Part shown: one piece after another, positions 1 through 64,000 of the stretch | Numbering within the stretch: the stretch's first letter is position 1 | Layout of the letters: each line of letters begins with the position of its first letter | NCBI GenBank assembly: GCA_051362555.1 | Contig: CM120641.1 | Coordinates: 39,562,401 to 39,626,400, forward strand | Source of the DNA: Lingula anatina | Lineage: Eukaryota > Animalia > Brachiopoda | Length of the DNA: 64,000 bases | Direction: 5' to 3' | Notes under the pieces: model-generated | Told to the model about the DNA's origin: nothing | Databases searched by the model: none | What the model saw: only the letters and a program-made list of their open reading frames with translations | Translations under genes and position numbers: made by a program

Positions 1-104
1 GTGTAAGGAATAGTTCCCATTAATACACAATAATAGGAAAAGAACACTGCAAATAGTAAATATTTACGTAATAGCTTTTTCTTCCTCATATTTTGATCAC
101 TCAC

Positions 105-285
105 TTTCCAAACATCTCCAGTGGTTTGTTTTTCCGATATGATAATGCCAGCAATTACACTGCATAGGCCCGCCAGGATGAGGACGACGATGAGAATGAG
201 GAAAACGACACATTTACCTGTAGATGCACCTTTCGGCTGTACTTCCTGTGAATATTAAGCAAGACAAATTAGAAACAAGGAGACA

Positions 286-339
<54 letters not shown>

Positions 340-1128
340 GAAGAGAAGGGAAGGATGGAAGGAAATTTGCAGGACATCAATATACATTGTGGTTTTGTCA
401 CATTTGTGAATACAGGTCATCTGATAAGAAGCTATATTAATGACCATTCAGTGACCGGTAGCCTTGATTCGTGGACGGTGAGACGGGAATGGTTGTCCGT
501 TTCCCATTACTGTGTACAGGTGGCATTCGTCCCATATACTAACCCTAATACTCAACATGTCAAGCTGACCCTTACTTATACTAATTATATGGGACCCTCT
601 GGACTTCCAACCCGAGCTAGGACTACCATTCCTGTCACACCGGAGCTAAGCAGACGATTAAAAACATTAAAACCTTACAATGTGTCAGATACATACATTC
701 TATCAACTTTAATTACAGTATTTAGATACAAATTACAAATAGAAATAAAACTAATTAATTAATTTTAAATTAATTAATGCTTTTTACCAGTATGTTCTAT
801 CAGCCATTGTATGAATTTTAACTCTTCGGTATATATTAGACCCTTGCGCATGTATATATTTTGCATAAATGCCTATGGGTCGTAGTTCATTAGTATATGT
901 AGTAAAGTTCCTTCATCCTTTCAACGAGAAAACGTTTTTAACATACGTGTAAAGGTAAAATTAATGATCATGAATTTTTTTAAAAATTAGGATGTGGCGG
1001 TTAATCAGTGTATTCACAACATTTATTTGCCGTGTATATTGGCACAAGTATTGTCTTAAACGTAAAATATATAACTTACCTCTTGATAGAAGCGGAATTT
1101 CGGCATGGCAATCATTGACATTTTGCAT
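105..1128 (-). CDS. 5' part of a type II single-pass membrane protein of unknown identity; continues off the left edge
   Basis: Exon 1128-1080 (ATG...AGA G|gtaagt) splices in phase 1 to exon 217-105 (ctacag|...AAA|gtgagt). Product: MQNVNDCHAEIPLLSRGKCVVFLILIVVLILAGLCSVIAGIIISEKQTTGDVWK, a short N-tail followed by a ~23-aa hydrophobic helix. Confidence 0.6.
291..336. repeat. (GA)n microsatellite
   Basis: Uninterrupted GA run of about 23 units; it explains the ERERER and SLSLSL ORFs in the track. Confidence 0.95.
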
Positions 1129-2658
1129 TTCTCAGTCACAGTCTGAACATGCAAATCCATTGATCGCTCATTATTTTCCTCCCCCAAAGTCTCTTCATCC
1201 ATTTTCTGGTGATTCCACATCTTCGTTACCCTATGCTGCCGGGGAAGCCGGCTCCTTACACGACTGTCTTTAGGGCACGTTAGACGCTGAATGATTAACA
1301 GTCTCAGGTGACACTGCGCCCGTCTCTCGCCTCTGCAGGTAGCACGAAGGGCCAAATTGGTTTGACCTGTGTGTGTGTGGAGGGGTCATACATACGACGA
1401 ACATGCATAATGGCTTTATTCACGCCATGGCTAAGTCGATCTATACGGTGACACGCTGTATAATGCACAAATAATAGACGTTCGTCAACTGGCTGAGGGC
1501 TTCGTTTTAATTTTTAGAGCAGATGTACTTGTCCCACTGCTGAGTGGAAACCGAATTTCAAGGACAAAAAAATAAACTGAAATAAAAAATAAATAAAAAA
1601 CAAATTGCAATGACTTGCTACAACTTTACAAAATTGGGATCATGCTTTGCATCGCATTTCAGAGTACTCCATTCGCTGAAACATACTACCAGTAGATTAA
1701 GTATATAACTAATATAAATGAGCATAAATGAATATAAATGAGCATTGTAGGTATGGGCCACGTCAACTGTTAGTTAATATAAGAGTCGACTCGTCTTCTT
1801 CTCGATAAAGTTTACCCGTATCGGTTTATAGATATTATCGGTGCATAGATATATTATATGGAATGCGGAATGTATGGCAGAAACTTATATCAAACCCTGT
1901 TGTCTGATGACAGCACCAAGAACTAGAAAATGATACGACTATAAGGACACAATAAATCGTTTACCCAAAAGTGAATAGCCTGGAGTTTGTCATCACATTA
2001 CACTGGGTCAACTTCCCAATTCATTTTGTATTTTGATAAGAAAAGTACATGTATTATTGGCCAATTGACTGCACAAAGCACATAAGAACGTGTACCCCTA
2101 CCAATGCATTGATGTCTCTTGCTTTTGTATTATTGTATGTTTGTGAGGACGAAGGGACATTTTCTTTTGTCCAAACTTGAAATTAAAAAATAAAGTTCAG
2201 TACCATAAGCAATATTTGTACTTTTAAGTTTGCGTGTGGCATATTGTTGTAGGCCTAGGCCTACATGTAAAATAGGTACCATACAATATGTCATTATCTT
2301 TCCCATCGATGGTTGTAGCCGTTGATGCCATCTAGGTCAAACTCAAGAAAGAGTAGTATTTTTTCCAAAGAATTATTGATAATGTCTTTTATTAAAATAG
2401 AACTGAACCTAAGATCCAGCATAAGTTGAATCCTACATTGAACAACTAACCTAACGGTAACCTGCAAAAGGATGAGGTCGTGGACTGAACGCGGAACTCT
2501 CAGGATACGCTGTCATGGTTTCTTAAGGTCAGTTTGGTGGTTTTTAGACAAAGTCGTTCTATACATGGAGTTATCTTGATGGGTTTTGACTAAACTTCAT
2601 TTCTTATGCCGTGCTTAGGGCGTGCTTTGTACAAAATGAAGGGAGGGGGGCATGGTGA

Positions 2659-2692
2659 GTTAAACCAAGGAGTTATAACTCCTTGGTTTAAC
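2659..2692. repeat. Perfect 34-bp palindrome
   Basis: GTTAAACCAAGGAGTTA|TAACTCCTTGGTTTAAC, no spacer. Confidence 0.9.
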
Positions 2693-4698
2693 CTGATCAG
2701 ACGGTCCACAGGGAAGAGTCTCATCAACGACTTCACCAAGTAGTAATTAACCCAGCTTAAATGTAAACCCGACTCCTTTTTATTGTTTATTGTGTGACTT
2801 TAAATAAAAAACTTACAAAGACAAAATAATGTTTCCTTGGCTACGGTATAACAACTCGTAATCTCATGATCTTCTTGATTTTGAAGTGGAATATCTAAAA
2901 ATTGAATTCATTTCATCTATTCAGAACGCAAATTGTGAATTCCTTTTTTACGATTCAGATAACAAAATGCATATGCAAAAATGTGGTTTTAGTCTTTTTT
3001 GGTTTATTTATCTTTTTTTAGGGGGTGTATGTGTGCAGAGTACGTACATCTTTCACATTCTTTACATTATGCTGATCTTATACTTTTAAGGACTTGACAT
3101 ATTTTATGTCACATTGTGGAAGACTCAGTAGTATCATTCATTACGTATTATCTTCACAAAACAAGAAGAACCAGTCTATACAATATACAGGCATCACTTC
3201 CCCGTATAGATTGAAGTCAGATAAAGTTTTAAGTAGTTGTTATTTATATAGTGCTTGTATCATGGAGTTCATATTACATTACAGCTATTTTTCAAAGAAA
3301 AAAAAACGCCTCTATGTAAGTCTACGTTTGTTAAGCAAAGAAAAGGGGCTCCTGAGATTTTCCCATTGAAATGCGATGTAAAGATGATTATTTCCATGGG
3401 ATGCACTCATTTATAAAAATCAGCTAATACAGTGATTATCCTGTAAAGGTTGAATCCTAGCTCAGCACGATTTCTTAGTGTAAAATTTTCTTTGTTCACG
3501 CAAATGGTCTAAAATTTAATGTGCTTTCTTTCAAAATCCACATCTATTTCGCTAAAAATCTACGTCTTGAAAATGGTATGTTCTGTCGTTTATCGCTAAT
3601 GGGTACAATGTTGTACGGAAAATTGTAAAAGGCTGGCCGAAATTCAAAATTAATGTATTCAATGCAGCCTTCTGTACCGTTTGGTATAGCAAAACTGACA
3701 CGGAAAGAGTCCCACTTATCCCATTAAGTTCGAATTGATGTAGTATGTATATTCTTTTCGAGTTCGTAATTTGATTTTGCCTAATCATAACGGACCTCCG
3801 ATACAGTAGTAAGATATTTTCTATATAGGTTCTTCGTTTTGATTTTAAAAAATTATCAGTTATTTGGAGCTAATAATTGGCATGAAGCGGATTTTGATTG
3901 CATTACGATTACTTTTATTAATATCTATCATCATCAACTAATTCATTTATTTCTTCAAAGAAAACAGGGTTTCCGGGTCGTTATTTCATTTTTGTGTCCC
4001 AACAGTAATCTTTTAAGATGTTGGAATTATATGATCGGGAAATATCAACACTTAAGAGTTGGAATCACTTTCCATGAACACTTTTATTGTCATTGACTAA
4101 AATGAACAGAATGCTATGCAACAGAAGTAGCTGTTTAACATGTATATGGCACAGTGTTAAATGCGTGACATAAAGAAGATAGTTATCAATTTTTTGACAT
4201 AGCTGGACCCCTCCCACGCTGCAAAATAATTATTAGAACAATACAGTGCAATTTGAAGCAGTTTTGTGGGCATCATGTCACTTTTTTCTGCCCCTTTTCA
4301 GCAAAAATTGGGGCCGAATTTTCCATCTTGTTTTCATGATTTGCACTTTTTGTGATATAATTGGTCAGTAAGTATTCTTTAACCTTGTTAAAACAAGCAT
4401 AAATCTAGATATCTCAAAAATTTCAAAGAAAAATATACATACAAAAAAATTTATACAAAAGCACTTGATTTTACACATGTAAAATCATACCAACAAAGAC
4501 ATTTTAGGCTACTATTTGTTAACAAAAAAAAAAAAAGAAAAAAAAAAGAAAAAAAAAACTTAATATCACAGTTATATCCACTGATTCATCATAAAGCTCT
4601 GAAATGCTGAGAAATATTCACAGGCTTGACAGGCAAGGATTTGTGTTGACTTCTTAAATGTTTTTTTATTAAGAAGTATAACATTTGTGCTGACTGTC

Positions 4699-7403
4699 TT
4701 AAACAGTTCGTTTTCGCACCGTGGACACAGAAGCACTGGCTCCAGGAATGTCTTGTTCAACTTCATTGTCATCTCGTGTGAATTCTGCATCCTGAACATC
4801 CAACAGCTCAGGGTCACTATCATTCATATCTTCAAGATCCTCCCGTCTGCTTCTACCTCCAACAGTTTCTGGTTGATCTACTACATTCCTCTGTCTGCCT
4901 ACTGAAATACGTAGAATGGGTTATAAAATCTTTCACTATCATAAAAAGCATTAAAACTCACAGACAAAATGGAAAATTGACTCATGTATAACACGAGGTT
5001 TCTCAAATTAAGTCAAATAACATGCACATAAAATGGAAACTACACAAAGCAGAATAAAATGTTATAGTACTCACATGTCCCATATTGTTAAAAACAATGC
5101 AATAAATTCATAACAAAATATATAATGCACTGTCCATTTACTTAAATCTACAAACTAAAGCACCATTAATTACAATGCATTAATTTTCGTACGTAACTAG
5201 AAAGTCTCAAAACACCAATAACTTAATGATTCTAAAGGGGTCGAAAATAAAATGTGTGGGTAGGGTAAGACATTTATTTTAGACAATGTGAGGGAGGGTG
5301 GGAGATCCTTGGCATCATGTTACATCCACTGCAGGCCCATCACTAATCAAACATGTGATGGCTTGGCAAGCATGGAAATACAATTACAAGATATTGTGTT
5401 CAAACACAACTGTGTTAAAGCAATTGAAAGACTCATTTAAAGTGGTCTGATTTGATTCATCACCTTCTGAGGCAGTTTCAGCCTCTAATTTTCTTTCAAA
5501 TCTCACTGGCTGTAGCCCATCGTTTTTGTCTGATGATGGGGTCCACAGGAAACGATGCCAAGAGAAAAGTGCAACCAAAGCAAGGAAGAAGAAGATGGTA
5601 CCAATCCCAAGCATGGAAGACGTGATTGGCCAGTAGAACAAAATATACCTAGAAGAAAGTAAAATTACTATTACCACTATAATGTATAAAACTGATACTG
5701 AATGTTATTGGATATAATAACAATGCCGTATTTCTTAAAACACACTGAATACACAGAGACAAAATGATACTTAGAAAACATAATCAAAAACTTCACAATA
5801 AATATTCTGTTTAAATAGCTTCATGCATCAATCTAAAATTTGAACAAAACAAGCACTATTTCCCAAGGCTGTAATGTACACCAATGTACAAAAAATACCA
5901 GCTTCTGAAAGATAACGTTGGTGTACATTACAGCCTAAGTATGCTTTGTGGCCCTTACCTCAAGCCAGTGAAATGAGCTTGCATTATCAACTCAGCAGAG
6001 TAGACATTAATTGCATTATCCACCCCTGGAAGCTTCAGGCTTATCAGAGCACCAAGTGAAGGGAGATACTGAAATTCATGACAGGATCAATAGAATCTTT
6101 CCTGAATTTTAAACAGAATTTATTTGTAAAATTCATTCTAATTTATGTATGGTATAATAAAATTCACCAGCACAAGGCAAATTTATAAAAAAACTCATTT
6201 GGTTTTACTGGTAAGGTCTTAAAACACATACAGTTTAGAAAATATAAAGAACACATTAAATGTCAAAGTGGTGCACTCCACAGAAAAAAAAAAAACGCTG
6301 TATGTTGTTTTAATTATGAGCCACAAACTGATATTGTGCCATGCCCTAATGAAAAAATAACTTTGCAGCTAACATTGATATAAATGACGGAATAAAACAA
6401 AACAAAACGAAAGAACTTCATTAAGTAAAGGCTTGCTTTGATGAACATAATATTCTGGTGTCAGTGTTTAATCACAGTTTATAGGGTAAATGCAAAAAAA
6501 AAAAAAAAAAAAAAAAAAATTCACAATAAATATTCTGTATCTTAGTAGTTATACTTACAGCATCCTCATAGTACTGACTGAAAAGTTCCACAAGCACTGT
6601 CTGTTTTTGCTCCAGGAACCCAAACAAGAGCCAAGGAGAGAAGAACCAGGTTGTTATAGTTTGCAGTAATGGGGACTTGTACCGCAGCATACTCTGATAA
6701 TACAATAATGTCATACATATCTATTCAATGCAGAAATAACCAATGCCTTATTACAGAAAAACAGATGGAATGTCTCAATTCTATGCTTCTTGAATGTGTC
6801 AATTTCTTAACTGAAATGACAAAAGCAATATTTAGAGGCAAAACACATAGCGTATTGCCAAGTGTTGAATTATTCATATGATGAAGTAAAAAACTTACTG
6901 TGATAAAGAACTTTACCACCTCACTAACTACAATAATTTCATCAAAGCAACAGCTAAATCAGTTACTTGCACTCCATTAAGTCTTCTTCAGGGATGAAAA
7001 GAGAAAGACTGCGTCAGAGGCCTGACGCAGCCACTTTCCCTGATCCAGGGGCAGATCCAGGATTATTTGAAATGGGGATCTGGAACAGCCTCAGATATGA
7101 AGCCAACCATCGCCCCCTTGGCATGGGGTTCGGGACTGCTCAAGGGCCCCTGAAAAATTTTTGATGTTTTGGAAGGCAAACAGTGCCCTTTCAAAGCTTT
7201 GGTACGGTTTAGAACTATGATTCAGCTTGTCAAAATTCTAATTTCAGGAGGGGAATATTGGTGTGATATATTTTTCAGAAACTGAGGGGGCGGGGGTCAG
7301 GACCCCCTTGACACCTTCCCCACCTCTAATTCCGCCACTGTGATCTACATTTACCATCTTTGAACAAAAAGGATAGATTGCGGAGGGGGTTGTGTGTGTG
7401 TGT

Positions 7404-7434
<31 letters not shown>

Positions 7435-8894
7435 GGGGGGGAGGGGGGGGGCTGACAGTACTCTGATAGAAGCTACTTTAAAACCTGTAACCCCAATTCC
7501 TGAAAAAGTTGACTTGATAGAAGCAAAAATATTTGAGTGTAAATAATTCTGATCTTAGCAGTTGTCTTTGGAAACTATCATAGTAACTTACACTTACTGC
7601 TCTTGATGATGTCTTTGTAATAACCCCACCTTTGGAATAAAACTGAATCTCAACCATAAACATGCCTAAAAATATTACAAGAAAACTTTTAAAATTTAGT
7701 GAAAGCCATTAAGTGAACACTTTGTTCTATAAAACATCATTTGTTTTGGAAAAAAATGTTTGCATATAAGGAATGTCAAAAAATATATTACATTCACAAT
7801 GGAACCATTTTGTATACAATAAAAAAGAGCATATACTGGTATGTAATGGAAAACACTTACCAAGTTTTTCATTTACAGGTGTTTCAGGCATTTCTAATTC
7901 TAGTAGCACTTTATACGGCTGTCCCTTAAGAAGAAGCTAAGGACAAAAATGAGTTAATCAGCAACTCTCTCAACAAAACTAAGATGTTGAAAAGTTAATA
8001 GAATCAGACTTTAAAAAGCCTGGTCATATACTATAATATAACAAAAATAATGCAATGTGTATAGACCAGGAGAATCCCTAGTATGTTCTTCCTATAATTA
8101 GGTTTCAAATACATGGTACATTTACCAAATGACATTTAAAGAAAATACCAACTGTACATTGTTAATGGACAGAGCAATATCACATGTTATGTCAATGTCA
8201 CAAAATTTTCCAAACTCATTTTAACATACCTGATCTCTACCATCTTTAACAAGGGAAATATTTGCAAATGGATATGAACAAGTCCTCTGGTTGGCTTCAC
8301 AGGAGGTGCTGACATAAAACAAAAAATTGAAAGCATAAGCTTAAGATTACTAGTAGTTTAATAAGTAAATCATTTTATAGTCTCTGGTATTTTTATCTTA
8401 AATACTAACCTACTATAATCATAATTGAATTGGTTCATTTAATAAAAAGAGATCTAAATCAAAAGCCCTGTCACTGATAATTTACCATGAATTATGAATA
8501 TACCTGTACACTAATGTTAGACAGAGCTAGAGAATAAATAAACTACATGTAAATATCTAAATAAAAGCATGAGATTCACAAACATGCCCTTGACTGTCTG
8601 CAGTTACAAAGCATATTAAGTGAATTTTGAGGGTAACATCTTACGACGCTGTAAATTATTATTAACTGTTCTAGTTTCTTACTTGATTTGAAAATGTACA
8701 GATCTTGAGTGTGACACCTGGGGCATATATGCATAATAAAAACTTCCGTAAAGAAATACCGCTGTCCACAATACGAATATTAAAACAATCCCAGCTCCCA
8801 ATAGTCTCGAAAAAATATCCTTTGTTGCATCATAAGCTTTTTTAGTCCTCTTCTGCAGCTGCTTCTTAAGGGCATCTACTGGTCGTCGCAACAT
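4699..8894 (-). CDS. BSCL2: Seipin (ER lipid-droplet biogenesis protein), 7 coding exons
   Basis: Approximate exons 8894-8683, 8308-8230, 7935-7860, 7665-7597, 6692-6558, 6069-5959, 5648-5464 and 4901-4699 give eight segments by my reading, so the exact exon count needs checking. Motifs: TM1 '[18 protein letters not shown]', '[10 protein letters not shown]', '[26 protein letters not shown]', '[28 protein letters not shown]', '[26 protein letters not shown]', TM2, and an acidic tail ending 'VRKRTV*'. Confidence 0.95.
7046..7340. mobile_element. Non-autonomous DNA transposon (hAT-like CAGGGGC.GAT termini) in a seipin intron
   Basis: Begins caggggcagatcc and ends ttccgccactg (imperfect TIRs). 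Flanked by a 5-bp direct repeat TGATC at 7041-7045 and 7341-7345. Confidence 0.6.
7390..7451. repeat. (TG)n microsatellite followed by a poly-G tract
   Basis: About 14 TG units then about 30 G. Confidence 0.9.
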
Positions 8895-9190
8895 CTTTCC
8901 TGCTCGTCGGGTTTTCCCGTGTATAGCCTTGACCTTTGGTGTTATTGTAAAGATAAGCCAGATTCGAAGTAAGAAGTACCGCCCTGTCTAATGTGTATAT
9001 CTTATTAGAAACAATCACAAATAGTTAAACATCTTTCTAAATGAAAACCTATTTCAATATATTAAATTGTGAAGCTGTGTCGTTTACCATGTCTTGAAAA
9101 TGGCAGACATCTGGCGGTCACAAATTGACATACATATATGTAGTATTCAAACAACTGAACCAGCAAATACCTGAAACCTGCATGTGGATA
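8895..9190. promoter_or_regulatory. Putative bidirectional promoter between seipin and LYPLAL1
   Basis: The two start codons diverge only about 296 bp apart. The interval contains AAAATGGC (YY1-like, ~9097) and GACATCTGGCGG (CTCF-like, 9106-9117). Confidence 0.65.
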
Positions 9191-12100
9191 ATGTGTGCAT
9201 CAAGAATTTTGCCACCAAAAATAGCTCCACTGGTTGTATCACAGACAAAGCCAAAACACACAGGGACTTTGTTCTTTTTTCATGGCTCGGGTTTGTATTT
9301 GATAGAGCTTTTTTAGTTACTGGTTCAGTGTGGTACTCAGTAGTTACTAGTAGCAGTACAGTAGTACACCTGCAGTCGACATCATCATTTTCATTTAATT
9401 TGTAAATGAAAAGGTTAATGGTTTTATTATTAAGTAGTTTGAGTAGTACTACCATAAGTAGTAAGTAATAACTGGAAAATGCCAAGAAGGATTGCAAGGG
9501 GGGGGGGGTATACTCATAAACTAGTCCTGAACATTTTGATAAACTAGTATTGATATATAATAGTTTGATTTACATAAATACAATACATGCACCACTGGTA
9601 TTACCAGACGGATAAAATTCAACTGAAATAAAAGGTTTCAAGAAGTGCCCTTTTATCCAAAAAATGTGTCATTCAACATATTATGCCAACTCTATTCGTT
9701 AATAAACATGTACTTGTCTTAATTTAATCTTCAATTGTTTTAGGTGATACTAGTGATGGAATAAAACTGTGGTTAAAAGAAGTCACAGGCAAAGAATTTG
9801 TGTTTCCGCACATGAAAATAATTTATCCAAGTGCACCTGTGAGGTAAGGTACATGTAGCTAAGAATTGGGCCTCCGAATTCAGTAAACCTCTGTATGCAT
9901 GGGCAACCCTCTTAAAACATCTGGGACTCTTTTTGAGAATTGTGTGTTCTTGGTTTCAGATCAAATATGCTTTCAAAGTATTTGATTATCATTGACGGGA
10001 AATACCTTACATGTGATGATGTATTAGAACAGTTCTATAGTGTGCACTTAGTCGTGAACTTGTTCCTTGCATACGAAAATAATTGTCATAGCAAGAAACA
10101 AAATGCCAAATTATAACTGGGTAACCGATGAAGTTATTGTAATTCATACTTGTGGTTCATTTGAATTGGATTTTATTAAACGGCATGCTCTGTGAAAATT
10201 CATCTTTCTGAATTGTAAAGTTTGTTCTTTCAGACCGTACACTCCCATGTTGGGTCAGTTATCCACTGTGTGGTTTGACCGAAAACAAATTTCTCCATTT
10301 GTACCAGAGGACACAAAAAGTTTAGAGGAATCATGTTCTGAGTTGAACAAACTGATTGAAACTGAAGTTGAGAATGGAATTCCATTGGAGAGGATTATTC
10401 TAGGTGCACACATCAGAATTTAAGAATATTACATCAAAAGGGCTGTGGAATTAAAAGAAATTACAGCTGTGCATTTATTAAGCCTAATTGTCAGATTATT
10501 TTCAATGTGTCAGTTAATGCATCAAAACATCCGCTTTCCTGTCATCCTTTAAATGTTTGGACTAAAAATGATTCCATTGTCCAACAAATGTTTCAGGTGG
10601 ATTTTCAATGGGTGGGGCAATGGCTCTTCATCTTGGATATAGGTATCAGAAGCAGGTGGCAGGAGTAATAGCTCTGTCTTCCTTTCTTAATCAACAGTCA
10701 GTTGTGTATGAGGTAGGTCATGAGAACATTTTAAATTTTTAGCAGAAAAGTTAATTGATTTGAGGCTTGATGGTATATACTTTATAGAAAGAAATTAAGT
10801 AATCTTTGCTTGAATATAAGTCATGCTCCTGAAAGCATCTTGAACCTCTGTTAAATACACCTGAACTTCATGCTTTTTATGTACAGACACAGATGTGTCT
10901 GTACATATAGCCATCACCTGCGTCTGTCGTCGCCGTCGCCGTCGTCGCTGTCGTTGCCGTCGTCGCCGTGCACTTTTACCGATAACACGATAAGTGGAAA
11001 ACCATTTTTTCTTTTGGCTTGAAACTTACAGAACTGATGAATATTCATAATACGCAGGTCAAGTTCAAAAATCAGCATGATCGGGCCATTTTTGGGGAAT
11101 TTATGCTGTTTTTTCACTGTTTTCAGCATTTATGTAGCACCGATAACACGATAAGTGGAAAACCGTTTTACCTTTTGGCTTGAAACTTACAGAACTGATG
11201 AATATTCATAATATGCAGGTCAAGTTCGAAAATCAGCATGATCGGACTATTAATATGGAAGTAATGCAGTTTTTTCACTTTTTTCAACATTTATGCAACA
11301 CCGATAACACAATATTTGAAAAACCGTTTTACCTTTTGGCTTGAAACTTACAGAACTGATAAATATTCTTAAAACACAGGTCAAGTTCGAAAATCAGCAT
11401 GATCTGGCCATTTATATTGAAGTTATGCAGTTTTTTCACTTTTTTCAGCATTTATGCAACACCGATAACACAATATTTGAAAAACCATTTTACCTTTTGG
11501 CATGAAACTTAAGAACTGATGAATATCTATAATACGCAAGTCAAGTTTGAAAATTGGCATGATCAGAGCATTTTTATAAAAGTATTGCTGTTTTTTCACT
11601 TTTTTTCAGCATATATGCAACACCTATAACACATTTTAAGGAAAATCGATTGCCCAATTGTCTTGAAATTCACAGTAGTGATCAGTGTTACTGAAATACA
11701 GATTAAGTTTTGAAAATAAGCTTGATCAGTAAAGGTTTGGTGAAGTTATACCTTTTTTTGTATATAAGTGTTTTTTTTCCTCAAATTTAATTCTCAGGCA
11801 TGCTAACAGTCGCATTTTTGAACTAATTAGATATGTTAAGTTGTTCTTTTGAAAATTTCTGCATCTTAACAACATTGTTAGTTGATTATAAAAAAATGAT
11901 GGTAAACCTGATATTGTGTATTGTTTAATAAGTGACCAAAATGGAAAAAAAAACATATCTTTACAGTTTGTCAGATTCAACCATTCACTATGTTCAGAAT
12001 TTCAGAATGGAGCAAGTTGGACATTTATAATTGTTCTATTGATATTTTTGATTTTACAACATATTTTTTGATTGATCATATAAAAATGACAATAAATTGA

Positions 12101-14318
12101 TTATTTTGCTTTATGTAAAAAAGGTGTTGAAAATGGAAATAAACTCTTTCAATACAGTTTTCTCTTGTTTACATTTTGGGATTTTCAAAGTATGATTCTG
12201 AACTCTATAGGCTATTCACATTTTCTGAATATCCATGATACTTTTATTTTATTATTAAAAAATTTATGGTTATTATGCTGTTAAGCATTGTGTAATATTG
12301 CATCAAAATTGAACAAAACCCTGCCTCCGTAGTGGTGGTGAAAGGAAAACCATGTCACTTGCTCTTCTCACACTTACAGGAAAGAAACATAGGACTGAAA
12401 TTCAGCTTCAGTTGAAAAATTGTCTCATTGATTAATTGTTTGGAAGTAATACAGGTTTTTTTGTGAAAATTTTTATCTTTCACATGTTGCAATTTTCAGT
12501 GTGGGACTTAGAGCTCCCTTGGGCATGAAGCCCAGTGGTAATCAAATTTTCTTAATGTCCATGTTTTTAATAGTAGATATTTTAAAATTGGTGGTATTTA
12601 ATTAGTTAATCATTATGTAATGTTGCATCAAAATTGACAAAAAACCAACTTTGTGCTCTGCTACCATTAATATTATGTAAAGTAAAGTGTTACTTTCTAT
12701 TTTTTTACTATTCTTACAAAAATGATTCTTAGGATTGACATTCAGCTCATATTAGAGAACCAGCTCTATTGGATTATCATTTTTATTAAATTTATGAATT
12801 TTTTGTGAAATTTTCATTTTTCTCATTCTGGCACTTTCTAATTGTAAACTTGAATTCTGATGGGCCTGGAGCCTTATGCTTTTACTTTCATCAGTGTTAC
12901 CTGTACGTTGTGCATAATTAAAATTTGATGTTGACTGTGCAGTTAAACATAATGTATTATTGCATCAGAATTGGTAGTCTCCTGTTTTATTTTGTGCATT
13001 ATTGTTTTCTGCTTTTCTTAAGGTGTGACTTATGGACCTGAAGACCTTTGATAGACAAATTTGTGTGGTCAGTCTGTTAATTCCCCTTGGGTATTCACTA
13101 GGCTAATTTCATTGCTATAAACTCATTTGCCTAATTAAGCGGCCATTAAATGAAATTTCATAAAGCATACTTGTTGATATTTCCCTGTAAACTCCCAAAG
13201 GTTAAGCTCTCTGCTAGATAACATAGTGTCCATAATAAGGAAGCAGTGAATAGCAGCTTCATTGGAATTATATTTTTGTTATTTTCTTTTTAATTTTTTC
13301 TCCAACACTGGCATTTTTAAGATGTGATTTTTAACTCCCATCCACCTGAGGCTCTGCACATTTTCAGTATTTCCACATAAGCAGTTGTATTGGTATTTAT
13401 GTCTTTAAACACGCTGTAATATTATTTTATGCACTGTCATCATTTTTCATATATTGGGACTTTCATCATGTGAATTTTAACTCTCATGGTCCTGAAACTG
13501 TAATCTTATTGAAGGGGATTGATTGAGACCATTTTCTGGGTCTCCTGGAAGACAGTCAGATTTTAAAGTTTATATTTACGGGTTTCTGTTGGAAGACCAT
13601 CAAAATGGAGGATGGATCAACAAAGATACTTTGGAATACTGTCAGAAAATATCTCTGGATCTGCTCCTGTTATTGACCATGTTACCTGTTGTGCATGATT
13701 AAAAATCAGTGTTGACTGACTGTGCTATTATAAGCATATATTATTGCATCAAAATTGACAAAATGACCTATATTGCATCTTTTTTTTTCTGTTTTTTGTC
13801 TGTACATTTGACAGCTTTGCTGCCTTGTTTTTTTTTTTTTTTGAGGGCAGCCAGCACTAAACATTTTATTGCATACTTTTGAAAAAGGTTAAGACATTGA
13901 AGTAATTTACACAGGAATATATAGAAAAACATCCAAGATAAACTGAGGCCATGTACAATTTAAATGGTAGCAGAAAATCATAAGGTTTAGACATGAATTA
14001 TTTTTATGATTGTGTGAATATTCACTTGATGAATTAGGTAATGAGCCCAGAATTGACCTTGTAATTAATCATCCAAATCTGGATACTTTCCAGGGCCTGA
14101 AGCATGACTTTGGTCCTCTTCCACCCTTATTTCAAGCAGCAGGAACAGCAGATTCTTTGGTATTGTATGATTGGGTAGCCACAACAAATAAAGAACTCTC
14201 TGCTCTTGGTGTACAGACTACATTTCATAAGTTTGACAATCTTTGCCATGAGTTGAGTAGAGAGGAGGTCCAGTTAATGAGAAAATGGATTGAGGAAAGA
14301 GTACCAGATGATAGATGA
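9191..14318 (+). CDS. LYPLAL1: Lysophospholipase-like protein 1 (APT/LYPLA-family alpha/beta hydrolase), 5 exons
   Basis: Approximate exons 9191-9290, 9744-9843, 10234-10403, 10597-10712, 14094-14318. Motifs: '[12 protein letters not shown]', '[17 protein letters not shown]', 'VWFDRKQIS', nucleophile '[11 protein letters not shown]', Asp 'GTADSLV', His 'LCHELSREE'. An alternative in-frame ATG lies at 9182. Confidence 0.95.
10978..11760. repeat. Tandem array, 161-bp unit x ~5
   Basis: Unit start accgataacac recurs at 10978, 11139, 11300, 11461 and 11622; the last copy is degenerate. Confidence 0.92.
13511..13669. mobile_element. Short dispersed DNA-transposon-like repeat nested in the HINE; second copy at ~55373-55536
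   Basis: Shares 'tctgggtct.ctggaagac.gtcagatttt...aaaatggaggatggatcaacaaagata.tttggaa..ctgtcag.aaatatctctggatct' with the second copy. Flanked by TTATT direct repeats. Confidence 0.65.
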
Positions 14319-14404
14319 ATGGCACATGTATATGAAAAATAGTAATTTTATCTCTGCGGCTATACTGACAAAAGATTGGAGGCCTACAAAGATGTTTTCC
14401 AAAG

Positions 14405-14600
14405 AGGCCATTCGGAATGAGAAGAGCGGAGTGCTAGCTAGGCCACTACCTAAATACGGCGGACCTACATGAAAGGAAGACCGCTTAATCCTGTAATGGT
14501 CTCTCTGTCTCTCACACGTCTCTCCACACGTCGTCTCTTGACCCGTTGAATTGAGCCGAGATTTAATTACTGTGCCCCTGCAGGGATGACGCACGTGGAG
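14405..14600. mobile_element. Truncated relative of the 27365-27671 MITE, in the LYPLAL1 3' region
   Basis: Shares 'ctaaata.ggcgga..tacatgaaagga', 'ctctcacacg..tc.ccacacgtc' and 'gagccgagatttaat.actgt.cccctgcagggatgacg' with that element. Confidence 0.7.
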
Positions 14601-15523
14601 TCCACATTTGAGATATGAGTGCACATATTTTGTATGATATTTGCATTTTACCCATTTTATGCTGTAGTACTCTCCAGTATGGAAAGAAATCAATAGAAAT
14701 TAAAAAGCGATATAAAACAGTTATGCAGATATTAGTGTTTGACCAAAGTACAAAATTGACTTCTAAATCTTTGACATTAATTTACCCATTTAACCAAGAT
14801 ATAATTACAATTATACTATATTCCAGTTTATTAAGGGTTCATCAGACTACTTTGATATAATATTGTTTGTGGTACAAAAATTACTTGTACTAGATTCCAG
14901 TTTTTGAAGGAGTAATCTTACATACTACTTAAGGTTTCATTTGTTTTAGATTTGAATTAGCATACCTTTATGAAAATTATTTATAATTGTATCAGTCTAT
15001 CTAACTGTGAAGGTTATACATTTTCATAAACTCAAAACTACAACTACAATTTCAAATGGCCACAAGAAGAAAATGGATGCTCAAATATTTATTGTTACAC
15101 CAAAATTGCTCCAACCAAGAACAATCCTCTACATTTGTAACTAACCAGCTTTAAATATAACTATTTACGTAATAAAATATTTCTGATTGCCTAATTTCAT
15201 GTGAATACTTTTTAACTGAAAACGTGATTTACTGAAGTGAGCAACTGCACAAGAGAAGATATAGAAAGTTCATGTTAAAAAGTCACATTTGACACAAGTG
15301 GATCCCTTAAAGTGTTATTACAAATTATTACTTATTAAAAATGTAGGATGTAGTTCCATGTGAAACTTAAACCCATTTAAGTATAAAAAATAAATGGAAA
15401 ATAGCCCCAGTCAGAACTGGTCTGGTAAAATATTTAACAATTAAACCTTTGAAATGAACTCTACCAGCCATCTTCAACCTAAGAGCTACCAAGTCTGTTA
15501 ATACATATTTTATCAGAATTAAT

Positions 15524-18500
15524 TCAACTTCTTCTGTTCCCTCTACAAAACATGGTTTTCTCTCTTTTTTGTGGGACAGTCTCTTTCTTAGTCACTTTGG
15601 ATGTTTGTGAAGCCCGCAGCTTTTCCTGCTTCTTTTTTAAAGCTGCCTGTCTTTTTCTTTCAATTTCTGCAGCAGTGCATCTGGACTGACTGGTCTGCTG
15701 GGTTGCTTGTGCTAGAAAAAAAGAACACCCTTCTCCAATTATCAAGAACAACTTTGATATCAACAATTGATCAATTCAATTACAAACATACAACACTAAA
15801 ATATACCCTTAGAGGTTTGCATGCACTGGCCACACAAGAATGGTGACTACTGAAAATAATCTATTAGTTTCAACTGTAATTATTTGGGGCACTTTTGAAA
15901 ATTAATACTATTTCACTTCTGAAACATGAATACAGTGATAGTTTTGTTATCAGTCCAGAGGACTAGCAACGACAGACTACAGTTCACCTAAAAGATTTTT
16001 TAATGTTCCTTGATCAATGATGTGAACTATGTCCCAATATCAAGCTGTTTTGACAGCCACTTTTGATTGAAATCAAGGTCACATATCAGATATCATCTTT
16101 GAAAATACAAGATTGTCCACTCCACAGGGTAAAGTGATGATATAAGCATTAATATGTGTGAAGTAAAGGAAAAATATGAATAAGGTTATAAATATATTTT
16201 TTTTTCATGGACTACTTACATTCCATGTGGTCCAATATAGCAAGGATCTGTGGTTCTGACAAGGCATCATCATCATCATCAAGTAAGGAATCACTGCTAG
16301 CATGTGCACATTCTAAAGAAAACAAAATCAGGATTAAACAAGTGGTGGATTGCTGGGAATAATCCTGCTCAAGACTAACCCTTGTGAACATTACAGGTAA
16401 ATGAGACAGACACAGCTTCAGGCATGTACTAGGGATTCTAATGTGTTATATCCTCATCATAACATTATACATTAACATTCATCAGTCCCCATTACATATC
16501 CTCAAAAAGAAGACATGGCATCATTGTGCTTTTACCACACATCGACTTGGGTTGCATTCACAACAGTGACTATTCTGCAGATCAAATGTGACCCACCCAC
16601 TTGAATGCTTGTTGTGAAATCCCCATGGGGAATTTATTCAATGTTCATTAGGAGGTTAGACAGCAAGCTTTTAAGTGGGTCGCCAGAACTATTAGTCTAC
16701 TGTTGTGAATGCAGCTATAGTCCATTTTTATGAATTTAAAATATAAAGAGTATATGCACAGTCAGTCACGTGAAGAAATAAATAATAATAATTTGAAAGT
16801 TGTCACAAAAGATGCTTGACACAAAACAATTACCTTCAGCTCCTGCAGCAGTATTGCCTGAAGTCTGTGCAGATGCCTGCACCTTGTCAAACTGAACCTG
16901 TGAACCATTTTGGTTTGATATGTTAACTTCTTTCGACATCCTGTTGGTACATAGCCTTCTGTTTGATTTAGCATTAGTGTCAGCTAAGCAAGTTTGAGGC
17001 TTAAGAATTTCAGCCTTCGCTGGTTTATGAGGGGTCGTTCCGTCCAAAACTTCATCTGGTTCTGCTAGCTGAAACAGCAGGTCATCTGTCAAACTGTTGT
17101 CATTCCAGTCACCAGACTTCAGCACCTTATGTTCATCTGAGATCACAGTAGGCTGTTTACTGCCAAGACCAACATCTGATTTATCAACAACATTGATATT
17201 TGGCACCGATCCAGTTGATGAATAGCTTTCTTTTCTACTTGTCTGGATTTTAAGTTCACATTTTGGCTGCAAGGAAGACCCATACTTCTTACTTGGATCC
17301 ATTTGCACTGTGTTTAATTTTGTGTTATGCTTGTTTGAATTTGTGGATGAAAAGTCAGTTTGCGCCATTTTACTCCTCTGCAGTTCAGTAGATTGTATCT
17401 TCCCTTTAAAATTAAACTTTTTCCCTAGTTTAATATGTTCCTTAACTCCATTTGAACAAGGGTCTTTGCTACTACAACTAGCACTTTTCAAAGTAGACAG
17501 TTGCTGGGACTGATCTCCAGTGCTGTGTTTCACATTACTGGTCCAATTTGACTGGCATTTCTTTTGTTGAACCAAATCCAACATATTCTGAGGGGTTAAG
17601 TTTGTATGAGATTTTGCTACAGTTGGAATATAATCAAGTACATTTTTATTAAGTACATTAGGTGGACCACTATCAAGACTGAAAGTGGCTCTGCCAGATT
17701 TTTTAACAGGGATGTCAAGTAGATCAGCGATGTTTCCACTTTTCCTCTTAACAGTCTTTGAGGCATGTGCTAAGGGGAAATCATCAAACATCTCTTGGGT
17801 AGCTTTAATGAGGGATTCATCATTGAAAAGGTCATCACTCTCCCAGCCATCATCAAGGGGTGCAATCCCATTTTCAAGAACATCATCTTGTTCTTCACAC
17901 AGACGTCTCTGGAACAGTGTGCCGTTTCGTTGCTGCTCAAGTATAGACTCCCTTTCAGTCTGGCTGAGCTGGGAGACGATCTGTGACAAGGCTGCCATGG
18001 TGCTTGGTGAGGAGGGAAGAACAACACTTCCTTTATCAAACACATAACTCAGTGGCTGTGTACTGGTCGTGTTATTGGATTCACCCACTTCTCTCACTTG
18101 TGTTAATTCCTCTTTTAAATCTTTTGAAGATTTACTGCAATAATAAAAACCTAGTATTCAATACATCTTTTTTTTTCATTGGCCCTGGGTTTGTTTTATA
18201 CCCAGAATGAATGGCAAAGCATAAAAGCTACAAGCATGAAAATCCTGAATCTATGAAGGCACAACTGTTCTTACACAAATCATTTTTGTATTCCAGTGCA
18301 CTAAAAAGCTTTGCATAAACTATGAATGATTTCACATTCTCTAATTCCCCAACTATAAAAAGCTGGTTAAATATGCTTAAATATAAAAAAATATAACAGA
18401 CATAGTTGTGACTTTGATACGTAATCTGTACTTTCTTTTTGCTTTCATGTTGCAAACAACATATTACCTATTTTTTCCATGTTCTGTTGTCTCATCTGAA

Positions 18501-20319
18501 ATGCAAATAATCAAAATGGTTATCTTTATGTTCTTCCAACTTAGAAATACATGCTATGGTTTGAACACTACTAATGATCTAATCACAGGGTTAGGACAGA
18601 ACCAGACATATGAGATTACAATACAGTCTGAGAGTTCTGTTTGAGGCACCTCAAATCATTCTAGGGTAATATTTAATATAAAGCAGTTCTTTCTCCCTTA
18701 CCTTGCAATTTTATGATATCTGCAAGTTTCTCCATAAGATCTTTAGACAACACATTTGGCTTGGTTGATTTCAGTTTTCCTCGCCCTTTTTTCTTCATCT
18801 GTCTGAAAGATGTGAAGAAACAAAACTGGCTATACAAAAGAAAAAAAAAAAAAAAGAAACACAGAAATGCAAATACCATTCTCATTAAGCAAAATCACTG
18901 TAAAGGTCCAAGGTTGAATCACAGGATTTAGCAGCCAGACAATATCATGTCAATATTATGGCTGACACTTATTAAGAAGATGACCATGGAAGACTGAAAA
19001 CTTTATCTAAAACGCACAAAACCTACAACTTACCTTGTAAAAGGTCTGGATTCTTCTGCATCTTCCAAATTCCAAATGCCCATCAAAGTTGAAGAGCAAG
19101 AGGGCACAACTTTTGCCTTATAAAACACCAAGAGATACACATTTGCCATCTTTTAAATAAAACTGCCAACTTTATCCACACAACATTTATATATACAGCT
19201 AAAAATTACCTTGAACTAGAAGACTAAAAATATAAAACCTTCATATTGATGTAGAGCTGTAAATGAGCTTCCAAAATAACAATCACCATAATATCAGATG
19301 TAAACACACATTTGTTTGAAAAAAATTCTGTATCAGCAAAAACAACTCTATATGTTTCAAGTTAGAAAATGATATTACGTATTTCCAAGGGTTATTTTGT
19401 TACATACAGACACTTACACCATCCACCAGGTCATTCACCAAGTCTTTGATTTCATTTTCCCTGTTTTCAGCTGGTAATTTTTGCAGGCACACTGTGGGTA
19501 AGATAATGAATGGATAAGAAAGAAACTTGTGAAAAAAAAACAAACTTTTAATCAAACTAAAAATTGCTCTCTGCATTTATCTTTTTCAAATATCTGTGAA
19601 TACCTAACAACCCATGCTAAAGCATATGATGCAGATCATAGACATCAATTATACCAAAGCAAAACAATACTATGCAAGTCACTGATTTACTTACTCTGAT
19701 TGAATCTTTTAATGGCATCTGGTGAGTTACAGTCCCAAACAACTTCTCTTGATTCTGCTTGTGACAGAAGGATGTCATCCTTCAATTTAGGGGTGAAAAC
19801 AAAACTGTCCTGCAGCTTACATTTCTGAAGAAATTATGGCATAGCATAAAACAATGTTACGTCTTCAATTCAAGAGTGCCAAATTCGCAAATTTTAGCTA
19901 CTTCGATAAAAATTTTTGGTACTGAAATTTTTGCTAAATTATGTGGTGCACTTTTAATAAAAATTACAGATATCTTTATCATAATAACAAGGTAACCAAG
20001 AATCAAAATATTATGCTATAAATGTACCATGAACCTATCTTCAAGCTTAATGCAATACATTTTAATTCATACGCATGCAATCACCGTATCCACTTACCTT
20101 AGGGTGACGTATAGGAGTTGACATAGTAAACAATGAGTTTTGTCTAGGACTTAGCAACTCAATCAGTGAACCATCACTGTCTTTTGGGGTTGAAGATTTC
20201 ACAAATCTTAATGAAGCTGGGGGACTCTGAATACAAGGGCTCCTAACAATCTGCTTTAGTGTTTTGCTTCTTGTCCTCTTCGCTGGATTAGAACTAGGAG
20301 ATGTTAATATTGCATCCAT
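15524..20319 (-). CDS. ETAA1: ETAA1-like ATR activator (RPA-binding)
   Basis: Approximate exons 20435-20098, 19824-19695, 19492-19419, 19098-19034, 18802-18701, 18135-16834, 16312-16221, 15711-15524. Contains an ATR-activation-like motif 'REVVWDCNSP', 'EIKDLVNDL', acidic 'WESDDLFNDESLIKATQ' and 'DDLLFQL', and a C-terminal RPA32-binding-type 'CTAAEIERKRQAALKK'. The start Met is uncertain: first in-frame ATG is 20319, and a probable non-coding first exon has its donor at ~21951. Confidence 0.85.
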
Positions 20320-21361
20320 TTTTTGGTCATCAGAATTGTTTGCTGCATGTGTCTTTATACTTTTAGTTGATTTTGTACTTTGCTCCTGAACAATGTTGGT
20401 CTCAATATGCACTGCAGTAACACATGGTATCTGACCTGAAAGCAGTGAAAGCATTACTTTTAAGTACTCAAACTGCATAAACAATACACAGTTACTGATT
20501 TCAAAATCTCTCATATTATGCCATACTGATAGTAACATTTAATAGAAGCCACTCAATGGCTCTTTTTGACAACATGGCAGACAAGCTGACAATAAACAAA
20601 TTGTACTGATTTGTTAAGTTGGATAAACAATATTAGTTAAATAGTAATACATTTTGCTTTTAAAAATATCATCTTGTTTTCTTGGGAATGACCTTAATAC
20701 TGGCCTTTTTTTTAAAGTGTATTTCCCTGAATTGCACATTTAAGAATGATTGAAACTTATACTAAAGAGGGAGGGTAACCAATAGAAGTCATATACAGAT
20801 GTAGACTGACAAACTGCGAAGTTTTGAAAGTGCAAATACTAACATTTGTCGGGATTTAGTAATTAGTCTTTACTTTACTGTCTTCAAAATCACACCATAC
20901 AAATTATTAATGCTAATTAAAAGATAATTTACTTATTCCAAGTAACTGTCTCAAGCCCATGTTACTTCCTTGCCTCAATTGAAAGCTGGGTACAGGGTAC
21001 TTTTGCAGTATTTCCCCTTCCCTACAACTCTCTCATTTTTAATGTCAATCAAAATTAAGATATGTGCAGTTATTGTCTCTGCTATTCAGATATATCAGCT
21101 TGAAAATTTTCTTCAAGCTCTTTGACAAATGAAATCACAGCAATTTTCCCTCCCAACGATGGCTGCGGCTCTATCATATTTGGATGGCTTAAAGTTTTGT
21201 GTAGAAAACATTGTTAAATTCTCAAATTGATTTATATGAATAGCAGAATAGTACTATTCAAAGTCATCGCACAAATAAATTAAGGAGAGACATTGAAAAT
21301 CAAACAGTTTATATGGTACTGGTGGTGGTGTTAGAGGATACTGCAAAAGTGCTGAAAGCAG

Positions 21362-21508
21362 GGCTCCGTATCTTGAAAGGTTCGCTATGTTGCGCACGTG
21401 CGCAAGTGTCTCGATTCCATGGCCCCGTATCTCAAAATAGAATCGGTTATGGAATCGAGACGCTTGCGCACGTGCGCAACATAGCTAACCTTTTCGAGAT
21501 ACGGAGCC
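21362..21508. mobile_element. PIF/Harbinger-type palindromic MITE
   Basis: About 60-bp TIRs ggctccgtatct.gaaaggtt.gctatgttgcgcacgtgcgcaag.gtctcgattccat. 3-bp CAG direct repeats at 21359-21361 and 21509-21511. Confidence 0.8.
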
Positions 21509-23642
21509 CAGGACTTATAACTAATTCAAATTTGTTGCCCTATCAGCATTAGGTAGGTATGTTACAATCGCCGCTTTAGACGGCGGCCATTTTCTCAGAT
21601 CACACGTGCTTGGCGCTTGCGCAAAGCGCAGAGGGGTGCCCTCAATATCGGGCTGCTGATTGGCTCTCATTGGGAATATCCCAGTGATTCCTAGCTTATG
21701 ACGCAGAGGAGAATCCCCTCTACTGCCTCGAGTTCGAAATTTTTGTTTCAATGCTATATTCCTCCTGTGGGACAAGTTTGAAAAGTCGCCCCACTTTGAC
21801 TTCTCCAAAAACACTGACCAAGCGCATGGACACTAATCTTATGTATATGGACATTGAATATTAAGTTTTATCTATAAACTGACGAAGTTTCATTAAAATC
21901 TGAGCATTAGAACATGTTTATTTTTTATCCGGAACGTGTCGTAGTACTTACCGCGATCTACTGAAAATTCAAAATGGCGGATGTTTTGACTGACGATAGC
22001 TAGCTAGGCTATAAATAATGACTATAAAAATAAGCGATGGCTGATAATAATTACAAAATGAATGGTTAATAATAATAATAATTAATAGATACATATGCTA
22101 AATGGTGTAATTAAATCAAACAATTATTTCTAGATTTTTTATCTGTGGGGAAATTGAGAATTTTACAGATGTACATGTATTTTTTAAGGCATAATTTCTT
22201 TAATGTATTACATTCCTATTGAGTAGTAGCAACAAAATAGAAAAGCCGGCTGCTCTGTTGTCCTATTCTATACAACCAAAGCTCAAGAAATGTACACAGA
22301 TATATAATTTTTGTGAAGATACTTGAATTTGCCAGCTGTCAGTAAATGCATGTATGGTACTGTAAAGGTAACTACAGGTTTCGAATCTGGATATATCTTT
22401 TTTAATTCCTTCTTATTTTTTTTTTTAAGCAATACAGCCAAGGTGATGCTGATCTAGCTGACATTGCTTATGATAGAGGAAAATATCAATTTTTGCTAAC
22501 TGATACCTTTTTTCAACTGACATGTAGGAAAATGTTTTCATAAAATTTAATACATACTAGTAAATAGATGCCACTATTTTCAGAGTGATCGATTGCTTCT
22601 TGATCACTAATTAATTGATTGACATTTATTAGCAGTCTGAAAACATAATTTCTGATTTATCTGCTTGTGTTATATCTCCTAACTTTCATTTTAGGTGTTT
22701 TCTTACTGGGTTTTAGCATTTGGGAGATGATCCAAGCACTTTTTTATTTGATAACCAGTTGAACAAGTTTGGGATTAATTACTTATTAATTTATAAATTA
22801 ATTGATTTTGTCTGTCTATTTCAGATTTAGATAAAGTAGTCTATCCAGAATGCTTCAGGCTGTTTCTCCTGAAAATGTCATTGAATTATCTTGAATTTTA
22901 TGGGAACAGTGGACGTTTTTGTTTGACACATCAATTTTCATGATCACAGTTTTTCGGAAATCATAATGTTAAACCAACAGAAAAAAATGCGTCAAATTGG
23001 GAAGAGTATTTTTGCAATATCTTTGTCGATTTTTGGGCTATAGGCTTGGTTTTGGTATCAAAATCCATCTTTTTTTATGGTCCATCTGACTGCCTTGATT
23101 TTAGGAGGTTTTGGGGACTTTGAAAATTTTTGTAACATACCTACATTAGGTAGGAAGCACAGACTAAGTCTAAGTTTCGTGGTGTGTTAAATTTTGTAAA
23201 CCGCCATAAATTTAAACGGTTTATCCATACTCAAATATGTGGCTATTTTTTTAGCTCAATTAGAAAAAAATATCATGTGTGCCCCCTACATTAGACATCA
23301 CCAGTTAGTTCTGTGACTGAAGCTAGCGTGGACTTACTGATTGCATCCTTTCTCTGGGTCTCGGTTACCTTTCTCTGCCGTTTGCCCATTTCACTCATAC
23401 CCCTTCCTTCATGTTATTGGTAAATGCATTAAAGTTTAAGAAAATATCAATCCAGAGTCAAACTATTGATATTCAAATCACAACACTAGCAGGGGTACCG
23501 ACTGTAGCAGAAATTAAAAATGGCCGCTCTTCTCAATGCCTCGTTTTCGAAATAGGTCAATGGGAAGAAACTGAAGATTGATGTAGCAGGCATAATATTC
23601 GACTACTTGTTCCTTAACTTGAAGACAAATCCTTACTTAACG

Positions 23643-23926
23643 ATGAAATTAGCAGATTACCAGTATATAGTAAAAAATATTCACCACTCGTGGAATAGAA
23701 ATTGCCTCCAGGACTTGGCAAAGAAATTTCCAGAGTAAGTGTGAACCGATTGATAACTTTGGCGTCAATTTAGCAGTTGTACAGTATATCAGTTGAGTTG
23801 TATCAAACTTGCTGTCCTGAGAATTCTTTTAAAGTAGTGATAAATAAATTTCATCTTGTAGAAAATATCCTTTGGGAGTGACACAGAAAATGATTTCAAT
23901 TCATGTCCAACTGTTAGTCAAATAAC

Positions 23927-23969
<43 letters not shown>

Positions 23970-24091
23970 TATTTTTAATTTCTCAGATATTCAGTGGAGA
24001 CCCTAGGAAGTATTTATTCGCAGGAATATCAGGTGGGTATAGACTGATTGAAGCTGAGGTATTCATATTTTCGTATTTATTATCATAGTGC

Positions 24092-24179
<88 letters not shown>

Positions 24180-27100
24180 ATTAAAATTAATAAATAAATA
24201 AATAAACAAAAGACATGCAATAACCCCGACTCCGAGTTTCACGGGCATACCCAGAAGGTATGCCCGATCGTCAGGAGGTTTATTTGAAAAATCTATATAT
24301 TGTATATGATATACATTAAAAAGAAAATAACAGTGCTACATGTAGAAGCTGATAATTTATATAGACTTGCCCTTCAAGAAATGTTTCTAAAATGTCCATT
24401 CAAATTTGAAAATGAGTAATTTTCTATTTCTTGAAGGGCAAGTCTACCATTCATATACATTGTGTACAGTACGTGTACCAGTGAAGATGGGTGTACACAG
24501 TGAAGGTTAGAAATGGCAGGGCCTGTCACAGGCTGTCAATGCTACAGGCTACAGTATTACTCACTCCATGTGGCAAAGACAATTGAATGTAATTTGTATA
24601 AACATGATTTTTATTTATATATATTTATTCATTATTACTATCATAAATTCACAGAATGATATGACTTAACGTAATTGTACAAAGAAACAAACAGTATTTA
24701 CTGAAGACTGAAGAGGATGAAGAATTCAACACATGGCACAAATTACATCAGTTATATAATTACAGAAACAAACACTCTTTTAAATTAAATTTAATTGAAT
24801 TCTGAATCATTCAGCAGGGGATGGATTAATCTAATTTTCTTCTCATTTTCTTCTTTGTTGAAAATTGATAATCATGACCAACTGCTGCCTTAATTAAAAG
24901 TTTTTTTTAATTCATTGAATTCTACTTACATTACTTATATGTAGTATCTGTTCACCAGACAATTAAAGTTTGTGTTATTGATGTGCTGATTGCAGAAAAA
25001 GATGAAAAAGACCCATTTTAAGCATTATACCCAGCATATTACAGAAGAGTATTATGACAGGTAGGTACAAGCACATCACTTCTTAAAGATCTCGAGTGTT
25101 TTTAGTGTGGTTTGCTTCAGAATTGGTGTCAGTTCAAATATGGTAGTTGCCATTGGCGGAACCTTGCTAAAGTGAATTCCCAGTCAACCTGCGAAAATAT
25201 TAGTTTTGCTTTAAATGCCAGTCGAATCTTTTCACTATCTGCTTTGAGGCTGAAATTTGCATTAACAAATTCGGACAAATGTGCCCTAGCTTCCATCTCA
25301 ACAGTACCTTCTCCATGGTCATATTTTGCTTGTATTCCTACATTTACTGCAGTGCCTGGGGGTCTAAATTGTACATCAAGTGAAGGTGTATCACTTAGTT
25401 GAAGGTGGGCTTCAGTAAAAAGCAATGGTGAAAACTTTATGACAAACTTGCTTGGGAAACCTACATGCCCATTCTCAAACTTGAAGCTAATGGAACCCTG
25501 ATATTCACACCAGGGGCTTCTGCAAGTGGCTAGTCTGAAGAAGTGGCTGGCTATCAGTGACTTGGGGTACTTAGTGATAAATCTCTGTAAAACTTTAACA
25601 AACTTTGGAACAATTTGAAGCTGTTCAATTTTAAGCTTAGCCTCGGTGGACCCAAAAGCCTTTATCCAGTGTTGTAAAGCATCAAGACATTGTGACAGTC
25701 CTTCTGTGGTGTCTATGATAGCTTTTAGTTGCTGTTGAAACTCTGTAAGTTGAAATTGTTCCTTGTCTTGAAACTCCACTGCTATATTTAGCAAACTTGA
25801 AGAAAGTAGTGGGATACTAAAATTGTAAAGTAAAAAGACGATGTTGAGGCTATTTCATAGTAAATTGATTTTAGTGTAATCATGAAATAATTTGGAAAGT
25901 GAAAGTAAACCTTATTGTTACTAATAAGAATGATTTGAAATTATATGCAATTGATATATGTAGGTAAATCTAAGTTTCAAATAGCCTTCATTTTAATATA
26001 AAAATTGTTAATAAAAAATACATACCTGTCAGACTGTGTGCATGCCAAAATAGATGCAAGTGCTATTAACCAAATTACATAATGAAATGAAACTGACATC
26101 TCTCTGTCTTTTACAAGTATCACTTCAAAAAATTTAACAGCTTGTTCAATGCAGCTTTATGGACTTCCAAGGTTCTTTTTGAAGTTCTGTAGAAAACTGT
26201 ACAAGGTATTTGTATGCCTTTGTAAGTTTCTAAGGAGAGTGATTTGGTGACAGTTTATCCATAGAAACTTCTTTTATATTCCTGTGAAAAGCATGATGCA
26301 TGTGTCATTTGCTGATTGGAAGAATTGAATATCAGCTTAAACCCTTATTGGTCAAAATGCAGGGAAATCCCCCAAGAAGTTTTTGCTCATCTATTTACAG
26401 CCAGATCTCCATAGCACATAATTTTTTTTGTCATGAAATTATTGATTTGCCTACAACAGTCAGTAGTTGTTTCTTTGAACTTAGTATTGGAATTTATTGA
26501 GTCCTTGAATATTTGGAACTTACGTAGTGACTACCACCACTATATTACATAAAGAATGCCACACTAAAATATCATATAGATAAGAATAAAAAATCAATCC
26601 TTTGGATATCTTTTTCTTTCACTTGGCTTAGGCAGTGGGAATGCCTGTATTATTATTATTTACATTTTGTGCAAAATGAGCAGTGTGGTAGTAATTTTAC
26701 CACCTAAAATGGCTGCGAAAGATTTGACATGTGTACCATTTAAGTTGTGCTTAATTAATTTAACACAATCACATAGATGTATTTGTTTGGAAGAGTGCAA
26801 TTTATTACCAGTTAGCATACATGATAGCAAACATCCATAAGACTTGTTTCAGCATGCTCATGCATTTGTGGTAAATCCTGATATAAGTCTTTTTCATATA
26901 TGATCCTGCTGTGATGCAAACTCTGGCTAAGTACATACATAATACCTGAGAGATTATCTTCTTTTGCTGGGGTAGCACTAAGGCCTCATTCAGAATAGGG
27001 GACTAACTAGTCCAAGGGTCAAATATGGCCGACCCACTTGAATACTTCCCCACGGGATATCTATTCAGTGTCTTTTAGCGGATTAGATGGCAAGCTTTGT

Positions 27101-30100
27101 AGTGGGTTGCCATATTTGACCCTCGGACTAGTTAGTCCACTATTCTGAATGGGACCAAATACTCGCCAAGCCAAATGCTAAAACTGACTTAAATTGGAAA
27201 ACAAAAAGGGCTTGATTTGACAAATTTAAGTCAAACTGAGACCATTTAGATAACAAATTGACAAAAAAGTGGTGATTTGGCTAGTCGAAAAAAATTGCCA
27301 GGGCTACCCCAGTCTTGGTCATATTTTGAGCTCTTATCTTGTTTGTCCATTGATAGCACTCTATATAGATCGCATTCACAACGAGTTGAGCCAGGCTTTA
27401 CAAATCTTGGGGACTAAATATGGCGGATGTACATGAAAGAAAAACCACCTAATCTTTTAATAGTCTCTCCGCCTCTCACACGCCTCCCCACACGTCATCC
27501 CTGCAGGGGGGACAGTCATTAAATCTCGGCTCCATTGGGACGACACATGGGGAGGCGTGTGAGAGGCGGAGAGGCTATTAAAAGATTAGGCGGTTTTCCT
27601 TCATGTACGTCCGCCATATTTAGTCTCCAGGATTTGTAAAGCCTGGCTCAACTCGTTGTGAATGCGACCTATGTGCTCATTCCCAGTGAAACTATATAGA
27701 ACAGTCCAACTCTGTGGGGACTCTTGCTGAATGCAATCAGATTAACAGATTGACACACTTCCTCTTGTTTCCAACTTAATCACCAGCTTTTCTGTATTCT
27801 ACTCAGCGCCAGGAAGATGCTTGTTAATCTGATTGCATTCAGTAAGTCCCTGTTGGGGTTGGTTCGATCTATGCAGACCAGCATTTGCATTGGAAATGAG
27901 CCCTATGCATGAAGTTAACAGAATTTAGGAAACACAAAATTAAATGTTCTTTAAAAAATAAGTTCTAGCTTCTGTTATTTAGGTACCAAATAGCCATAGG
28001 ACAGGGTCAGGAACAAGTGTTAGTGAAAATGTCAGAGAAGGTATTTCATTCTTTAATTGCTTTTGCTGTTCAAAGTACATATACAGTAATTTTGTAGAGA
28101 CAGACCAATTTCAGATGCTCTGACATTAAGTCACTCTCAAGACATCTACAGAGTGTGTGCATGTGCACAATTTCATTTGCTAAATTATTCCAGTAAATAA
28201 GTTTCCATAAAATATCTGAAATCTGCTATTACCTTTGGCTTTGGACAATATTAAGTGCCTATGCCTGCTTTTGTTGCAATTGTTAAGTTCTACTAAGTGT
28301 AATTTTATTCAATATTCAATGAGACTGTATACATTGTAGATGCTAGCATTTAATATTTAAAGGTTATTTTATAGCATTTAGTGTTTTTGGTGAATTGCAT
28401 CATCTAAATGTCTTCTCAGGTGTTTATATGGGTCAGTGCATTCATACTGATATGCTTTTTGTCCTCAGCTTCAAAAGTAATGGTAAAATCCATATAAACA
28501 ACATAGATGTATTATTGGATACAATGCTAGCCAAAAATTTGACTAAACTTGATTGGTTTCTTGAAAATTTTAGGTGGACCTTTCACCTATTCTTCTGGCT
28601 AGAATTGTCCTGGAAAGACATTTAGCTCACACAGTGTATGGTGGAGAAAATGGTAAGTGATTAAAAAAAAAAGAAAAGAAAATAAGTGTCAAATAAACTT
28701 TTATTGAAAGAAAATGATATTCATGTAAAGATATGTAATCACTAACTGTAATAAGGAATACCTTTAGTACTGGAAGGAAATACAAACTTTTCAAGCTATT
28801 TGTTTTGTTTCCAGTGCCAAAAAGTGTACTTAGTCAACAGTTGAAAGATCCCAGTTTAATAGAAGATGCCGTGCTGGCCAATGAAGTCAGTCTGGTATGC
28901 AAAGTTTATGTATGGTTTTTACAGTGAAATGCTAATGTCTGCTCACCATCAAACATGCAGTTCTGTACATTTGTTAAACATTAGCAATAAATGAAAATTT
29001 CCATAAACACATTAGCAATAAATGAAAATTTCCATAAACAAAGTAATTGTTGGCTTGTCACATTCTATTGCACTTGTTGATTTATTTTTATTTTCAGTGT
29101 CTTCTCATGGATGATAATTATGGTCATTATGTGGACACTATAAAACAGTATCCTTTTATTTGAACTAAAACAGCATATGGGAGACCTGTTCAAGATTATG
29201 TCACATCAATACAGAAGGCTCTGATATGACAAGCTTTGCAGTTTATAGCCTCATCAGATACAATGATATTTAGCATTGTTAATGACATCAAAAGGCCATC
29301 AAGAAAATGCAGCCAGTGACTGACCATAGGAAAAATAAGTATTTTGAATAATTGTTTGTCTTTCTTTAACATGAACAAAGCTCAGTCGGTCATGAATATG
29401 AACTGCTGCTTAAGGAAAAAGTGGAAGAAAAAGGTCTAGCTTATTTAGGTGAGTTCCACATAAATACCAAACTGCATTAAAATTCTTGATGATATACAAT
29501 TTTGATTTACACAAGTTTATCTTCACTGTTTTAATCAGAAATGAACTTTTTCACTGAAACAGAAGTTTTTCATATTTTTTTGTAAAACACGAGTAAGTCA
29601 TATTCCGTTATTGTGGTCATTTAGAACAAGGTGGTTAACATGCCACACTCCCCCCCCCCACCACCACACACACACACACACACAAACACACACAGTGACA
29701 CACTCTCACACACACTAACCCACAAAAACGGCTAATAATAAATGATAATAACAATAATAGCAATGGCAATAAATAAAGGAATTATTATTTTTGATTGTAA
29801 AAATGCAGGTGAAGATCAGCTGAGGATTAGAGGATATGACAAGACTCCAGACACAAAGCTAGAGGTGCCAATAGGTAAATTAGTCTTTTGGAAGTGTCAA
29901 TTAAATGTGGATTTTATTCTTTTAAAGCCGCTTTTACAATATTTATCAAACCATTTCAACAGCAGAGAAGATAGGAGCTTTAATTTAAGTCTGTCACTTT
30001 CTTTTTTTTTAAAATTGGATGCCACTTTAAAAAAAATAGATTTTTTAAATAAAGATAATACCTTCTGACAATAAATTTCATATTTATTTCAGCTGTAGAT

Positions 30101-30546
30101 GGCCATGTTGTAAATTGGATTGAAAGTAAAGCATCATTTGGAGATGAAGACAGTCATAAGGGATATCTAAAAGACCAGTTTTGGAGTTATTGGAACAGGT
30201 AAATAAGAACAAAAATACCTTATGTTTATTCTTTCAAATCAATGTTTTTCACACTCAGCAACAGGGCAACACACACACACACACGGTTCCAATCTTAACA
30301 TTCCTAACGCAATAGGTAACAAGAATACTAAAATCAAACTCTGTAGAACAGGGTAGTCCAAGTAAAAGTAACATATACCTTTTTTCTGCTTTTAGATTTG
30401 GGCCTGGATTAGTTATCTACTGGTTTGGTTTCATTGATGAACTGGACACAAACAGGGACAAGGGCATCCTACTCATGGACCACTTTCCAGAGAATATAGT
30501 ATACATGAACCCTAAGATAGTGTCTAGGGCACAGTCTGTAACTTGA
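23643..30546 (+). CDS. CDIN1: CDAN1-interacting nuclease 1 (C15orf41 homologue; PD-(D/E)xK-type fold)
   Basis: Approximate exons 23643-23734, 23987-24032, 24996-25060, 27983-28040, 28574-28652, 28815-28894, 29098-29147, 29381-29448, 29809-29873, 30093-30198, 30395-30546. Motifs: '[16 protein letters not shown]', '[12 protein letters not shown]', 'DDNYG..VDTIKHSVGHEYE', '[19 protein letters not shown]', '[12 protein letters not shown]', '[21 protein letters not shown]'. Confidence 0.95.
24093..24175. repeat. (TA)n microsatellite
   Basis: About 40 TA units with one interruption; a (TTA)n run also lies at ~23929-23970. Confidence 0.95.
25129..26099 (-). CDS. Uncharacterised 253-aa secreted protein, nested antisense in CDIN1 intron 3
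   Basis: Coding exon 26099-26026 encodes a signal peptide [24 protein letters not shown] and ends AG|gtatgt (phase 2). It joins in frame through a pyrimidine-rich ttttag| acceptor to the 688-nt exon 25816-25129, which contains the 221-aa ORF of the track. An acceptor at ~26282 implies a further upstream UTR exon. Confidence 0.8.
26981..27156. mobile_element. Palindromic MITE
   Basis: Inverted arms 'cattcagaatag.ggactaactagtcc.agggtcaaatatggc..cccact' and 'agtgggttgccatatttgaccctcggactagttagtccactattctgaatg'. Confidence 0.8.
27365..27671. mobile_element. Palindromic MITE with ~130-bp TIRs
   Basis: tagatcgcattcacaacgagttgagccaggctttacaaatc... is mirrored by ...gatttgtaaagcctggctcaactcgttgtgaatgcgaccta. 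Confidence 0.88.
27675..27902. mobile_element. MITE; family member also at ~62737-62975
   Basis: Termini gctcattcccagtgaaa and tgcattggaaatgagc; internal inverted pair gctgaatgcaatcagattaaca / tgttaatctgattgcattcag. Confidence 0.75.
29148..29380 (+). other. U12-type (minor spliceosome) GT-AG intron in CDIN1
   Basis: Donor GTATCCTTT. Branch TTCTTTAAC lies 10 nt before the intron end, with no polypyrimidine tract. Splicing restores the frame DTIKH-SVGHEYE. Confidence 0.88.
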
Positions 30547-30850
30547 GAATTGGGTTTTCATTTTTTCATATCACCACATAAAATGCAAATGCTATACATG
30601 AAGATGCAGCATGTACCTGAAAGAAAAAATAATGTACCTGGGACTGTAGCCAGGGGAGGGTTTAGAGCAAACCACCTTTTTTGCTGCTGTGGGCAAAAAC
30701 TGATATAGATACAATGTTTTAGTGGTAAAAGGTCCACCTTTTTTCTGAAAAGACCCCTCCAAATTTGCTGGCTAGTAGCCTGGTTTTCCAGGCTGTCTAC
30801 TGAAGGGGGTGCCATTCCTGTAAATAGATACAGCATGCACTAGTATGTTG

Positions 30851-31208
30851 TCAAGGCACTGTCACACCTAGCATGTAGCACTAAAGAAAAATTACCCATA
30901 CCCATAAGAAAAATTACCCATACACAGACAAATGCAAGGTCTTCATAAGAATTATGTTGTATACTCAGGCACACATTGGTGTTCACTCCCTTACTCTGAG
31001 GGAGATACAGTGTTTTAAGCATGTTCAAAAAAACAATTTCAAACCCATCTTGTATCTTCATTTTAATATTTTGATATGCTGGAAATGGGATTGTATCTTC
31101 ATTTTGATATGCTGGAAACGGGGTGATTTCATACATTCAAAGTTGTGTGTATAATTGGTGTCACATGATGCACATACGTCTTTATGCTAGGTGTGACAGA
31201 GCCTTCAC
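30851..31208. mobile_element. Degenerate MITE-like inverted repeat downstream of the CDIN1 stop
   Basis: aaggcactgtcacacctagcat (~30853) is mirrored by atgctaggtgtgacagagcctt (~31184). Confidence 0.55.
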
Positions 31209-32434
31209 TTAGGGCATGTGGTATCAGTATATTATAGTCAAGAGAATCACCAAAAATTACAATACGCTTAGCAATTTTCTTTTTCAGATTTTCTTCATAA
31301 CATTGGCAGATGTTGAAAACTTATTAATAAATATTGAAATATTGAAAACTTGTCACAGGTGGTCAGTTACATTAAGGTTGATGATTTACACTTGATTTCT
31401 GTTCAAGGTCACCAGCTGACTGACAGTGAGGTACTTTTGTCCTCCCAGTTGTATCATTTTAGATCTTTTGGTCCAAAGAAAAAATATTTGTTGCAAAATC
31501 AGGCGTGTATCTTTACCCCCAAAAAAAGATTATTGTAGACATATCAAAATAAGTTTTTCAGTCGCAGTGTGGTAAAAATAACCCAGCTCTTTGTTCAAAA
31601 CATATATGAACACTGGTCAGAATTGGACAATATTTTATTCTGAAATTTTACAATGAAAAAACTGAAAAGTGTTAGACTTGGGAAACGATGTCTTTTTGGC
31701 AGTGCATAGTATTCACAGTGTCATTATCAAAAAAAAAAAAAAAAAAAAAAAAAACTAACACAAAAGTATAACAATTAGTAGTATATACTGCTATGTATAA
31801 ACATACAGATATTATTAGTATCAAAATAAATATCACGATGTACTTTTGTGTATAAATGTACATTCTTGATAATGTGTCATTATGCTGCAGGAGGAATACA
31901 TAAAAAACAATGAGGAATTCTTTCACAACACTGACTTTGTCATCTTTGGTAAAATACTAGAAAATAATAAGATCACAATCTATTGTGAAATGAGAATGCA
32001 GAGGTTGAATGTCTGAAAGATTTATGTAGCACAACCTGTAAAGTTATTCCATTCAACTTAAGTTGCAATTATTCAGAGTATTACTATCAAATAAAAAAGT
32101 GCAACCTTTGCTATATAATTTCATTCACCATGAATTGGTCTGAATGAATACTCTTACTTGAATAGTTAATAGTCACAGTGAATTAAATTTGTAGACAGTA
32201 TACATACACAGTAAGCATGCAGTATAAACTGATTTTAAATGTCATTCAAACATAATTAAAAGAAGACTATGCCATCAGCACGTTATTTGTTTATCTGAAA
32301 CATTACAGTTTGCAACCACGTAAAATAAGCTTAATAAAGAATGTTTTCAACATTGTGAATCACTTCTTTGATAAGCACATTTAATAAAATAAATTACCCT
32401 ATTGCAATGCCACGCCTATCTAGCTCTCACACTT

Positions 32435-34090
32435 CTACTTCTCAAAGTTTTTGAAACTCTCCAAGTAGTGATCATTCACTTGTTTCTGCAATTCTTCATT
32501 GGGAACACAATGCACGACATCATACTGCATTTTCAGCTTCATGGCACCTTCCATCTCCTCCATACATATAGTGGCAATACCTGAAATGAACAATTAACTT
32601 AAAGCATAAAATTTGCTCCTGAACAGGCCTTGAACTTCATATGATTTCTAATTTTCCACCTTAGTTGGACAAATGTCTCGGAAGGAAAGTACGTAGATAA
32701 TGCAACTTCAGTATGTTCTTATACCTGCCACTTTTCCACCTGCCTTTTCAATGAGGTTGACAGCAGCCCACATTGTGCCACCTGTCTCTATCCACTGATC
32801 AACCACCAGCACCCTGGTACCTGAGGAAAAACAAACAGCGAACTAAGAGAAAAGTTAGTTTTATTTTTTCATATCTAAAACAAAGAAAATGCAAGTTACT
32901 GCGCATTCTACATGTAAAGTTAAATGCTTTAAATGAAATATTATTATGCTGAAAGGAATGTGGAAAAGAATAGATTGATCCACAGTTAGTATGGTAGGGT
33001 CTGGGAATGGACCCTACCATACTAACTGTGGATCAATCTATCTCCAAGGGGATTCTTGCTGAATTGCAATCAACTTAAGTGGCTTAAATGTCTGTCATGC
33101 CTACTGAAGCTGCTAGGGGGTAATTAATTATCTTTAAGCAGCTGCCACTTAAGCTGAAAGCAATTTAGTGAGAAACCCCTTGGAGATAGATTGATCCTGT
33201 TAGATTGATCTAGGTATTGGAACCCACTCTTGAGTAACTTTACTTAAAAGAGAGATGCACAAACTAATGCTGCATACCATGTGGAAATGGATTTTGCCTC
33301 ATTTCTAAACTTTTCTGCTTCTTCTGGTAGTCTGTATAGTCAACAGTACTCACATCCACAGGTAAATGACCAGCTTTTCTAATCATCAGAAATCCTTTTT
33401 TGAGGTGATAAGCAATTGCTGAACCTGAATAAAATTATTAGCCTTGAAAGTTATGACAGACAGCTACTTAAATATCAATAATGAGTGTTTGAATAGTATA
33501 ATCCTATTCCATTGACAAACAAGGGATTGTAATGCCTTTCTTCCTTCAAAGTCCAAAAAGATGAAATTGTTATAGCTTAAAATACAACAAAGGGAATGTT
33601 TCTTGGTACTCTCAGCTTACCTAGCACAAACCCTGTACCATCAATCCCTGCCACAAGATCAATTTCAGAATGATCAAAAGGTCTAACCATATCAGCAACA
33701 CAATCTTGCATAGCCTGGGATTAAACAAAAAAGAAACCAGAAATAAAAAAATACGGTGACAATTAAAATAAGAGCATTCAATATAGAACAGAGATAAAAT
33801 TTTGATTTTATTCTAGTACAAGTATGATCAATCCCCAATTGATATTTTATTATGATAACAATTATATGGCCACAATTTATATTCTACAGGTACTACAGTA
33901 CTGGTAAAATTTTCCATGATAGTGATGTTGTGGAACATACATATTTGTAAGCATGTATACTTATTTCAATTTATACTACCTCTGGGTTCAAGTAAATAGC
34001 AGAAGGATCCAGCCATGCATATGCTGGCCCTCTCACATTTGGCATTGCCAGTGACAAGTACCAGCCAGGTTGCTTATCTTTACCTGACAT
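32435..34090 (-). CDS. Adenine phosphoribosyltransferase-like type I PRTase (atypical paralogue), 5 coding exons
   Basis: Approximate exons 34090-33980, 33715-33621, 33425-33278, 32820-32726, 32580-32435. Translation: MSGKDKQPGWYLSLAMPNVRGPAYAWLDPSAIY...[36 protein letters not shown]...RVLVVDQWIETGGTMWAAVNLIEKAGGKVAGIATICME...FKNFEK*. Confidence 0.9.
32970..33200. mobile_element. Compound palindromic element (hairpin plus MITE) in an APRT-like intron
   Basis: Perfect hairpin tagattgatccacagttagtatggtagggtc-N8-gaccctaccatactaactgtggatcaatcta. It overlaps a second inverted pair ggatcaatctatctccaagggg / ccccttggagatagattgatcc. Confidence 0.75.
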
Positions 34091-34704
34091 TGTATCCTGA
34101 AATTTGTAAAGTAGCATAGGTAAAACATCTTTAGGTTTGTGCAAAGTGCACGATATAAAATATATAACAGGATATTAGTAAAAGTTAAAATCTATTTTCA
34201 AGAGTGGCTTGACGGATTTAACTTATCAACATGAAAACAATGTACAACATGTACATGTTCTGGTACTACGTGCTTTTGGTTGCACTTTCACATTTCAATG
34301 AATGTCATTGACATCCTGAAATTTGAACAGTAATAGCAGTCAAAGTCTCTACTTGTGCTTCAAAAACCTTAGTTTTGCAGTGTATATGTTCAAAAGGCAT
34401 ACAGACTTGTAATAGCCTAGTTCGAAATCACAGCAGGTTATTGCCTGGGGGCTATCAGCTGGGCCACGGTGATACCACCCCTTGTTTGGAGAAGCTTGTT
34501 TCTGACCCAGTGCTCTTTTACTCACGGAGGAAGGAAAATCCTACTATTTACATTCTGTTATCTCGGTCTTTCTCGGTCTCTCACGGTACCTGCTTTGCAC
34601 ATTAGCATTCCTCTTAGCTACAACGGCGACAGAACCGCTGTCAAAGCAGAGAGGGATTGGGTACACTTCTTTATTTTTTTCTGGCTGGAAGGTAAGCAGC
34701 AACC

Positions 34705-35963
34705 ATGCAGGAAGTAACGCGGTACTTTACGCCGTCAGTTGTTGGAGCGCTGGTTGCAATTTTCCTGACAGTTTCTCCAAAACCGGTGGAAGATTTGCTG
34801 TCGGTTGGAGAGCAATGGCTCTCCCCAGCAATCCGAGCAGCTTTGCCGCAAAACCTGAATACTGGAGTGACGGCAATGATCGGGTTCTTTTTGGGATTCA
34901 GTTTCATGCATTTTTGGCTTTGGTTCCGTTGGCAGCTGTTAAGGATGCTGTTTTCTTACAGAGGATGGATGTATAATCCCAAGTCCGTTGCAACCAAGGT
35001 ATGTGGGTGTGTCTTCATTTTAGTGGGCACATTTGTGCTTTCAAAAGATAACAGCAAGTCTGGAAATTCAATAGTTTGGAATGTGGCGTCTTTAGGAGAA
35101 ACGTGTTCTTCGGTGGTTTGATTTGAAAGATAGGGGAATACTAAAGGGGAATATCGACATATCAGATACGTTAATATGAGGGGTCTTGTTATTTATGGTC
35201 TAAGTTGGAATAGATGATCAGATTTGCAAGGTAGGTAGACATAGACTATATTGTTATATATATCCAAATAATAGTTAACACTCATTTGAGGACATCGGTA
35301 CTGCCCTGCATTATGTATTTGCAGGAGATAACTGATCTCATAAGGTCCAGCATGTTTAGTTACCCAATATTGACTTAACATCGGCGTTGTGCTGTTATCA
35401 GTATATGCTAATATTAAGTCATGCATGTAAGGGGATGCACGTGTTTGCTACAGTTGTTGTGGCAGTCATGTCTGATGCTACCCATCTTGAATTTCAGAGT
35501 CTCTATATGAAGCTAACATTCATATCAAACCATATTATACTAGTAGGCTTAGTATTTCTCCTGAGCTTTGTCCATATTTGGCATAGTGTATTTTAGTTGA
35601 GACATGATAGGCTACTCAAAAAGCAAAATTAATTCCTTTATCATCATGTTGTTCACATATAACAAGTTTTAAATGTTTTTTATTTTTATTACTTATTTTA
35701 GTGAAAGCAGTATACTAGTAAATCTTTTTATCAGCAATGTTTCAATTATATTTGTATAATTTAAGGCACTGTCTAGCCATCATGGAATTTAGGTTATCAA
35801 TTGGAGCATCCTACACTGAAATGGGTTATCTCTTTCCCTTCATTTCATTGATATTTTTTTCATTGACCAGGTTCATCTTATCAATTCCACCAAGATGCCA
35901 GACTGTATTGTAAAAAGTAATTTCATCACGCAAAAAAAAAAAAAAAAAATAATAATAATAATA

Positions 35964-35997
<34 letters not shown>

Positions 35998-38900
35998 TTT
36001 CCGGGAGTTTCTTTCAGCTTGTTTTCAAGATGAAATGACTCTTTCTTGCTGATATAAGGTGTAAAAGAAAATATATACATGTAATTGAACCATCTTTGCA
36101 TAACATGTTTTTCTTGTCCATGCCTGTGAAAATGTTTAATGCATTTTTTTTCTTTTGTTGAATATTTTCAGATCTGGGCTGTATTGGTGAAATTCCATTT
36201 ACAGCAGAACAGAGGCCCATATAAAACATTCAGTTTGCAGAATGTGCTGCCCAGGTTACCAGTGCCCAGCTTGGAGCAGACCTGTCACAAGTAAGATAAG
36301 CTGCATGGTAACTTAATCTGAAGGCCCATTTATCGTTAAGTCCAGATTTTACTGTTCTCAAGGATCATGTTAGTACATGTACATCATAGTGCAGAATAGT
36401 TTTACTGTATTTTTACCGTTACCATAGTTTGAACAGAAAACAAAAGGCAGCGCTGTGCTCTGTTGTTTGTTTAGTCATGACACATGAATTCAGACATGCA
36501 TGAAATAAAGCACAGCTCAGCTTATTGATTTCTGCATGAACATAGATTAAATCAGGTAAAGTCACTCAGTCTAGTCACATAGTTTTACACAAAAAACTGG
36601 TAGAGGAGATAATTGTCTTGACTTTGACTTGCCAATTATCTCTCTCCTCTATTTTCTGTTAATCTATGTGACTTGTACTATATCTATTGCAAAGGTTAAA
36701 CCAGGTGTGCTGACCTGAGGACTGGTGAATTCCTTAACCTTTGATATCAGATAATGGCGCTTGGATATTGATCATTGATTGCCAAATATAATTGCAGTAT
36801 ATACCCAAGCTTCACCTTGACAACTAGTGATTATTCATATAAGATACAATAAAGTGTGCAAAACTGTAGGTAAAATACACACAGTTTATACAGAACTTGA
36901 TGTTGTATTTCCTTTATACCACAGATATACAAACAGTAGCATGTACTGTAGTTGGGAAGGGGAGGGATACTAGAGCATGACGTGCCTGTTAGCTATAATT
37001 TCAGTAAATTTTAGCCTCCAGTTCCAACCTTGGTATAATAATAATAAGTCAAGACTAGGGCAGATGTATTTAGAAAATCAATATGTTAGCACTGCAGATA
37101 CATGTATAACATGTATGTGTCGCATTTTCATATCAATAATTGCTGCCTTGATATTTTAGTTATATGACATATTGAAAGTGGATAAATTCTTAGTGTCTTT
37201 TGATTGAAAATATGCTTGTATGCAAGATATCATTTTGTAACCAAATAGCTGTAAAGACTTATGGATAATTTTGTAGTGAACTATGAAAATCCCTGTATGC
37301 TTATAAAAAAGCAACAAAGAGTGATAAATGTATGGATAATTTTGTAGTGCACTATGAAAAACCCTGTATGCTTATAAAAAAGCAACAAAGAGTGATAAAT
37401 GTGAAAGATTATCCAGGGAAATTTGTTAGGAACTTTGTGAATTCATGTACTATTGTGAATAAAAATGAATGTAAGATAACTATGGCACTGATATAAAATA
37501 ATACTCTGAATCTATCAGTTTATTGTGAGTTTTATTTTTCTATTTTATAAGAAAACTTTCTTTGATTATCCATGAAAAATTATTTACCTTTCTTTTTTTT
37601 TTCAGATATTTGTTATCTGTAAAGCCTCTGCTCACTGAGGCAGAGTATGCACAGACAAAACAGGTTGTGGAGCAGTTTAAACAGAATGAGGGGCCAAAAC
37701 TTCAGGGTTATTTAAAACTCAGGTAAATCCTTTCTAAATGATGAACATTTTACAAATTTATTCATGTAAATATACAAAAAGATTTCCTTCATTTTGAAAT
37801 ACACCCACAATTACATTAATTGAGGACAAGTCCTATATATGATAAAAATATAAATGGAATATATTGCATTTTATTTTTTTTAATATTTCCTTTATTCTTT
37901 ATTTTTAAAAGGGCTTGGAATAAAGTGAACTGGTTATCTGAATGGTGGAATGACCTAGCATATTTGTATCAGAGGAGTCCTATTGCAAGTGAGTTCATTG
38001 TTTTAACAATGTTAAAACACCATTTCCTTTTACTAGTTAACTTTTTTCTTAATAAATTAATAAAGAAAATGACCCCCGGCCCCCATGTACCTATTCAGAC
38101 AGACTGTGGGGAGATGATCAAACTTTGTAAAATGTCTCCGTTTATGAATGTTTATGATCATGTCATATGAAATGTTTACTTTGCAGTATTTGTAATTTGG
38201 AAATGTGCGGTAATGCTTACTAACATTCTGTCTTCTCCGTGATCCAGATGATACCCAGGTATAGGCATCTGGATCTTCCTGTTTACTTTCCTTGTGATAT
38301 TTTGCAGAATTAATTTGCCTTATAGGACACTGGTATTTATAATTATGTAACATTGTGTAATGTTACATAAATTGTATGTAAATTGTGTAATAATGCGTTC
38401 TACATTTTCCTCCATCTTTCAGTTAACTCTAACTATTACTGCCTGGACAGCGAGGCACTGCCTACAAACAACCCTATTGCTAGGGCTGCCAATATGATTC
38501 ATTATGGTGTGCTGTAAGTTGTGGTCTATTTCATAGAATTGATGATTTTTTTAAAGAGACCATTAACATTTTGTATCATGATAAAAAATGTTATACTGAT
38601 TTTGAACCAAAAGTGAATTTTACACTGGCGTGACTAATTTACTGGTACAGTAACGGGAATATAAGTAAGTCTTTTCTTTTTAACTTGAATGCAAGTCTTG
38701 TTTACTGTAGTCTATATTTTAATATAAGCAAGATTAAAATTTTAATTTTTGCAAGAAGTAATTATACTGACAATTATCTGAAATAAAACTGCTAATATTT
38801 TGATTGCAGGTTTCATGATTTAATTCACACTGAGCGTCTGCCAGTCCTTTTGGCAAATGGATTGGTCCCAGTTTGTATGGATGGATACAGGTGAGTGAAG

Positions 38901-41900
38901 GACACTGTGTTTGCTACCAGTGCTCTTTTTATGTGGGGGAGGGGTGGGGGGTTGCAGTTTTCAAACCAGTTTGACAGGTCTTATTATGCTATTACGCTAC
39001 GTAACAGCCAGGCTGTTAAGTTTTCAATCTCTAAACTTACGCAGTACTAAAACCTGTGCTGCCTGGTATGAAAAGGGCCTAAGAGGCTGTTGGCCATTAA
39101 CTATCAACTTTTTACTGCAAATTCTGGAATCTTTTTTATTGTATTTAATATGAGCTCATAGTGTTGGACATGCAATTGCTACACTATTCATTATGCAGTT
39201 TTATTGTTTTTTTTTCAAAATTTTGTACACATGTTAATGAAACAGAGGTCAATACCCTACTTTATCTGTTCTGAATATATTTAGAACACAGCAGGCCAAG
39301 GCCATCCTTGTCATAACTCAGTCTAGGATAAAGTTGATAGGTTATCAGAAGTCATGTGAAACAGGGTGAAGTCAGGTTCCCTTAAGATAGACTACTTGAT
39401 ATCACTGTTTACTCATTGAGATAGTAAATGTGACCCTAAATAGGAATGTCAAGGAGTGATTTACTCTGTATTTCTCTACAAATAATTTTTGTGGAATTAT
39501 CCTGAACATTTTTAGTATGGACAGACAGAGTAGGGCAAATCAATAATAATAATAATAATAATAATAATGATGATGATGATGATGATGATGTGATTAATTA
39601 ATCAAAACTTTGCCCTTTTAATAATTGCTTTAGTAAAGCTCCTTTTCCTATGCTGCATGTAACAGATGTAAGTAAATCTATTTTTGGATATTTGATACAT
39701 AATCTTTGAGCACACCTTTTTTCAACTTAGTTGATTTAATTTCTTTTATCCCTCATATTTCAGATATATGTTTAATGCCTGTCGAATTCCTGGATTAGAG
39801 AAGGATACATTACACAATTTTCCAGCATCAAACTTTGTCATTGTGATTCGGTTAGTACCTCTGTGTGTTTTTGTGTCATGGGTTAATGATTATTATGTAA
39901 AGTCATATTTACATGGCAAGAGTGTGATAATTTGACAATGATTTCAAAATGAGAAAAAAAAATATTCAGTGCTTTAGATATTCTCAATTTCAGTACAGAA
40001 GAGTGAAGTTCATTTTACACAGAATTGTTCCTACTTTGAAAATTTGTAGTGCATTGTCTCTACGTTCTCTGTAAAACAAGGATTGGGCTTATTTTCAGCA
40101 AAGGAATGTTTTTTAAACTGGATGTGTATGCTGAGAACAAGAAGGGCGTACTCACCCCCCTGACGCCTTGGGAATTACAGTGTCAGCTGGAGAAGATATA
40201 TGAGATGAGTGAAGGTCAGTTGATAAAAGTGTTAGCTTAACTGATTCACCTCTTAGTGTATTTTTCAGTCTTTGTAGAAATAAAACAATACTTTGATAAT
40301 TTACCTTAATATTTTGATTACTTTTATGTGAACTGTATCAGAGCAAGATGGTGGCTGTGGTGTGGCGGCTTTTACTGCAATAAACAGAACTCAGTGGGCC
40401 AAGGTAAAGCACATACACAGTATTTTAACCTACTAGTATTTCATGGGAGGTAGATAAACATGTAAATTTTAAAAAGAGAGAGACTGGTTTTTGAGACGTA
40501 ATGAAATTTCAATTTGAAATAAATTTACTAATGGTCATATGAAGTAATGTGCTTTTAATATACCAGTATGCTTGCAAGGAAAATGATTTATAATGGAAGG
40601 ATATTTCCAGCATCGCCAAGCTTTGATACAAGCCAGTCCTGTAAACAAGGCAACTCTACATGAGGTGGAGAGAGCACTCTGGCATATATCTCTTGATTGT
40701 GGGGTTCCTAAGGTAGGCTGTAGCACTGAACATAATATTGCCATAGTAAATGGACCAATTAGGAATTTGATTTTGATTTTTTGGGGGGTTTGTGCCCTAT
40801 GCTGTTTTTATTTTTGATATGTTACATAAAATAATAAAACAAGATTTTTCTATTTTGTGAATGAAATACCTTCTTTTATACAAATTTATTTTTCAGGACA
40901 TATCTGATCAGGCAAAAATGTTGCTATGTGGAGATGGAGTTAATAGGTAATGGAAAAATAGTGCTCTGTTTGAATTTGTTTGAATTTGGTGAATTTCTCA
41001 GCACACACTTAATTGGTTGATTGTGAAAAATGCATTTTGATTTACAGAAACTTTGTTTTCTTACATTTTATGCACTTTATTCTGCTGTGGTATAAATGGG
41101 TATGGTGATATAAAGACAGTGAATTTTTGCATTTGTGATATGATATAAATTATGCAACATGCCACAGAGCTGGTGCCTGCATAGAATTTTTTATATTGAC
41201 AAATGCAGTGTCTTTGATTATATAAAAAAGAAGAAACAGTGGCATACCGGCGTTGACCTAACTATACATTTTACTGTACATACAAAATAAAAGATGTCTT
41301 ATTTTTCTAAGAGACATTTTTTTTTTCAAATTTTAACATTTAACTCTGCATTTACTGGTACTCAGTAAAAGAAGCCCATAATTGGTAAGCTAGAGGTGGA
41401 TATGATATCAGACAAAATCTTATGCCATTGTTTCTTGGTTCAATTGATTTGGGCATGAATGAAACTTGATGTGTGACCTCCGTCCTCCCAAAGGTGGTTT
41501 GACATATGTTTGTCAACAATCGTGTTTGCCAATGGACGTGCTGGAGGGTTTGCAGAACATGGTGCGGCTGATGCCACTGTAAGTACAAGTGAACTCGCTA
41601 AACTGCAAGACCACTGTAACCAGGAATACAGTCATATCATATACTTAGCCTAAAAACGGACATTTACACTAAATGAAGTGAAATAGCTAGGCTAGAGAAG
41701 GGAGGTGAGAATCAAATTCAAGTTGCCTGTGGTCTTGAGGTGAGGTGTTCAGAAAGTTCACAATGTGTTTGTATTGTGGTGAGCTGTTGGTGTGCATGTA
41801 AACCTCTGTGTGATTGGCCTTATCCTCACATATGTTTAGTCTTTTATAGAACTTTATCTATTCTTGGTAAGCACTGTGTACAATGCTGGGTTTCTTTGTT

Positions 41901-44900
41901 GGCTATGATATTTAAAATGTCAATACATATTTTGAAATAATTGAAATGCATATTTGCTTTTATGCCATTAGAAGGGCGTATTGGTTATAGAAAATTTACC
42001 AAAGTTCAATTTTCTGTGTATGTGGCATAGCCAATGACTTAAGAGTCTCAGTATTGTGTCTTTTATCTTCTGTAAAAAGCCTTTTAATTTTCCTACTGCA
42101 CTTTCTTAAAGAGCATTGCATAGTGAAAGGTGTTTAAAGATTAATTTGCAAAGACTACTGACAACTATTGACCTGTTGTGATATTTAAACTTTCATTTGG
42201 AGAAAAAAAAGTCACATGCATTGCTTTTAACAAGGCACTAGTGTTACAGTGAAAAATTTCACTATGCTGCAATACTGGAGCAACTTGCTTATCTTGCTGT
42301 CGCCTCTGCATTCGCTTAAGTTGAGTTCAGATCCCATTTTGCAGAAGGCCATATTGCTCCATGGTCCAGTGTACCTTCAAGTTGTACCTGGTTGTTTTCA
42401 GGTGGTTTGACAAATCTCTAGTAATGTTTGCGTTTGCTGATGGGCGTTCTGGTGCCTTAGCTGAACATGCCACTGCTGATGCCACGGTAAATTGGAGGGT
42501 CTGCTTTGTCTTGTTTAGAATTGTTAGATTCCGGAGAAGACAGAACTGACGCGTACAATATTATACAATTATATACTTTGGCACAGGTCAACATGTTTTT
42601 TGCAGACCTAAAAATAAAATTGGTGCTGCAAAACAACATATTGATGAAAAAACAAAGATGTATAATTGTTTAATTATATAATTATTACCGAAATGGCAAT
42701 GTCTTCCAAGATGACATTAAGAGTTGCAACTTTGATGTTACACGAAATTGCCGTCATCTGATTGATAAAATGTTTCCAATCTGATTGGTTAAAAAAAATG
42801 TCTATGATGCTTTATTATTTTCAATCATTGTTTGGTGATGATGTCATTGGTAATTGCCATGTTTTATCCACCCTCAAATTCATGGATAAAAGACAATAAT
42901 CTATGCTTCTTATAAAATAACATTATTTTTGAAAGCTGTGCATTTGCATTGTGGGTTGCTATTTATAGTAATTGGACAATTGGTGTTTTTTTTTGTAGGG
43001 TGGGTTGGGGGGGGGGGTAAGATGATGTTGTACCTTTAATTTAGTTTGTCATTGTAATCTCATTTTTGTCTTCTTTCATTGTTGTTGGAGAAATTTCATC
43101 TGGCCTTATGCAGTTCTTTAGTTCGTTTGCATGTAGTTACCCTTGTCTTTTGAATTGTTTCCCCTAACTCTTAATGTTTCTTTTTCCTTTTATAATAGCA
43201 AACAATGTACTCTAAATTTAGTTTTTAGTTTTGTAGTCATGAAAAAATAATTTTGCATAAATTTTAAGTATCCATTGCCCATTCAGTTTTTAAACTGTAC
43301 ACATGTTTCATAAATATTTGAAGTGATTTTATATATAATTCTTAATAGCAAAAATTAAATCATTTCATACACCATTAAATGCACAGATCTATTCACTATA
43401 TTTCTAGACTTCAAATTATTTTCTAATTTTAGCTCTTTTCACGACTTTGGGAATATGCACAGTTCAGGGAGAGGTATACTAAAAATGGTGATGTAGAAAA
43501 GCAGGAGGGGGAAACTGTAAGATATCTTAAGCCTCCTAAAAGGTAAATGATTTTATTAATTAAAGTTCGGTGATTTCTTATTTAGGCTATGATACTTTAT
43601 TCTTTTTGCATATAGCTATGAGAACATTATATACATTTTATATTTAAATAGATTTATTGCATTATAAACAAGCTTGTTATCAGTTTATAGGTTCCAAATG
43701 TTTTAAACAAGAGCACTTCAAGATTTAAAGGATGAATTCTTAGATGACTATTTTATTTAGTTAAAAATAAAAAAAAAGTGAAATCAAGCCTCTAACTTTT
43801 TTGTCTAGGCTACAATGGGATGTAACTGGATTTGAAGATTCGATAACCAGTGCTCTTGCTGAGCACAAAGCAAATGTAAGACACTCCTACAGTCCTACTT
43901 TGATGTGATGTGTAAAATATCACAAAGACAGTTTGAATAAAATGTGCAGAAAAAATTTCTCATGTTAACATTAAGGTTATGACTATTCATTTACTTAAAT
44001 AATTGAAATTTACTAGCTAAGCAACTAAGGTTTGTGAAAATTTGTTAAATTATAGGTTGATGATTTGGACATGTTTGTTCAGCCATCAGATTATGGTAAA
44101 GGCTGGATCAAGAAGAAACATATCAGTCCAGATGGATATCTACAGGTATGAAGGCACCTCTGATACCGAGAACATGCAAGACAATGTATACCCATCTATA
44201 AGCTGTAAAACATTTATATTTGGCCTAAGGCAAATTACTTTTGAAATATTTTGCGACAATGCATTTATAGTTCTTATTTTATAACTTTTTGAAGAATGTA
44301 TTGAAAAATTTACAGACAGTAGTTTTAGGCATAATTTGCTCATGTCACTTATTCACATGAAAAAAATTATGAAATTATTATTATTGATTTCAGATGGCCA
44401 TGCAGCTTGCTTACTTCAGATTGCATGGAGATACACCAAAAACTTACGAATCTGCATCAACAAGGTAAAGTACTTCATTCAGATATTTTGTGCACAGCAG
44501 ACAACATTTTCATCTTCAATGATAAGTGCACATGTACATGTATGCACACTTTTTGCCATGCACACAATTAAACCTATTTCCCTTTCAGAATGTTTGCCCT
44601 TGGTCGCACAGAGACTATTCGCCCTATATCTGAGCACTCTGTCAGTTTTGTGAAAGCTATGGACAACCCAAGCGCAACCTCTGATACCAAGATAAATCTC
44701 CTAAAGAAGGCTGTCCATTATCAAACTCAGTACAAGATTGATGCTACCAATGGAGAGGGCTGTGATCGTCACTTGTTGGGACTTTACTGTGTTTCCAAAG
44801 AGCTAGGAATGCCTGTGCCTTCACTGTATATGGATAAGGTACATTGTACATGTTGCCATTTTGGATATTCATCTTAGTGCGCTGTAATTGTAATTCTAAA

Positions 44901-45796
44901 GTTGTTGTTCAAAAGAATTGTCGTGTTTAATTACTTTGAATAATAATGTGCACAGTCTGTATATACTGAACAGATAAACTCAAATTTATAACAGCTGAGA
45001 CTTAAACAGTTTGATAAATTTTGGAGATTTATTGCAGAAAAAAATTTTTAACTCAGAGCCAGAAAGACAGGTCTTTTGAGAAATACTTTCACCAGCATTT
45101 ACAAGCAAGCATTTACATCTAAACATAGCAATTCCTTTTAAAAGGTGAAACATTTCTGTTATTGCTTGCTTATTAACATTATTCATAAATGTTGTAGGCA
45201 TGGCAGATCCCAGAGCAACTGTCCACCTCCCAGACACCCACCAAGATAACCCACCAGTGGTCTCTGGAGATCTGCTCTCGTGGTGGAGGGTTCGGACCTG
45301 TGTCTCCTGAAGGATACGGAGTGTCATACATCATTGTAGGGGAAGACTTGGGTAGGTTATCCTGGAATTCAGTGCCATTGTTTGTTAACTTTTCTGTAAA
45401 TTTATTCCAAGTTTCAACTCAAGCTCTGTTCTCTCTCCATTGTGATTCAGTGTAAGAACTGATGCAGACTGAAATATGCTTGCCACCACCCTCTGACTTC
45501 CAGTCTAGCTGTCCTTCTGTTCATATAACTGTCTTTTGAACATTGTTTTTTTAATGGTAATTGATTTCATAAAAACTAAGTTACTAAGTTTAAGGGCCAG
45601 TAAGTTAACTTTCTACATTAGTTGTATATACATATAGCCTAGTTTGATGAAAGGCAAAAGTAATTCAGCCTTCAAATTTCTGTTTTCAGTGAACTTCCAC
45701 ATCTCCAGCAGGAAGTCCTGTCGTGCCACCAGCTCTGCCAAGATGGCCAAGGCTATTGTTCAAGCAATGGCCGACATGAGAGACTTACTGGTCTAA
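34705..45796 (+). CDS. Carnitine O-palmitoyltransferase 1-like (choline/carnitine acyltransferase family), ~19 exons
   Basis: Two N-terminal hydrophobic segments, then '[13 protein letters not shown]', '[29 protein letters not shown]', '[23 protein letters not shown]', '[10 protein letters not shown]', 'NRWFDKS', catalytic 'AEHATADA', '[26 protein letters not shown]', '[19 protein letters not shown]', '[11 protein letters not shown]', 'LSTSQTP', '[16 protein letters not shown]'; stop at 45794-45796. Confidence 0.93.
37260..37402. repeat. Tandem duplication, ~72 bp x2
   Basis: tatggataattttgtagtg.actatgaaaa.ccctgtatgcttataaaaaagcaacaaagagtgataaatg occurs twice in succession. Confidence 0.9.
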
Positions 45797-47472
45797 TACT
45801 ACAAATATTCAAGCCTCTACAATGAGTAGGCTTCAGTGCAGTGATGTGTTAATTAAGACTATTTCAATCTCTACTAAGAAGGAATTGAGTCTTTCTTGAC
45901 CAGCCATATATTAACTTTTTTAATGTTGTAGTGCTAAATAATATATATTTTATTTGGGAATGAGATGCAATTTGGGAGCTAATTTTTAAGATGGAGCTTT
46001 AATCATGATGTTAATCTTAAGGATGAGAACATTCTCCAAAACAAAGTTATTTTTACATTTGCTGTACATGTTAGTGTGTTTTAATGCTGTGGACTACTTT
46101 TACCTTTGAATGAGAAATTTCTCATCATTTTTTTTGTGCTATTATATATTATTCAAGACTTAATAGTTCATGCAACTGACATTTCAGGATGTGAACTTAA
46201 ATGACATGGGATTTTAAGTCAATTACAAAATTTTATACAAGTTTTGGATAAATGCTGTTTGTTGTAGCTACCTAGTTAGAGCAATGTACTGAGTGTCATG
46301 TACAAGTTGTGACAGTTTAATGTATTGTAATTAAGAAATATTGATTCACTTTGCAAAGCATGCCTTAATTTTGGATTTTTTTCTTTGAATCTGAAAGGGA
46401 TCTTTTTTCTCTGTTGGCTAGTCAGAACACAGCTTTAAAAAAAAAGTCAGATTAATAGTGATATATTAAGTTTGGATGTTTATATTGTATGATTGTTGTA
46501 CAATAAAACAGAAGAATAATATAACAGATGACTTACATAATTGCTTCATTATTATTATTATTTATTTTTTTATCCCAAACCACTTGATGCTAAAATTTTG
46601 ATTTAATTGCCTTTGTTTTAACTTCATAGATTCAGCAGCTTTTTTGAGTATGGTTTAGAATTTTCTTTTCCTTTTTTAAATATAGATTTTCCTGTAGTTT
46701 TGCTGTTAAATCAATAAATTTGTGTGGTTAACCATTCAAGAAACACAAAGAGAGTATACACATGGTATCTTCACAATTTTTTTATTATGAATATGGTGAT
46801 TACGTCCCTTTTTGTCCCCACAGTCAAACACCCCTCCTGCACTCTTACTACCCCACACTATATCATTTCCCATTGGTATAAATGCTGTATACATAAAAAT
46901 AATTTTTAAATTCTGCCATAAGAACCGGGACAAGAAAGTGAAATTTTATTTCTCTGTTGTTTACTCACAACCCAAATATTAGTATCCCTCAAATGCACAA
47001 GTTCAAGTACTTGCTTGAATCTACCACCTTTAAAATTTATCAATACTTTACCCTGGTTTATTAAATTTTAAAACATTGAAAACTATGCTTATTTATGCGC
47101 ACTTTCTTGATTGACAAGGCCTTTTCAATATCTTGAAACCATCTATAGCATTAAATAATTTGCTCCAATTTACAAATTTTTGTGCAATTTCAATGATTTC
47201 ACCCAGTACAGGGATTCCCCCCCCCCCCCCCCTCCTCCGCTTGGTATAGCTATGGCAAGAAAAGCCTCACACAGTTATTTGAACATTGTAAAATATTATT
47301 TCAAAAGAACCATTGGTTAGGTTCACAACTAATTGTTTTGTCTTTATGTTTAATTGACATTTATCTATAATACTTTGTTCATGGCCCTCACGATATCTTA
47401 GCCTTATCTTGTACAAAAGAGACATCTAGCGTTAATGAGTAACATTACTAAAAGGTTACCAGCAGGATAAGA

Positions 47473-50400
47473 ATGGTACCTTTAAACCCATTAGATTCAA
47501 ATAGCCAGGTCACGTACGCAACGGGTGTATTTGGAAACTTACTAGAAGCGGTCTCCAACGGAACTCCTCATCTGGTGGAACTTCTAGTTAAACAAAACCC
47601 GGCAGCTGTGAATCAGAAAGGTAATTTCTGTCCCCTCCCCTTTCTGTCGCCTTTCTATATTTCCACTACTGTCGTTGTAACGTGACTGAGAGTCCCCCAT
47701 GATAGAGAGTCCGCTTCCCATTCATTTGTACATGGAAGTCTCATCCTAGATCTTGGCCAACTTACTTAGGTCAGGCTAACCCTCACCGTTATAACTAAAT
47801 AGAGTGCCGATTTTCTGTAACTTATACGGACCCTCGGTTTTGTTACATCGGTCCTCTAGTCTCTCAAGATGAATTATGGTACCACCAGCGTAGGCGCTGG
47901 CGGTACCCATGGTTTTAGTCCCGACCCGTATGTTCTGCCGGCTCCTGCGGCTCCGCCGGCTCCTGCGGCTCCGCCGCCAAGTCACCGTTACCGCTTCTCC
48001 TCCTAGACGGTAAGGGCCCCTGTACCCATCTCTTGGATTTAGGTCACCTATAATCTCAACTTGTTCCACGTAAAATTTGGGCTTTGTCGGTATTGGGGTC
48101 TAGGTGTGGCACTCATTGCAATGCACCCTTGTCTAAAAATGGCAAAATTAAATGCTAATTATCTACCCTACGGAAGGAGTTATGGGAAAAATTTCTACAG
48201 ACAGCTTTCCAAAAGTCATATGTGTAGATTTCAAATATGCCCTTGGATTTGACCTTTGACCTTTATTTCAAGGTCAAACGGGCCAAAATTTTCAAAAAAA
48301 TGAAATTTTTTACGAAAAAAATTTTTTTTGCCCTGTTATTCAGACACCACACAGACTTAACCAATAATATTATTGGAAAGTGTTACCCTTCGGGTCATCT
48401 TTCATCTCTGTGAATTTGGGGTCAATCGGTGCATTTTCACGGGAGTAGCGGCCATAAAGTACCAAAACTGAAAACTGTCTCTAATTCGGGAACCGTTAAT
48501 GCTAGAGACCCATTCTTTTTTGCATTTTGTAGAGCATGTAAAGCCCAACACTGGGGGTGGTCTCCGTTTTTTTGTATTCCATACGGTTTTCAAGTTACGC
48601 TGTATCAAAAAGTACATATTGGTGGTGAAAGCAAAATGTGCAGTACGGTAATGGATAATAAATTTTGAACTCTGGAAAAATAATACATAAGGCTTGGCAA
48701 AGCAGACAACTTGTGGTCAAAAATGACATTATTTCATCAAATTTGAACTTCTGGAACTTCAGAGCACCTCCTATTTTAAGAATTTTGACCAAAATGATGT
48801 TTTCTTTATTTTAATTAATCTTTTTTGTAGGAAATTTATGGCACATTATGGTAACTCCAAAATTATAACATTTAGTCCCTTATATCTCCAAAACTGGCAG
48901 AGATAGGTCCATAGTTACTATTGAAGTTGAATAGGAAGTCATATAGTGGCAATCTTACTGTGACCTTGAAATTGACCTTTGACCTACTTTTCACCATGAA
49001 CTGAACATTGCAAATTTTGCTTCCCTTTTATCTCCAAAACTGGCAGAGATAGGTCCATAGTTACTATTGAACTTGAATGGGAAGCCATATACTGGCAATC
49101 CAAATGTGACCTTGAAATTGACCTTTGACCTACTTTTCACCATGAACTGAACTTTGCAAATTTTGCTTCCCTTTTATCTCCAAAACTGGCAGAGATAGGT
49201 CCATGGTTACTATTGAACTTGAATGGGAAGCCATATACTGGCAATCTAAATATGACCTTAAAATTGACCTTTGACCTACTTTTCACCATGAACTGAACAT
49301 TGCAAATTTTGCTTCCCTTTTATCTCCAAAACTGGCACAGATTGGTCCATGGTTACTGTTGAACTTGAATAGGAAGTCATATACTGGCTATCCAAGTGTG
49401 ACCTTGAAATTGACCTTTGACCCACTTTCCACCATGAACTGAACTTTGCAAATTTTGCTTCCCTTTTATCTCCAAAACTGGCAGAGATAGGTCCATAGTT
49501 ACTATTGAAGTTGAATGGGAAGTCATATACTGGCAATCTAAATGTGACCTTAAAATTGACCTTTGACCTACTTTTCACTATGAACTGAACTTTGCAAATT
49601 TTGCTTCCCTTTTATCTCCAAAACTGGCAGAGATAGGTCCATAGTTTCTATTGAACTTGAATAGGAAGTCATATACTGGCAATCAAAATGTGACCTTGAA
49701 ATTTACCTTTGACCTACTTATTATCATGAACTAAACTCTGCAAATTTCTTTCTCTTTTATCTCTAAACCTGGCAGAGATAGGTCCATAGTTACTATTGAA
49801 CTTGAATAGGAAGTCATATACTGGCAATTTACTGTGACCTTGAAAATGACCTTTCACCTACCTTACGATGAACTTAAATTTGATTGTACCATTTTTAGTT
49901 TCATATATTTTTTGCATATATTGAAAATTCTTGTTGATTGCATGTTTACAGCTTGTCAAGCACAAGACTGGTGGCTGTGTCCCTTATTTTGTGTATGTGG
50001 GGGTCTATACGTATGCGCTTGCTCCAGCTGGTGGTACAATATTCGGAGGCGGTATCGCCTCTCTGATCCTCTAGTTTTCATGTATTTCCATTTGCATAAC
50101 ATGATGGTATATTTTTGCAACTTACATTAATTTTTTTAGGTTGGCATGGTCTCACTCCACTCCATAAAGCATGCCTGAGAACAGAGCCATACATGATCAG
50201 TCTCTTGCTACAGACTGGAGCAGACCCCAATGCCAAGTCAGACTTTGATGAAACTCCACTGCACTATGCTTGCAAACAGGGCATCCCCAACATTATCTAC
50301 CTATTGTTGCAGTATGGGGCAGACCTGATTGCTGTGGATAAGTTAGGCAGGGGGGCCATGCACCATGCTGCTGTCAATGGAAATGTGTAAGACACTGATT

Positions 50401-53400
50401 TTTCTCTTCATAAAAAGATAATGCATGAATAAAATAGGAGAATTTTAAATGACCCTCTTATACTTTTTAAACTTAACAAAGTTATTGCATCATCATGATT
50501 AGTTTTTTGGGGGTAGTGGTAAACAGAGAAGGTGCATAGGTATACAGAAAATTTAAACATTTATATGGAACACAATTCTGTTTTAACCATACAAATTCAT
50601 TGAGAATGATTCTCTTTCGTGTTGATTAATCTCAGCTTATTTTTTCACAGCCTAGCTATGCACTACCTGCATGAAGTTCATGGTCTTGCCTATGATGTTC
50701 AGGACAATGAATTAAAATCTCCACTGCATATAGTGAGCTCCCACGCACATTTGGATGCAGTAAAGTACCTTTTGAAATCTAATGTAAATAAACTTGGCTT
50801 TTTCCATTAAATTGACAATTTATCAATATGCGTTATAAAATCATATCATTTCTTCTCTTTATGCTTCAACAGTCATTTCAACTTTTGTCTCCAGCTTTGA
50901 CAGATTTTTGATTTTTATTTCACATATGCCAAATTAAATACAAATTTGAGTTACGTATAATAATTTTTAACTGGTTTAAAGAGAGATTTGTTTTTGAAAT
51001 TATTTTCTCATTGTTCTTACTGTGCATAATTGCTCATATTTTCAGAGATGTAACCCCCATTTGACAGATGTGTATGGGAACAATTCTCTTCACTTTGCCT
51101 GCAAACATGGCCATGCCCAGATAGCATGGCAGTTACTGGTGGCAGGAGGCTGTAGGTTGCTGCATTCCAAAAATAAAGATGGGCATACTCCAATTGAAGT
51201 AGCAAGAGCTCAGAAAACATCCAAGTGAAGTATTACTTTATTTACAGATAGTATGAAATTATTATTATTTTTTTTTTTTTATTTCTATTATTATTATTTT
51301 TTTGAGGCATAAGCAGCATTCAACTTTTGGTCATTTTATTGAATGTAATATTATTGTTTGGTTATATTTTTATATTATTGTATCTCTGAAAAATAATTGC
51401 TGATTCATTTTATGTCAGTGAAGATACAATTCATGATTCATTTCAAATTAATCAATATAATGTATCTTTCTATATTATCAGGTCAACAGAGTGTTCTCGC
51501 CTGTTATCTTATTACATGTACATAAAGGATGAGGACTACAGACCAGCAGGACCCACTGTACCCTGGCTGTGGCACCTGACCATGCCAGCTGTGCTGTATA
51601 TTGTGGCCCTGGTGCTAGCTTATCTATTACAGGACCACACCGGAAGTCAAGGGCTGATAGTGTTTGGGGAATTGGCTTTATTTATTTTTCTGTCCACTAA
51701 ACATCAGCATAGAATGCTACATGTGTGTAGGTATGTGTATGATGCATTTCATATTTTGTATTTGGACAAAATGGCTTTGTGTTATAGTATGCTGTAGTAT
51801 TACCATGTAAGGTTAGGATACATCGACGCGTTGTCTTTTTTATATGGTGTGATAGGATTGAGTGTCAGAATTTAAGAACAGTTGGTATTTTGAGAACATA
51901 TTTGTACTGCATACTGTGTCTAAAAAGAGCACATTTTCTGTATGTATTTTTGTACTATACAAAATGATTACAAAAGATTTATTATCATGGTATGTAAGTA
52001 CTAGAAAAATAATTAGAAAAGAGTTATTATCACATTATTTTTCTTCATTTCAGATGGCCAAATCCTTTGTTTGCAGGCAGTTTTGCAGCTGGTTTATTCA
52101 TCACATTGGCTTGCTACTACCTCCAAATGTTTAGTTGTATCCTCTGTTATTGAAAAAGAAGAGCAGCCAACTCTTTGACATTTTTGTGATCACTTTCTAC
52201 AATAATTAATCGCTTAATTAAAGTTTCATTAATTATTTATAGTTTCTGATACAGTATTTTGTTATTTGTACTTATAAAAATGATTTTAGGTAAATGGTTA
52301 ATTTATTCTTGATTTTGCATTTGAATAATGAGTAAAAAGTACCATTTTGTCAGTAGTGTCTTGAAGTGTAAACACAATCTTCTTAACACTGCATAGATGT
52401 CTCTCATCATCATTACTTGAACCTTCTGTCAATATCTCTCACTGCTGTCATGCTGTATATGTACTGGAGACTTTGGACTCGTGATCCTGGTAAGTGATAT
52501 TTTTAAGCAGTAACATTGTTAGAATTTCCAGCAAATTACCTTGCATTGGTATAAAAAGACAGAAAAAGAATAAAAAATTGACCTACATAGATTCTTACAA
52601 CTTACAAATAGTCTATAATATTTTGTTTTGAAAGAGTAACATATTTGTTTAATCATCACAAAGTTAACAGTGACTGATGTATTTTTGTTAAAACTAAATT
52701 TTCAGTTGTAAATTTGAACTGTCATAAATTGGTTGCCTTGCAGGTGTTGTCCGCGTCTCTGCCTTGAAGCCCAATAATGGTGGATATTACAGTGTGAGAG
52801 ATGTAGCTACAGGACAGGTGTCCCCTGAAATGTTTTGTACAACATGTGAGGTAGGTTCACTCACAGGATAAAATGCCTCATTTAAGGCTGGCCTAGAGAA
52901 TTTTTGGATGAGAAAGAAAATTGTGCTCCTTGATTTTTTCCTTTTATGAAAATAAAAACCGATTTTTCCACAACTAATTTGTGATGACATTAAAAGGTAA
53001 GTGGTTTAAATTGCATGTGTAGGTAATTTTATAGAAAAAATAACAGATTTTATCAAATTTATTTAAGATATAATAAGTAATATATTTTAACAATACAATT
53101 TAAAAGGAAAAGTTGACATACTTTGCAACTGAATTTGTGACAGACAAGTATATGATGGCTATTTTCTATCAATACAATTCCAGATTGTTAGACCACTGAG
53201 GAGCAAGCATTGTAAGCTTTGTGAACAGTGTATCCAGGGCATGGATCACCACTGCCTGTTTTTGCTACGCTGTGTGGCCAAGCACACCCATAGACTCTTC
53301 ATTCTCTTCATCATTACTGTGCTGTGCAGTCAGGTGCTGTTCCTGGTCCAGGTCTATCTCTACTACCAAGCTGTGTTACCCAGTGTAACAAGCAATGACT

Positions 53401-53657
53401 GGTTCATATATGTTAAATCTGCCTTCAATCAACATGCGTGGGTGCTTAGCTTATCTGTCTTGAACTTGGGATCTATACTTTGGGGACTGAAATTGCTCAA
53501 ATTTCAACTTAGTTTAGTCTCCAAAGGATACACTACAGTTTTTCAGCCTCATTTTCAAAAAGAAAGTGGACTGTCAAAGTTAGAAATGGTATTGAATGTG
53601 ATATATTTCATAGCTGGAAAAGGTTTATATCTGAAAGATCCACTTTTTGATGTTTGA
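47473..53657 (+). CDS. Ankyrin-repeat DHHC palmitoyltransferase (ZDHHC13/17/Akr1-like), 9 exons
   Basis: Approximate exons 47473-47620, 50140-50386, 50651-50783, 51046-51224, 51482-51730, 52054-52136, 52397-52489, 52744-52850, 53184-53657. About six ankyrin repeats (TPLHKAC, TPLHYAC, AMHHAA, SPLHIVS, NSLHFAC), TM helices, 'RDPG', and 'FCTTCEIVRPLRSKHCKLCEQCIQGMDHHCLFLLRCVA'. Confidence 0.93.
47874..50076 (+). mobile_element. Helentron-associated non-autonomous element (HINE-type), ~2.2 kb, in intron 1 of the DHHC gene
   Basis: 5' ttatggtaccaccagc-gtaggc-gctggcggtacc hairpin, a (GGCTCCkGC)n microsatellite and an internal tandem array. The 3' end has the inverted subTIR gctggtggtacaata, a stem-loop gaggcg-gtat-cgcctc and terminal CTAGTTTT. 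Confidence 0.8.
48883..49875. repeat. Tandem array, 146-bp unit x ~7
   Basis: Unit start tatctc(c/t)aaa recurs at 48883, 49029, 49175, 49321, 49467, 49613 and 49758. Confidence 0.95.
52137..52396 (+). other. U12-type GT-AG intron in the ankyrin-DHHC gene
   Basis: Donor GTATCCTCT; branch TTCTTAAC lies 9 nt before the intron end. Splicing gives the open frame YLQMFS-Y-VSHHHYLNLL. Confidence 0.85.
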
Positions 53658-55372
53658 CTATATTTAATGAGAATTTGATCATTAGAGTTACATCTGTAAA
53701 GGTTAAAAGTTCTATTTTAAGTTACTTTTAGCGTACTGTTATGTACTTAGATAGGCTTGCATTCCAAGTTGGTGTCTTCCAAGATGAAAACTTATTTGAG
53801 GAAAGTATCAGTAATTGGTCGCCTTTTTGCTAAGCATTCAGTACAGATATGCCAACTTGAGAAAATTATTTGAACAATAGTACTTAAATGGTGCTTTTTT
53901 GTGTAATGTAAACAGATAATGGGCAACCACAGGAAAGTTTTGTGAAATGTTGCTTTGTATGTCATTCGAAAAGTGGTGTTTCGTTAGGAATTCAGTACCA
54001 ATACTGGAAAACTCCATGTCATTTGGTGCTGCTTCTATGATCCACAAATTTTTCCTGTAGGATATATATTATTACCTATGTGCTTGAAAAATGGTGCCCC
54101 CCCCCCCCCCCCTTTTTTTTTTTTTTTACAGTAACCATTTTCATATGGGAGACATATTGGTCAGTTTATATGTTGTTATTCAAATGTGGCTAAGTCACAT
54201 TTGGTGTTCCATTTATCAGATACAACCAATGATACCGTATAAAATTTTTATTTTATAATATTTATATTTGTTTTGATTAATTTTTGTTAAATGTGGTTTT
54301 AATATTGTCATTTAGTTCTGTGTTTATACATAAAGATTCTAACAATTACAGTATTACACCTACCTTTTACTACTTTAGTGCAGGTGTGTTCAAACAAGAC
54401 AGTTATTGGTTCTATGGCTGTTGATTTGCATGAACCTTTCTGCGGACTTGATGGCAACAAAATAATATGTATTCTTGTTACGCAATGCTCTCTATAACAT
54501 AGAAATATGGAATAAAACACTTATATTTTTATGGATTAAACGTTTTATTGCTTGCTAAATTATACAGGAAAGTATAGCAATATAACGGACTTAAAGAATG
54601 TGATTTTTATAGTTTAATGACCAGCAACATAACATCTAGCCAAAGAAGTTGAAAAACCAAAAATAACGACACGAAATAATTTGTTTCAAATAAGATGTGC
54701 GACACTAAGTCCTTTCAAATAGTTTGCATTTTCGTCAAAAGGTCTCACTATCATGCATTTCTACTCAAGATAGGCCAAATTTCTACTTTTATTTGATGTG
54801 TTAATTCAAAATGTTCTGTAAATACCCTGCTTCGTGTTATAATTGAACCGAATCATACCTAATAACATTAACTTCAAACGATGCTGAAGTTGATGTTCCA
54901 CTAAAATTTCAGACACTGGCGCGTCTTGGGGAGATATTCCTTGGGAATCCCGCGAGTTGACTGCAGTGCAAGTTGTACTGAGACTGTGAGAGTGTCTCGT
55001 CCGGACTTGAGCAGGATTTGCGGAAAGAAGGAAAGGTAAGAGAATATGGTGTTTGTTGTTAATATGAGATACTGCTAATAGCTTTCTGAAAAAAATCGCA
55101 CTTGGTTTAAGGTAATTCAGGCAATAGAGTGTATCAGATTCCGATGTACTGATGTGAAACTGGCCTTGAGGCACCAACTCGACTGTACCTGAGCACAGAC
55201 GCTGAAACCGAGCAATTTTTGTTTCATGTATTTTGATATATGTAAAATAACTAGTAATGATAGTTCTTTAATTAGATCTTAGGTAACTGCATTCCTAATT
55301 TAATATTAAGAGTGTTGTAAGAGATGAGGCCGAATGCATAGAGTTTACAGCCCGTTGAGTTTTTTTATTATT

Positions 55373-55536
55373 CAGGGGCGGATAGAGGCCGTCTTCTGGG
55401 TCTTCTGGAAGACGGTCAGATTTTTTAGTTAACATTGATGGGTATCTAATTTTTTCTGTCGGAAGACGGTCAAAAATGGAGGATGGATCAACAAAGATAA
55501 TTTGGAAGTCTGTCAGGAAATATCTCTGGATCTCTG
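55373..55536. mobile_element. Dispersed short DNA-transposon-like repeat (same family as 13511-13669)
   Basis: Begins caggggcggat; roughly 120 bp of visible similarity to the copy at ~13535-13660. Confidence 0.65.
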
Positions 55537-55607
55537 ATCATATGGTGCTTTTATTACTGGTCATATACATAAAGGCACAGGGGGAATTTATGTATTATTT
55601 CTATTAA

Positions 55608-55678
55608 TTATATTATATTATATTATATTATATTATATTATATTATATTATATTATATTATTTATATTATATTATTTA
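55608..55678. repeat. (TTATA)n microsatellite
   Basis: About 11 or more pentamer units; an (ATTT)n run also lies at ~57143-57206. Confidence 0.9.
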
Positions 55679-56819
55679 TATTTGTGTCAAAATAAAGCTG
55701 TTTTTTTTATAAGCGTGACTATAAAGATGCCATCACGTTTAACTTATTTCTATGAAATACGTGCAGGGCTCTGTAACTTGAAAGCGTTGCGAATTGCGAC
55801 CGAGCGCAAGCATGGAGATTTGCCTCTATTCCATAACTTGGGATTTTATCACCCGATATAATAGCCTCGAAATGAAAGGTGATATCGCAATTTGCGATGC
55901 TTTCGAGTTATGAAGCCCAGAACACTGAACAGTAAATGTTTTTGGACATCTGTTGAAAAGTGTCAATTTTACAGAAATGATCTGGAAACTGCATGTTTTT
56001 GAATACAGTGCCTTGAATGAATGAATAAATGAATGAATGAATAATGTGGAATTGATATTGTGCATTTACAGAGTGGTATTACATATATAACTGTGTTATA
56101 ATTGGATAACATGTCATTTCAAATACTGTATAGCTGTTGTGTAAAAGCTTCCCACATACTATATAATATTGCATTAAATTTGTAATTGAATTTTATTGTT
56201 TTTTTTTCTGCACTTATCACTACTCATAAACTCTTTACCACTCATTTTCCTGTAACGTTCAGTTACTAGTTTGACAATTATTACCAAATTGCAATCATTC
56301 CAAATTGGAAGTTCTCTTATAATAAAATTTAATAATTTGCTTGTAGAAAATTCTGGCAGGAGTTTCAGGGCGTTGCTGAAAGAAGACAACTCAGACAAGT
56401 AGCTGGTCCTATTATAAACAACTTGTTCTTTTATTAATGCAGGAAATATCTGCCAAGAATGTGAGGATTCTGGCCGTACAACCCCAATCTTGTGCAAGAT
56501 CCATCATAGCGAGATAGTCTGTCAGTTAAGAGCATGTTGATGAATATGGGCCAGCCATAGTCTGTACACTGAGGCAGGCTTCATTACCATTGACTGCAGC
56601 CAACTTCCAACAGGACAGCACAGCGCAGGAGGACACACACATGGATTTACTTGACTAGCCTTTGAACCAACCATATCAGATGAGTGGTACAACTGCTTTG
56701 TACAAGGGAATCAGTCATTTTGAAGGGTGTCCCTGAAAAGTTGGTTATTACAGAGTTCAAAAGACCTGGTTAATTCATGTTGATTTGAAGCAATCTTCTA
56801 ACTGGATTATAGCATTGCA

Positions 56820-57143
56820 ATGCACTGGCTAAATTGGATAATTGGATATGTGATCTTTGTGATAGGTCTTCCCCATGGACAAGGTGAGTGCACATGAATT
56901 CCCATTATGTTGTTATTGGAGTTTTAGAGATCAGAGTTATAACACTAAAAGAGTAATCAACCCTTTTTTTGCAGAACACTTATTTGCAATGTAAAAAGAT
57001 GTGGTACTACTTTTCTTGGAAAGCACGAATCTCCTGTCTGTTGATTCTTTTGAGAATATATTAAGTGAGGGATATACATGTAATAGGCTTGAATATAAAG
57101 CAACACTAATTTCCCAATAAGTACTAAATGTAGATTTTACATT

Positions 57144-57207
<64 letters not shown>

Positions 57208-60200
57208 AGCTTGCTAACCATTTCCCTGGAAAAAGTGTTTGTTTACATAGTATACAGGACATGACAGATGTATATGGTAAAATACAGCACTAGAGAGGCA
57301 GTGTCCTGCAGTTGCCAGTTATATGCAACTAGGGCCCTGATGATCTGAACAAATTATTGTATTAAAATAGATTGTGAACCCAACACTATGGCATGCTGTT
57401 TGAGGCTATTGTACATGGCAGCTTTGTATTCTGTGTTGAGTAAGATAAAACTAGATGCCCCACAGTGAGCAGGTATGCTGTTTACATGTCTCTGTGTTAC
57501 TGTCAGGTCAGCGGATTTAAGATTAATTTTCAGTGTAGCTTGAATTTGTCTTATTAATTCAATTTTTCATCAAAAAGATGTTTCCTTTTTCGCCTTTATT
57601 ACCAGCCGCCAGTTTTTATTATAGTAATTTAAAATAATCCAACTGATATGTGTGATTATTGCAAAATTATACAGTCATTTTTTTGTGAGGAATTATTTTA
57701 CATAATGATCTTAAAAGGGATACACATGAGTGAATCCATATTATAACTGGGGCTAAACTGCAGTTAGATTTCTCCTAAGTGCACTGATACGTGTATGTAT
57801 ATTGGAAACCAGCCAGTACATGTATAAGAAGGAAGTGGACAAAAGGATGAATGGTACTTGGCAGTTTGGGACTACAATTACAATTTATAGTTTGGTCCAC
57901 TGGATTGTAAACAAAGCATGTCTCTATCAATGTCCAGTTTTTAACAGAGGGGATGGTTACACCTCTTTACTGGACAATGGAGCTGGTTAAATGGTCAGTT
58001 TTGTTAGGTTCCAATTATATCATTGACCCTTGAAAGTCTCTAGACAGAGATAAAAGTTTTGGTCTGAAAATTTGAATCTACTATCTTATATCCCTAGTAG
58101 ATGGAGTGCTCGTGCATGCATCATATCTTTTGGTGTTTCAAATTGTTTTAGGAGATTGAAAAAATATTGAGGACACTTACTGCAGTTATTAAGTCTGTTA
58201 TTTGAGGAGAATTAAAAAAGGTTTTTCGGTAAATTTTCTCGTCAACCTTTTTGTGTTTATTTTCATGTTCATTTTGGGCAAATAAAAACTTGATTGAATT
58301 TACTTCTACCAGGATATTCCTGTAGTTGTTTTAGTCTTGTTTTCAGGTTGTGCAAGTACAGTTAACTTTTTAAAGCATAGTATGTTTTTGAAGCAACTCT
58401 GCTGTGTTCCATTAAAGACCATTTTAAAGTTAAAAAAAATTCAAAGTGCATTGAGTTTTTTATTTCAACAAATTGAAGATCTATTTCCATTAGAAATGGG
58501 CTGATCCAGCTTAGTTCTGTATGTAGTATCTTTAAGGACTGAATTTTAACTACTAGTAACCATAGGAAGCCAGTGAGTCTAGTAAAATATCAGTAACCTT
58601 GAACAATCCCAGTGATGATAGGATTATATAAGGATTAGATTGGCTTCTTATGATAAAAAAAAAATCATTGTTAGTGTTAAGATAGTACATTTAATTTAGG
58701 CCAGTCCATTTCCACTGATAAAAACACCTTAAGTGTATAGACTATCATGATCCATATGACATTGCTTTAATGTCAAAATAATATTCTTGCAGACTAAACT
58801 TAATGTCTGAATACACCAAGCACTAAAGAAAGATATTGTCTGAAACATGATTAGCCCACTAAATAGCTGATCTGTGCTATTTGCACTCTATTCACGAGTG
58901 GAATTCTCAAACAGTCCAACCCCCACCAACCCCGCCTTAGTCCACTGTTGGAAATAAATAGTTGGATTGTTAGCTTTGTGCCTATCCATGGGGACATTGT
59001 AGTAGAAGTCAATAATGTCTCGGCTTAACCACTTATGTTTCCTTACTTTTTCAGGGTCCTGTGTGTTTGAGGGTATACAAATTGAGGTAAGTGTACACCT
59101 GTTTTCGTTCAGTTCAAGTGCTGTATAACTTGTCCCCCCTCTGAGCCATGAAGGAGGGGTCTGGATGTTGTGTTTGTACTGTAGCTTTAATACACCCCAA
59201 ACTGAATGCTTGACATGCTTGTTGGCATTAAGGTTTTGCTTGTGAAAAACTATATTAATGTTAAATGTAACATGCTATTTAATGTACTGAAATAAAAATT
59301 TAGCTAATTATATCTAGCTAACTTAATTTTTCTTGATTTCCCATGAGAAAAAATGTTTTATTTAAAAAACATATATTGCTTTATCTATATAATTATATGT
59401 ATGTAAAATTGCATTCTTGAGTCAGAACCATGTGCATATTATTTAGTACAGTACAACTATGCAGCTCAATCATGCATGTTCAACTATGGCAATTAACATT
59501 CAAACATGGTTCCTGAACATCATTAATTAACCCCAATTTACTGGGTAATTGATCAGGTACCCTTGGGCTTATAAGTGGTTCTCCCATTAGACTGTACATG
59601 AAAGAGTTGGTAACACTTGCACAAGTATAGATCATGATAATGTGCTCGTTGGATCAAGAAGGTGTGAATGAATAGTTTACACACTCCACTGTGGTGGCAT
59701 GTTGTTTCTGCCATTATACCTCAGAGGGGTTTACATCAGCAAGTAAATTGGTTACCTTCATATTACATAGCACATTGTGGTTGTAACACCTTTTCTAGAC
59801 GGTATTTGTGGATAACCATACTTAATGTCTTTTATCTTCTACAAGACGGAGGTTCTTTCAGCCTGGATAGTTTTATATGATCAACCTAGAAGGGACCCAG
59901 AATCTTTTTCTATTACAGGTACTGATTCAATGTGCATTAGGAAATGTGAGCATCCAAAATCTGTGATTTAAATGCTTGGCATTTAGACAGATCAGCCTTT
60001 TCCCAGCATTTGAACTTTTTCTTCCTGTCCATCAAACTTTACACTGTGCTAAAAAAAGAATCAGTAATAGCCAACTTCTTAAGGTGATGCTCAAGTCCCA
60101 CAAGTTTATGGAACTCTTAATAAGATTAAGTGAAATGGTGATTTTCTTTCTTTTTTATTTATTTATTTATTTATTTTATAAATTAATATTTTGTTTTGTA

Positions 60201-63186
60201 TTCTTTTCGAATTTTTAATCCATTTCATTAAGTTGTTTTGTTTATATTTATTTTTTGTTATTTTCAATTAGTTTGTTTTAAAAATATGTTCTTTATCTTC
60301 TGTGACATATATATATCAGGTGCCATAAAAACACTAATTTCAGATTTCAATAACTTCAACATATGTCTTTTAACATTCTTTTTTATATATTAGTACATTT
60401 ATTCAACTATGATGCAAAGAGTGTATTTACGTATCCGACCATCGGGTTGCAAATTTGATAATAATAACAGTTATAAAGATATTGCAATGAAATTTGAGAT
60501 ATTTTTGTAGAGTCAAAACTTTAAGCATTTATCAAAAACATTTTCCTAAAAAACCCAAAGTGCATTGGAATATTTTCAAAACTGTTGAAGTTAGTGAACT
60601 TTTAAATTAGGAACTTTCTTTAGCCACCTGATAAATATATCAGATAGACTAAAGATGAGTAATTGAAGTTGTAGAGTACAAAATGATTTTACTGTTAAAA
60701 GCTGACAAAAGATCCAAGGATTATTCAGACATTTTAAAGTTCAGTACTTCAGCTCTACCCTAGATAAGTTGCTGATTCCATGTACAGTAGTTATGCATAT
60801 TCTACATATTATTAGTATCTATTCCCATTGTTTGTTGCTAATAACAAGTTAAAACACATTTCGAGTTTTGAAAAAATGGTTGACTTGCATAAGAAGAAAT
60901 TGTTACTAGGTACTGTTTTTGTGGCTAAAAACTCTTCTTGTGGTGTTTAGAGTTGATAGGTTTTATAACCAGACTGCAGATGTTAGTTTGGCCAGCGCAA
61001 CTCTTTTGGTATTTTGTTAGGACCCTCAAAATCCCTTAACCATATCATATTCTTTGCTCTGTACAGGAGATTAGCCAGCCTGAAAGATTTAGCATTAAGG
61101 CTTCGTTCACATGCAATGTCTATTTTCTATTTTCTATTTTCTATTTTCGGTATGTCTTATGATCACGGTCTGTGCACTGAATATCCCGCGGCGTAATTAC
61201 TGGCAGCGCGAGCCAGTTACTATAAGTTACTATAAGTAACTCGCTCGCGCTGCCAGTAATTACGCGGCGGGATATTCAGTGCACAGACCGTGATCATAAG
61301 ACATACCGAAAATAGAAAATAGAAAATAGAAAATAGACATTGCATGTGAACGAAGCCTAAGACCTGTTTTGATTTGCCACCTCAATTTCTGATATAAGTT
61401 TCTGTGAAAGAGTGTGTAGTTTGTTCTTGTGTGTTTTTGGAAGGCAGTGATACATTGGCCAGATAAAACCAATCATTTGGAAGGTTGAACACTTGAAGTG
61501 CTGCAGGGGATATGCAGGGATGTCTTTTCATCATATCAAGATTGCTACATTGTATTTTAACTCCAAGTTTATATGGTTTATATGCAGGAGAAATGCATAT
61601 ATTATCTTTTTTTTTTCTTTTAAAAGAAAAGGAAAAAAATTATAAGTGAGAAATACAAGTGAAATTTTATGTTGTTTTCCTGGATTATTATGTGTGGTTT
61701 TGGTTTTGAAACAATAAATTACAATTTTTAAAAGCTTTGTTTAATATAACACATTTTAGATTTTATGCTATTAGTAATGGTAATAATGGTTGAATGGTTT
61801 GTTTAGATTTCAACTTTTTTCAAATTTTTGAGATGAGTAATGTCTCTTTTATGTAATATGTGATGTGCGTATTCATTTGCATCTTCGGTAACACCAAGAA
61901 CTTGTGTGCATATTACACATATATACAAATATCCTTGGTTTTATACACACATCCCCTGTGCAAACTATATCGCTATATATATATTTAGCTATTTGTGATA
62001 AATATTGAAAGACAGCTCTAAGATGTCTGAGGTGTAGAGGGAATTTGGTATTTTGGTATGAAGGTTTTTTCCCATAACCTTTAAATGGCCAACCTGTGAA
62101 AGTACAGGGTTTGGTTTGAAAATTGAGACTCTCTACTGTATACATCTTGCAGTCTATTTTTCTTCAATCCTTTCTTGTCTTGATAATGAGCAGGCTTTTA
62201 GAAATGAGATCCAAGTAAGTGACATAAACAATGGATTTATTTATACATTGCTGATGCTGGGTTCTTTTAAGTTGAGTAATGTAAGCCAACTTTCTCAAAA
62301 GATTTAACTGGAAAGAGGAAAAAAAAGAAAACCTTTTTGTTCTGTCTTCTGAGTTGAAATGCAATCTTTGAGGTCACAGAGAGTCCCGTCTTGATGAGTA
62401 TGCTTGTAATGGACGGAAACCAAACTATATGGTTGAAGTGCGCAGTTAACACAATTTCTTCTGTTCTATTTTTTTTGTGTGTGAATTTTGAAATGGAGAA
62501 AGGGGAAGACGTAGGGAAGCAAAAGTGGGTCTATTGTATGACATGTCCTTTAATTATTTGTTAAGACAAGAAAGGCGTCTTGTTTTGTATCCGCACCCTA
62601 AAACACACTTTCCATACATGTCTACTCATTGCAGTTTCTTCAGTAATACACAAAATCTCACCATTAAAATAGTTCTTACATGTATATTAATTAAATTAAT
62701 GAACAAGTAAATAGTCACATTTAGATTTAGCCTTTAGAGCTCATTCCCATTGAAACCATTGTTCTGTGTAGATTGCTCCAACCCTGCTGGAACTCTTGCT
62801 GAATGCAATCAGGTTAACAGATTAAGTTGCCTCTTCTTGGCGTTGAATAGAATACAGAAAAACTGCTGATTATAAGACTACAATGGAAACAAGAGGAGGC
62901 ATGTTAATCTGATTGCGTTCAGGAAGAGTCCGCAAGGAGTGGAATCGATCAGTAGTTTATACAGAATGAATCCTAATGTTGCTCTCATGTTTTATTGTAT
63001 ACTACTGTACATGTATTTTCATCTTTGCATTCATATAAATGAGAAACAGAATTACATCTGGAATTCTATTATTTACAGAATGGTACTGTCTGGAAGTCAG
63101 ATAGCTGTCACATCTGCACATGCCTCAGCCCTGTCACAGTGTGCGAACAAGTGACATGTCAGGACCCTAGATGTAACATACAGCAG
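56820..63186 (+). CDS. FRAS1: FRAS1 extracellular matrix protein, first three coding exons; continues off the right edge
   Basis: Exons 56820-56883 (signal peptide MHWLNWIIGYVIFVIGLPHGQG), 59055-59086 (32 nt, SCVFEGIQIE) and 63079-63186 (108 nt, NGTVWKSDSCHICTCLSPVTVCEQVTCQDPRCNIQQ) have canonical splice sites and compatible phases. The VWC domain resembles the FRAS1 N-terminus as I recall it (LPH..EG-ACV...TIWKPDSCQSCRC...C.NPQC). A probable non-coding first exon ends at ~55035 (aag|gtaaga). Confidence 0.8.
61099..61357. mobile_element. Young PIF/Harbinger-type MITE, near-perfect 259-bp palindrome
   Basis: ggcttcgttcacatgcaatgtc ... gacattgcatgtgaacgaagcc with TAA direct repeats at 61096-61098 and 61358-61360. 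The ~120-bp arms differ at only two positions that I could find. Confidence 0.92.
62737..62975. mobile_element. MITE related to 27675-27902
   Basis: Shares gctcattccca.tgaaac, actcttgctgaatgcaatcag.ttaacagatt and tgttaatctgattgc.ttcag; the internal segment is in the opposite orientation. Confidence 0.72.
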
Positions 63187-64000
63187 GTAAGAAAAACACT
63201 GGTGGTTATACAGGATTAGAAACTATGTAGAATGAGAGAGTAGATAAAAAAAAACTTGTAAATTGCACTGTTTTGGCATCGCCGCATGATTCTGATGGAA
63301 CAACATGGTCAAAAAGCTAAGATCATATTGTTTTACTTTGACTCATTTTCTACTTGTCCACTCTTTCCTTTGACTGTTATATTTTTCATTAAAAATGGGA
63401 AACACACTACTATTTGCCCTTTAGCCACTATTATTTTTCTGTTTAGTACCAAATAGGTGAAAAACCATAGGCTAGTATATTCTTTTTAGTAGGTACAGAT
63501 TTCAGACATAAGAGTAGTGTGGGTAGGATACAGGATACATATATCAACTGCTTAGGGACAAATTTTGTTAATGCATTTCCCATATAAAGAGTTTCCAGTG
63601 GCTCTTTACCTATATTATGGCAACAGTGCCCACATGGTTACTGTGGTATATCCAGAAGATAGATTTCAATTTTAGATAGGTTGAACTGCTGTGCTGACAT
63701 CCCCCAGAAGTAAAAGGGATAAATGCCTTGTCATGTCTGATAAATACAGTTATTTTACTCTCCAATTTTCAAAAGTTTTTACACTTTTTCTCTCTAGCTC
63801 TTCCTTTTTTTTTTTTTTTTTTTTTTTGACAGCTCACCAAGAACAAGATCACTATATAGTAATTGCCTTGTCTGTTATCTCTGGGAACTACTATCTGCCA
63901 TGCCCCTCATCAAAGTTCTCTTTCTCTTCTTTTACAGTAGCTGTTTGTTTAAAGTAGATAGTTGTTTCAAGGACAGCACCTTTGATATGTGTTTTTTTAA

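Follow-up and report, generated by a model that had tools for sequence, protein, structure and literature searches.

A likely secreted protein gene nested antisense in CDIN1 of Lingula anatina carries an amphipathic helix-and-sheet module and occurs in two strongly diverged versions

Large lipid transfer proteins are long chains that carry a Vitellogenin_N-type domain detectable by profile. In lipovitellin and in calycins of the FABP type, an amphipathic sheet lies beside helices, and the FABP order runs from one strand through helices to nine further strands. Known beta pore-forming proteins include aerolysin, MACPF, Cyt and actinoporin. Among gamete proteins of marine invertebrates, lysin and bindin are known to evolve fast. 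In the bridge proteins VPS13 and ATG2, the RBG unit is described as a five-strand meander with a cross-back helix, repeated to form a groove between organelles (PMC7613979). In Biomphalaria, immune families are reported to be over-represented among hyperdiverse genes, and the loci PTC1 and PTC2, of unknown family, show extreme within-species divergence that is read as balancing selection (PMC10875847).

The gene described here lies on the minus strand of a 64,000-nucleotide stretch of the Lingula anatina genome (GCA_051362555.1, contig CM120641.1, positions 39,562,401 to 39,626,400), hereafter the window, to which all coordinates refer (Table 1). An earlier note on this DNA had proposed, from the letters alone, that a signal-peptide-type exon joins a 688-nt stop-free exon in phase to give 253 amino acids, and had named the 26026/25816 junction for an RNA check. 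Both points are borne out. The coding total is 762 nt (253 codons and a stop), and ten reads of RNA run X18, with six different starts, cross the joint, which reads CT..AC on the plus strand, i.e. GT..AG on the minus strand; the other three of the four RNA runs examined gave no read across it. Three further X18 reads use the same donor with three extra bases and keep the frame, and at 80% likeness X18 covers both exons with depth falling in the intron. Chance alone would give 0.002 open frames of 241 codons in the 64-kb window. The gene is therefore real, spliced and expressed. It is expressed at a modest level, with 151 reads among 11 million records, and clearly so in one of the four runs; the near absence of depth over the ORF in X12 and X15 at 90% likeness may only reflect the loss of divergent reads. 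Upstream, X18 depth climbs from the bin 26235-26285 into 26184-26234, consistent with a promoter role for the TATA-like box at 26278. The note had also placed the gene wholly inside a CDIN1 intron; this holds for the reading frame, whereas RNA depth suggests that the 3' UTR extends beyond it and crosses CDIN1 exon 3 antisense, with reads in both mate directions. Depth within CDIN1 intron 2, at 24727-24980, is present in X18 and X19. For the depth over 24727-25128, intron retention is an alternative to a 3' UTR of the nested gene.

Table 1. Features of the nested gene, its product and its host intron (window coordinates)
Feature	Position	Strand	Details
Exon 1, coding	26026..26099	-	74 nt, ATG to GT donor; 24 aa plus split codon; likely signal peptide
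Nested-gene intron	25817..26025	-	209 nt, GT..AG, 22% GC; 10 RNA reads, 6 starts, run X18
Exon 2, coding	25129..25816	-	688 nt, 228 aa plus stop; X18 RNA covers all
TATA-like box	26272..26278	-	Motif; X18 RNA depth begins about 30-50 nt downstream
5' UTR	26100..26240 (start approximate)	-	From X18 depth; ATG scan finds no upstream ATG below 26262
Probable 3' UTR	24770..25128	-	Antisense over CDIN1 exon 3; candidate ATTAAA at 24911 and 24795
Amphipathic helical region	25528..25749	-	Exon-2 residues 23-96; model helices with pLDDT <50
C-x4-C-x-Y motif	25501..25524	-	Predicted likely disulfide
Amphipathic beta-meander	25147..25506	-	Nine strands by sequence, eight assigned in model
Diverged block	25042..25730		In X1, 76 substitutions and two 3-nt indels in 689 nt
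Host intron, third coding intron of CDIN1 (C15orf41)	25061..27982	+	RNA joint and exon map

The host is identified as CDIN1 by a Pfam TPD match and by exons that fit L. anatina CDIN1 almost residue for residue, which places the window in L. anatina or its species complex, and the intron holding the nested gene is spliced in three of the four RNA runs (1, 5 and 3 reads). Antisense nesting of this kind is nothing unusual; in Drosophila, nested structures are reported to involve about 10% of genes (PMC3814207). CDIN1 occupies 23643-30546 (+), and the public L. anatina protein set contains two copies of it that are 99% identical. These differ at 3 of 286 residues; one lies on a 112,012-nt contig, the other on an 11,730-nt contig. 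The CDIN1 of the window is a mosaic, with exon 2 from one public copy and a later residue from the other. An apparent alternative first exon at about 24490-24590 (+) is used by the public isoforms P0028 and P0030. The same intron also contains, upstream of the nested gene, three inverted-repeat (MITE-like) elements (26982-27156, 27365-27672 and 27723-27846), which many RNA reads from other copies fit partly; Rfam returned no match in this intron. Further away, the neighbours at 8682-8987 (-), 14010-14315 (+), 44572-44874 (+) and 53133-53654 (+) include seipin, a phospholipase/carboxylesterase-like exon (below the cut-off), a carnitine acyltransferase and a DHHC palmitoyltransferase, so that several lipid-handling genes lie near CDIN1, possibly by chance. 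A 463-codon low-complexity ORF without a Pfam match at 16766-18157 (-) is oriented head to head with CDIN1.

The gene model itself is already on record in RefSeq as L. anatina LOC106180008 / XP_013419323.1, "uncharacterized". In the literature searched by the identifiers LOC106180008, XP_013419323 and A0A1S3K9L6, no mention was found, and the three are absent from one supplement of PMC13425148, which may use other gene identifiers. The RefSeq protein (P0003) is likewise 253 aa long, has the same exon boundary, is 79-80% identical to the window protein (P0001) and was the one match among 120 candidates in a homolog search, making it the sole close relative found. A HMMER search over 1.84 billion representatives gave two matches, adding P0004, a protein of 588 aa (E 8e-16, 23% identity) from one 2,489-nt Logan contig, whose N-terminus may be incomplete. 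A profile search over 7282 candidates returned two matches and no further members, and no relative was found in metagenome, prokaryote-genome and viral contigs. The earlier note had suggested a possibly lineage-specific protein, which is right only in part, since P0004 is a distant homolog.

P0004 consists of three tandem modules spaced 174-176 aa apart and 48-61% identical to each other. A profile built from these three modules scores the window protein at 33 bits, against 8.0 for the best of 2000 shuffles. The order of elements is common to both proteins: a first strand, a long amphipathic helix, two shorter helices, a cysteine pair with a tyrosine, and an amphipathic meander. The spacing of the motif differs, C-x5-C-x-Y in all three P0004 modules versus C-x4-C-x-Y in the Lingula protein. 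By alignment, each P0004 module comprises some seven strands and three helices, the final three strands being present only in the last module, and by inspection the chain would contain about 24 strands in one polypeptide. Since a distant homolog carries three tandem copies of it, the module appears to be a real domain. The sixth strand of an inner module passes without a break into strand one of its successor, suggesting a single sheet that runs on through the modules and takes up a helical insert every seven strands.

These data also dispose of the reading in which the ORF would be the remains of a transposon or a frame open by chance, which we give next to no weight. The three inverted-repeat elements in the intron speak for it; against it stand the spliced RNA, the presence of a single copy in the 64-kb window, the codon-position GC pattern (0.51/0.35/0.34) and the homologous module elsewhere. 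Neither dispersed copies with foreign flanks in three DNA runs nor a transposase or reverse transcriptase profile in Pfam and NCBIfam was found. A match to a transposon protein or a well-known family, which the earlier note had named as refuting, was thus sought in Pfam and NCBIfam and did not appear, and the splice reads together with the homolog rule this candidate out.

The N-terminus of the window protein is hydrophobic (9-residue hydropathy up to 2.78) and no membrane helix follows, so that, judged by hydropathy, exon 1 likely encodes a signal peptide and the 253-aa protein would be secreted. The proposal of a helical N-half followed by an amphipathic beta-meander agrees with the amphipathy measured against 1000 shuffles, with limits set by eye: helical z is 3.6 for exon-2 residues 20-100 and strand z is 6.1 for residues 104-220. 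P0003 and four regions of P0004, also delimited by eye, show similar amphipathy (z 2.5-4.8). About ten alternating strands had been placed after the C-x4-C motif; the alternation holds, and the count is nine after the motif with a probable tenth before the helices. The strands are short (6-10 aa), strictly alternating and have aromatic residues at their ends, one face carrying 3-5 hydrophobic residues per strand and the polar face being charged at 17 of 37 positions. The hydrophobic face could simply be the core of the protein.

Structure prediction does not allow a fold to be assigned. In the AlphaFold2 model of the window protein (mean pLDDT 46, pTM 0.37; meander 54-65) there are four helices and a meander of eight strands, and this low-confidence model does not show the helices packed on the sheet; the model of P0004 alone (pLDDT 33.7) is unusable. 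Foldseek comparison with PDB and BFVD, which had been suggested as a check, produced no match at E 0.001 or better. VIA-align returned membrane barrels and flat meanders, generic rows with no clear winner (best Z 9.8, rmsd 5.0, 117 aligned) that cover residues 105-228 and hardly probe the helical half of the poor model. In the ESM Atlas the best scores, 0.85 and 0.84, were under the useful level.

At the sequence level, the earlier view that the protein falls in no recognised family is upheld. Pfam and NCBIfam gave only chance rows (best E 0.11), and PDB sequences gave no match for the protein and one chance row (E 0.1) for the profile. By these profile comparisons the protein is not a member of the large lipid transfer proteins, the RBG bridges, the calycins, the known pore-formers or the transposon proteins. 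The suggested likeness to the sheets of large lipid transfer or pore-forming proteins found no support in these profile comparisons. An amphipathic sheet near helices recalls lipovitellin; however, the Lingula protein is far smaller at 253 aa and no Vitellogenin_N-type Pfam row appeared at E up to 10 for the window protein, P0003 or P0004. When the poor model is compared, lipovitellin (1lsh_B) stands at rank 37 amid unrelated rows (Z 7.3, rmsd 4.9, 99 aligned). The FABP order of strand, helices and nine strands resembles that of the Lingula protein, but FABP is a ten-strand barrel and the internal P0004 modules have too few strands to form one; no lipocalin or FABP match was found in Pfam or PDB sequences, and with the same poor model CRABP2 is at rank 40 (Z 5.6, rmsd 3.1, 65 aligned). 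The nearest repeat logic is that described for RBG bridges, in which a helical element also stands between successive meanders, and in both cases the repeats could build an extended hydrophobic groove (PMC7613979). The RBG unit, as described there, nevertheless has five strands and one helix with a loop, in contrast to the roughly seven strands, three helices, cysteine pair and likely signal peptide seen here (PMC7613979); the models of the window protein and P0004 are too poor to reveal how the strands are connected. There is no sequence link between the two, and no Pfam row for a Chorein_N-like first domain in the window protein, P0003 or P0004. The protein may still work in the manner of a lipid-binding sheet protein.

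The same anatomy invites the reading that the protein is a beta-pore former, in which the helices would swing aside and several nine-strand sheets would assemble a membrane barrel. The strict alternation and aromatic strand ends fit this, membrane barrels head the structural comparison (Z up to 9.8, rmsd about 5), and P0004 would supply its 24 or so strands from a single chain. Yet any long meander gives such rows, none of which covers the helical half, the strands are short, and no profile of a known beta pore-former matches in Pfam or NCBIfam; we consider this reading a poor prospect.

The second unusual property of the gene, which the earlier note missed, is its variation. In each of three DNA samples (X1, X3 and X6, from three studies and chosen for containing the window type), both the window type and a second type of exon 2 are present, at window/second-type depths of 65/46, 26/21 and 33/48, respectively. 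The two versions, both open frames, diverge by about 11% at the DNA level and by about 20% at the protein level. Both were seen over most of the diverged block in X3 (64 differences in 556 nt) and X6 (39 in 317 nt and 20 in 228 nt) as well as in X1, and window-type contigs differ from the window at only 0-2 sites. The split into two types closes on both sides of exon 2, and none of the contigs at 80% likeness or more in the three DNA runs continues into unrelated DNA. The intron and exon 1 together have 8 substitutions in 193 nt; divergence peaks within the coding exon, and no more than 200 nt upstream it is down to a few percent, so that the 11% in exon 2 compares with about 4% or less nearby and about 1% in the host CDIN1. 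Heterozygosity of the species is given as 1.6% (PMC4595640). The flank contigs are single, and if small bubbles were merged, the depth deficit in X1 corresponds, on a model-based estimate, to at least 1.3-2.2% hidden variation, close to that published figure (PMC4595640). Divergence well above both the flanks and the species background, found here with intact frames, is what a balanced hyperpolymorphic locus should display.

The RefSeq protein P0003 represents the second type: it has both indels, and the 40 rows listed include 30 coding sites of exon 2, at 28 of which it agrees. It differs from the window protein at 47 of 228 exon-2 positions, including 18 charge changes with a net shift of -7 (pI 8.4 vs 5.8), and is equal to it at 23 of 24 exon-1 residues; the cysteine motif and the first strand are identical between the versions. 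Both coding indels keep the frame, and 9 of the 10 non-coding indels listed are single bases or not multiples of three. The chance of no stop arising in 72 random changes is 0.03. The differences are clustered by variance (p 0.003 and 0.04), whereas the peak-window value, p 0.054, speaks less for clustering. With amino-acid changes taken from P0003 and the rest from contig totals, which gives rough bounds, pN is about 0.11 and pS 0.12-0.17, hence a dN/dS of 0.60-0.93 that varies with the assumed non-coding share; among the listed sites there are 23 nonsynonymous and 7 synonymous changes against a neutral 533:151. The ratio is high and not above one, and establishes neither positive selection nor strong constraint; the overall value above one that would mark a balanced defence or recognition locus was not obtained. 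At nearly all listed sites the reads of X18 have the letters of the second type, and they also show changes of their own, which indicates at least a third version, and the flanking DNA of X18 differs from the window too. All X18 reads at the listed sites bear non-window letters, so the RNA seen is that of a non-window version.

The versions are probably alleles of one locus. The alternative, to which we assign a minor share, is that they are paralogs from a segmental duplication that included CDIN1, with flanks kept alike by recency or gene conversion as exon 2 diverged. A fixed duplicate would also be expected to show both types in three of three samples; however, these samples were picked for the window type, which raises the odds of both showing. 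The two CDIN1 copies of the public assembly, one on the 11,730-nt contig that is either a haplotig or a duplicate, point the same way, as does the summed depth of the types in X1 (111 vs 71-86 in the flanks, split about 59:41). Conversely, the gene is single in the window, no contig at 80% likeness or more enters other DNA, and the window CDIN1 combines residues of both public copies. In X6 only the second type is found at 11 sites in 25648-25700, with both types further 3'. The P0003 gene and one CDIN1 copy are both on 112,012-nt contigs with near accession numbers. The recombinant forms, together with the absence of foreign flanks, make alleles more likely than paralogs without proving them.

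Two further readings bear on the divergence. In one, constraint on the gene is weak, its product is an ordinary carrier or matrix component that is secreted, and the second version is a neutral haplotype, either introgressed or very old, that stems from a cryptic Lingula lineage. The dN/dS of about 0.6-0.9 and synonymous divergence of about 12-17% would agree with this, as would the second type carried by the more distant sample X18 and the cryptic lineages reported in L. anatina (PMC8146825). The peak of divergence inside the coding exon, the intact frames and the preservation of the motif common to P0004 argue against it, and we judge it unlikely. In the other, the protein serves a broadcast spawner in recognition between gametes or of self and non-self, its alleles kept by sexual or compatibility selection and not by pathogens. 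It is small, likely secreted, highly polymorphic and expressed in some samples only, and such proteins evolve fast in marine invertebrates; but expression is modest where seen, and the Pfam and PDB searches gave neither sequence nor fold likeness to a known gamete protein, which makes this reading rather improbable.

The explanation that we tentatively put first, doubtful as it is, assigns the protein to defence or recognition: it would be secreted, contact lipids or membranes, and have its versions kept by long-term balancing selection. The protein would be exported via its signal peptide, with its amphipathic helices packed against the hydrophobic side of the sheet; the pocket closed in this way would contact lipid and could open onto a target membrane. 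Varying foreign surfaces, such as microbial or parasite envelopes, would drive the divergence with its many charge changes, and old alleles of different surface charge would be maintained. What is observed is the gene structure with its splicing, the two open versions, the amphipathy and, in another organism, a homologous module; pocket, ligand, secretion, allelism and selective agent are what the proposal adds to them. The link from hyperdiversity to immunity is drawn by analogy with Biomphalaria, where PTC1 and PTC2 offer a likeness in divergence and unknown family; the loci described there are mostly clustered transmembrane proteins, whereas the Lingula gene is single, likely soluble and nested in an intron (PMC10875847). 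A bolder form of the defence proposal, which must be regarded as a long shot, envisages an extracellular lipid-groove fold not described before: seven strands would form an amphipathic meander under a helical lid pinned by a disulfide, and such units could be joined in tandem. The single Lingula unit would then act as a humoral membrane-recognition or attack effector, with ancient charge-opposed alleles older than the split of the cryptic lineages.

Two points are new here: the module, which is undescribed, and how extremely the versions of the gene have diverged. Defence and recognition effectors of brachiopods are little known, and a gene whose protein differs by about 20% between versions, when its host gene differs by about 1%, points strongly to an interface of host and pathogen or of gametes. 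As the module matches no family and yet occurs in tandem in another organism, its structure could define a new secreted amphipathic-sheet domain.
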